A stretch of DNA of 25,960 bases from NCBI GenBank assembly GCA_043736035.1, contig JAYTDF010000039.1, forward strand, positions 1 through 25,960, read 5' to 3'. Numbering within the stretch: the stretch's first letter is position 1; each line of letters opens with the position of its first letter. The stretch comes from Candidatus Parcubacteria bacterium. Its GTDB lineage: Bacteria; Patescibacteriota; Minisyncoccia; Phycocordibacterales; CAIZLB01. This document shows positions 1 through 25,960 of this stretch, in pieces. The notes beneath the pieces are model-generated. The model made no database searches. It worked only from the letters and a program-made list of their open reading frames with translations, and was not told the DNA's origin. Both the position numbers and the translations under genes were made by a program.

Positions 1-342
1 GATTTATCAGCAAAATCATCTGATATATATGCAATTATTAGAGGTAAGGAGTATAAAATATTTACTTTTTCAGGTGATGATTTTCACAAACTTCTTAAAG
101 CTGAGTATTCTTTAGAAAAATATAAAGTTCCATTGCTTGCCCTTGATGCCATAAGTGGAACTTGGATTGGAAATAGATATGTATTTTATATTTTACAAAA
201 ATCAAACACTATTACAAAGGAAGTTATATACGAAATATATAGAGCAGAATACCCTACCGATGATCTCAGTAAATTAAAGTTTTATTTAATAAAAGCAGTA
301 GATGAATCTGATGTGAACGGAAGTTTTGAGGTAAAGTATTAA
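1..342 (+). CDS. Hypothetical protein, 5'-truncated by the window edge
   Basis: Frame 1 is open from base 1 (DLSAKSSDIY...) to TAA at 340-342, so the 133 start in the ORF track is internal. No recognisable motif. Confidence 0.6.
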   Translation, partial: DLSAKSSDIYAIIRGKEYKIFTFSGDDFHKLLKAEYSLEKYKVPLLALDAISGTWIGNRYVFYILQKSNTITKEVIYEIYRAEYPTDDLSKLKFYLIKAVDESDVNGSFEVKY

Positions 343-794
343 AAAAGTGAGTCAACTGCATTTTTAACATCCATACCCTCAGCTTTTCCTTTGAGATCTT
401 TCATGATTTCAGCCATTAATTTTCCTTTGTCTTTTACATCCTCGATGCCTAGTTCTACTTTTTTAGCTTCTACTATTTTTTTCACATCGTCTACTGACAT
501 CATTTGAGGTAAATATACTTCAAGATATGCAAGTTCAGCTTTTTCGTCAGACGCTAAATCTTCTCTTCCTCCAGCTGTAAATTGTTCAATAGAGTCTTTT
601 CTTTGTTTTACTGATCGTCTAATAAGAGCCAATACTTCTTCATCGGTTAATTCTCCTTGAGGTGTTCTTCCCTTGTCTACAAGGTCATTTGTGATCATAG
701 ATGAAAGACCGCGAAGAACTGTGAGTTTTACAGTGTCTTTGGCCATCATGGCTTCTTTGATTTGATTTTTGATTTGTTGTTGTAGAGTTTCCAT
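339..794 (-). CDS. yqeY: GatB/YqeY domain protein
   Basis: 151 aa with the typical YqeY pattern: L.qqI...ikeAMkakD..kl..lR, KQRKDSIEQF..GGREDLA..E..E...L..YLPQ.MS. Confidence 0.9.
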   Translation of the reverse strand: METLQQQIKNQIKEAMMAKDTVKLTVLRGLSSMITNDLVDKGRTPQGELTDEEVLALIRRSVKQRKDSIEQFTAGGREDLASDEKAELAYLEVYLPQMMSVDDVKKIVEAKKVELGIEDVKDKGKLMAEIMKDLKGKAEGMDVKNAVDSLF

Positions 795-832
795 ATAGTT
801 GATTATATATGAGTTTGGGGTTTTGAGCGAAT

Positions 833-861
833 TTGACTTTAGTTGGTTTTGGTTTTAGTAT
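833..861 (+). promoter_or_regulatory. sigma70-like promoter for the Zn-ribbon gene
   Basis: TTGACT (833-838), 17-nt spacer, TAGTAT (856-861). In-frame ATG at 872. Confidence 0.5.
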
Positions 862-871
862 TATGGATGTT

Positions 872-1411
872 ATGAACTCTCACCACCTCAGATCAGAACA
901 ACCATTGTTTCGTATAGCATTTTTTCCTAAACCATTAACTCACAACGCATTACACAGGCACCCAATCTTTCGCTGGCATAAGCACATGAGATATGTACGC
1001 GAAGAACCTGTTATATCAGAAAATGATATATATGGGGTAAAATACACAGACACCCGAACCAACACTATCTTCATAGACAGAGAGTCTGCTGAAAAGTATC
1101 TTGACAAAGTTATCCCTAAACCATCATACGATGGCGAACTATATGTCGAAAAACAAAGAGATATTTTTGTGGACATCATCTGCGGACACTGTGGACATGT
1201 TGCATATGAAAAAAAAGAAGTTGTTTTTCTTGGGCCGTTTAATACTGTTTTGCATGAAATTACAACAAAAACAAATATTAAATGTCCTAGCTGTAATAAA
1301 TCGATCTGCGTCGACGTCAGCACTGAAAAAAATATAAACATGGAGCCTGATCAAGATTGTGAATGGCTTGTACGTCCACTCTCAAATGATGTCAGAACTA
1401 AGAACAGATAG
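872..1411 (+). CDS. Hypothetical protein with C-terminal zinc-ribbon (CxxC...CxxC)
   Basis: CGHC and CPSC pairs about 30 aa apart. Has its own promoter and terminator. Start moved from TTG 833 (which is the -35 box) to ATG 872. Confidence 0.6.
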   Translation: MNSHHLRSEQPLFRIAFFPKPLTHNALHRHPIFRWHKHMRYVREEPVISENDIYGVKYTDTRTNTIFIDRESAEKYLDKVIPKPSYDGELYVEKQRDIFVDIICGHCGHVAYEKKEVVFLGPFNTVLHEITTKTNIKCPSCNKSICVDVSTEKNINMEPDQDCEWLVRPLSNDVRTKNR

Positions 1412-1422
1412 AAAACAAAACT

Positions 1423-1457
1423 CCGGACTCGTATTGATACGAACTCCGGTTTTTTTT
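1423..1457 (+). terminator. Rho-independent terminator
   Basis: CCGGA-C-TCGTA-ttga-TACGA-AC-TCCGG followed by 8 T, 11 nt after the TAG at 1411. Confidence 0.7.
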
Positions 1458-1477
1458 AATAACGACGTAGAGTGAGA

Positions 1478-1627
1478 GAAACAAAAGTTTTTTACTTTTG
1501 TTTCCGAAGCGAGGAGTTAACAGGTCAATACCTCAGAGCTCTGCTCCGGCACATGGACAAACAAAGTTTGTTCCATGTGATACCCAGATGCGTAGCACTC
1601 GGGGAGGCATTCATTTACAGCGTATCT
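1478..1627. repeat. Cluster of inverted repeats between convergent genes (REP/MITE-like or structured RNA)
   Basis: Perfect 11-bp stem GAAACAAAAGT/ACTTTTGTTTC (1478-1504); 13-bp stem with one bulge (1550-1579); further short stems at 1511-1534, 1536-1546 and 1586-1627. Confidence 0.5.
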
Positions 1628-2117
1628 ACACCCCCTCACTAAACCCACCCCTCAATCTCATATCCATCAATACATGCTCTTGATCACCATAATAATCAGG
1701 TAACACCGCTCTAATCTTAAACCCTAATTCCTCGTACATCTCTCTCGACTGCCAATGTGTCCCTGTCTCAAGCTTGATAACATGACATTCTTTTTTACGA
1801 GCATCTTGAATAATATGCTTTATCAGATCCCTGCCCAAGTCTTCAATATTTTCCAACTTTTTAAACACAACTGACTCAATAGTTGCTACACCCATATTTG
1901 TCTCCAGGACCGCATAGCCAACAATCTTTTTATCAAATTGGTTTCGCACCACAAAAATAAATCTTTTTTTAGAATATAGTCGAGTTACCTCACCAAAGTG
2001 TTCGGTATCAACCATATCCCACTCTGTAGTCAAAAATTCTTTCAATATTTTAGGATATTTTTGTAAATCAAATTCTTGTATGGTTACATCACCATTGTCT
2101 TCGTTGTCTTTATTCAT
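1626..2117 (-). CDS. GNAT family N-acetyltransferase (RimI-like)
   Basis: GNAT pattern IVGYAVL...G.dLikhii..Ar...chvIkLeT......remYEELGFKIRAVLPDYY. Confidence 0.8.
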   Translation of the reverse strand: MNKDNEDNGDVTIQEFDLQKYPKILKEFLTTEWDMVDTEHFGEVTRLYSKKRFIFVVRNQFDKKIVGYAVLETNMGVATIESVVFKKLENIEDLGRDLIKHIIQDARKKECHVIKLETGTHWQSREMYEELGFKIRAVLPDYYGDQEHVLMDMRLRGGFSEGV

Positions 2118-2125
2118 GATTTGTA

Positions 2126-4567
2126 TTATATAACAAAACTAATAATTTTACCTTTAATATAAATTGTTTTTTTGACAATCTTACCCTCTAGATGATTTTT
2201 CACTATCAGTTTTGCCTCATCTAATATCTCAGCTTCTGTTTTTTTAGTATCAATCTCAATAGCCCCTCTCAACTTGCCATTTATTTGAATACCAATTTTC
2301 ACACTATCTTCAACTATTTTCTTCTCATCATACACAGGCCATTGAGCAATGTTTATAGAATTTTTATTTTTAAATACAGTCCAAATCTCATCAGAGATGT
2401 GTGGAGCAAAAGGTGTAAGTAATTTTATAAAATCAAAAAAGTCTTTTTGATTAATCTCTTTTTTATTTTGAATTACCTCCTCAAAATCATTTAACAAAAT
2501 CATCAGAGATGACACAGCAGTGTTAAATGCAAAGCCGTCAATATCATCTGTTACCTTTTTTATAGTTTTATGAATTTTTGAAATAAGTTGAGTATCAGTT
2601 TTTATTTTTTTATTCTTTTTATTTTGCTCTACAATTACTTGCGACAGTCTCCACACCCTATCAATAAATCTTCGTGTTCCAATAATCCCATCAGTTGACC
2701 ATGGAAGTTGAGAGTCAAAGGGTCCTAGGAACATTTCATACATTCTAAATGCATCAGCGCCGTATGTGTTTATACTATCATCTGGATTTACAACATTTCC
2801 TCGAGACTTACTCATTTTTTGATTATCATCTCCTAAAATCATTCCTTGATTTCGTAATGCCTTAAATGGCTCTTCGGTTACTGTTAGACCTATGTCATAT
2901 AAAAATTTGTGCCAAAATCGTGAGTACAGAAGATGTCCTGTTGTATGTTCGCGTCCTCCTATATACATGTCTACTTGTTGCCAATAGTCTATAGCTTTTT
3001 TTGATACCGGTGCAGTTTTACATTGTGCATCCATATATCTCAAAAAGTACCATGATGATCCTGCCCATCCTGGCATTGTGTTTGTTTCATAACCTTCTTT
3101 TACCCAAGACTTGATTCCTGCCAATGGAGATTCACCGCTACCAATCGGTTCGTATGAAGAAACTTTTGGTAATGTTAATGGTAATTCTTTTTCCGTAAGC
3201 GCTGTGATATGACCTTCTTTATCATGTCTTAGTGGTATAGGTTCTCCCCAATACCGTTGACGTGCAAAAACTGCATCACGTATTTTATATTTGAAAACTT
3301 TTTTCAATCCTAATCTCTTTTCTATAGCTTCTGGTTTTTCAATAACAGTTTCATTAGTAGAAATTGAATAAAGCGATGCAAAATCTGCATCTCTCTCATC
3401 CATGTCTGGCACACCCATAACCGCCCCAAAACCATAATCAGATAATACGTAGTTGGTTACAAATATAGGCAACTTTGCTTTTGTATCGGGATGAATCGCA
3501 TACACATCGTCAACAAGAATTCCTCTTTTGGTTTTCATATCCACCTTGCTTCGCTCGGTGTCGTCACCCCCCCAAGCTTTTGTTTGATTTATTATTTTGT
3601 GAAATTTTTCGGAATTTTTTACAATCAATTCATGATCCTTAGAAATAGCCATGAATGTAACTCCAGACAAAGTATCTATTCTTGTTGTGAAAATTTTAAT
3701 ACCTGAAACAGAACCACTCTCACCTTCAAGTTTAAACTCTAATTCATGTCCGAAACTTTTTCCAATCCAATTTTTTTGAACGGTTTTTATTGATTCATCA
3801 AAGTCCACTGTATCCAAACCAGAAATCAATCGATCTGCATAGTCTGTTATACGTAAAAACCATTGACGCATTAATCTTTTAACAACTGGATAGCCACCTC
3901 TTTCACTTTTTCCATCAATGACTTCATCGTTAGCAAGTACAGTACCTAACTCCTCACACCAGTTTACTTCAGAAAAGCCTTCGTAGGCAAGTCTGTATTT
4001 CATAAGTTCTTTATCTTTGTCTGCTTGAGATAAATGGGAAAATTTACCCTCTATATCTGATATAGGTTTAGCTTTTTTAGTCTTATGGTCATAATAATGA
4101 TTATATAGTTTTAAAAATATCCATTGTGTCCATTTATAATAGTCCTCATCGGTTGTATTTATTTTTCTTGACCAATCATATGAAAGACCTATAATACCAA
4201 GCTGTTTTTCAAATGTTTTTATGTTTTTCAGAACTGCTATGCGTGGATGAATCTTGTTTTGTATCGCATATTGTTCTGCTGGTAAACCAAAAGCGTCATA
4301 TCCCATAGGATGCAAAACATTATATCCCTGCATACGCTTGAGTCTGGCATACACATCTGCCGCCACATACCCCCTTGGATGTCCCACATGCAAACCAGCA
4401 CCTGATGGATACGGAAACATAGCCAATACATACATTTTTTTCTTTTTAGAACCAGTTACAGCTTTATATATTCCGTCCTTTTCCCAGTTTTTTTGCCATT
4501 TACCGTCGATCTTCTTATGATTATAAAATTGATCGTCCTGATCTGCTATATTTTTTGCTTGAGCCAT
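2126..4567 (-). CDS. leuS: Leucine--tRNA ligase
   Basis: MFPYPSGAGLHVGH (HIGH motif), KMSKS, GYDAFGLPAEQYA, RQRYWGEPIP, YIGGREH; 813 aa. Confidence 0.98.
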   Translation of the reverse strand: MAQAKNIADQDDQFYNHKKIDGKWQKNWEKDGIYKAVTGSKKKKMYVLAMFPYPSGAGLHVGHPRGYVAADVYARLKRMQGYNVLHPMGYDAFGLPAEQYAIQNKIHPRIAVLKNIKTFEKQLGIIGLSYDWSRKINTTDEDYYKWTQWIFLKLYNHYYDHKTKKAKPISDIEGKFSHLSQADKDKELMKYRLAYEGFSEVNWCEELGTVLANDEVIDGKSERGGYPVVKRLMRQWFLRITDYADRLISGLDTVDFDESIKTVQKNWIGKSFGHELEFKLEGESGSVSGIKIFTTRIDTLSGVTFMAISKDHELIVKNSEKFHKIINQTKAWGGDDTERSKVDMKTKRGILVDDVYAIHPDTKAKLPIFVTNYVLSDYGFGAVMGVPDMDERDADFASLYSISTNETVIEKPEAIEKRLGLKKVFKYKIRDAVFARQRYWGEPIPLRHDKEGHITALTEKELPLTLPKVSSYEPIGSGESPLAGIKSWVKEGYETNTMPGWAGSSWYFLRYMDAQCKTAPVSKKAIDYWQQVDMYIGGREHTTGHLLYSRFWHKFLYDIGLTVTEEPFKALRNQGMILGDDNQKMSKSRGNVVNPDDSINTYGADAFRMYEMFLGPFDSQLPWSTDGIIGTRRFIDRVWRLSQVIVEQNKKNKKIKTDTQLISKIHKTIKKVTDDIDGFAFNTAVSSLMILLNDFEEVIQNKKEINQKDFFDFIKLLTPFAPHISDEIWTVFKNKNSINIAQWPVYDEKKIVEDSVKIGIQINGKLRGAIEIDTKKTEAEILDEAKLIVKNHLEGKIVKKTIYIKGKIISFVI

Positions 4568-4608
4568 ATTATTGTAAATATATCATAAATATGATACTAT
4601 ATGCCAAT

Positions 4609-4863
4609 ATGTCATTAAATGTATCAATCAACAAAAACCAAAGTGAATCCCCTTCATCTGTTCTTCGACGTTTTACTAAAAAAATGCAAGAGTGGGGCGG
4701 ACTAAATAAATCAAGAAGTAAACGATATGCTGAGAGAAGTCTTTCATATTATAAGATGAAAAAAGAAGCTTTAAAGAAAATCAGAAATAACGAGACTCGT
4801 TTAGCTGATATCAAGATGGGAAAATACTTCAACGCAACTCCAACAACAGGTAAAAAGAAATAA
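4609..4863 (+). CDS. rpsU: 30S ribosomal protein bS21
   Basis: ES..SVLRRFTKKMQE.G.L...R.KRY.E.. resembles the bS21 pattern. ATG 4609 preferred because TG-a-TACTAT lies 8 nt upstream; the TTG 4555 start overlaps leuS. Confidence 0.75.
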   Translation: MSLNVSINKNQSESPSSVLRRFTKKMQEWGGLNKSRSKRYAERSLSYYKMKKEALKKIRNNETRLADIKMGKYFNATPTTGKKK

Positions 4864-4871
4864 AGTAACCT

Positions 4872-5285
4872 ATGAGATATATCCTAGATGAACAGAATCT
4901 AAACATATCCTATACAGTCAAGAAAGCACCAAAAATCAATGGTGTTTTTTTGCGTACTGTTAAAAACACGGTTTTAGGCAAAAAATATGAGCTTAGTATT
5001 TATTTTGTTGGACAAGACAAAATTCGTTCAGTTAACAAACAGTATCGAAAAAAAGAGTATGTACCTGACATACTGTCATTTCCATATGAAGATTTTGGTG
5101 AGATGTATATCTGCCTCGACAAAGTTCAGCAGAAAGCAAAATTATTTAACACAACATCAGAAAATTATCTTAATTATCTTTTTGTGCACGGTATGACACA
5201 TCTTTTAGGACACGATCATGGTGACGAAATGGATAAAATAGAAAGGAAATACACAAAAAAACTTAACATTTTCTATCCTTACTAG
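4872..5285 (+). CDS. ybeY: rRNA maturation endoribonuclease YbeY
   Basis: NKQYRKK..VPDILSF and the zinc motif HGMTHLLGHDH. Confidence 0.93.
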   Translation: MRYILDEQNLNISYTVKKAPKINGVFLRTVKNTVLGKKYELSIYFVGQDKIRSVNKQYRKKEYVPDILSFPYEDFGEMYICLDKVQQKAKLFNTTSENYLNYLFVHGMTHLLGHDHGDEMDKIERKYTKKLNIFYPY

Positions 5286-5299
5286 TATACTATACTGTA

Positions 5300-6589
5300 A
5301 TGAAGAAAAATGATTCAGATGTAATAATAATAGAGGTAGCAACAACCATGCTCCGACTGATAATTATTAACAAAGAATCAAATAAAATCATAGCTACTTC
5401 ATGTGTACATATTGATTATATCAAGCGTGGAATTGTTAAAGACGTAGAAGCTTTGACCAAAAGCATTAGAACACTTGTCTCTGATACAAACAAAAATTAT
5501 TTGAACAACATAAAGAAAGTAGTTATCGCACTTTCAGGAGGTGCACTGTCTTCTATTTCCTCATCGGCTGAAATAAAGATAAATAATAAAAATCACGTCG
5601 TAGACGAATCTATAATCGAAGAAATTTTCAGAAGAGTTGAAAATAAAATTCCAGAAAACATCTCCCAAAATAAAAAAATAATCCAGCTTATCCCACAACG
5701 ATACAAGATTGATGGCAAAAGTATAAACACAAGTAAGCCATCAGGACTTTCAGGATCTGTTTTTGAACTTCAAGCACTCTGTATTTTTACTACAAAACAA
5801 CATTTAGAAAATATTCTTCTTGCTTGTGAAGAAAATAATCTTGTGGTAGAAGATGTTATTGTCTCAGAATATGCATACTCAAAAAACCAAGTCAATGAGG
5901 CTGATCGCCTAGCTGGTGTATGTATTGTAAATATCGGAGGTGACACTTCAACGATTATTACTTATGAGGAAAACGTACCAATTCTTCTTGAGGTTATTCC
6001 GCTCGGGTCAGAAGACATTAGTCGTGATCTAGCCCTTGGATTAAAGGTTTCCTTGCAACAAGCTAAAGCAATTAAATTAAACCCTGATACTGAACTTCGC
6101 CGCCTCGCCTCAGAACTCACTGAGGTATTTATAAATCGCAACCGGATGAATGTACGCAAAGACCAGAGAGATAAGGCTTTTTTCCTATCTTTGCAGGAAA
6201 AATATCATGAGATTATTTATGCCCGCATTATCGATATTTTTGAATTGATACAAAAGCATTTGAAAAAGATAGGTCGTGACAGACTGTTACCTGCAGGAAT
6301 AATTATTCATGGAGGAGGATCAATGATGAAAGATATTGATGTTATTTCAAAAGAGATACTACACTTACCTACTCAGGTACGATCAGATAGTGTGTGTAAT
6401 AAAGATTTACTAAAATTCAAGCAAAACCAAAATATCTGTATCGAAAATGGGGATACAATGAGTATCTATGCAACAGGATTATTTTATCTAAATCAAGATG
6501 AAAGCGAATATTACCCCAACAAAAGCCGTTCAGGATTTTCAATGATTTTAAAAAACGTATGGGAATGGCTGAAACAATTTTTGCCTTAG
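5300..6589 (+). CDS. ftsA: Cell division protein FtsA (divergent)
   Basis: Actin-like fold motifs (NIGGDTS, HGGGS), GIVKDVE, directly upstream of ftsZ. Confidence 0.9.
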   Translation: MKKNDSDVIIIEVATTMLRLIIINKESNKIIATSCVHIDYIKRGIVKDVEALTKSIRTLVSDTNKNYLNNIKKVVIALSGGALSSISSSAEIKINNKNHVVDESIIEEIFRRVENKIPENISQNKKIIQLIPQRYKIDGKSINTSKPSGLSGSVFELQALCIFTTKQHLENILLACEENNLVVEDVIVSEYAYSKNQVNEADRLAGVCIVNIGGDTSTIITYEENVPILLEVIPLGSEDISRDLALGLKVSLQQAKAIKLNPDTELRRLASELTEVFINRNRMNVRKDQRDKAFFLSLQEKYHEIIYARIIDIFELIQKHLKKIGRDRLLPAGIIIHGGGSMMKDIDVISKEILHLPTQVRSDSVCNKDLLKFKQNQNICIENGDTMSIYATGLFYLNQDESEYYPNKSRSGFSMILKNVWEWLKQFLP

Positions 6590-6677
6590 TTTTGTTAAAA
6601 ATCACCAAATATCACAACACGAAATACATTCGTCCTCAAATTGGCAACATCCCACTTGCATGATATAATCGTAAATC

Positions 6678-7880
6678 ATGGCACAAATAAAAACAGATAT
6701 ACAAACATTTGCAAGAATAGAGGTAGTTGGGGTTGGTGGATCAGGAAAAAACGCTACAAACCATATGATTAACTCAAAAGTTAAAGGTGTGGACTTTCTA
6801 GCTATCAATACTGATGCACAAGACCTGAACAACTCTTTGGCAACTAAGAAAATTCATATCGGAAAAAACTTGACTAAAGGATTAGGTGCTGGTATGAATC
6901 CAGAGGTGGGTAGAAATGCTGCAGAAGAGACACGAGCTGAGATCCAAGAGGCACTTAAAAATGCAGATATGGTTTTTGTTGCTGGAGGACTTGGAGGAGG
7001 AACAGGAACAGGTGCATCCCCCATCGTTGCAAAGATTGCAAAAGAGATGGGTGCACTTACTATTGGTGTAGTTACAAAACCTTTTATGTTTGAAGGGCAG
7101 AGACGTATGCGTTTAGCAGAAGAAGGTTTAGCTGAATTATCTAAATCAGTTGATGCTCTAGTTGTAGTACCAAATGACAAATTGATGGGCTCTATCTCAA
7201 AAGATACAACGGCAAAAGACGCATTTGCAATGTCTGATGAAGTATTGAAACAGGCAGTTGAGGGTATATCAGAACTGATCACAACTCCAGGAAATGTTGG
7301 CAACATAGACTTTGCAGACATCAGAGCTGTTCTAGAAAATGCTGGATCTGCACTTATGGGTATGGGTACAGCTTCCGGTGAAAACCGCGCAGTTGAAGCA
7401 GCAAAACTTGCAATCTCATCTCCACTTATCGATGTATCCATCCATGGTGCAAAAGGGGTACTCTTCTCTATAGCAGGATCAGATGATCTGACTATGTTTG
7501 AGATATCAGAAGCAGCTCGTGTCATCACTGAATCAGTTGATCCAGATGCAAAAATCATCTTTGGTACTGTGAAAGATGAAAGACTAAAGAAGAATGAAGT
7601 AAGAGTGACTGTTATTGCAGCAAACTTCCCTGACAAGCTAACAGCAGTTCGAAACATTTTTAGAGATAGAGAAAATATGGTAAGTGAATCAGTTTCAAGT
7701 CAAGATGATATGAAAAAAGATAATTCTGGAAAAATATTTAACTCAATTAGTATTAATAAGAAAGAAGAGCCTGAACTTGCTGATGACAACTCAAATATAA
7801 TGAAGCCAGCCGCTCAAGGCGAAGATGAAGATGATTGGTCAGCAGTACCAGCATTTTTAAGACGATCAAAGAATAGATAA
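6678..7880 (+). CDS. ftsZ: Cell division protein FtsZ
   Basis: GVGG, NTDAQDL, GLGAG.NPEVG, tubulin signature GGGTGTG, T7 loop NIDFAD, C-terminal VPAFLRR. Confidence 0.99.
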   Translation: MAQIKTDIQTFARIEVVGVGGSGKNATNHMINSKVKGVDFLAINTDAQDLNNSLATKKIHIGKNLTKGLGAGMNPEVGRNAAEETRAEIQEALKNADMVFVAGGLGGGTGTGASPIVAKIAKEMGALTIGVVTKPFMFEGQRRMRLAEEGLAELSKSVDALVVVPNDKLMGSISKDTTAKDAFAMSDEVLKQAVEGISELITTPGNVGNIDFADIRAVLENAGSALMGMGTASGENRAVEAAKLAISSPLIDVSIHGAKGVLFSIAGSDDLTMFEISEAARVITESVDPDAKIIFGTVKDERLKKNEVRVTVIAANFPDKLTAVRNIFRDRENMVSESVSSQDDMKKDNSGKIFNSISINKKEEPELADDNSNIMKPAAQGEDEDDWSAVPAFLRRSKNR

Positions 7881-7902
7881 TTATTTATATAGTTAAAACA
7901 TA

Positions 7903-7940
7903 AAAACACAGTTTAGAAAATAAATTGTGTTTTAGTTTTA
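7903..7940 (+). terminator. AT-rich hairpin, probable ftsZ terminator
   Basis: 13-bp stem AAAACACAGTTTA/TAAATTGTGTTTT with a GAAAA loop, T-rich tail. Confidence 0.5.
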
Positions 7941-7956
7941 TGATACAATGTAAAAT

Positions 7957-8871
7957 ATGTCACAAGAAAATATGTATGATTTAGTAATCATAGGAGGTGG
8001 ACCTGCCGGTTCTGCCGCCGCAGTATACGCTGCACGAAAAAAAATAAAGTCAGCTATCTTAACACCTGAGTTTGGCGGACAAAGTGTAGTATCTGACGAT
8101 ATACAAAACTGGATTGGAACACCTCATATATCCGGATATGAACTTGGTAAATCTTTGGAGAAACATGTGAAGGAATATCAAGGTGATATTTTGCATATTG
8201 AAAAAGGGTATGTTTCTGAAGTCACACAAAATGAAGATAAAACATTTTCTATAAAAACAAGTAAGGATCTTGTACTGCAAGCAAAAGCAGTTCTTGTAAC
8301 AACAGGAAGTGTACGACGAAAACTTGATGCAATCAATGCCGATACGTTTGAACATAAAGGTGTTACCTATTGTGCATCTTGTGATGGACCAGTTTTTACA
8401 GGGAAAGACGTTGTAGTTATCGGTGGAGGAAATGCCGCTTTTGAATCAGCACTCCAGCTCGCCGCATATTGTAAGTCTGTGAAGATTTTAAATAGAACTG
8501 ACAAATATCGAGCTGACGAGATAACGGTTGATAAAGTTATAAAAAATGAAAAGACTGTGATTATTAATAATGCTATTGTCAACGAAGTTCATGGTGAACA
8601 GTTTGTTAATGGATTAACGTATAACGATACAATAAAGCTTGATGTAGAAGGTATTTTTGTTGAGATTGGGCAAATGCCGAATACTGACTATATAGGGTTT
8701 GTAGACAAGAACCCTGCAGGTAACATTGTAGTTGACCCTCGTACACAGAAAGCTTCTGTAGAGGGCGTGTGGGCTGCTGGAGACTGTACTGATGGGTTGT
8801 ATCATCAGAACAATATCGCTGTTGGCGATGCGGTGAAGGCGCTGGAGAATATCTACGTGTGGCTCAATTAA
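7957..8871 (+). CDS. trxB: Thioredoxin-disulfide reductase (TrxB/AhpF C-terminal type)
   Basis: FAD motif IIGGGPAG, redox CASCDG, NAD(P) motif VIGGGNAA, GVWAAGD. Confidence 0.9.
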   Translation: MSQENMYDLVIIGGGPAGSAAAVYAARKKIKSAILTPEFGGQSVVSDDIQNWIGTPHISGYELGKSLEKHVKEYQGDILHIEKGYVSEVTQNEDKTFSIKTSKDLVLQAKAVLVTTGSVRRKLDAINADTFEHKGVTYCASCDGPVFTGKDVVVIGGGNAAFESALQLAAYCKSVKILNRTDKYRADEITVDKVIKNEKTVIINNAIVNEVHGEQFVNGLTYNDTIKLDVEGIFVEIGQMPNTDYIGFVDKNPAGNIVVDPRTQKASVEGVWAAGDCTDGLYHQNNIAVGDAVKALENIYVWLN

Positions 8872-9281
8872 AGAGATTTAAAATAACTATCCAATATCCC
8901 CTTAGCCTCCTCCAAATCCTTATAATTAAAAATTGTCATCCCTTTATTTCCTGACAACATCGCAGACAATCTCTTTCCTTCTTGATCTCTATATAAACAA
9001 ACAATCGGCTTCTTACCATCGGCCCATCCGAGCTCATAACCTACCCCTAGACTTGGTTGAGTTACCTCGGCCACCACAACATCTGCTTCGCTTACCCAAT
9101 CCATGTCTCGCTCATAGATAAACTGATCAGTCTTATTTTGATCTGCGGTTGGTATATTTTCAATGTCACCAATATGTTCAGTTAATACCTGACCGTGATT
9201 CTGGAGATGTTTGATAATATCCATATATAAGTCTTTATCTTCTCTCCCTGCTCGTATGGATGCCGCAAAATATATTTTCAT
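8868..9281 (-). CDS. 2'-deoxynucleoside 5'-phosphate N-hydrolase (DNPH1/Rcl-like; nucleoside 2-deoxyribosyltransferase fold)
   Basis: YFAASIRAGRED, VLTEH, ADVVVAEVTQPSLGVGYELG and LSAM match the DNPH1/Rcl family. Confidence 0.88.
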   Translation of the reverse strand: MKIYFAASIRAGREDKDLYMDIIKHLQNHGQVLTEHIGDIENIPTADQNKTDQFIYERDMDWVSEADVVVAEVTQPSLGVGYELGWADGKKPIVCLYRDQEGKRLSAMLSGNKGMTIFNYKDLEEAKGILDSYFKSL

Positions 9282-9302
9282 AATAAAATTATTTTATCAT
9301 AG

Positions 9303-9330
9303 TTGACACAAATGTGAAATTTGATAGAAT
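9303..9330 (+). promoter_or_regulatory. Near-consensus sigma70 promoter with no protein gene downstream
   Basis: TTGACA (9303-9308), 16-nt spacer, extended -10 TG-a-TAGAAT (9322-9330). Confidence 0.7.
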
Positions 9331-9336
9331 AGAAGT

Positions 9337-9388
9337 ACAAATGGGTTGTCCCGATCGTCCAGGCCTTAAAAGCCTGGATTTACATTTT
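9337..9388 (+). ncRNA. Candidate ~50-nt two-hairpin small RNA convergent with the PemK/MazF-like gene
   Basis: Starts at the expected distance from the promoter. Hairpins GGG-ttgt-CCC (9343-9352) and TCCAGGC-7-GCCTGGA (9358-9378), then a T-rich tail. Confidence 0.45.
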
Positions 9389-9775
9389 ATTAAATAAAAT
9401 ATCTACTACTTTCAATATTATTTTAATATGATCAATTTTTGATATATATCCTATTTTCTTATCCAATCTTTTTGTATCCAAAATTCTAAGTTGAGATATT
9501 AAAGCAGATTGTTCCAGATCTTTAAGTAAAACTTTTACATAATACTTATTGTCCTTATTTTTTGTACTCAAAGGTACACCCCAAAAGATGCTATTATTAA
9601 ATTTTTTTAATATTAAAACAGGTCTTCGAAAATCTTCACCTTTACCATTTTGTTCAAAACCTATATTTTCACCCAATGAACACCAATATACCTCACCCTC
9701 ATTAATAAGAGCAACATTTTCTGATTTATCAATAATTATCTTTGTTATTATCCAATCTATAAAATATTTTACCAT
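9380..9775 (-). CDS. PemK/MazF-family endoribonuclease toxin (orphan)
   Basis: GEVYWCSLGENIGFEQNG...RPVLILK...VPLST...SALISQLRILDTKRL..KIG. Start revised to ATG 9775 (MVKYF), which has TACTAT 6 nt upstream. Confidence 0.85.
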   Translation of the reverse strand: MVKYFIDWIITKIIIDKSENVALINEGEVYWCSLGENIGFEQNGKGEDFRRPVLILKKFNNSIFWGVPLSTKNKDNKYYVKVLLKDLEQSALISQLRILDTKRLDKKIGYISKIDHIKIILKVVDILFNKM

Positions 9776-9844
9776 TCTAATATAGTAAAATAAACCCAAT
9801 AAACTTCTCATAAAGAAATTCTCAAGAAACCCTAAATTTTCCAT

Positions 9845-9874
9845 AAACAAAAAAACTACCTCGATAGTAGTTTT
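9845..9874 (-). terminator. efp terminator
   Basis: Stem AAAACTAC/GTAGTTTT with a 7-nt loop and a T-run on the minus strand, just after the efp stop. Confidence 0.6.
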
Positions 9875-9879
9875 ACATA

Positions 9880-10455
9880 TTATTTCTTTGATGCCCTTTC
9901 TACATACTCTCCGGTCTCAGTATTGATCACAAGAATGTCACCCGGCTCAATAAACATCGGTGCTAATATAGTCGCTCCAGTCGCCAATGTAACAACCTTG
10001 TTTCCACCCTTGGCTGTGTCTCCACGTACTGCTGGAGGAGCTTCGGTAACAGTAAGACTTACTTTTATAGGGAGCTTGACACCAATCGGTATCTCTCCAA
10101 AATATTTAACATCAAGAACTGCATTTGGAAGGATATATTTCTTTGCATCCCCTAATAGTTCGTCTTTCAACATAAACCTATTTGATACATTATCCTCCGA
10201 ACAAAACCACCACTCCCCTTTGTTGGTAAAAAGATATTTCACTTTCTTAACTTCAATCTCAGCCTCCTCAACTTTATCAGTTGCTTGGAATGAGATCTCG
10301 ATAGTACGTCCAGACAGTAAATTTCGCATCTTAACAGCGTTTACTGGTTTTCGCATCTGTTTACGAAAGACATGATAATCTAATACTTCATAGGGTTCAT
10401 CATCGTGAATAATTGTTTTCCTTGTTACTATTTCATTGTATTCGAGCATTGCCAT
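9880..10455 (-). CDS. efp: Translation elongation factor P (atypical loop)
   Basis: EPY.V...; YLF...GEW.F; V.L.VTEAPPAVRGDTA.GG.K...L.TG..I..P.FI..GD...INT.TGEYVER. Confidence 0.95.
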   Translation of the reverse strand: MAMLEYNEIVTRKTIIHDDEPYEVLDYHVFRKQMRKPVNAVKMRNLLSGRTIEISFQATDKVEEAEIEVKKVKYLFTNKGEWWFCSEDNVSNRFMLKDELLGDAKKYILPNAVLDVKYFGEIPIGVKLPIKVSLTVTEAPPAVRGDTAKGGNKVVTLATGATILAPMFIEPGDILVINTETGEYVERASKK

Positions 10456-10534
10456 GATTCATATACTATATGCTTTTTTTGAGGGTTTTGCAAATACTAG
10501 GGCACACATTGAACCTTCCACAGTTTATAAATAT

Positions 10535-11326
10535 TTAATTAATTTTTAATGTTTTAATAAATGCCTTAGTTAAGGGACCAAAGTATCCAGATGCTGGTCT
10601 TATATTGTTTTTGATTTGAAACTTTATTAAAGCTTGTTTGGTTTGATTTCCAAAGAAAGTAGACTCGAGTCCTAAAGATCCCAGTCCTTTTTTACTCACA
10701 ATAAACCCCTGTGAATTGAGAAATTGCTGTAGATTTTTAACTTCTGGAGCTATCATGTTAACTTTGAGGTTTTTTTGAGTATTTACAAGCATAACCGCTG
10801 AACTTGGAACAGTAGAAGGTATTTTTGTTGGAGTATTAACAGTTGGCTCAGTTTTTGGCGCAAGTAAACTTGCCGGAACATATGATGAACCTCCACCGGA
10901 TGATCCCCCTCCAGAGTAAGAAGGTGTTACAACAGGTGATGCTACCACTGGAACAGGTAATGTCCAAGTCGTTGTCACACTTGTTCCTGTTGCAAAAGAA
11001 AGCCAACCAGTATTGTCATTGTAGGCAAAGCCTGAAAGTGCACCGTTTGATAGAGTTACTCGAGAAAAATCAAAATACCCAACAGACTCACTCCATGCAT
11101 ACCCAGACAGCACACCATTAGTGTTTACAACTCCATCCAAAACTAACCAGCCAGTATTGTCATTGTAGGCATATCCTGTAACTGCAGTATTGGCAACTGT
11201 TGCATTCCTAAAATCAAACCAGCCAAGTGATTCGCTCCACGCATACCCAGACATATTGGCTGCAAAAGTTGGTACCGACAGAGACAAAGTTATGATTGCT
11301 ATATATTTTTTAAATTTAAATTTCAT
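10535..11326 (-). CDS. Secreted protein: signal peptide, four 24-aa G(Y/F)A(W/Y)xxxxG(W/Y) repeats, Pro/Ser/Gly linker, peptidoglycan-binding domain
   Basis: KK-hydrophobic-TFA signal. C-terminus EVKNLQQFLNSQGF...FGNQTKQALIKFQ..NNI...GYFGPLT is PG_binding_1-like. Confidence 0.8.
   Translation of the reverse strand: MKFKFKKYIAIITLSLSVPTFAANMSGYAWSESLGWFDFRNATVANTAVTGYAYNDNTGWLVLDGVVNTNGVLSGYAWSESVGYFDFSRVTLSNGALSGFAYNDNTGWLSFATGTSVTTTWTLPVPVVASPVVTPSYSGGGSSGGGSSYVPASLLAPKTEPTVNTPTKIPSTVPSSAVMLVNTQKNLKVNMIAPEVKNLQQFLNSQGFIVSKKGLGSLGLESTFFGNQTKQALIKFQIKNNIRPASGYFGPLTKAFIKTLKIN
10994..11251 (-). repeat. ABAB intragenic repeat, 144-bp (48-aa) period
   Basis: Identical 21-mer CCAGTATTGTCATTGTAGGCA at 11007-11027 and 11151-11171. 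Protein units SGYAWSES.G and .G.AYNDNTGW alternate. Confidence 0.85.
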
Positions 11327-11453
11327 TACTAGATTATACTATATTTATTTTTTATAATGTACTTTCTATTTTACCTCACCCAAGAGTTCTTTGTAAAGTG
11401 AATGCAGAAAACTTGTATTTATTATCTATCGTGTGATATTATGAATTAATAGA

Positions 11454-11496
11454 GAAAAAAGGTTCTCTGCTCGTTGCAGTGTCAGGCCCTTTTTTC
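11454..11496. terminator. Long A-tract/T-tract-flanked hairpin (bidirectional terminator-like)
   Basis: GAAAAAAGG (11454-11462) pairs with CCTTTTTTC (11488-11496); inner CTGC/GCAG stem. Confidence 0.45.
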
Positions 11497-11525
11497 GCTT
11501 TTATACTAAACTATTTTTATAAAAT

Positions 11526-11553
11526 TTGACAATAAAATATATTTTGCTAAAAT
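11526..11553 (+). promoter_or_regulatory. Near-consensus sigma70 promoter with no protein gene downstream
   Basis: TTGACA (11526-11531), 16-nt spacer, extended -10 TG-c-TAAAAT (11545-11553). Confidence 0.7.
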
Positions 11554-11557
11554 ACTT

Positions 11558-11674
11558 ATGTAGTCTGAAGGACAGGAAATTAACAATCGGCTTGCTGCGG
11601 ACTTTGCTTTATGTAAAGTACTTATGGATGAAATGTTGCCATTTTATGGTAATTGCCGTCATCCCAGATTATAT
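11558..11674 (+). ncRNA. Candidate ~115-nt multi-stem non-coding RNA
   Basis: Closing 10-bp stem 11558-11567/11665-11674; hairpin 11601-11619; stem 11626-11631/11659-11664 enclosing hairpin 11635-11653. G.U pairs work on the plus strand only. Confidence 0.55.
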
Positions 11675-11683
11675 CTAAGTTCA

Positions 11684-12100
11684 CTACTCGTTATCGGGTA
11701 GTGTTTTTAGTTTCTTATAGTGCATTGTAACAATTTCAAAATGATCATCTATAAATTCCAAAACTATCCTTATTGATGAAACATCAATTGTTGAAATATT
11801 TTTTAGGAAATAGTGTCTATTATTTATAGTTTCAAATGAGGTGTAACTATTTAACACATTTTCTATATTATCTATAATAATATGCAATCGATATAAGATA
11901 TACTCAACATCATATTTTTCAATAAGTTCAGCTGACTTACTTTCAACAAAATGCTTTAATGCTCTTTTGGAAATGAATACATCTTTATTATTCAATTTAC
12001 AAACGAAAACCAACCCTAAAAAGTCAGCGATTAGTTCACCTTTTTGTAAATTAAGGTATTTAAATACCAGTTTTTTAACTGTGATTATATTTTTAGTGAT
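11684..12100 (-). CDS. Small hypothetical protein, candidate BECR-fold (Barnase/EndoU/Colicin/RelE-like) RNase
   Basis: Pattern vfis..alkH......helix...yflK......irivle......eIvTmH. Frame is open from 12100 (ATC) to TAG 11684; the ORF track calls TTG 12013. Fold assignment is by eye. Confidence 0.5.
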   Translation of the reverse strand: MTKNIITVKKLVFKYLNLQKGELIADFLGLVFVCKLNNKDVFISKRALKHFVESKSAELIEKYDVEYILYRLHIIIDNIENVLNSYTSFETINNRHYFLKNISTIDVSSIRIVLEFIDDHFEIVTMHYKKLKTLPDNE

Positions 12101-12164
12101 TTACAAATTTTACCAAAACCAACATAAAATCTTCATAAAAAAATTCTAAAGTTTTACCGAAGTT

Positions 12165-12779
12165 TTAATCAAGTATAAACCACCCATGATTCTTTGCATA
12201 TGTCCGTAACTTTTTATTCGGATTCACCGTATATCGGTACGTCGCCATTTTCAAAAGCGGGATATCAGAATTATGATCACTATAGGCAAAAGAACCCTCA
12301 AAGTTATACTTGGTCAACCTCTCAACCTTTTCATCCTTATAATTAATCTTTCCCAATATCCTACCAGTATACTTATTATTTTTTACCTCAAGCTTTGTGG
12401 CTGTGTACTCAGGAATATGAAAAAATTTGGCGGCATACTTTGCAATCGGTTCAAACGAAGTTGTGACCAAAATAACCTTCTTATCATATGTGTTATGTTT
12501 TTCCAACTCTTCTACTGCTTTGATATTTTTAATACCATCAAATTCTGTAAAAATAAATGCTTTCATTATCTTATCAAGTCTACTCACCTCCACACCCTCA
12601 AAAACCTTAGCCAAAGTCTTCATTTTCTTATCAATGTTTCGAGCAAAAAACAAGATAAATTTATAATAAAAAAAACGGTACGATGAAATAATTCTCCTAC
12701 GTCTTAAAACGCTCAAAACTATTTCATAACTGTTTTTTGTGATCAGTGTTTTATCTAAATCAAAGAATACATAACTCAT
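12165..12779 (-). CDS. HAD-IB family phosphatase (SerB/PGPase-like)
   Basis: FFDLDKTL (DxDxT), LVTTS (motif II), K.E.., AYSDHNSDIPLL...VNP. Confidence 0.9.
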   Translation of the reverse strand: MSYVFFDLDKTLITKNSYEIVLSVLRRRRIISSYRFFYYKFILFFARNIDKKMKTLAKVFEGVEVSRLDKIMKAFIFTEFDGIKNIKAVEELEKHNTYDKKVILVTTSFEPIAKYAAKFFHIPEYTATKLEVKNNKYTGRILGKINYKDEKVERLTKYNFEGSFAYSDHNSDIPLLKMATYRYTVNPNKKLRTYAKNHGWFILD

Positions 12780-12823
12780 AGACTAGATATTATATGCTAT
12801 TTTAAAGATTATTTACCATTGAC

Positions 12824-13561
12824 CTATTCCCAAATTTTATCCATAGTTATAGCCGCAATCTTTTTATACCGTACTATATCATCAGCATATTTTTCATCAG
12901 AGTGAAGTATTACCAAGGTTTTTTCAATTGAAATAATTTCTTTGTATGATACTTCTAATATCGGTTTTTTCCATGTTAAAACTTCAAACCAATTTATATT
13001 TCTAAAACCTTTCAATTGAACCGGAACAATATCAGTATGTGTATATTCTGCCAAAAAACCAACACCGCCTTTGACTTCACCTGGTTTAAAAGTTTCTATA
13101 CCCATTTTTCCTTCAGGGAAAATACACACAGCTTTTCCATTTTCTAAAAGCTCTATATGATTTATGAGAGATGCTTGATAGTCACGAATACCCAAGTAAG
13201 CTGAGTATGCTCCCAATAGTCTAAAAAATGACCCTCCATAAAAATGTTTTCTCCAACCAAACTTCTCATCTTGATAATGGTCACGCGTCATCGATACATA
13301 GTACATTGGCATAATAGGAATAATGAAAGGCAAACCAAAACGAACCATAAGCACGTCCATCTCACTTATATGATTTGGTGCAAACAGTATACCCTTCTCT
13401 TGTTTTTTGTATTCCTTTAACTTTTCAACCAACTCGTTCTTTCCTGATATTTTCAAGTTAAAAAATATCTTAATAAAAGACAAAACAACAACTCCAATGA
13501 TAAATTGCAGGAATATTTGTATATATTCTATATTGTGATGTTTTTGTGATCCTATACTCAT
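12824..13561 (-). CDS. Lysophospholipid acyltransferase (PlsC-like)
   Basis: FAPNHISEMD (HxxxxD), CIFPEGK, KGGVGFLA, IVPV. Confidence 0.85.
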   Translation of the reverse strand: MSIGSQKHHNIEYIQIFLQFIIGVVVLSFIKIFFNLKISGKNELVEKLKEYKKQEKGILFAPNHISEMDVLMVRFGLPFIIPIMPMYYVSMTRDHYQDEKFGWRKHFYGGSFFRLLGAYSAYLGIRDYQASLINHIELLENGKAVCIFPEGKMGIETFKPGEVKGGVGFLAEYTHTDIVPVQLKGFRNINWFEVLTWKKPILEVSYKEIISIEKTLVILHSDEKYADDIVRYKKIAAITMDKIWE

Positions 13562-13570
13562 ATATTGCTA

Positions 13571-16216
13571 TTATAGCACTTTTTTAAGATAATGTCCAGT
13601 ATAACTGTTTTTGTTGTTCGCAACCTCTTCCGGTGTTCCTTTGGCTACTATACTTCCCCCCTTATCCCCGCCTTCAGGACCTATATCTATAAGATAATCG
13701 GAACATTTTATCAAATCCATATTGTGCTCTATGACAACTACAGTGTTACCCGCTTGGACCAGTCTTTGTAGTATCTCAATCAATTTTCGTACATCATGAT
13801 AATGAAGTCCTACAGTCGGTTCATCAAGAATATATATAGTTTTTTGTACATGTGGTTTATAGAGCTCAGATGCGATCTTTACACGCTGCGCCTCCCCTCC
13901 CGAGAGAGTAGTTGCCGATTGTCCAAGCTCTAAGTATCCCAAGCCTACTTCTTGTAATGTTCTCACCCTATCATATATCTGTGGCATCTCATCAAAGAAT
14001 AGTACCGCCTCATCAACTGTCATAGTGAGAATGTCATGTATATTTTTATTTTTATACATGATTTCCAATGTCTCCTTCATAAATCTTTTACCATTACACA
14101 CATCACATTGTACATACACTGTTGGCAGGAAATGCATTTCAACCTCTATAGATCCATTTCCTTGGCAGTTTTCACAACGTCCACCTTTTACATTGAATGA
14201 AAATCGTCCAGGACCCCAAGCACGGGATTTGGCTTCTATAGTTTCAGCAAATAGATCTCTGATATGTGTAAAAGCACCTGTATAAGTTGCAGGATTTGAG
14301 CGCGGTGTTCGTCCTATCGGTGACTGATCTATCATGATAGTTCTACCAACATAGTCAGTTCCGGTAAAAGTTGTACAATTATGTATCTGACTTGTTCTAT
14401 GCTCACGATCAAGTTTTCCAAGTAAGTTTTTATACAAAATCTCATGTACAAAAGTTGATTTACCTGAGCCTGATACACCAGTAACAGTGACAAGACGACC
14501 TAGTGGCAAGTCTACGTTTAGGTTTTTTATATTGTTTGCTTTTCCTCCAGATATCTTTATAAAACCTTTATCTTGTGTACGGCGGTGTTTAGGCACCTCA
14601 ACTTCATGAGCACCGCGTAGATAGTCGAGTGTAAGTGAGCCTGTAAAAGAATCTGGGTCGGCATGTTTTTTATTTATAGGAAGTGACTTTATAGGGTCAC
14701 GAAGTAAACTCTCAAGATAACCTTGCACAACCACATTTCCTCCATCTTTTCCCGCTCTTGGACCTATATCAATAAGATAGTCCGAAGCGAGTATAGTATC
14801 CTCATCATGCTCTACAACTATAACAGTGTTGCCCATGTCTTTCAATTGTATAAGTGTTTTAATAAGCTTGTCATTATCTCTTTGATGCAAACCTATGGTT
14901 GGTTCATCAAGTACATACAGCGCCCCAACAAGACCAGAACCTAACTGTGAAGCCAACCTTATACGCTGTGACTCACCACCTGAAAGCGTGTGAGCTCGGC
15001 GATTTAATTGTAAATATTCAAGACCTACCTCTTGCATAAACTCCAGTCGAGACAATATTTCTTTCACCATAACTGTTGATATCGCCTTATCTGTTACTGA
15101 TAATTCTAAAGACAATACATAGTCGATAGCTTCATGAATTGTTTTATTTGTAAAATCAATGATACATGTTTTTCCAGGCATGTATACTTTCAACGCTTCA
15201 GGGCGCAAACGTGCACCGTTACAAATCTTACAGATTCGATTTGTAAAAAAACTATCTGTTCCTAAACCATTACATTCTGGACAAGCACCGTATGGAGAGT
15301 TAAAAGAAAATAGTCTCGGTTCGATCTCAGGAAATGAGAATCCATCGTATGGACACATGAACTTTGACGATATGAGATGTTCTTCTTTGTCTGTATATAT
15401 CCTGAGCAATCCATCCCCTTCTCGTAAGGCTCGTTCAATTGAATCATTTAATCTTTCTTTGAAACTCTGTGACGGTTCATTTATTTCTGATATGTAAAAT
15501 TGATCGATCAAAATGTCGATATCATGTTTTTTTGTTTTTGCTAATTCTATCTTCTCACGTAGTTTGTGTGCCTTTCCATCGATGCGCACTTCTTCAAAAC
15601 CTTTACCCAGATAGTCATACAACATCTGATAATATTCCCCTTTTCGACCAATAACAACAGGTGCATAAATTTTAAAAGTTTCGGAATCAACGTGTACTCC
15701 CATAATTTCTTTTTTATCTTTTAATTCTTTTTTATCAATTGAATTAATAATTGTGTGAATTGTGTCAACAATTTCTTCTTTGGATAATCTTTTTATCTCC
15801 CTATCACAGGTCAAACAATGTGGTTTTCCAACACGGGCATATAAGATACGAAGGTAGTCGTAAATCTCAGTGATTGTTGCAACGGTTGATCGAGGATTAT
15901 TTGATCTTGATTTTTGATCTATAGAAATAGCCGGAGAGAGCCCTGTGATTTCATCAACATCTGGCTTTTGCATTTGTTTTAAAAATTGTCTGGCGTACGA
16001 TGATAAAGACTCCATATATCGTCTTTGCCCTTCAGCAAAGATCGTATCGAAAGCAAGTGATGATTTTCCAGATCCAGATAGGCCTGAGATAACCGTCATC
16101 ATACCACGAGGAATAGACACATCAATACCTTTAAGGTTGTGTGTTCGAGCACCTTTCACCTGGATCATATCTAGGTCTACAGGTGAATTTTTGGTCTTTT
16201 TAGGAACATTCTTCAT
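13571..16216 (-). CDS. uvrA: Excinuclease ABC subunit A
   Basis: Two Walker A motifs (GLSGSGKS, GVSGSGKS), two LSGGE signatures, zinc fingers, EGQRRYMESLS. Confidence 0.99.
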   Translation of the reverse strand: MKNVPKKTKNSPVDLDMIQVKGARTHNLKGIDVSIPRGMMTVISGLSGSGKSSLAFDTIFAEGQRRYMESLSSYARQFLKQMQKPDVDEITGLSPAISIDQKSRSNNPRSTVATITEIYDYLRILYARVGKPHCLTCDREIKRLSKEEIVDTIHTIINSIDKKELKDKKEIMGVHVDSETFKIYAPVVIGRKGEYYQMLYDYLGKGFEEVRIDGKAHKLREKIELAKTKKHDIDILIDQFYISEINEPSQSFKERLNDSIERALREGDGLLRIYTDKEEHLISSKFMCPYDGFSFPEIEPRLFSFNSPYGACPECNGLGTDSFFTNRICKICNGARLRPEALKVYMPGKTCIIDFTNKTIHEAIDYVLSLELSVTDKAISTVMVKEILSRLEFMQEVGLEYLQLNRRAHTLSGGESQRIRLASQLGSGLVGALYVLDEPTIGLHQRDNDKLIKTLIQLKDMGNTVIVVEHDEDTILASDYLIDIGPRAGKDGGNVVVQGYLESLLRDPIKSLPINKKHADPDSFTGSLTLDYLRGAHEVEVPKHRRTQDKGFIKISGGKANNIKNLNVDLPLGRLVTVTGVSGSGKSTFVHEILYKNLLGKLDREHRTSQIHNCTTFTGTDYVGRTIMIDQSPIGRTPRSNPATYTGAFTHIRDLFAETIEAKSRAWGPGRFSFNVKGGRCENCQGNGSIEVEMHFLPTVYVQCDVCNGKRFMKETLEIMYKNKNIHDILTMTVDEAVLFFDEMPQIYDRVRTLQEVGLGYLELGQSATTLSGGEAQRVKIASELYKPHVQKTIYILDEPTVGLHYHDVRKLIEILQRLVQAGNTVVVIEHNMDLIKCSDYLIDIGPEGGDKGGSIVAKGTPEEVANNKNSYTGHYLKKVL

Positions 16217-16257
16217 GTGGTTAAATATATCATAAATTTGAGCAAAATGAAGTATAG

Positions 16258-16292
16258 AAAAAGGACCGCCAACCCTGGGGAGGGTGGGCGGT
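16258..16292 (-). terminator. GC-rich Rho-independent terminator of the adenylate-kinase-like gene
   Basis: GACCGCC..ACCCT/AGGGT..GGCGGTC hairpin with a T-run on the minus strand. Confidence 0.75.
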
Positions 16293-16330
16293 CACAATTG
16301 GTTTTTTAAAGGATTAAAACAGTAGGATCA

Positions 16331-17062
16331 TCATGCAGCAAAGAATTGCCGCATGTGCTTCCGTTGAAAGTCGCGAGCAGCATCCCTGGTGTGGGGACAC
16401 CGATCGATGCGACACTTCAGGATCATGAATCCTGCACACCTTGCTTCACGAAGAACGAGAGGCTCATGTCGGCGGAATTCAGACAGCCGACGCCGGTATA
16501 CATTCGGATCGTTATCCTTACGATCTTTACGATCAGGGTCTTCCAACCCCATCTTGAAACGATCGAAAGCAACCTTGTCACACACCTTGAGGTGAAGCAG
16601 GATTTTAGTGGTGCCGGAATGAATCCCGTCAACCATATGAACCTGCTTGATGCGACGAGGAAACCCGTTCACAAACACGGCTTGATGCCGCTGTTGGTGA
16701 AAGTGTTGGTCAAAATGACCTTGGATAATCTCGAGTGCATCGAGATCGTCGATAAGTGCCCCTTTCTTGGCCTGATCGGCATGATCTGAATTTCCATGTT
16801 GCCGGATCAGGGCTCCCGTATCGATGTGGAATATGGGGCTGGTAGCCTCATCCTCACCGACCAGAGTGTTGACGAATGTGTTCTTACCGCCGCTCGGAGC
16901 AGAGAGAACTGCAATCACCGAACCTAGAGGGATTTGGTAGGTTGCAGATCCAATCTTCGAATAATGACTTTCTTTTGCTGTGTTAGGCACGACTTGATGT
17001 GTTTTGTTTAGTTTTAAGATCTTGAAAATGGGACCACCCAAATCCAAGACTATATCATACAT
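16331..17062 (-). CDS. Divergent adenylate/nucleoside monophosphate kinase-like protein (short LID)
   Basis: LSAPSGGKNT (P-loop variant), HIDTGALIR, GALIDD, NGFPRRIKQ, RKDND...RRRL. Start uncertain (TTG 17041 is an alternative). Confidence 0.7.
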   Translation of the reverse strand: MYDIVLDLGGPIFKILKLNKTHQVVPNTAKESHYSKIGSATYQIPLGSVIAVLSAPSGGKNTFVNTLVGEDEATSPIFHIDTGALIRQHGNSDHADQAKKGALIDDLDALEIIQGHFDQHFHQQRHQAVFVNGFPRRIKQVHMVDGIHSGTTKILLHLKVCDKVAFDRFKMGLEDPDRKDRKDNDPNVYRRRLSEFRRHEPLVLREARCAGFMILKCRIDRCPHTRDAARDFQRKHMRQFFAA

Positions 17063-17064
17063 AG

Positions 17065-17094
17065 AAAAAAGCCCTCGGTCAACCGAGGGCTTTT
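17065..17094 (-). terminator. Rho-independent terminator
   Basis: Perfect 12-bp stem AAAAGCCCTCGG/CCGAGGGCTTTT with a 4-nt loop and a T-run on the minus strand. Confidence 0.8.
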
Positions 17095-17122
17095 GGAATA
17101 ATTACAGTGCATGTTTAGGAGA

Positions 17123-17629
17123 TCAATACCCTTTGTTAATCAACAGAAGCTTATCCATGATCGACTTATTTGGAACGTCTTGATGAATACAGCAGTCAAC
17201 ATTCTGTGCTCGCTCGCCCAGCCTCCATGTATCAAACTGGGATTTACTCACCAGAAGCAACACTCTTAAATCAGACCTTAACTCTTCAAAGTTTGTCATC
17301 AACAAGAAGAAATCATTCAGGTCAAAATTGACTACAAAAACAACTACACCAGGTTTGAAAAACATCGCCTGAGACTGTTTGGTGAAAAAAGCTTCATTCA
17401 TTTCTTCAGGAAGTAGTGTTGAAGATGAAAGAAATTTTTTATAAATACATTCAAAATCAATTACCTCAATATTGTAATTTCTATCAGCATCAATTCCAGA
17501 TAATTGAATTGCGAGTCTGTATGAACTCTTCTGAGCCTTCTCAGAAGAGTCAAAGCGAGGGATAAACACAAGGTGATATGGAGGAGCCTGAGGCACTGGT
17601 ATAAACTCAGTTGATGGTATAATTTTCAT
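17123..17629 (-). CDS. Hypothetical protein, possibly a pseudo-receiver (REC-like) domain
   Basis: 168-aa ORF with its own terminator. The C-terminal half alternates beta/alpha (PGVVVFV, RVLLLVS, DCCIH) like a receiver domain. Confidence 0.45.
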   Translation of the reverse strand: MKIIPSTEFIPVPQAPPYHLVFIPRFDSSEKAQKSSYRLAIQLSGIDADRNYNIEVIDFECIYKKFLSSSTLLPEEMNEAFFTKQSQAMFFKPGVVVFVVNFDLNDFFLLMTNFEELRSDLRVLLLVSKSQFDTWRLGERAQNVDCCIHQDVPNKSIMDKLLLINKGY

Positions 17630-17668
17630 TGGTCATGTTTGGTTCTTACATTTTTCACTATACACTAT

Positions 17669-19708
17669 CTACTTCTTTCCTTCAATCATCTTCCCTATCG
17701 CTTTTATCTCATCTCGAAGTATGGCAGCAGTCTCAAAATCCAGATCCTGGACCGCGATTTCCATATCTCTTTCCTTTCTTTTTAAGATAATTTTTATATC
17801 CTTCTTTTTAATATTCGCCACATTGTCAAGATCGATGTCAATAGATAACATACGCTTCACCGTTTTTTCATGAGTTGATTCAATAGATGAGGTAATATCT
17901 TGAATACTTTTTTTGATTGATCGTGGAGTTATATTATGTTCCTTATTATATGCTTCTTGAATAGTTCTTCTTCTGTTGGTTTCATCAATCGCAAATGTTA
18001 ATGAATCGGTCATATGATCAGCATAGAGGATCACTCTACCATTTAAGTTTCGCGCTGCACGACCTATTGTTTGTATAAGTGCCGTTCTCGAGCGTAGAAA
18101 ACCCTCCTTGTCCGCATCGAGTATTCCGATCAAAGAAACTTCTGGCAAATCTAACCCTTCTCGGAGCAAGTTTACTCCAACCAATACATCAAAATCACCC
18201 CTTCGTAACTCTGTCAATATTTGAATTCTTTCAAGTGTTTCAATATCACTATGTAAATATCTCGTCTTAATATTTTTCTCTTTTAAAAATTCTGACAAAT
18301 CCTCAGCCATTCTTTTTGTCAGAGTTGTTGCCAATGCTCTCTCCCCCTTAGCAACCACTTTTCCAACCTCTTCAATAAAATCATAAATTTGTCCTATATA
18401 TGTATCAGATGCTACTACGGGCTTCACTTCAAGAACAGGATCCACAAGACCTGTTGGACGAATGATTTGTTGAATGATGTTTTTTGGTTCTGTTATTTCA
18501 TATTCATATTTTCCAGGTGTGGCTGATACGTATATCACTTGATCTACCTTCTTTTTAAATTCTTCAAACTTCAGAGGTCTGTTATCGGCAGCTGATGGCA
18601 ATCTAAATCCAAAATCAATAAGATTTTTCTTACGTGAAGCATCTCCTGCATACATCCCACCGATCTGAGGAACTGTCACATGAGACTCATCAATCACAGT
18701 CAAAAAACCATCAGGAAAATATGACAGCAATGTGTCAGGCGCTTCGCCTGTTTTTTTACCTGCAAAATGTCTTGAATAGTTTTCAATACCATTACAATAT
18801 CCTATCTCTTTTATAAGTGCCAGATCATATGTTGTCCTTCTTTTTAATCTTTGGTATTCAACTTCTTTATTTTCGGCTTTTAATTCTTTTAACCGTTCTT
18901 CTAATTCATTTTTTATATCTTCATACGCTCGCAATCTTTCAGCGTCGGATGTCATAAAGTGCTTAGCTGGGAAAATAAACACAGAGTCCATATCCCCATC
19001 TATGATAACTCGAGTGATGTGGTCGATCTTTTCTATACGATCTATAGTATTCATCGAGAAAATCAAGCGATATACAATACGTTCATGGATCGGCATGATT
19101 TCCATATTGTTTCCGACAATGCGAAATTGTCCCTGCCCAAGATCAGCCAGCGTTCTCGAGAATTGCATGTGTATTAATTTTTTCGATATATCCGTTCTGT
19201 CAAACGTTTCACCTTTTCTTATTATAAAATTTGTCTCTTCGTATTCTTTAGGTGAACCCAAACCGTAAATACAAGATACCGATGAGACAATGATAACATC
19301 ATCTCGTGTTAACAGTGCTTGAGTTGAGGCATGGCGAAGCCGATCAATCTCTTCATTGATCTGTGCCTCTTTTTCTATATACGTATCCGAGTGGGACACA
19401 TACGCTTCTGGTTGATAATAGTCATAATAAGATACGAAATAATGAACTTCATTGTCAGGAAAAAATTCTTTAAACTCTTGAGCGAGCTGGGCTGCTAGGG
19501 TTTTATTGTGAGCAATAACCAGTGTTGGTTTTTGAACCTGTTGAATCACATTGGCTATAGTAAATGTTTTACCTGTACCCGTTGCACCCAAAAGAGTTTG
19601 ATTTTTTAAGCCATTTTTAACACCAAGAACCAAAGACTGTATAGCCTTCGGCTGATCTCCTAATGGTCTGTGATCATGTTTTAAATTAAATGCTTTATGA
19701 ATTCTCAT
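17669..19708 (-). CDS. uvrB: Excinuclease ABC subunit B
   Basis: GATGTGKT, HNKTLAAQL, YYDYYQPEAY beta-hairpin, DESH, GINLLREGLD-like motif, LDFETAAILRD. Confidence 0.99.
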   Translation of the reverse strand: MRIHKAFNLKHDHRPLGDQPKAIQSLVLGVKNGLKNQTLLGATGTGKTFTIANVIQQVQKPTLVIAHNKTLAAQLAQEFKEFFPDNEVHYFVSYYDYYQPEAYVSHSDTYIEKEAQINEEIDRLRHASTQALLTRDDVIIVSSVSCIYGLGSPKEYEETNFIIRKGETFDRTDISKKLIHMQFSRTLADLGQGQFRIVGNNMEIMPIHERIVYRLIFSMNTIDRIEKIDHITRVIIDGDMDSVFIFPAKHFMTSDAERLRAYEDIKNELEERLKELKAENKEVEYQRLKRRTTYDLALIKEIGYCNGIENYSRHFAGKKTGEAPDTLLSYFPDGFLTVIDESHVTVPQIGGMYAGDASRKKNLIDFGFRLPSAADNRPLKFEEFKKKVDQVIYVSATPGKYEYEITEPKNIIQQIIRPTGLVDPVLEVKPVVASDTYIGQIYDFIEEVGKVVAKGERALATTLTKRMAEDLSEFLKEKNIKTRYLHSDIETLERIQILTELRRGDFDVLVGVNLLREGLDLPEVSLIGILDADKEGFLRSRTALIQTIGRAARNLNGRVILYADHMTDSLTFAIDETNRRRTIQEAYNKEHNITPRSIKKSIQDITSSIESTHEKTVKRMLSIDIDLDNVANIKKKDIKIILKRKERDMEIAVQDLDFETAAILRDEIKAIGKMIEGKK

Positions 19709-20342
19709 GTATGTTCATTCTACTCTTATTTTTCTTAAATTTGAAGTAATATATACCTGCCAATATAAACAAAATCACCATCATAAATAACCCTATACGC
19801 GACAGAAATAACTCAATCTGTCTGAAATGCTGACCAAAATAAAAACCAACAACTATGTATAAAGTAGACCAAATAAAAGAAGCTAATATATCAAAAAATA
19901 TAAACTTTGAAAACCTCATCGAAATACTTCCTGCAATCAATGAAACAATTGGTCGCATAATGCCAACAAATCTACCTATAAAAATACTTTTAAATCCATG
20001 ATTTGAAAAAAATTTTCTACCATCTTCTATATGCGATGCTTTTAAAAGTTTTTTATGTTTTATCAAAAAAGCAGATCCATATTTACCTAGTATATAACCA
20101 GAAACATCACCCATAATAGATCCAACAGTTGAGGCTAAAATTATCAATGATATATCTATACCCAAACTCGCACCCGAAAATCCAAAAAAAAGTAACAATA
20201 AGGTTCCTGGTGTAATTGCACCTAAAATAGGCAAAGACTCGAACAATGTTACAAAAAATACAATAATAATAAAATATGAAGTAAAAAAATCTGAATTGGC
20301 GTTCAAATATAGTATAAACATGTCGATATAATAGGACAACAT
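19695..20342 (-). CDS. dedA: DedA family membrane protein
   Basis: ESL...TPGT.LL, GD..GY.LG, FF..HG..SIFIGRF..IMR...S.IAG...M.F.KF. Confidence 0.9.
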   Translation of the reverse strand: MLSYYIDMFILYLNANSDFFTSYFIIIVFFVTLFESLPILGAITPGTLLLLFFGFSGASLGIDISLIILASTVGSIMGDVSGYILGKYGSAFLIKHKKLLKASHIEDGRKFFSNHGFKSIFIGRFVGIMRPIVSLIAGSISMRFSKFIFFDILASFIWSTLYIVVGFYFGQHFRQIELFLSRIGLFMMVILFILAGIYYFKFKKNKSRMNIHENS

Positions 20343-21023
20343 TTATTTGTAATTTTTAATGATTACAACAAATTCTCCTTTTAATTTAGTTGAATTATCT
20401 TCATAATATTTTTTAATATTTAAAACCGTGTCAACTTTTATATCTTCATACATTTTTGTAAGTTCGCGACAAACCACCAATTCTTGGTCAGGATTGATGT
20501 CAATCACCTCATCAAGTAATTTCATAAATCGATGTACTGATTCATACAACATTATATTTTTTCTCATCAGAAGCAACTCTCCCAGTATTTTTTTACGTGC
20601 TTTTTTATGAGGCAAAAATCCATAAAACATAAACGGCGACTCTCGTATACCTGAGACAGACATGGATGTTGCAATAGCAGACACACCCGGTATAGGAACA
20701 ATCTCGATATCATGCTTTCGGCAATGAGTAATCAACATGGCTCCAGGATCTGATATACCTGGCGTTCCAGCATCAGATACATATGCAACATCTTTTCCAT
20801 CTTGAATAAATTTTAATATATAGTCAAAATTTTCTTCATCTGAAAACTCATTGATTGATACAATCTGTTTTTTTGGAATTGACAATAGTCCTAAAAGTTT
20901 TGAGGTTACGCGCGTGTCTTCTGCGGCAATAACATCTACTGAAGTCAATGTTGAAATAGCCCGAACTGTTATGTCATCTTTATTTCCTATTGGAGTTGCT
21001 ACTATATATAGTTTTCCTTGCAT
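20343..21023 (-). CDS. rsmI: 16S rRNA (cytidine1402-2'-O)-methyltransferase
   Basis: LYIVATPIGN..DIT.RA, AEDTR, VSDAGTPGISDPG, YESVHR, CRELTKMYE, KGEFV. Confidence 0.96.
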   Translation of the reverse strand: MQGKLYIVATPIGNKDDITVRAISTLTSVDVIAAEDTRVTSKLLGLLSIPKKQIVSINEFSDEENFDYILKFIQDGKDVAYVSDAGTPGISDPGAMLITHCRKHDIEIVPIPGVSAIATSMSVSGIRESPFMFYGFLPHKKARKKILGELLLMRKNIMLYESVHRFMKLLDEVIDINPDQELVVCRELTKMYEDIKVDTVLNIKKYYEDNSTKLKGEFVVIIKNYK

Positions 21024-21032
21024 GTATAATGT

Positions 21033-21839
21033 TTAATACTCTACTGGGATTGATGTAAAACTGTCTCGAGCAACTACCACATGATCAAGTAGTGCTATAC
21101 CTAACACCTTACCGGCTTTAATAATCTGCTCTGTGATGAGTTTATCTGACTCGGATGGAGTTGATATACCAGATGGATGATTGTGTACCAATATAAAAGC
21201 TGCTGCACCGTACTCGATAGCAGGTTTAAACACTTCTCGAGGATGAACAATACTGCTGTTTATCGTACCAATAGACAACACTTCATCATGAATGATTTTA
21301 TTATGTGTGTCGAGATACAATCCTCGTAAATGCTCTTTTGATAAACCATGCATATCTTTAGTGTATTCATACACATCATCTGCTGTGCGAATGGTCTGTA
21401 CACCATTAATATTTTTATCAAATAGTCTTTTACCTAGTTCACCACAGGCAATAATCTGACAGATCTTTGTAATAGGAATATCCAAATCTTGTGATACTTT
21501 TTTTAAGTCTATATTTGGATTTGAAAATATACTTTTACCATACTCTTTCATAACCCTTGAAGACATTGAAAGCACATCTTCTTTTTTGGTCCCTGTCATA
21601 AGAACTATTGACAATAGTTCAGATAAATTCAAAGATTTCACACCCAATTCCAAAAGCTTTTCTCTCGGTTTTTCTTGATCTGGTAAATCTCTTACCTTTA
21701 AAGGATATACTTTTCCAAAAACAGACTTGCTGTTGTAATTGATTTCATTTTCAATAAATACCAAGTCACCATTATATACTTCTACATAAGGAGACTTTAT
21801 TGGTATATTCTTTTTTGTTGATGGTTTTGTATTTGACAC
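21033..21839 (-). CDS. radC: RadC/UPF0758 JAB-domain protein
   Basis: PREKLL..G...L...ELL, EH...LYLD..N, GTINSSIVHPREVFK, HNHPSG..TPSESD, LDHVVV. Confidence 0.93.
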   Translation of the reverse strand: MSNTKPSTKKNIPIKSPYVEVYNGDLVFIENEINYNSKSVFGKVYPLKVRDLPDQEKPREKLLELGVKSLNLSELLSIVLMTGTKKEDVLSMSSRVMKEYGKSIFSNPNIDLKKVSQDLDIPITKICQIIACGELGKRLFDKNINGVQTIRTADDVYEYTKDMHGLSKEHLRGLYLDTHNKIIHDEVLSIGTINSSIVHPREVFKPAIEYGAAAFILVHNHPSGISTPSESDKLITEQIIKAGKVLGIALLDHVVVARDSFTSIPVEY

Positions 21840-21864
21840 GTATGTATTATAACACGGTAGTCAA

Positions 21865-23244
21865 CTAGGCTATAGTATATGTTAATATCCCATCCTTTTC
21901 TTCACATAGCATTACTTTTTCATGAGCACCTAGTCCTACAGAATCTTTAATCTCCATAACCGTTCCTGTTGTAGCCAGTACTGGTAATAATCCATATCCG
22001 AGACACATATTTCTAAAATCCATAATATCTGATGCTCCAGCATATACAGTTGCGGTTGGATGATAGGCAGAAATAGCTTTATTGGCTTCTAATGAGATCT
22101 TTGTGACTATCGCTGTAACATGTTCCGCTACTGCTTTTGCGACAACGTCCTTTGCCCACAGATATACAGGAGAAGTTGAAACTGGCTCTGCTGTAAAATG
22201 AACAAGCTCGGCTCTTTTATCTTCAGTGTATTTCATAATACGATGCATCACATTTGTAGCCTCAAGAGGATAATCACCAAATGCTGTTTCATCACTCATA
22301 GAGATACCATGAGTTCCGTCGAGTACTGCATTAGCAACATCACACACCTCAGCCCTTGTTGGAGACGGATTTTTAACCATATTTTTCAAAACTTGAGTTG
22401 CAACGATACAATACTTCCCTTTCTTCAAAGTTGATTCAACCATTTTCTTTTGCATATAAGGAAGCTCTTCAAGTGGAACTTCGGCCATAAGATCACCCCG
22501 TGCGACCATAAGTCCATCACAATTATCAAGAATAATGTCTCTATTATCAAAACCTTCACGGTTTTCAATCTTAGCAATAATCTTGCCTTTATACTCTGGA
22601 TATTCTTTTAATATTTCTTTAATATCATTTAAATCTTGTACATTACGAACAAATGAGTGAATGATAAAGTCAATATTATTTTTTGCACAAAAATGAATAA
22701 AACCTACATCTTTTGGAGTTAAAGATGGAAGATTAATGTGTACATTGGGAACATTTAAACTTTTTTTACTTTTAATAAGTCCATCATTTTTTACAACACA
22801 TTTTATACCATTTGAAACAACTTCCTCTACAATAAATGAAATAGAGTTATCATCATAACTAATAAGTTCCCCTACAGGTATTTCATTGTGAAAATTTGGA
22901 TAATCAACACCAATAATATTTTCGCCTAACTGCCCAGTAATTTGAGACAGATCACCAGTAAATACAACATGGTCACCTTTTTTAATCTCAAATGGTATTT
23001 CAATGCCTTTTGTGCGAGTTTCAGGGCCTTTTGTATCAAGTAAGATACACATCTTTTGATCAGAAACTGATCGAATGGTATTTACAACTCCCATAGCCTC
23101 TTCCTCACCTTGATGAGCTGTATTCAACCACATTACATCAACTCCAGCTTCAATAAGTGAAGTTAGATATTCTGGAGCAGCATTATTGTCTGCAATTTTT
23201 GCTATAATTTTGGATTTGCGCCCATGTACTTGTGATTGAATCAT
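21865..23244 (-). CDS. pyk: Pyruvate kinase (divergent active site)
   Basis: DTKGPE.RT, AKIEN.EG, DG.MVARGDL, ATQ, PTRAEV.DVANAVLDG. Confidence 0.85.
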   Translation of the reverse strand: MIQSQVHGRKSKIIAKIADNNAAPEYLTSLIEAGVDVMWLNTAHQGEEEAMGVVNTIRSVSDQKMCILLDTKGPETRTKGIEIPFEIKKGDHVVFTGDLSQITGQLGENIIGVDYPNFHNEIPVGELISYDDNSISFIVEEVVSNGIKCVVKNDGLIKSKKSLNVPNVHINLPSLTPKDVGFIHFCAKNNIDFIIHSFVRNVQDLNDIKEILKEYPEYKGKIIAKIENREGFDNRDIILDNCDGLMVARGDLMAEVPLEELPYMQKKMVESTLKKGKYCIVATQVLKNMVKNPSPTRAEVCDVANAVLDGTHGISMSDETAFGDYPLEATNVMHRIMKYTEDKRAELVHFTAEPVSTSPVYLWAKDVVAKAVAEHVTAIVTKISLEANKAISAYHPTATVYAGASDIMDFRNMCLGYGLLPVLATTGTVMEIKDSVGLGAHEKVMLCEEKDGILTYTIA

Positions 23245-23322
23245 ATTGTTTTACGTTTTTTATTTTTATTTTATATATATTTTAGAGACATTATAGTAAC
23301 ATAAGTTTAGTAAAATTACCAC

Positions 23323-25095
23323 TTATCTATCAGCAGGGATTGCATAATATTGAATCAGAAAATCACTTAAATCAAGAAACGGATTAGCCAATGACTCTGA
23401 CGCATACCTTGAAACTTTTGGGTCAACAGTATACATAAAGACTACAAACTTTGGTTGATAGGCTGGAAAGAAACCGATAAATGTATGTATGTTTTTACCT
23501 TCAATGTACCCTCCATTTTGTGAAGCAATTTGTGCTGTACCAGTTTTAGCACCAATAGTATATCTTGGATTTTTTCGTGATCCATTGAGTAAAGAATTGT
23601 CAACGTTATATACAAGCATGGCTCTAATCTCATCGATAGTTGATTGCTTGAGCATGGCCTTTTTTACCTCTATTGGTTCTATTTTTGTCTCACTCGTATT
23701 TCCTATTTCGTACTTTATCTTACTTACCACATGCGGATTTATTACATAACCTCCATTTATAATAACTGACAGTGCTCTAATAGTCCCGATCGGACTCATG
23801 GCTATACCTTGACCAAAAGAAATGGTAGCATGTTCCACGTCACCCTTATCTAGGTTATTTGTAAGTGGTGAAGATTCGTTTGGTAAATCAATATTTGTTT
23901 TTTCTCTCATACCAAAACTTGTAAAATATTTTGACATTGCATCATTACCGATTAACTGGGCCACATGAACAAAACCTGTATTTAATGATTGTGATAGCGC
24001 TGTTTGCATTGTGATCATACCTCTACCCTTTTTATCGAAGTTATACATAGTTCTGTCTCGAACTTTTATAAAACCCATATCATTATACGTTGAATCAGCA
24101 TGAACCTTACCTGTATCGATACCTACCGACATCGTAAGCGGTTTAATGATAGACCCCATTTCATATGAACTTTCAACTATATCATTTTTATAGTTTGAAA
24201 TGTCATAATCTTTTCCGTCCGCATGAGAAAATGTTGGAACCTTAGCCATGGCAACTATTTCTCCCGTATACGGATTCATAATAATCGCCCCTGTTAGCTC
24301 CGAACTCTGTTTATTATTTATTTCCATCAATTTTTTTTCTAACTCTTTTTGAACAATTGGCTCAATAGTTGTATATACATTGCCTTCAAGCTGGTCTCGA
24401 TTTGAAATTACTTTTTTTGCTCCGGAAAATAAGTCAACAAAAAAATTACTGTAGGCTTTGTCGTTTCGAGCCAATGTATTTTCATATTGTTTTTCTAATC
24501 CATATCGTCCAGCTAAGACATCACCTTTAAAACCTAATGTTCCGATGACATTGGATGCAAGCTCGTTTCCAGGATAAAATCTTTTTTTCTCCTTACCTAA
24601 ACCTAAAAATTCAAGTTTTAAATCTTTAACACGTATCTGCTGATCATCATTCAAACCTTTAACTAATTCAAAATACACATCATTTCTTTTATCTTTTACT
24701 TTTGCTATTTTTAGATTGAGATCGGTAATATTTTCACTCTTCATTTTCAGAATATCTATTACCTTTATTTTTAAATCTCCTAAGATTTCATCTTCAGACT
24801 TATTTGTGATATTTTTATCAGATTTTACAAACGTATAAAAGGATTTAGGATTGATGTAAAGTGTATACTCTTCCTGCATAGTCGCAGCAACGATGTATGT
24901 TCCATCTTTTTTTGTAAAGTATATATCTCCTCGGTCATTTATATTTGAATTCTTTTTTATATACTGTCTGTCACCTAGGTTCAAATAATTTTCATGATTA
25001 GCAACTTGAACGACATATAATTTTATTATCAATATCAAAGCGACAGAGATAAATATCAAAGATAATACTCTGATCCTTTTAGCAAAAGTAATCAT
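23323..25095 (-). CDS. ftsI: Class B penicillin-binding protein (FtsI/PBP3-type)
   Basis: N-terminal TM helix, RGDIY, G..GLEKQY, YEMGSIIKP (SxxK), SLN (SxN), KTGTAQ; located after rsmH-ftsL. Confidence 0.9.
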   Translation of the reverse strand: MITFAKRIRVLSLIFISVALILIIKLYVVQVANHENYLNLGDRQYIKKNSNINDRGDIYFTKKDGTYIVAATMQEEYTLYINPKSFYTFVKSDKNITNKSEDEILGDLKIKVIDILKMKSENITDLNLKIAKVKDKRNDVYFELVKGLNDDQQIRVKDLKLEFLGLGKEKKRFYPGNELASNVIGTLGFKGDVLAGRYGLEKQYENTLARNDKAYSNFFVDLFSGAKKVISNRDQLEGNVYTTIEPIVQKELEKKLMEINNKQSSELTGAIIMNPYTGEIVAMAKVPTFSHADGKDYDISNYKNDIVESSYEMGSIIKPLTMSVGIDTGKVHADSTYNDMGFIKVRDRTMYNFDKKGRGMITMQTALSQSLNTGFVHVAQLIGNDAMSKYFTSFGMREKTNIDLPNESSPLTNNLDKGDVEHATISFGQGIAMSPIGTIRALSVIINGGYVINPHVVSKIKYEIGNTSETKIEPIEVKKAMLKQSTIDEIRAMLVYNVDNSLLNGSRKNPRYTIGAKTGTAQIASQNGGYIEGKNIHTFIGFFPAYQPKFVVFMYTVDPKVSRYASESLANPFLDLSDFLIQYYAIPADR

Positions 25096-25403
25096 TATCG
25101 TATAGCCAGTTCGCTATTATCTTTTATATTAAAATAAGCTATGCGGTCTTCTGTGTTTTTTTGATACCCAAGAGATATTGCTTTATCTAAATCAATAGAA
25201 GAAACTTGCCCAATATATTGAAATTCTTTTTGATTTATAGTTGCAGTGAGCACACTTACTTTTTTATTATTTATTTCAGTGTCTGATGCGAGAACAACTG
25301 TTTTATATATACATATGATATAAGAAAAAACCAACATAACAACCAATGATGCGGCACTTAATGTATATATATTTTTTGATTTGTTATTTTGTATCTTTTT
25401 CAT
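25095..25403 (-). CDS. Small bitopic coiled-coil protein, positional FtsL
   Basis: Basic N-terminus, one TM helix and a heptad-like stretch, located between rsmH and ftsI. Call rests on synteny. Confidence 0.55.
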   Translation of the reverse strand: MKKIQNNKSKNIYTLSAASLVVMLVFSYIICIYKTVVLASDTEINNKKVSVLTATINQKEFQYIGQVSSIDLDKAISLGYQKNTEDRIAYFNIKDNSELAIR

Positions 25404-25960
25404 TTTTTTCTTTTTTAAATATTCGAAGTTTTGCGGAGCGAGATTTGGGATTACTCTTTATCTCTGTATCCGACGGTATGATAATTTTTTTATTTAAACG
25501 TCTACCCTGTCCTTCTGTTTCTAGTTTTTTAAAATAATGTTTAACGATTATGTCTTCTAAACTGTGGTAACTGATTACCGCAATGCGACCACCGTCAGTC
25601 AATACGTCCAATGCCCCTTGCAACCCTTTATCAAGAACCTGTAATTCAGCATTGACGGCAATACGGATAGCTTGAAATGTTTTTGTTGCGGGATGAATTT
25701 TACCCTTTTTACCTTTGAAAACCTGATGTTCAATAATATCTGCCAATTCTCCGGACGTTTCTATTTTCTTATTCTCTCGCACCTCTGCAATTTTGTTTGC
25801 GATGCGCCATGCTGATTTCTCATCAGCATATTGTCTAAGAATGAGGCAAATATTTTCAATAGACCAGAAATTGACAATGTCATACGCCGTAAGTTCCCCT
25901 TCAGTTGCAGGTAAGGTAGAGAATCGCATATCCAACTTTTCATCGAACTTAAATGAAAAT
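25384..25960 (-). CDS. rsmH: 16S rRNA (cytosine1402-N4)-methyltransferase, 5'-truncated by the window edge
   Basis: FSF..DEKLDMRF, YADEK.AWRIA, HPATKTFQAIRIAVNAEL, VISYHSLED, NPKSRSAKLR. Frame is open to 25960. Confidence 0.97.
   Translation of the reverse strand, partial: FSFKFDEKLDMRFSTLPATEGELTAYDIVNFWSIENICLILRQYADEKSAWRIANKIAEVRENKKIETSGELADIIEHQVFKGKKGKIHPATKTFQAIRIAVNAELQVLDKGLQGALDVLTDGGRIAVISYHSLEDIIVKHYFKKLETEGQGRRLNKKIIIPSDTEIKSNPKSRSAKLRIFKKEKNEKDTK

What the first reader, a model, noticed from the sequence alone, without database searches (positions are those of the whole stretch)
9303..9775. Orphan PemK/MazF-like toxin with a convergent, strongly promoted two-hairpin small RNA: candidate RNA-antitoxin module
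Seen: the MazF-like gene has no antitoxin ORF upstream; only about 70 nt separate the efp terminator from its ATG. Immediately past its stop codon, the opposite strand carries TTGACA-16-TG-a-TAGAAT, followed by a GC-rich ~50-nt segment with hairpins GGG-ttgt-CCC and TCCAGGC/GCCTGGA. No credible plus-strand gene follows in the window. On the toxin strand the hairpin has no U-tract, so it is a poor toxin terminator. Established: MazF/PemK toxins normally have protein antitoxins (type II). ToxN, which has the same fold, is neutralised by upstream co-transcribed RNA repeats (type III). Inference: a single convergent sRNA neutralises the toxin protein or its mRNA 3' end, an arrangement that matches neither class well.
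Basis: partly seen in the sequence, partly recalled or inferred. Interest (0 to 1): 0.8.

Follow-up and report, generated by a model that had tools for sequence, protein, structure and literature searches.

The report
MazF-like toxin with convergent small-RNA partner
A MazF-type RNA-cutting toxin gene with no protein antidote is faced by a strongly promoted gene for a roughly 48-base folded RNA; the same pairing recurs in hundreds of tiny uncultured bacteria and on a Campylobacter plasmid, so the RNA is most likely the toxin's antidote.

Summary

Comparative evidence is strong:
- About 80 to 94 of 102 non-redundant toxin homologues, mostly Patescibacteria, carry a convergent near-consensus promoter just past the stop codon.
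- The promoter is followed by a conserved leader (U)ACAAAU, a tetraloop hairpin, and a second hairpin that covaries.
- No conserved protein partner lies upstream in 93 loci.
- Every intact close toxin has the RNA. Six RNA copies survive without a toxin.
- The start codon and peptide are not conserved, so this is an RNA, not a micro-ORF.
- Rfam has no matching family.

A homologous toxin on C. jejuni pVir faces the 77-nt sRNA CJpv3. Published work detected that RNA by dRNA-seq and Northern blot. It probably corresponds to the reported CjrA/CjpT RNA-antitoxin system.

Whether the RNA acts on the toxin protein (type III-like) or on its mRNA (type I-like) is unresolved. I lean slightly towards the protein.

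This scan has reported the same cassette on other genomes many times (63 notes, at least 59 genomes).

The parts
9303..9308 (+). -35 hexamer TTGACA of the small-RNA promoter
   Evidence: TTGACA is kept in 50 of 80 homologous loci, and the spacer is 16 nt in 59 of 80.
9322..9330 (+). Extended -10 element, TGa-TAGAAT
   Evidence: A TAnnnT -10 box is present at the same place in homologues.
9337..9342 (+). Predicted 5' single-stranded leader ACAAAU. The start at A9337, 7 nt after the -10, is inferred.
   Evidence: Information content rises sharply at this point: consensus U-A-Y-A-A-W-Y, then GG. The 6 nt before it are variable.
9343..9352 (+). Hairpin 1, GGG-UUGU-CCC (plus a U9342-G9353 pair)
   Evidence: It starts 12-13 nt after the -10 in 64 of 80 loci and occurs in 33 sequence variants. 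On alignment A4, 89.8% of cells pair, 35 cells change on both sides, and 0 of 500 shuffles reach this.
9357..9379 (+). Hairpin 2, an 8-bp stem with a 7-nt loop, which is the terminator stem of the small RNA
   Evidence: All 8 pairs show changes on both sides among 30 close copies; 93% of cells pair overall, 0 of 500 shuffles match, and slid controls reach 14-54%.
9379..9391 (+). U-rich tail UUUACAUUUUAUU, which overlaps the toxin stop codon (9380-9382)
9337..9385 (+). Whole predicted small RNA of about 48 nt. Both ends are inferred, not measured.
   Evidence: Covariance model R1 matches 9334-9383 at E 1e-17. The median predicted length in the close subfamily is 48 nt.
9380..9775 (-). MazF/PemK-family toxin gene, 131 aa, with an N-terminal helix (residues 2-17) that canonical MazF lacks
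   Evidence: Pfam PF02452 at E 5.5e-11. The AlphaFold2 model has pLDDT 86.5. The best Foldseek matches are MazF-mt1, S. aureus MazF and B. subtilis MazF, with TM 0.6-0.73. Arg51-Pro52 is invariant and aligns to the catalytic Arg of MazF.
9782..9787 (-). Predicted toxin -10 box TACTAT, 6 nt before the ATG, implying a leaderless mRNA with a weak -35. Inferred.
   Evidence: A TAnnnT box lies 6-8 nt before the ATG in close homologues.
9800..9828 (-). Conserved upstream block with phased CTTTA / TTCTTTA repeats, of unknown role (promoter UP-like element or operator)
   Evidence: It is conserved upstream of close homologues although the flanking genes differ.
9848..9874 (-). efp terminator, which marks the upstream boundary of the cassette

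Best explanation
This is a self-contained two-gene toxin-antitoxin cassette.

The toxin is a MazF-family endoribonuclease made from a weak, leaderless promoter. The antitoxin is a convergent RNA of about 48 nt made from a near-consensus promoter, so it should be in large excess.

I infer that the RNA's 5' module, a single-stranded (U)ACAAAU leader clamped by a stable tetraloop hairpin, is bound by the toxin as a substrate-like decoy. That is a type III-like action on the protein. The terminator half overlaps the toxin's stop codon and is therefore also antisense to the toxin mRNA's 3' end. This overlap may add a second, type I-like layer of control.

Shown here:
- the sequence features;
- conservation and covariation of the RNA;
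- its exclusive linkage to this toxin clade;
- the absence of a protein partner.

Inferred, not shown: transcription in this organism, toxicity, neutralisation, and which molecule the RNA acts on.

I put about 0.75 on 'the RNA is the antitoxin'. The confidence given here, 0.45, is for the protein-binding route being involved.
For: 1. The RNA gene is conserved with the toxin. By a strict rule, 80 of 102 non-redundant loci carry it, and about 94 of 102 by eye. The loci span Patescibacteria lineages with toxins down to 39% identity.
2. Structure is under selection, not coding. Hairpin 2 has 8 of 8 pairs with double-sided changes, and hairpin 1 occurs in 33 variants. The putative start codon is a non-start codon (ACG, TCG, TGG and others) in 24 of 64 loci, and peptide length ranges from 2 to 33 aa.
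3. No conserved upstream ORF exists in 93 loci.
4. Presence is asymmetric. All intact close-group toxins in 37 genomes have the RNA. Six RNA genes persist with the toxin deleted.
5. Within the close subfamily the leader and hairpin 1 are almost invariant, while hairpin 2 drifts freely. Conservation begins exactly at the predicted transcription start. This points to a sequence-specific reader.
6. Four toxin subfamilies in this one genome each have a different RNA body.
7. In distant subfamilies a bidirectional terminator sits at the toxin stop codon. The leader, hairpin 1 and hairpin 2 then lie outside the toxin transcript.
8. The hairpin loops are UUCG or GNRA tetraloops. From general RNA knowledge, such loops suit scaffolds and are poor for kissing interactions.
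9. The leader resembles the UACAU site of the closest solved relatives, B. subtilis and S. aureus MazF. The structural match is; the cleavage site is from my own knowledge of those enzymes.
10. The homologous pVir locus gives expression data. The 77-nt sRNA CJpv3 starts at 31119 on the minus strand, exactly the start I predicted from the promoter. Its TSS step height is 16164, against 28 for the toxin TSS (PMC3656092 Tables S5 and S12).
Against: - No transcript data exist for this organism.
- No binding test was possible, because the complex prediction was not run for RNA.
- The convergent, 3'-overlapping layout is kept in essentially every locus. A purely protein-directed RNA would not require that.
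- The pVir precedent is described in the literature as a type I (antisense) system (PMC10470494, PMC7826846).
- Toxin genes show no avoidance of the leader motif.
- Paralogues in one genome share the same leader and hairpin 1. If that module is the binding site, they would cross-react.
- Part of the hairpin 1 evidence is circular, because the loci were picked by requiring a hairpin.
Confidence: 0.45

Rival explanations
1. Type I-like antisense control only. The RNA pairs with the 3' end of the toxin mRNA through the shared terminator and 3' UTR. RNase III or a 3' exonuclease then destroys the mRNA, or translation termination is blocked. The conserved leader and hairpin 1 only tune the RNA's own stability or turnover.
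For: - The strictly convergent, overlapping layout is kept in nearly all loci and on pVir.
- In this window there is no good toxin-strand terminator. The toxin mRNA should therefore carry the full complement of the RNA.
- In distant members an A-rich single-stranded linker is complementary to the toxin transcript's U-tail.
- An RNase III gene is present in this genome.
- CjrA on pVir is described as an antisense type I antitoxin (PMC10470494).
- Hairpin 2 differs between paralogues in one genome, which would give automatic specificity.
Against: - A cis-encoded antisense RNA needs no sequence conservation, yet the leader and hairpin 1 are nearly invariant in the close subfamily.
- The UUCG and GNRA loops suit kissing contacts poorly.
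- In about half of the distant members the conserved 5' half lies beyond a bidirectional terminator, outside the toxin transcript.
- There is no extra complementarity to the toxin 5' region or CDS beyond non-cognate pairs. Mean dG is -13.2 against -12.6 kcal/mol, p = 0.18.
- The toxin is a 131-aa soluble RNase, not a small membrane peptide.
Confidence: 0.3
2. The module is real but the RNA is not an antitoxin. It could be a substrate, cofactor or sensor of the MazF-like protein, for example in a phage-defence or RNA-processing role, and the protein may not be toxic on its own.
For: - Other structured RNAs in this genome face DUF3800 and other small genes in the same layout.
- For the DUF3800 RNA motifs the literature offers no function (PMC5737381).
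- Homologues occur on Campylobacter prophages and plasmids.
Against: - Multi-copy, patchy, mobile distribution: 8 copies in 0.67 Mb with different flanking genes.
- The toxin is never found without the RNA, while the RNA does occur without the toxin. Both patterns are the classic signature of toxin-antitoxin pairs.
- The catalytic Arg is conserved.
Confidence: 0.1
3. The hairpins are only the toxin gene's 3' UTR and terminator, and the plus-strand promoter is a chance or unrelated site. For example, it may be part of the divergent promoter region of the neighbouring deoxyribosyltransferase-like gene.
For: - A minus-strand promoter-like site (9318-9291) for the neighbouring gene overlaps the plus-strand promoter.
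- The minus strand also folds well here, with z = -3.26.
Against: - The promoter is kept at a fixed distance from hairpin 1 in loci whose neighbours are all different.
- The background rate of such promoters is 6.9%.
- On pVir the matching promoter gives an abundant, Northern-verified sRNA.
- Orphan copies keep the promoter after the toxin is lost.
Confidence: 0.04
4. The transcript is a leaderless mRNA for a micro-protein (here MGCPDRPGLKSLDLHFIK) that acts as a peptide antitoxin.
For: - ATG 9341-9343 lies 4 nt from the predicted start.
- The MGYPDRP prefix recurs in the close subfamily.
Against: - The codon is ACG, TCG, TGG, ATT or AAT in 24 of 64 loci.
- Peptide length ranges from 2 to 33 aa, with no conserved C-terminal part.
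- Stem changes are compensatory at the RNA level but non-synonymous at the protein level, for example GGG/CCC to GGA/UCC, which turns Gly-Pro into Asp-Ser.
Confidence: 0.03

Closest known systems
CjrA/CjpT of Campylobacter jejuni 81-176 plasmid pVir (Shen et al. 2016, Mol Microbiol 101:909; not held, cited through PMC10470494 and PMC7826846), together with the sRNA CJpv3 of Dugar et al. 2013 (PMC3656092)
   Same: - pVir carries a homologue of this toxin, CJJ81176_pVir0047: 45.5% identity over the core and the same N-terminal FDEWNxxKK helix.
- A convergent promoter and a multi-hairpin RNA lie just past its stop codon.
- That RNA is experimentally detected: 77 nt, Northern-positive, with about 580 times the TSS signal of the toxin.
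- An RNA antitoxin is reported for pVir.
   Different: - I could not read Shen et al., so the claim that CjpT is pVir0047 and CjrA is CJpv3 is likely but unverified.
- The RNAs share no detectable sequence or structure. Model R1 finds nothing significant on pVir.
- The pVir RNA has three hairpins and no ACAAAU-hairpin 5' module.
- The pVir toxin mRNA has a 26-nt leader, whereas the toxin here looks leaderless.
Type II MazEF / PemIK (Kis-Kid) toxin-antitoxin systems
   Same: - The toxin fold and family: Pfam PF02452, with MazF structures as the best matches.
- The catalytic Arg is conserved.
- Public records name these genes type II PemK/MazF toxins.
   Different: - There is no MazE/PemI-like or any other conserved protein gene next to the toxin in 93 loci.
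- The toxin has an extra N-terminal helix.
- A conserved RNA gene takes the antitoxin's place.
Type III systems ToxIN, CptIN and TenpIN, and the non-repeat type III AvcID (PMC10511110)
   Same: An endoribonuclease toxin of the wider MazF/Kid-like fold is paired with a structured, non-coding RNA that contains a substrate-like motif. AvcI shows that a type III antitoxin need not be a repeat array.
   Different: - The RNA is single-copy with no tandem repeats.
- It is convergent and downstream with its own promoter, not upstream and co-transcribed.
- The toxin is a true PemK/MazF family member, not ToxN, CptN or TenpN.
Convergent type I systems with 3' overlap or a shared terminator (B. subtilis txpA/RatA and bsrG/SR4; E. 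faecalis par RNA I/RNA II) - from my own knowledge
   Same: The toxin and RNA genes are tail-to-tail, with overlapping 3' ends or a shared bidirectional terminator, and the RNA promoter is the stronger one.
   Different: - The toxin is a 131-aa soluble RNase, not a small hydrophobic peptide.
- No par-like complementarity to the 5' end was found.
- The RNA's non-overlapping half is the conserved part.
DUF3800-I to XI, drum and skipping-rope RNA motifs (Weinberg et al. 2017, PMC5737381)
   Same: These are terminator-ended structured RNAs tied to one specific neighbouring protein gene. This genome has such pairs too, with weak Rfam hits to DUF3800-IX and skipping-rope.
   Different: - Those RNAs lie on either side and in either orientation, and have no proposed function.
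- None matches this RNA. Rfam 15 gave no hit.

Membership tests
Type II MazEF/PemIK | Toxin of the MazF/PemK fold with the catalytic Arg | tested here: met
   PF02452 at E 5.5e-11. Foldseek best hits are MazF-mt1, S. aureus MazF and B. subtilis MazF. Arg51 aligns to the MazF catalytic Arg and is invariant in 20 homologues.
Type II MazEF/PemIK | Adjacent, co-transcribed protein antitoxin gene (MazE/PemI) | tested here: not met
   There is no ORF between the efp terminator and the toxin ATG. In 93 non-redundant loci the largest cluster of upstream ORFs covers 4 loci and is an ABC-F ATPase.
Type III (ToxIN/CptIN/TenpIN) | Antitoxin RNA is a tandem repeat array upstream of, and co-transcribed with, the toxin | tested here: not met
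   No tandem repeat in 9100-10000. The RNA is single-copy, downstream, on the opposite strand, and has its own promoter.
Type III (ToxIN/CptIN/TenpIN) | Toxin belongs to the ToxN, CptN or TenpN families | tested here: not met
   Pfam gives PemK_toxin only. The fold search is led by MazF proteins.
Type III (any) | RNA binds and inhibits the toxin protein | not testable with these tools
   The complex prediction was not run for a protein-RNA job. Pull-down, EMSA or trans-rescue experiments are needed.
Type I | Antitoxin is an RNA complementary to the toxin mRNA | tested here: met
   This holds by geometry. The RNA's 3' end overlaps the toxin stop codon, and with no toxin-strand terminator it overlaps the whole 3' UTR. 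The median overlap is 4.5 nt of CDS in the close group and 24 nt in the distant group. Expression of either strand was not tested.
Type I | Toxin is a small (under about 60 aa) hydrophobic peptide | tested here: not met
   The toxin is a 131-aa soluble MazF-fold protein.
CjrA/CjpT-like (pVir) | Toxin homologous to the pVir PemK-like protein that faces sRNA CJpv3 | tested here: met
   tblastn at E 1e-12, 45.5% identity, with a shared N-terminal helix motif. Whether this protein is CjpT is not verified.
CjrA/CjpT-like (pVir) | RNA homologous to the pVir sRNA | tested here: not met
   Model R1 with filters off finds no significant match on the pVir or Nitratiruptor loci; the best is 9.6 bits at E 0.07, located elsewhere.
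Any Rfam 15 family | Match to a curated covariance model | tested here: not met
   No hit at gathering score in the window. There was nothing relevant at E up to 10 on 9280-9460, and nothing at the RNA site in 20 homologous loci.

The most novel reading that the evidence does not exclude
A true MazF-family RNase is held inactive by direct binding of a single-copy, non-repeat small RNA that offers a clamped substrate-like leader. This would be a new type III-like class. It would also be one instance of a general habit of Patescibacteria: pairing toxin-like genes (MazF-like, DUF3800, a 109-aa family and others) with convergent structured RNAs instead of protein antitoxins.
Probability: 0.4. Interest if true: 0.8.

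Novelty: new member of a known kind. Interest (0 to 1): 0.6.

Why it matters
- **Annotation.** Public annotation calls these genes type II PemK/MazF toxins, and their partner RNA is in no RNA catalogue. Hundreds of species-level genomes therefore carry unannotated RNA genes and mis-typed toxin-antitoxin modules.
- **Biology.** If the RNA binds the protein, MazF, the textbook type II toxin, would also have an RNA-antitoxin branch. The strongly conserved 5' module would then give a ready handle on RNA recognition by MazF enzymes.
- **Candidate-phyla bacteria.** This 0.67 Mb genome holds about eight copies of the toxin. These cassettes, with the DUF3800-type and other RNA-partnered genes, may make up a sizeable share of its accessory gene content.
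- **Testability.** The Campylobacter plasmid and prophage homologues make the question testable in a cultivable host.

Tried and rejected
- **Rfam.** Gathering and permissive thresholds were tried on the window and on 20 homologous loci. No family matched.
- **tRNA/tmRNA scan.** None found.
- **NCBIfam and PADLOC.** Only a sub-threshold MazF hit; no defence-system model matched.
- **Public RNA-seq.** Only DNA metagenome runs hold the window, and no RNA run was listed.
- **Complex prediction** (toxin dimer plus RNA). The job was not folded for this kind of complex, so it is no evidence either way.
- **par-like trans complementarity.** The RNA was compared with the toxin 5' region and CDS. Cognate pairs are no better than non-cognate or reversed controls.
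- **Avoidance of the leader motif.** ACAAAU-type, ACA and UACAU motifs were counted in 98 toxin genes against synonymous shuffles. There is no depletion (z from -0.4 to +3.1).
- **Micro-ORF reading.** Rejected.
- **Protein antitoxin upstream.** Rejected.
- **HicA-like ORF next to two orphan RNA copies.** It has its own HicB-like partner, so it is not the RNA's target.
- **Shen et al. 2016.** Not held under its DOI or PubMed id.
- **A 'pemK motif' that I recalled from memory.** It could not be found in the paper library.

Full report
**What is in the window.**

The minus strand carries three genes in a row:
- efp (9880-10455);
- a 131-aa PemK/MazF-family gene (9380-9775; Pfam PF02452, E 5.5e-11);
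- a nucleoside deoxyribosyltransferase-like gene (8868-9281).

The efp terminator (9848-9874) ends about 70 nt before the toxin ATG, and no ORF fits between them.

The plus strand, just past the toxin stop, reads as follows:
- TTGACA (9303-9308), a 16-nt spacer, then TGa-TAGAAT (9322-9330). This scores 11/12 and is the best promoter-like site in the region.
- ACAAAU, then hairpin 1 GGG-UUGU-CCC (9343-9352).
- The linker GAUCG, then an 8-bp hairpin 2 (9357-9379).
- A U-rich tail that covers the toxin stop codon.

The window has no Rfam family and no tRNA.

**The toxin.**

An AlphaFold2 model (pLDDT 86.5) shows an N-terminal helix (residues 2-17), a MazF-type barrel and a C-terminal helix. The best structural matches are M. 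tuberculosis MazF-mt1, S. aureus MazF and B. subtilis MazF, not ToxN-type proteins.

Arg51-Pro52 aligns to the catalytic Arg of MazF and is invariant among 20 homologues. A Ser/Thr pair after Pro68 is also kept. The protein therefore looks like an active RNase.

**The RNA gene travels with the toxin.**

The toxin is multi-copy:
- 8 matches in this 0.67 Mb genome;
- matches in 38 of 61 related genomes;
- 337 relatives in a one-genome-per-species collection, nearly all labelled Patescibacteria lineages;
- more than 600 protein clusters.

I read the opposite strand past each stop codon. Nearly every homologue, down to 39% identity, carries the same elements in order:
- a TTGACA-16-TAnnnT promoter;
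- a conserved leader;
- a GC-rich tetraloop hairpin;
- a second hairpin.

Distant members add an A-rich linker and a third hairpin that straddles the toxin stop codon.

A strict rule finds this in 80 of 102 non-redundant loci. Most of the misses still show it by eye, with weaker promoters or probable TGA recoding in Gracilibacteria. That brings the count to about 94 of 102.

As a control, only 6.9% of ORFs in this genome have a convergent promoter scoring 10/12 or better within 150 nt.

**It is an RNA, and its structure is selected.**

On a plain MAFFT alignment of 30 close copies:
- 93% of cells pair;
- all 8 pairs of hairpin 2 change on both sides;
- 0 of 500 shuffles reach the observed values;
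- slid controls fall to 14-54% paired.

Hairpin 1 starts 12-13 nt after the -10 in 64 of 80 loci. It occurs in 33 sequence variants, such as GGG/CCC, GGC/GCC, GCC/GGC and CGAC/GUCG. On 75 sequences it is 89.8% paired, with 35 double-sided changes. That set was chosen by requiring a hairpin, so the figure is partly circular.

The apparent ATG is a non-start codon in 24 of 64 loci, and the 'peptide' runs from 2 to 33 aa. The micro-ORF reading therefore fails.

Information content rises exactly at the predicted transcription start. The consensus is U-A-Y-A-A-W-Y followed by GG, and the six bases before it are free to vary.

**There is no protein partner, and presence is asymmetric like an antitoxin's.**

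Upstream ORFs in 93 loci share no family beyond a 4-locus cluster. Flanking genes differ from copy to copy.

Model R1 finds 34 copies in 37 related genomes:
- 28 lie tail-to-tail with a toxin homologue;
- 6 are orphans with an intact promoter and hairpins, but with only a remnant of about 15 codons of the toxin's 3' end, or none.

No intact close-group toxin lacks the RNA.

**An experimental anchor.**

Earlier notes of this scan pointed to Campylobacter, and I tested that lead.

pVir of C. jejuni 81-176 carries a homologue at 30634-31038, CJJ81176_pVir0047. It is 45.5% identical over the core and has the same N-terminal helix motif. A convergent TTGATT-17-TGaTATAAT promoter and a three-hairpin RNA follow its stop codon.

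Dugar et al. 2013 (PMC3656092) supply the expression data:
- They list the sRNA CJpv3 on the pVir minus strand, from 31119 to 31043, 77 nt long, next to pVir0047 and detected by Northern blot.
- They record a TSS at 31119 with step height 16164, against 28 for the toxin TSS at 30608.

That start is the one I had predicted from the promoter.

Two papers state that pVir carries CjrA, an antisense RNA antitoxin of a type I system (PMC10470494, PMC7826846, citing Shen et al. 2016). I could not read Shen et al., so the claim that CjpT is pVir0047 is likely but unverified.

Model R1 does not match the pVir RNA. Homologues also sit on Helicobacter and Nitratiruptor plasmids and on Campylobacter prophages.

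**How it most likely works.**

That the RNA is the antitoxin I rate at about 0.75. The route is open.

Evidence for action on the protein:
- The leader and hairpin 1 are nearly invariant in the close subfamily, while hairpin 2 drifts.
- Four toxin subfamilies in this one genome have four different RNA bodies.
- In about half of the distant members a bidirectional terminator leaves the conserved 5' half outside the toxin transcript.
- The loops are UUCG or GNRA.
- The leader resembles the UACAU site of the nearest characterised MazF enzymes (my own knowledge).

Evidence for antisense action:
- The convergent overlap is kept almost everywhere.
- Here the toxin strand has no good terminator.
- RNase III is encoded in this genome.
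- The pVir system is called type I.

Several tests were uninformative. These were trans complementarity, motif avoidance, RNA-seq and complex prediction.

I commit, weakly (0.45), to a substrate-mimic RNA that binds the toxin, with the 3' overlap as a possible second layer. Antisense-only control is rated 0.3.

**Novelty.**

The module fails the defining tests of type II (no protein antitoxin), of classical type III (no repeats, different toxin family) and of classical type I (the toxin is not a small peptide).

It does have a probable characterised relative on pVir, and non-repeat type III antitoxins are known (AvcI, PMC10511110). I therefore file it as a new member of a barely described kind.

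Three things appear not to be described in Rfam 15 or in the paper library I could search:
- its breadth in Patescibacteria;
- its distinct RNA family;
- the open mechanism.

The scan has already reported the same cassette on other genomes many times (63 notes in at least 59 genomes).

Noticed in passing
window 11526-12013 (ORF 11684-12013 on the minus strand; RNA on the plus strand): A second cassette has the same layout. A 109-aa ORF is faced by a TTGACA-16-TAAAAT promoter and an RNA of about 115-130 nt. In 18 homologous loci the RNA keeps long conserved blocks, covarying inner hairpins and a closing long-range helix. The ORF is multi-copy within the genus (5 matches in this genome). Pfam, NCBIfam and PADLOC give no clear family.
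   Followed up: partly
G000 contigs C48:3590-4219, C53:14927-15514, C69:3797-4432 (L132-L134): Three DUF3800-like genes (N-terminal IDESGD motif) each face a convergent promoter scoring 11/12 and a structured RNA. One RNA (L132:1123-1189, minus strand) gives a sub-threshold Rfam hit to DUF3800-IX (28.8 bits). Another small ORF (C87:12007-12495) has a weak skipping-rope hit nearby. Convergent RNA partners may be a general theme of toxin-like genes in this genome.
   Followed up: partly
G000:C5:1490-1538 (L131) and G013:C96 (L128): Orphan copies of the small RNA, with an intact promoter and only a remnant of the toxin's 3' end, lie beside a HicA-like (77 aa) and HicB-like gene pair. In related genomes the same site after lexA holds an intact toxin-RNA cassette.
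   Followed up: partly
window 9800-9828 (minus strand): A conserved block with phased CTTTA / TTCTTTA repeats lies upstream of the toxin's -10 box in the close subfamily, although the flanking genes differ. It may be an UP-like element or an operator for an unknown regulator. An earlier scan note (e1-861872) saw the same motif.
   Followed up: partly
L011, L018, L014, L024, L123 (RNA 5' ends): Some copies carry an extra small hairpin inserted between the transcription start and the conserved leader and hairpin 1. The 5' end of the RNA is therefore not always the leader itself.
   Followed up: no
window 9291-9330: The small-RNA promoter (plus strand, 9303-9330) and a promoter-like site for the deoxyribosyltransferase-like gene (minus strand, 9318-9291, TTCACA-16-TAAAAT with TG) overlap back to back. 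The two may compete for RNA polymerase.
   Followed up: no
L076, L083, L088, L111 (Gracilibacteria / Peribacteria-labelled loci): Toxin homologues seem to lack the RNA when the ORF is ended at TGA. In lineages that read TGA as Gly the true stop lies further on, and an RNA-like hairpin is seen downstream in L083. These loci need re-reading with code 25.
   Followed up: no

Follow-up and report, generated by a model that had tools for sequence, protein, structure and literature searches.

In the stretch of DNA studied here (Candidatus Parcubacteria bacterium, assembly GCA_043736035.1, genome of 672 kb; contig JAYTDF010000039.1, positions 1-25,960, in the following called the window), two promoters point against the minus-strand genes around them, each toward the end of a small nuclease-like gene. 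What do these promoters transcribe, and what could their products have to do with the genes they face? Both promoters match the consensus at 11 of 12 positions and carry an extended -10 in addition. The strict pattern TTGACA-N13-15-TGnTAnnnT has two matches in the whole window, and these are the two promoters in question (Table 1). A sequence-only reading had named them the two best promoters of the window, both opposed to the local genes, and their positions and the uniqueness of the strict pattern bear this out. An intrinsic terminator on the plus strand lies downstream of each (9357-9379 and 11682-11703). The same architecture, which that reading had seen twice, is present at both loci: each promoter would drive a terminated RNA, called RNA-A and RNA-B, toward the 3' end of a toxin-like gene. 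Its further description was also accurate. The RNase-like genes stand behind housekeeping genes (104 nt behind efp at locus A, 64 nt behind a HAD hydrolase gene at locus B), and the toxin folds are unrelated (MazF/PemK-like for A and, as far as the structural model can tell, RelE/BECR for B). The two RNAs have no sequence in common, and each has its own set of paralogues elsewhere in the genome. The segments taken to be structured and non-coding are conserved and folded in both cases and show compensatory changes in relatives.

Table 1. Features of the two loci, in window coordinates
Feature	Position	Strand	Remarks
RNA-A promoter	9303-9330	+	-35 TTGACA, 16-nt spacer, TG-extended -10 TAGAAT
RNA-A, about 50 nt	9337-9390	+	faces the MazF/PemK-like gene 9380-9775 (-)
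MazF/PemK-like endoribonuclease toxin gene (protein A)	9380-9775	-	131 aa, ATG start, Pfam PF02452
Control region of the mazF-like gene	9782-9818	-	direct repeat TTTCTTTAT-GAGAA-GTTTAT (9799-9818); -10-like TACTAT (9782-9787)
RNA-B promoter	11526-11553	+	-35 TTGACA, 16-nt spacer, TG-extended -10 TAAAAT
RNA-B, about 150 nt	11560-11708	+	faces the 138-codon toxin-like gene 11684-12100 (-)
Toxin-like gene B (protein B)	11684-12100	-	138 codons; predicted RelE/ParE/BECR fold (moderate confidence), distantly PBECR-like
Control region of gene B	12107-12182	-	-10 TAAAAT (12107-12112); degenerate direct repeat (12124-12142)

Neither RNA was matched by Rfam 15 at gathering thresholds over the window, nor at E values up to 10 over 9200-12200, where the DUF3800-I to -XI models were included. 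A tRNA/tmRNA scan of the window found none, and within 8800-12800 there is neither a tandem-repeat (ToxI-like) array nor a flanking repeat.

RNA-A consists of a 5' leader (ACAAAU), a mini-hairpin GGG-UUGU-CCC (9343-9352), a 4-nt linker, the 8-bp hairpin at 9357-9379 and a U-rich tail. It abuts the stop codon of the mazF-like gene, whose complement forms the first bases of the tail. Covariance model R2 matches at 9335-9384 with 66 bits. Pairing in 20 copies amounts to 95%, compared with 84% in shuffles and at most 70% in slid controls. RNA-A adjoins MazF-like genes in 19 loci, and in relatives its promoter has TTGACA with the 16-nt spacer in 20 of 20 loci and the TG extension in 16 of them. The design, with its 5' motif and mini-hairpin, is kept across the order, other genera and families included; in the relative G014, MazF-like genes carry RNA-A behind slightly less canonical promoters. 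An RNA of this type also faces a HicA gene, whose product differs in fold from the MazF-like proteins. Thus the RNA-A motif is not tied to one toxin fold, and a general antisense or stability module fits this distribution as well as a protein ligand does.

RNA-B is composed of an outer stem P1, a long invariant junction, a hairpin P2 and a stem P3 (GGAUGA/UCAUCC) that encloses a variable hairpin P4. At its 3' end the terminator hairpin overlaps the last codons of gene B and contains the stop codon (TAG, 11684-11686), so that the final 25 nt of the coding sequence fall within RNA-B. Covariance model R1 matches at 11558-11714 with 163 bits, and the minimum free energy is -44 kcal/mol (z -3.45). 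In 28 copies 84% of the cells are paired (shuffles 65%, slid controls about 40%), and both sides have changed in 33 of the 38 pairs. A possible pseudoknot (CGGC/GCCG) is 100% paired with a single compensatory change. The TTGACA of the promoter is exact in 26 of 36 loci and kept at five or more of its six positions in 33 of 36. RNA-B adjoins its protein in 28 loci of relatives, the lone exception (L033) being a weak protein match, and a second, overlapping search found it beside its protein in 26 of 26 loci. A complementarity of 8 nt between the window copy of RNA-B and the 5' end of the toxin mRNA, found by eye, was discarded; it is absent in the C99 paralogue.

The assignment of protein A is straightforward. 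It matches Pfam PF02452 with 43 bits (cut-off 23.1; E 5e-11), and the profile of its family matches MazF/EndoA structures with an E value of 1e-8; phmmer with the single protein found nothing in the PDB, and the match came from the family profile alone. The invariant R51 (RRP), which is preceded by a 5-residue insertion, aligns with the Arg of the GSEQGGVRPV motif in the MazF/EndoA chains. The PLST stretch aligns with their AAITAQ stretch, hence a Ser/Thr is present at that site in protein A. The aligned Arg and Thr of these chains are presumably the catalytic residues of MazF. All eight MazF-like paralogues of the genome sit 30-115 nt behind housekeeping genes. Ahead of none of the eight was a MazE-like frame found, nor does a protein antitoxin gene adjoin the one in the window.

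Protein B is more remote from known families. Sequence searches with it (Pfam, NCBIfam, PADLOC, PDB) gave nothing usable. Its AlphaFold2 model has a mean pLDDT of 87, and nearly all of its top structural matches are ParE, BrnT, CdiA-CT, RelE, YoeB and colicin D. The best of these are moderate (Z 5-6.7), among them 6xrw_C (Z 6.7, rmsd 2.8 over 82 residues) and 3u97 (Z 6.1, rmsd 2.7 over 75 residues). With moderate confidence, the model places the core of protein B in the RelE/ParE/BECR fold. The paralogue C36 and distant relatives have matches to PBECR3, PBECR2 and MuF_C that stay below the Pfam cut-offs: C36 reaches 24.4 bits with PBECR3 (cut-off 30) and 24.1 with PBECR2 (27.1), and distant relatives match PBECR3 at sub-threshold E values of 0.002-0.004. 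One distant relative is found at the C-terminal end of a protein of 842 residues, behind an ART-PolyVal domain, a position in which nuclease domains of this kind occur. Conserved in the family are the motif IS-x-R-x-LKHFVE-x-R and the residues K100, R111, E122 and H127. The frame of gene B opens with ATC right after a stop codon, and 14 of 21 homologues start with ATC, ATT or ATA.

The -10-like TACTAT lies 6 nt ahead of the mazF-like ATG, which is a leaderless layout, and the TAAAAT of gene B lies 6 nt ahead of its ATC. Half-sites with a period of 11 nt extend upstream of gene B up to 12182 (Tandem Repeats Finder: period 11, 3.1 copies at 12149-12182). Genome-wide, the direct-repeat element precedes MazF-like, PBECR-like and DUF3800 genes, upstream of leaderless starts. 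It has 22 strict matches in the genome compared with three in the control, and 11 of the 22 are located 39-67 nt ahead of listed toxin starts.

Is this arrangement peculiar to the window? The whole genome contains 29 strict promoters, far above chance level: the reversed sequence contains four and Markov simulations 3.65. Nineteen of the 29 belong to toxin modules: 18 face a toxin-like gene, and one belongs to an RNA-B copy beside a truncated toxin. The genes faced are MazF-like (7 of 8), PBECR-like (4 of 6), DUF3800 (6 of 9, in the same layout as the window loci) and one HicA, that is at least four unrelated families, with PBECR of the RelE fold and DUF3800 RNase H-like. A strict promoter faces the stop codon of 18 of 24 toxin-like genes but of only about 2 of 744 other genes (odds ratio about 1100, Fisher p 2e-29, the paralogues not being independent). 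Such promoters, for which the sequence-only reading had proposed a scan, are therefore concentrated behind nuclease-type genes and not spread over all genes. One RNA facing a DUF3800 gene is a sub-threshold match of DUF3800-IX. The hicA gene (contig C5) follows a 130-codon frame, a possible protein antitoxin that looks HicB-like by eye, yet has no Pfam match.

RNA and toxin are convergent in all linked loci. The cassettes occur in multiple copies, are patchily distributed over close relatives and lie in varied gene neighbourhoods. Every intact B or MazF-like gene open to assessment has an RNA facing it, whereas RNA-B copies remain beside a truncated (C40) or a decayed toxin (C83). The proposal that the pairing is general in the lineage holds in other genomes as far as the pairing goes. 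The strict promoter rule fails in G014, where none of 11 matches faces a MazF-like, B or DUF3800 gene. This indicates that the exact promoter pattern belongs to this genome and its near kin, not to the whole genus.

We interpret each locus as a cassette of two genes, a type that this Parcubacteria lineage has in abundance. The toxin half would be a small nuclease-type gene without a protein antitoxin, expressed from a leaderless mRNA under a weak promoter and a shared direct-repeat operator, in the case of gene B usually with a non-AUG start. The RNA half would be a small RNA gene in convergent orientation, positioned at the toxin stop codon and equipped with a near-perfect promoter and a terminator of its own. 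As conserved folded RNAs stand in the place of protein antidotes, and as there are about 20 such places in the genome, the facing RNAs are probably the antidotes of the toxins. We put the probability at roughly 0.6 that the cassettes are RNA-antitoxin pairs, type III-like for B and with antisense action possible for A; their transcription, toxicity, neutralisation and mode of protein binding are inferred with them. RNA-B would bind and neutralise the toxin protein in a type III-like mode, albeit with one structured RNA in place of a processed repeat array. Its conserved three-way-junction core, capable of forming a pseudoknot, lies wholly outside the predicted toxin transcript, for which a protein-neutralising RNA is the best explanation. 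RNA-A is likely to neutralise its protein too, and pairing with the 3' untranslated region of the toxin mRNA may contribute. Judged by their sequences, the RNA promoters are the strongest in the genome and the toxin starts are weak (leaderless, often ATC, ATT or ATA). Orphan RNAs beside decayed toxins, with no assessable intact B or MazF-like gene devoid of an RNA, are a decay pattern typical of toxin-antitoxin pairs.

The strong conservation of the RNAs also bears on the possibility that they act solely by pairing with the mRNA of the convergent toxin gene, or by transcriptional collision, and never touch the protein, as in type I systems. A cis-encoded antisense RNA is complementary by construction and needs no conserved sequence or fold; hence the conserved sequence and structure among RNA-B paralogues count for a protein-directed antidote. 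RNA-B keeps an invariant junction of 33 nt and covarying stems outside any overlap with the toxin gene, and the 5' motif and mini-hairpin of RNA-A persist across an order. In 17 of 28 RNA-B copies the hairpin in the overlap would act as a two-way terminator for both transcripts, leaving them only about 30 nt in common, the terminator hairpin alone. The 131-138-residue nuclease-like proteins, moreover, differ from the small membrane peptides known from type I. Yet the convergent layout, with the 3' end of the RNA at or over the toxin stop codon, is what base pairing would use, and the two folds faced by RNA-A-type RNAs suit it as well. The mazF-like gene lacks its own terminator ahead of the RNA-A gene; its mRNA probably reads through that gene, and pairing over about 50 nt would be possible. 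In 11 of 28 RNA-B copies the terminator is not clearly two-way. The one in the window lacks an upstream A-tract, and read-through with antisense pairing could thus occur at this locus. Taken together, we consider pairing as the sole mode of action unlikely, but worth keeping in mind. A further reading, which we rate as rather improbable, makes the RNA a partner of the nuclease instead of its antidote, i. e. a cofactor, guide, decoy substrate or infection sensor comparable to the non-coding RNA of retrons. A complex, highly conserved fold suggests a sophisticated role, a view taken by Weinberg et al. for the DUF3800-associated motifs (PMC5737381), and DUF3800 as a retron effector works with a nucleic-acid partner (PMC7736814). 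However, the orphan RNAs and the lack of toxins without RNA fit an antidote better, and strong RNA promoters opposite weak toxin signals are the classical arrangement for an antidote made in excess.

Could the structures be something other than RNA genes? They might be 3'-end elements of the toxin mRNA or DNA-level sites, for example recombination sites of the cassettes, with incidental promoters. The varied genomic contexts of the cassettes would agree with this, and so would the good folding of the RNA-A region on the reverse strand (z-score -3.7; -2.7 on the RNA strand). Against it, G-U pairs exceed A-C on the promoter-side strand, by 13 to 1 in RNA-A and 84 to 41 in RNA-B, which marks this strand as the functional one. 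The full promoter is kept at a fixed distance in 20 of 20 RNA-A and 33 of 36 RNA-B loci, the U-tracts are on the RNA strand, and arrays and flanking repeats are absent. This makes such elements or sites very improbable. Even less credible is a tiny leaderless peptide (MGCP...) encoded by RNA-A and acting as the antitoxin. An AUG does lie 4-5 nt from the predicted 5' end, and leaderless genes occur in the lineage. But neither the length nor the sequence past codon 4 is conserved, and other genera have AAACGG or AUUUGG where the AUG would be, along with a covarying mini-hairpin. The invariant third-codon positions point to a constraint at the RNA level, and we rejected RNA-A as a peptide gene.

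If the RNAs are antidotes, RNA antitoxins reach beyond the antisense RNAs of type I and the repeat arrays of type III, and toxin families otherwise seen only together with protein antitoxins (MazF, RelE/BECR-like, perhaps HicA) would have acquired structured RNAs instead, throughout a lineage. The genome has about 24 such genes, some 3% of all its genes in 0.67 Mb, which is a large outlay for a reduced organism. Their pairing with RNAs may serve addiction or anti-phage defence, as the sequence-only reading had suggested. A broader version, tentative and to our minds less than evenly probable, is a Parcubacteria regulon of at least three unrelated nuclease families (MazF-like, PBECR-like, DUF3800) under one operator-controlled type of leaderless promoter, each neutralised by its own protein-binding, single-unit RNA. 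It would make the cassettes a type III variant that is convergent and has no repeats, as well as a main anti-phage arsenal of these CRISPR-poor 0.7-Mb genomes, and it would explain the DUF3800 RNA motifs. RNA-A and RNA-B are two structured RNA classes new to Rfam, and the invariant junction and possible pseudoknot of RNA-B recommend it for structural studies.

Among known systems, type III (ToxIN, CptIN, TenpIN) offers one comparison. There, an endoribonuclease toxin, which in the case of ToxN has a MazF/Kid-like fold, is held by a protein-binding non-coding RNA made in excess, and the systems serve as abortive-infection defence. Their antitoxin RNA comes as a series of short tandem repeats, lies upstream of the toxin gene within one operon and is processed by the toxin. 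The loci described here lack such a series: each RNA consists of one unit and has a promoter of its own, on the strand opposite the toxin gene. In the type I pairs txpA/RatA and bsrG/SR4 of Bacillus subtilis the genes lie tail to tail with a 3' overlap, and the RNA has a strong constitutive promoter. The toxin and RNA genes described here are likewise tail to tail at their 3' ends. To our knowledge, however, known type I toxins are small hydrophobic membrane peptides whose RNAs need no conserved fold; here the proteins are soluble and nuclease-like (131 and 138 residues), and the RNAs are conserved in cores located outside the overlap. Toxin A belongs to the MazF/PemK family of the type II systems MazEF and PemIK, but has no MazE/PemI-type gene. 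Toxin B resembles PBECR3 of the nucleases in phage and polyvalent proteins, and its relative is placed C-terminally after ART-PolyVal; unlike these, toxin B stands alone with an RNA partner and stays below the Pfam PBECR thresholds. A literature search that covered few subscription journals found no earlier account of structured RNAs convergent with MazF or PBECR toxin genes in CPR bacteria.

In the literature, the nearest counterparts are the unexplained DUF3800 RNA motifs. DUF3800-I to -XI and the drum and skipping-rope motifs are highly conserved, terminated, structured RNAs (Weinberg et al. 2017, PMC5737381). The DUF3800-associated motifs accompany a single protein family encoded close by, on either strand and without cis-regulatory logic, and no functional hypothesis was offered for them in 2017 (PMC5737381). 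DUF3800 itself is the effector domain of type VII retrons (PMC7736814). RNA-A and RNA-B match none of the models, and their partners are MazF-like and PBECR-like, not DUF3800. Yet six DUF3800 genes of this genome have exactly the layout of the window loci. An antidote role would give these motifs, which have been without a hypothesis since 2017, a testable function.

The sequence-only reading had placed the two best consensus promoters on the plus strand, both opposing minus-strand genes. A scan of 7000-14500 agrees with this: the promoters of RNA-A (~50 nt) and RNA-B (~150 nt) ranked at the top, and they are the two matches to the strict pattern TTGACA-N13-15-TGnTAnnnT in the whole window. 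Each is followed by a terminator, and these are the only convincing plus-strand terminators in the scanned region. Downstream, both promoter-terminator units meet a minus-strand gene at its 3' end. The proposed arrangement, a structured RNA tail-to-tail with a small RNase-like gene, was thus found at both loci with promoter, terminator and facing 3' end. In contrast to the RNA promoters, the near-consensus promoter ahead of an acyltransferase gene is an ordinary promoter of a leaderless gene. The host is a candidate-phyla-radiation bacterium with a 672-kb genome (101 contigs, 34% G+C, 88% complete), of which the window is contig C39.

Features of the two cassettes and their surroundings
Feature	Position	Strand	Remarks
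Promoter of RNA-A	9303-9330	+	11/12 positions, 16-nt spacer, TG-extended -10
Terminator of RNA-A	9357-9379	+	downstream of the 9303-9330 promoter
MazF/PemK-like gene (protein A)	9380-9775	-	PF02452, E 5e-11; efp 104 nt ahead
Direct-repeat element of MazF-like gene	9799-9818		
Third small RNA candidate	11437-11500	+	~55 nt; just upstream of the RNA-B promoter
Promoter of RNA-B	11526-11553	+	11/12 positions, 16-nt spacer, TG-extended -10
Terminator of RNA-B	11682-11703	+	downstream of the 11526-11553 promoter
Gene B (protein B)	11684-12100	-	HAD hydrolase gene 64 nt ahead
Direct-repeat element of gene B	12124-12142		
Near-consensus promoter	13570-13598	-	TGGACA, 17 nt, TG, TATAAT; ATG of acyltransferase gene (12824-13561) 8 nt on

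The strict pattern occurs 29 times in the genome, compared with 4 times in the reversed sequence and 3.65 times in simulations. Twenty of these promoters are aimed at the next gene's 3' end, three have the usual orientation, and 19 of the 29 lie inside toxin modules. A strict promoter faces seven of eight MazF-like paralogues (the remaining one is at the edge of a contig), four of six B family genes (in addition, there is one near-consensus promoter and one RNA by a truncated toxin), six of nine DUF3800 genes (PF12686) and one HicA gene. Such antisense promoters are thus not equally frequent behind any gene: they face 18 of 24 toxin-like genes and ~2 of 744 others (odds ratio ~1100, p 2e-29, the paralogues not being independent). 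No intact B or MazF-like gene lacking a facing RNA was found among the assessable ones. The suggestion that RNase-toxin/sRNA pairing may be a general addiction or anti-phage strategy in this lineage is supported in part. The pairing itself is borne out by the enrichment at toxin genes in the host and by its recurrence in other genomes of the lineage; its role would be addiction or phage defence. In the genome of a relative (G014) the strict pattern does not mark toxins, so that the exact promoter rule is local. Only one genome, near-identical to that of the host, has the same cassette neighbourhoods. Two strict promoters are aimed at non-toxin 3' ends, C26:1871 (+) at a cysteinyl-tRNA-synthetase-like frame and C13:4801 (-) at a 397-codon frame; their transcripts, which had no match in Rfam, may be other small RNAs.

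Three close copies of RNA-B are present in the host genome. With a covariance model based on 14 copies, RNA-B was detected on the opposite strand adjoining the B protein at 28 loci of relatives; the sole B locus without it in this set, L033, is a weak protein match. The model also detected RNA-B at all 26 loci from an independent pattern search of species genomes, a set that includes distant 'Nomurabacteria' proteins (27-34% identity) and partly overlaps the 28-locus set. In the 28 copies, 84% of cells were paired, compared with 65% in shuffles and ~40% with slid partners, and 33 of 38 pairs had changed on both sides. The fold has an outer stem and a near-invariant junction of 33 nt, followed by hairpin P2, stem P3 around P4, which is variable and absent from short variants, and the terminator. 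A candidate CGGC/GCCG pseudoknot is fully pairable, with only one compensatory change. The stop codon of gene B falls inside the terminator hairpin, and an A-tract lies ahead of this hairpin in 17 of 28 copies. Hence two-way termination is possible, and the two transcripts would share ~30 nt. At least five of the six positions of TTGACA are kept in the -35 box at 33 of 36 loci. Copies of RNA-B outlive their toxins: an intact orphan with a strict promoter lies next to a B-type toxin gene reduced to 48 codons (C40:10238-10492), and an orphan with a degenerate core adjoins a toxin remnant decayed past recognition (C83:6828-7025).

In 20 copies of RNA-A, a leader and a mini-hairpin of 3 bp precede a linker and a covarying hairpin (95% pairing versus 84% in shuffles), and all 20 loci have TTGACA with a 16-nt spacer. 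This design is kept in other genera and families, with the mini-hairpin altered on both sides (GGC/GCC, GGA/UCC, GGCC/GGCC). A peptide-coding function of RNA-A was ruled out, as the AUG is lost in these other genera and families. On the promoter-side strand, G-U pairs exceed A-C pairs 84 to 41 in RNA-B and 13 to 1 in RNA-A, indicating that this is the functional strand. An RNA-A-type RNA (34.8 bits with R2, the RNA-A covariance model) also faces a HicA-family gene (PF07927) at C5:1195-1537 (loci L093, L127); its second hairpin is identical to that of the C83 copy. A 130-codon frame without Pfam match ends 6 nt ahead of hicA and may encode a protein antitoxin.

A profile of seven MazF-like paralogues matched solved MazF/EndoA structures (E 1e-8). 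The invariant Arg of protein A aligned with the conserved Arg in the GSEQGGVRPV motif of these chains and its PLST stretch with their AAITAQ stretch; in MazF these positions are the catalytic Arg and Thr. Each of the eight paralogues in the genome lies 30-115 nt behind a same-strand housekeeping gene, and no MazE-like frame was found beside any of them. All 17 genomes sampled from the genus carry the family, as do 38 of 61 relatives, and there are at most nine copies per genome.

The window's protein B had no match in Pfam; a distant paralogue on C36 and remote relatives matched PBECR3, PBECR2 and MuF_C, all below threshold. Its AlphaFold2 model (22-sequence alignment) reached a mean pLDDT of 87, and nearly all matches in Foldseek and a wide structural search were RelE/ParE-superfamily or BECR toxins (ParE, BrnT, EF-Tu-dependent CdiA-CT, RelE, YoeB and colicin D; Z 5-6.7). 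With moderate confidence, we regard protein B as a divergent PBECR-like nuclease of RelE fold. In one 842-residue relative the B-type domain is placed after an ART-PolyVal domain. The family is small, with 165 clusters among 1.84 billion representatives. Of 17 genomes from the genus, 11 encode a member, as does one of 400 genomes sampled from the class. The first codon in the frame of gene B is ATC; it immediately follows a stop codon and lies six bases past a TAAAAT box. The N-terminal stretch is conserved at the protein level. Among 21 homologues the start position is ATC/ATT/ATA in 14, ATG in two and GTG in two. In most B-family genes an ATC, ATT or ATA codon opens the frame right behind a stop codon, 5-6 nt past a -10 box (12098-12100 in the window; L002, L014, L020, L022, L026, L028, L031, L032 and others). 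Translation would thus start at a non-AUG codon of a leaderless mRNA. Publicly available gene calls for relatives are often 10-22 residues short at the N-terminus, as expected where gene callers miss a non-AUG start.

The MazF-like, B and DUF3800 genes of the host carry the same direct-repeat element, TTCTTTAT-GAGAA-CTTTAT, ~40-55 nt ahead of their starts, often with additional half-sites at 11-nt spacing; next comes a -10 box and then, after 5-7 nt, the start codon. Its strict form occurs 22 times in the genome versus three in the control, 11 times ahead of listed toxins. Since both window toxins carry the element, the two cassettes have three features in common, not one. Copies of TTCTTTA-N5-NYTTTA also precede other small genes (C13:5605-5680, C18:9175, C31:15503, C49:535, C79:1353, C82:4384), and the product of the C13 gene starts like a DUF3800 protein (MTKIIYIDESG). 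The regulon marked by the element is apparently wider than the three toxin families.

Six DUF3800 genes (on C23, C48, C53 (two), C69 and C96; loci L095, L099, L100, L101, L105) each have a small RNA with a consensus promoter facing the stop codon. These RNAs are of several unrelated sequence types; the one at C53:15522-15588 (-) resembles Rfam DUF3800-IX below threshold (28.8 bits, cut-off 36.8). The third RNA candidate of the window has its own TG-extended -10 (TGaTATTAT), a weak -35 and a fold z-score of -2.4. Two homologues stand in tandem on C23, one with a full consensus promoter, facing a DUF3800 gene. As no DUF3800 gene lies near the window's copy, it may be the remnant of a lost cassette.

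Judged from sequence and predicted folds, the cassettes would each combine a toxin with an RNA antidote, chiefly a folded protein-binding RNA (probability roughly 0.6). RNA-B would neutralise protein B by binding the protein. This explains RNA-B better than pairing does, because its conserved core has no complementarity to the toxin transcript. In RNA-A, antisense pairing with the toxin mRNA may act: the MazF-like mRNA probably reads through the RNA-A gene, and the RNA-A type also faces HicA, a toxin of another fold. Nevertheless, given the core of RNA-B, it is unlikely that the RNAs work purely by antisense pairing. Still less probable is a role of the RNA as a cofactor or sensor of the nuclease, and the small remainder falls to non-RNA or peptide readings.

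Our search, of a literature collection with few subscription journals, returned no description of convergent structured RNAs as partners of MazF- or PBECR-type toxins. Closest in print to the cassettes come the DUF3800-associated RNA motifs, whose authors offered no hypothesis on them (PMC5737381); the DUF3800 domain, which resembles RNase H2, also serves as an effector of type VII retrons (PMC7736814). Type III systems operate alike, but their upstream repeat arrays have no counterpart here, no repeat array being found at the window's cassettes. Type I systems have the convergent layout in common with the cassettes, yet their toxins are peptides.

What the first reader, a model, noticed from the sequence alone, without database searches (positions are those of the whole stretch)
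11526..12100. Promoter-driven ~115-nt multi-stem RNA converging on an orphan BECR-like RNase gene
Seen: TTGACA-16-TG-c-TAAAAT is followed by a segment whose ends pair (ATGTAGTCTG/CAGATTATAT) and enclose hairpins ACTTTGC/GTAAAGT and GGATGA[TTGCCAT/ATGGTAA]TCATCC. Three separate stems rely on G.U pairs that are valid only on the plus strand. The RNA ends about 10 nt from the TAG of a small minus-strand protein with a His...IvTmH pattern. I recognise no riboswitch, SRP, 6S or tmRNA motif, and no sense gene lies downstream. Inference: an undescribed structured ncRNA, possibly the antitoxin or RNA partner of a BECR-fold nuclease.
Basis: partly seen in the sequence, partly recalled or inferred. Interest (0 to 1): 0.8.

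Follow-up and report, generated by a model that had tools for sequence, protein, structure and literature searches.

The report
Structured small RNA paired with RelE-like toxin
A previously undescribed, intricately folded ~150-nt small RNA sits tail-to-tail with a small RelE/PBECR-like ribonuclease gene wherever that gene could be examined, in many copies in a few tiny Patescibacteria genomes, and is most likely the RNA antidote of a new kind of toxin-antitoxin pair.

Summary
A near-consensus promoter (11526-11553) drives a + strand RNA (about 11558-11710). It ends at an intrinsic terminator that overlaps the last codons of the minus-strand ORF, so the RNA is about 150 nt, not 115. No Rfam family matches. 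The RNA is a real, conserved family. The same genome (672 kb) has at least 8 copies. A covariance model found it on the opposite strand at the 3' end of the protein gene in every homologous locus with enough downstream DNA: 31 loci from genomes, 20 from metagenomes, and 4 of 4 of the most divergent family members. P1, P2, P3 and the terminator covary (32 of 41 pairs show double changes). P3b is kept as a hairpin of unrelated sequence. A CGGC:GCCG pseudoknot and a CAG:CUG helix have independent compensatory changes. The protein is really about 138 aa. Its predicted fold matches RelE/ParE/CdiA-CT/BrnT-type (BECR) proteins, and it carries the PBECR His plus Ser/Thr signature. There is no protein antitoxin gene. 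Distribution is patchy and multi-copy, with decayed copies, as for selfish toxin-antitoxin modules. My best reading (about 0.5) is an RNA antitoxin that binds the RNase directly (type III-like), with a new toxin fold, a new RNA and a new gene layout. Toxicity, binding and expression are untested. The scan had not noted this RNA on other DNA.

The parts
11526..11553 (+). sRNA promoter: TTGACA, 16-nt spacer, extended -10 TGcTAAAAT
   Evidence: One search gives 11 of 12 matches with TG. An equivalent promoter lies 2-7 nt before the RNA in most homologous loci: 32 of 48 have at least 10 of 12 matches, and 25 of 48 have a perfect TTGACA.
11558..11710 (+). Small structured RNA. The covariance-model hit is full length; the transcription start is inferred at about 11558-11560.
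   Evidence: R1 scores 168.7 bits and R2 scores 136 bits. MFE z = -4.8. No Rfam family matches.
11558..11567 (+). P1 5' strand, pairing with 11665-11674
   Evidence: All 9 modelled P1 pairs show double compensatory changes.
11568..11600 (+). Conserved junction J1/2, AAGGACAGGAAAU..AAUCGGCUUGCUGCGG. CAG (11573-75) pairs with CUG (11595-97) to form P1.1. CGGC (11588-91) pairs with GCCG (11655-58) to form a pseudoknot.
   Evidence: This segment is near-invariant in 48 sequences. The pseudoknot is paired in 191 of 192 cells, with compensatory CAGC:GCUG (L051) and CGGU:ACCG (L041) and CGGA:UCCG (L184, C54). P1.1 changes to UGG:CCA in group C and to GCGG:CCGC in L184 and C54.
11601..11619 (+). P2 hairpin (ACUUUGC / GUAAAGU)
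   Evidence: 6 of 7 pairs show double changes. 44 of 48 sequences form a hairpin of at least 4 bp, from 42 distinct sequences.
11620..11625 (+). Conserved junction J2/3 (ACUNAU, within GUACUNAUG)
   Evidence: Conserved in the alignment.
11626..11664 (+). P3 (GGAUGA / UCAUCC) with an asymmetric internal loop (AAU on one side, UGCCG on the other) enclosing the variable hairpin P3b (11635-42 / 11646-53)
   Evidence: 5 of 6 P3 pairs covary and 99.4% of cells are paired. P3b folds as a hairpin in 47 of 48 sequences, from 45 distinct sequences.
11665..11674 (+). P1 3' strand
11682..11708 (+). Intrinsic terminator of the sRNA: 9-bp stem, UUAU loop, then UUUUU. It overlaps the 3' end of the ORF.
   Evidence: The stem covaries in 12 of 14 pairs. 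A T-run follows in 48 of 48 sequences, and an A-run precedes (so the terminator is bidirectional) in 34 of 48.
11684..12100 (-). PBECR/RelE-like predicted RNase gene, 138 codons plus TAG. The first codon after the in-frame stop is ATC.
   Evidence: Conserved residues are K48, H49, E52, R54, R111, E122, S/T125, H127 and K130, in C69 numbering.
12107..12115 (-). Predicted -10 of the protein gene (TGgTAAAAT), ending 6 nt before the ATC. This implies a leaderless mRNA.
   Evidence: Searches show the same layout in homologous loci. This is an inference from sequence only.
12116..12165 (-). Upstream region holding degenerate copies of the direct repeat TTTCTTTAT / AACTTTAT seen in other loci. It may be an operator or UP-like element.
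   Evidence: In this window the repeats are degenerate, and their function is unknown.

Best explanation
The locus is a two-gene module of about 620 bp. One gene encodes a PBECR/RelE-fold protein of about 138 aa, predicted to be a metal-independent endoribonuclease. It is expressed weakly: its promoter lacks a -35 element, and its mRNA is probably leaderless and starts with AUC. The other gene encodes a small RNA of about 150 nt that is transcribed strongly towards it. This RNA has a near-consensus promoter and a terminator that overlaps the ORF and is, in most other loci, shared in both directions.

The RNA folds into a compact three-way junction made of P1, P2 and P3/P3b. The junction is locked by a short helix (CAG:CUG) and a pseudoknot (CGGC:GCCG), and about 40 nucleotides are near-invariant.

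I propose that this RNA is the antitoxin. It would bind the RNase directly and hold it inactive, perhaps by offering its conserved single-stranded GAAAAU/ACUNAUG segments as a pseudo-substrate. When transcription falls (phage attack, stress, or loss of the locus), the labile RNA would decay and the stable RNase would be released. That is a type III-like toxin-antitoxin logic.

Shown here: the RNA family, its structure, its obligate linkage to the protein family, the protein's fold and signature residues, the absence of a protein antitoxin, and the patchy multi-copy distribution with decayed copies. Inferred: toxicity, direct binding, relative stabilities and the trigger.
For: The RNA is real and structured. 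92.7% of cells are paired and 32 of 41 pairs show double changes, against 33-55% and 11-13 pairs when the partners are slid. The hairpins P2 and P3b are kept with unrelated sequences. The pseudoknot and P1.1 have independent compensatory events.

Linkage is complete. The RNA lies convergent at the gene's 3' end in 31 of 31 genome loci. It is present in all 20 metagenome loci with enough flank, and in 4 of 4 of the most divergent family representatives. The junction is tight, with an overlap of -3 to 27 nt.

The protein has a BECR fold. The model has pLDDT 90.4. The top PDB matches are ParE, CdiA-CT tRNase, BrnT, RelE, YoeB, HigB and colicin D, at Z 4-7. The AlphaFold DB neighbours are PBECR3, DUF4258 and MuF-C. 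Sub-threshold Pfam hits to PBECR3, PBECR2 and MuF_C were found. The His in the first core helix plus a C-terminal Ser/Thr match the PBECR definition in PMC5512222.

No second ORF is conserved in the module.

Promoter strengths are asymmetric in the way expected for an antitoxin and a toxin.

The population pattern is that of a selfish element. The 672-kb genome holds 8 RNA hits, or 9 modules counting C54. These include an orphan RNA with a mutated core next to a lost protein gene (C83) and a truncated protein remnant (C40). Only 1 of 150 other genomes of the same order has the RNA, and only 109 protein clusters exist among 1.84 billion.

There is a parallel within the same genome. MazF-like toxin paralogues also lack a protein antitoxin and carry a conserved convergent small RNA.

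There is a precedent for a single, non-repeat sRNA that binds a non-ToxN toxin: AvcID (PMC10511110).
Against: There is no experimental or transcript evidence. No RNA run was listed, and the complex predictor does not handle RNA.

The fold matches are moderate (Z up to 7), and no Pfam model passes its cut-off.

The RNA is far more elaborate and far more conserved than known RNA antitoxins. Its core is the same in subfamilies that coexist in one genome. This is unexpected if each RNA had to be specific for its own toxin, and it could mean that the core binds a conserved cellular partner or a ligand instead.

The defining type III layout (tandem repeats upstream on the same strand, a ToxN-fold toxin) is absent.

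The repeats upstream of the protein gene hint at DNA-level regulation, which this model does not explain.
Confidence: 0.5

Rival explanations
1. Antisense (type I-like) control. The small RNA would act by base-pairing with the 3' end of the nuclease mRNA, through the shared terminator region or read-through transcripts. This would trigger degradation or block translation. Alternatively, convergent transcription itself could interfere with toxin expression.
For: The genes are convergent, and the RNA overlaps the ORF by up to 27 nt. The terminator is bidirectional in 34 of 48 loci, so both transcripts would carry complementary hairpins. In this window the mRNA strand has no T-run after the hairpin and may read through the whole sRNA gene to the next terminator-like site at 11461-11495.
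Against: The overlap is not conserved: it is -3 to 5 nt in about a third of loci. About 40 invariant nucleotides, a pseudoknot and covarying helices lie outside the overlap and are not needed for antisense action. The protein is a soluble protein of about 138 aa, not a small membrane peptide. The conserved 15-mer core has no sense or antisense copy elsewhere in the genome.
Confidence: 0.13
2. A functional ribonucleoprotein or sensor rather than a simple antidote. The RNA could be a cofactor, activator, substrate or scaffold of the RNase. It could also be a ligand-sensing or catalytic RNA whose state gates the nuclease, for example a defence effector switched on by a phage or metabolite signal.
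For: Its complexity and invariance resemble riboswitch aptamers and ribozymes more than known antitoxin RNAs. The core is identical across protein subfamilies that coexist in one genome. Iyer et al. note that inactive PBECR domains may act as RNA binders (PMC5512222).
Against: A free BECR RNase with no inhibitor would be hard to tolerate in 5-9 copies. The decayed copies (RNA core mutated once the protein gene is lost, C83) fit mutual dependence but do not separate the two models. No ligand-related or defence gene is conserved nearby.
Confidence: 0.3
3. Coincidental neighbour. The RNA would be a housekeeping or independent regulatory RNA that merely lies next to the gene.
For: None beyond the lack of direct functional data.
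Against: Linkage is complete, in the same orientation and with the same abutment, in more than 50 loci with unrelated flanking genes. The RNA is not found in 149 of 150 genomes of the same order. It is multi-copy in carriers.
Confidence: 0.02

Closest known systems
Type III toxin-antitoxin systems (ToxIN, CptIN, TenpIN)
   Same: Both have a protein endoRNase toxin, a non-coding RNA as the only candidate antidote, a pseudoknotted RNA, stronger expression of the RNA than of the toxin, and a small selfish or defence-like module.
   Different: In those systems the toxin has the ToxN/AbiQ (Kid/MazF-like) fold. The antitoxin is a tandem array of 34-36-nt repeats upstream on the same strand, and the toxin processes it. 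Here the toxin has a BECR/RelE-like fold. The RNA is a single unit of about 125 nt plus terminator, has its own promoter, is convergent, and shows no repeats.
AvcID (type III-like; sRNA AvcI inhibits the deaminase AvcD)
   Same: Both have a single, non-repeat sRNA that binds and inhibits a non-ToxN toxin. The sRNA is more abundant and labile, and the toxin is activated when transcription is shut off (PMC10511110). This is the mechanism I propose here.
   Different: The AvcD toxin is a dCTP/dCMP deaminase, not an RNase. I found no sequence or structural relation of the RNAs, and the gene layout differs.
RelBE/ParDE/HigBA/BrnTA type II systems and CdiA-CT/colicin D BECR toxins
   Same: The toxin fold is the same, and the catalytic-type His/Lys/Arg/Ser-Thr residues are similar.
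   Different: All of those are neutralised by a protein antitoxin or immunity protein encoded next to them. No such ORF exists here.
PBECR3 (Pfam PF18812) phage BECR nucleases
   Same: These are the closest sequence and structure neighbours, with the His in the helix plus a C-terminal Ser/Thr.
   Different: Scores fall below the Pfam cut-off (24 bits against 30). PBECR domains are described in phage polyvalent proteins and MuF fusions. This family is a solo chromosomal protein of Patescibacteria and was not found in IMG/VR. No RNA partner is mentioned in the PBECR passages read.
Type I systems with 3'-overlapping antisense RNAs (e.g. txpA/RatA, bsrG/SR4; from my own knowledge)
   Same: The layout is convergent and the 3' ends overlap.
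   Different: Those toxins are small hydrophobic peptides, and the overlap is long (75 nt or more) and functionally essential. Here the overlap is -3 to 27 nt, and the conserved part of the RNA lies outside it.

Membership tests
Type III toxin-antitoxin | The antitoxin is an RNA that binds and inhibits the protein toxin directly | not testable with these tools
   Complex prediction does not fold RNA-protein jobs. No biochemical data exist.
Type III toxin-antitoxin | The antitoxin is encoded as tandem direct repeats upstream of the toxin on the same strand, separated by a terminator | tested here: not met
   The RNA is a single convergent unit with its own promoter, and no repeats were seen.
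Type III toxin-antitoxin | The toxin has the ToxN/AbiQ/CptN/TenpN family fold | tested here: not met
   The structural neighbours are RelE/ParE/BrnT/CdiA-CT/colicin D. PADLOC gives no hit.
Type I toxin-antitoxin | A small hydrophobic toxin peptide (typically under 60 aa) | tested here: not met
   The protein is a soluble alpha/beta protein of about 138 aa.
Type I toxin-antitoxin | An antisense RNA with functional complementarity to the toxin mRNA | tested here: inconclusive
   Only the terminator region overlaps, by -3 to 27 nt. Read-through of the mRNA in this window cannot be excluded.
BECR fold / PBECR nucleases | An alpha/beta core with an N-terminal helix packed on a 4-stranded antiparallel sheet | tested here: met
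   The AF2 model has pLDDT 90.4, with helices 44-58 and 64-83 and strands 87-129. The top 25 VIA-align rows are almost all RelE/ParE/BrnT/CdiA-CT/YoeB/HigB. AFDB neighbours are PBECR3, DUF4258 and MuF-C.
BECR fold / PBECR nucleases | Active-site His in the N-terminal core helix plus a C-terminal Thr/Ser (Iyer et al. 2017) | tested here: met
   H49 lies in ALKHFVESR and S/T125 in EIC-S-IH or EIV-T-MH, and both are near-invariant. The definition was read in PMC5512222. Spatial clustering in the model was not examined.
Pfam PF18812 PBECR3 | Score at or above the gathering cut-off (30 bits) | tested here: not met
   The best scores are 24.0 bits (P0028) and 24.4 bits (C36 paralogue). The window protein has no hit.
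Type II RelBE/ParDE-like | An adjacent co-transcribed protein antitoxin gene | tested here: not met
   No conserved ORF lies upstream or downstream. In this window only 65 nt separate the ORF from the HAD gene.
Any Rfam 15 family | A covariance-model match at or near the gathering score | tested here: not met
   There are 0 matches at gathering score in the window. Only three chance hits (E 2-7) occur at E up to 10.

The most novel reading that the evidence does not exclude
The RNA is not a passive antidote. It is a sensor or catalyst: a riboswitch-like aptamer or ribozyme whose pseudoknotted, near-invariant core binds a small molecule, a phage product or a conserved cellular RNA or protein, and so gates a RelE-fold RNase. 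Together with the MazF-linked convergent sRNA, it would define a general RNA-based toxin control system that replaces protein antitoxins in reduced Patescibacteria genomes.
Probability: 0.15. Interest if true: 0.92.

Novelty: new variant of a known kind. Interest (0 to 1): 0.8.

Why it matters
There are four reasons.

1. This is a new, well-supported class of structured RNA, with a three-way junction, a pseudoknot and about 40 invariant nucleotides. RNAs this complex and conserved usually have a demanding biochemical job.

2. It would extend RNA-antitoxin (type III-like) control to the very large RelE/BECR toxin superfamily. As far as I know and in what I searched, that superfamily has only been seen with protein antitoxins or immunity proteins.

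3. The same genome pairs MazF-like toxins with a second family of convergent sRNAs. This suggests that ultra-small Patescibacteria may systematically use RNAs in place of protein antitoxins. That is directly testable in E. coli, because the modules are only about 600 bp.

4. The frequent AUC/AUU/AUA first codons on apparently leaderless mRNAs raise a separate question about translation initiation in these organisms.

Tried and rejected
Known RNA family: the Rfam gathering and E-value scans found nothing, and ARAGORN found no tRNA or tmRNA in the window.

Coding small ORF in the RNA: rejected. The 50-aa + frame starts inside the -35 box, and the hairpins vary in length by non-multiples of 3.

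Mimic of, or antisense to, another genome-encoded RNA: the 15-nt core has no other sense or antisense copy with up to 1 mismatch in the 672-kb genome. Shorter motifs occur only at chance-like levels. The apparent resemblance of GCCGUCAC/GGGUGAA to the 16S h44 decoding site did not hold when the pairing registers were compared by eye.

Phage origin: 94 exact 15-mer matches in IMG/VR are about what chance predicts. None of the 80 fetched loci matched the covariance model. No protein homologue was found in viral contigs.

Defence or phage libraries: PADLOC and PHROGs gave nothing meaningful.

Sequence search against PDB chains: no hit. Foldseek against PDB gave no match at E <= 0.001.

RNA-protein complex prediction: the job was not folded, so it is no evidence either way.

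Expression: only DNA runs hold the locus, and no RNA run was listed.

A 2026 bioRxiv preprint on BECR classification, listed, could not be opened.

Hammerhead-like reading of GGAUGAAA: rejected by eye, because the junction order and lengths do not fit, and Rfam found no ribozyme family.
Full report
**1. What is in the window**

Between the start of a minus-strand peptidoglycan-binding protein gene (10535-11326) and the end of a small minus-strand ORF lies a + strand transcription unit. It has a promoter, TTGACA-16-TGcTAAAAT (11526-11553, 11 of 12 matches, extended -10). About 125 nt of strongly folding sequence follow. It ends at an intrinsic terminator: stem 11682-11703, loop UUAU, then TTTTT.

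The + strand of 11558-11710 folds at -48.6 kcal/mol (z = -4.8; 0 of 200 shuffles reach it). The reverse complement of the core is unremarkable (z = +0.8).

The RNA continues through the terminator, which overlaps the last eight codons and the TAG of the ORF. The transcript is therefore about 150 nt, and the two genes overlap by 27 nt.

Rfam 15 gives no match at gathering score in the whole window, and only three chance-level hits at E up to 10 in the region. There is no tRNA or tmRNA.

**2. The RNA is a conserved, multi-copy family that covaries**

The window is contig C39 of a 672-kb, 101-contig genome (88% complete). A DNA search of that genome found two more copies, on C99 (78% identical) and C69. 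Each is convergent with a paralogue of the small protein.

A covariance model built from these three copies (R1) was run on protein-homologue loci: 28 fetched from GTDB species genomes, all Patescibacteria MAGs labelled Parcubacteria, Nomurabacteria, Paceibacterota or 'Saccharibacteria', plus the 3 copies in this genome. It found the RNA in all 31. In every case the RNA lies on the opposite strand and abuts the 3' end of the gene (53-180 bits).

A second model (R2) found the RNA in all 20 metagenome loci with enough downstream DNA. I also looked up four of the most divergent members of the protein family (profile E of 1e-7 to 4e-4). All four have the RNA in the same place.

On the 30-sequence alignment, 92.7% of cells form standard pairs and 32 of 41 pairs show double compensatory changes. 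When the 3' partners are slid by 1-3 columns, the figures fall to 33-55% and 11-13 pairs. P1 (9 of 9 pairs), P2 (6 of 7), P3 (5 of 6) and the terminator (12 of 14) all covary.

P2 and P3b are hairpins of almost entirely unrelated sequence. There are 42 and 45 distinct sequences among 48. Of these, 44 form a P2 hairpin of at least 4 bp, and 47 form a P3b hairpin (42 of them at least 4 bp).

Two tertiary pairings are supported by independent compensatory events.

- A pseudoknot joins CGGC (11588-91) to GCCG (11655-58), which lies in the 3' side of the P3 internal loop. It becomes CAGC:GCUG in L051, CGGU:ACCG in L041 and CGGA:UCCG in L184 and the C54 copy. Wobble-compatible changes occur in L050 and L052. 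In all, 191 of 192 cells are paired.
- A short helix joins CAG (11573-75) to CUG (11595-97). It becomes UGG:CCA in the C36/C17/C40 group and GCGG:CCGC in L184 and C54.

The RNA is thus a pseudoknotted three-way junction with about 40 near-invariant junction nucleotides: ACGACAGAAAAU, AUCGGCUUGCUGCGG, GUACUNAUG and UGCCGUC. Some members have an optional hairpin between GAAAAU and AUCGG.

The promoter is conserved in position. 32 of 48 loci have at least 10 of 12 matches to the sigma-70 consensus, 25 of 48 have a perfect TTGACA, and 32 of 48 have an extended TG. All 48 end in a hairpin plus T-run. In 34 of 48 an A-run precedes the hairpin, which makes the terminator bidirectional.

**3. The protein**

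Homology and conservation extend upstream of the 109-aa TTG frame. The conserved open frame runs from 12100 to 11684 (138 aa).

In this locus and many others, the first codon after the in-frame stop is ATC, ATT or ATA. It aligns with the ATG or GTG of other members, and it lies 6 nt after a TGnTAAAAT -10 box. That points to a leaderless mRNA with a non-AUG first codon, and so to weak translation.

The family alignment (37 sequences) has the motifs I-S-x-x-A-L-K-H-F-V-E-S-R-K and L-E-I-(C/V)-(S/T)-(I/M)-H-(F/Y)-x-K. Residues K48, R111, H127 and K130 are invariant. H49, E52, R54, E122 and S/T125 are nearly invariant.

Pfam gives only sub-threshold hits: PBECR3 at 24 bits for P0028, and PBECR3, PBECR2 and MuF_C at about 24 bits for the C36 paralogue.

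The AlphaFold2 model is confident (pLDDT 90.4, pTM 0.83). Foldseek against PDB gives nothing significant. The exhaustive structural alignment, however, lists almost only RelE/ParE-superfamily and BECR toxins at the top: ParE (Z 7.0), the CdiA-CT tRNase of E. coli NC101 (6.8), BrnT (6.2), RelE, YoeB, YafQ, HigB and colicin D. These Z values are moderate. It is the consistency of the list that persuades.

The AlphaFold DB neighbours are PBECR3-domain proteins, DUF4258 and phage MuF C-terminal domains. Iyer et al. define PBECR by a His in the N-terminal helix plus a C-terminal Thr/Ser (PMC5512222). H49 and S/T125 fit that definition.

The family is small. Only 109 representative clusters reach E <= 0.001 among 1.84 billion.

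**4. Population pattern**

The own genome has 8 RNA hits and 6 protein hits.

- Five modules are intact: C39, C99, C69, C36 and C17.
- Two are divergent: C87 and C54.
- Two are decayed. On C83 the protein gene is lost and the RNA core is mutated (CGGUUACUACAGG; the P3 G-C pair is broken). On C40 only a 45-aa C-terminal remnant of the protein is left next to a variant RNA.

Flanking genes differ between copies: a PG-binding protein and HAD hydrolase, dnaK, or rluD and rplS. No second ORF is conserved in the module.

Other carriers also hold 2-5 copies. Yet only 1 of 150 other genomes sampled from the same order has the RNA. This is a sample scored with strict filters, so the right wording is 'not found in those searched'.

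Nothing was found in IMG/VR viral contigs.

Multi-copy occurrence, patchy distribution, insertion between housekeeping genes and decaying copies are the typical signature of toxin-antitoxin-like selfish modules.

**5. How it most likely works**

BECR RNases in conflict systems are always kept in check by an inhibitor encoded next to them (established knowledge). Here the only conserved neighbour is the RNA. The RNA has the stronger promoter, and the protein has a weak one plus a poor start codon.

I therefore favour an RNA antitoxin that neutralises the RNase by direct binding (type III-like), with release of the toxin when RNA synthesis stops. This is as shown for ToxIN and AvcID.

The antisense alternative is weaker. 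The overlap ranges from -3 to 27 nt, and all the conserved, covarying parts of the RNA lie outside it. In this particular window, however, the mRNA strand lacks a T-run after the hairpin and may read through the sRNA gene.

A serious rival is that the RNA does more than inhibit, acting as a sensor, cofactor or catalyst. Its complexity and invariance exceed those of known antitoxin RNAs. Its core is identical in subfamilies that coexist in one genome.

None of toxicity, binding or transcription could be tested. No RNA-seq run was listed, and the complex predictor does not accept RNA.

**6. Context that strengthens the reading**

The MazF/PemK-like gene 2 kb away (9380-9850) was flagged by earlier notes e1-5304235 and e1-5304237 as having the same layout. 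I checked this in part.

That toxin has 8 paralogues in this genome and homologues in 36 of 150 other genomes of the order. Three own copies share a convergent TTGACA-promoted RNA beginning ACAAAUGGGUU(G/A)UCCC, followed by a covarying hairpin. 10 of 11 loci from other genomes show a promoter-like site, (U)ACAAAUGG(C)-hairpin, a second hairpin and a terminator at the gene's 3' end.

So two unrelated RNase-toxin folds each lack a protein antitoxin and each carry a conserved convergent sRNA. This argues that RNA antidotes are a general solution in these reduced genomes.

**7. Comparison and novelty**

The module works most like type III systems and AvcID. It fails the defining type III features that could be tested: repeat array, same-strand layout and ToxN fold. 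It also fails the type I features. Its toxin belongs by fold to the BECR/RelE group, which I know only with protein antitoxins.

I found no paper that links PBECR or RelE-fold toxins to an RNA antitoxin, or that describes this RNA. The searched library is incomplete, and one relevant 2026 preprint could not be opened. This scan had not recorded the RNA or the protein on other DNA.

I rate it a new variant of a known kind: a new structured RNA class, a new toxin fold for RNA-based control, and a new gene architecture.

Noticed in passing
window 9303-9385 (+), next to the MazF/PemK-like gene 9380-9850 (-); also G000 C44:3790-3925, C83:1095-1230, C85, C87, C80, C15; loci L078-L088: The MazF-like toxin (8 paralogues in this genome) also lacks a protein antitoxin. 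It carries a convergent, TTGACA-promoted short RNA beginning ACAAAUGG, followed by a small hairpin, a covarying second hairpin and a terminator. The same layout appears at the 3' end of MazF homologues in 10 of 11 loci from other genomes of the order. This looks like a second, more widespread toxin-linked sRNA family.
   Followed up: partly
window 12098-12115 (-); homologous loci L002, L011, L013, L014, L021, L024, L028, L031, L032: The conserved reading frame of the PBECR-like gene starts right after an in-frame stop with ATC, ATT or ATA, where other members have ATG or GTG. This codon lies 6 nt downstream of a TGnTAAAAT -10 box. The mRNA is apparently leaderless with a non-AUG 5' codon. Gene callers therefore start these proteins at internal Met, TTG or ATT codons (database entries of 114-119 aa).
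   Followed up: partly
about 20-60 nt upstream of the protein gene in L002, L003, L009, L011-L014, L020, L021, L028, L031, L032; degenerate in window 12116-12165: Two or three direct repeats, TTTCTTTAT / TCTTTAT / AACTTTAT, spaced about 11-12 nt apart, occupy the place of a -35 element. They may be an operator or UP-like element. Several group-A loci also have a terminator-like hairpin just upstream of them. Function unknown.
   Followed up: no
G000 C83:6875-7024 (L039 1501-1650) and C40:10363-10490 (L042 1501-1628): These are decayed modules. On C83 the RNA is kept but its invariant core is mutated, and the protein gene is reduced to a few 3' codons. On C40 a variant RNA sits next to a 45-aa C-terminal remnant of the protein.
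   Followed up: yes
3' ends of the ORFs, e.g. window 11684-11710, L003 1620-1643: The conserved Lys-rich / Pro-Pro C-terminal tail of the protein (..QKxKKPP, ..KKLKTLP) is encoded by the complement of the sRNA terminator: the T-run gives Lys codons and the GGTGG stem gives Pro-Pro. That stretch is therefore under dual constraint.
   Followed up: partly
L024 (JAYSOO010000015.1, 'Candidatus Parcubacteria bacterium isolate GFS_112'): This locus carries a module almost identical to the window's. The RNA has the same CM score, and the protein differs at 3 residues. The sequence just upstream of the protein gene differs. It is probably a very close relative of the window's organism.
   Followed up: no
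L003, L009, L010, L012 (about 80-110 nt upstream of the protein gene): The C69-type copy shares a conserved upstream stretch (TATTAACATATTTGCGTTATTAAATCAAGC) across four genomes. In this genome it lies between an rluD-like gene and rplS. This suggests that this copy is at an orthologous, vertically inherited position, unlike the other copies.
   Followed up: no
window 11461-11495: An AAAAAAGG...CCTTTTTT bidirectional terminator-like element lies upstream of the sRNA promoter. It could end read-through of the nuclease mRNA on the minus strand.
   Followed up: no
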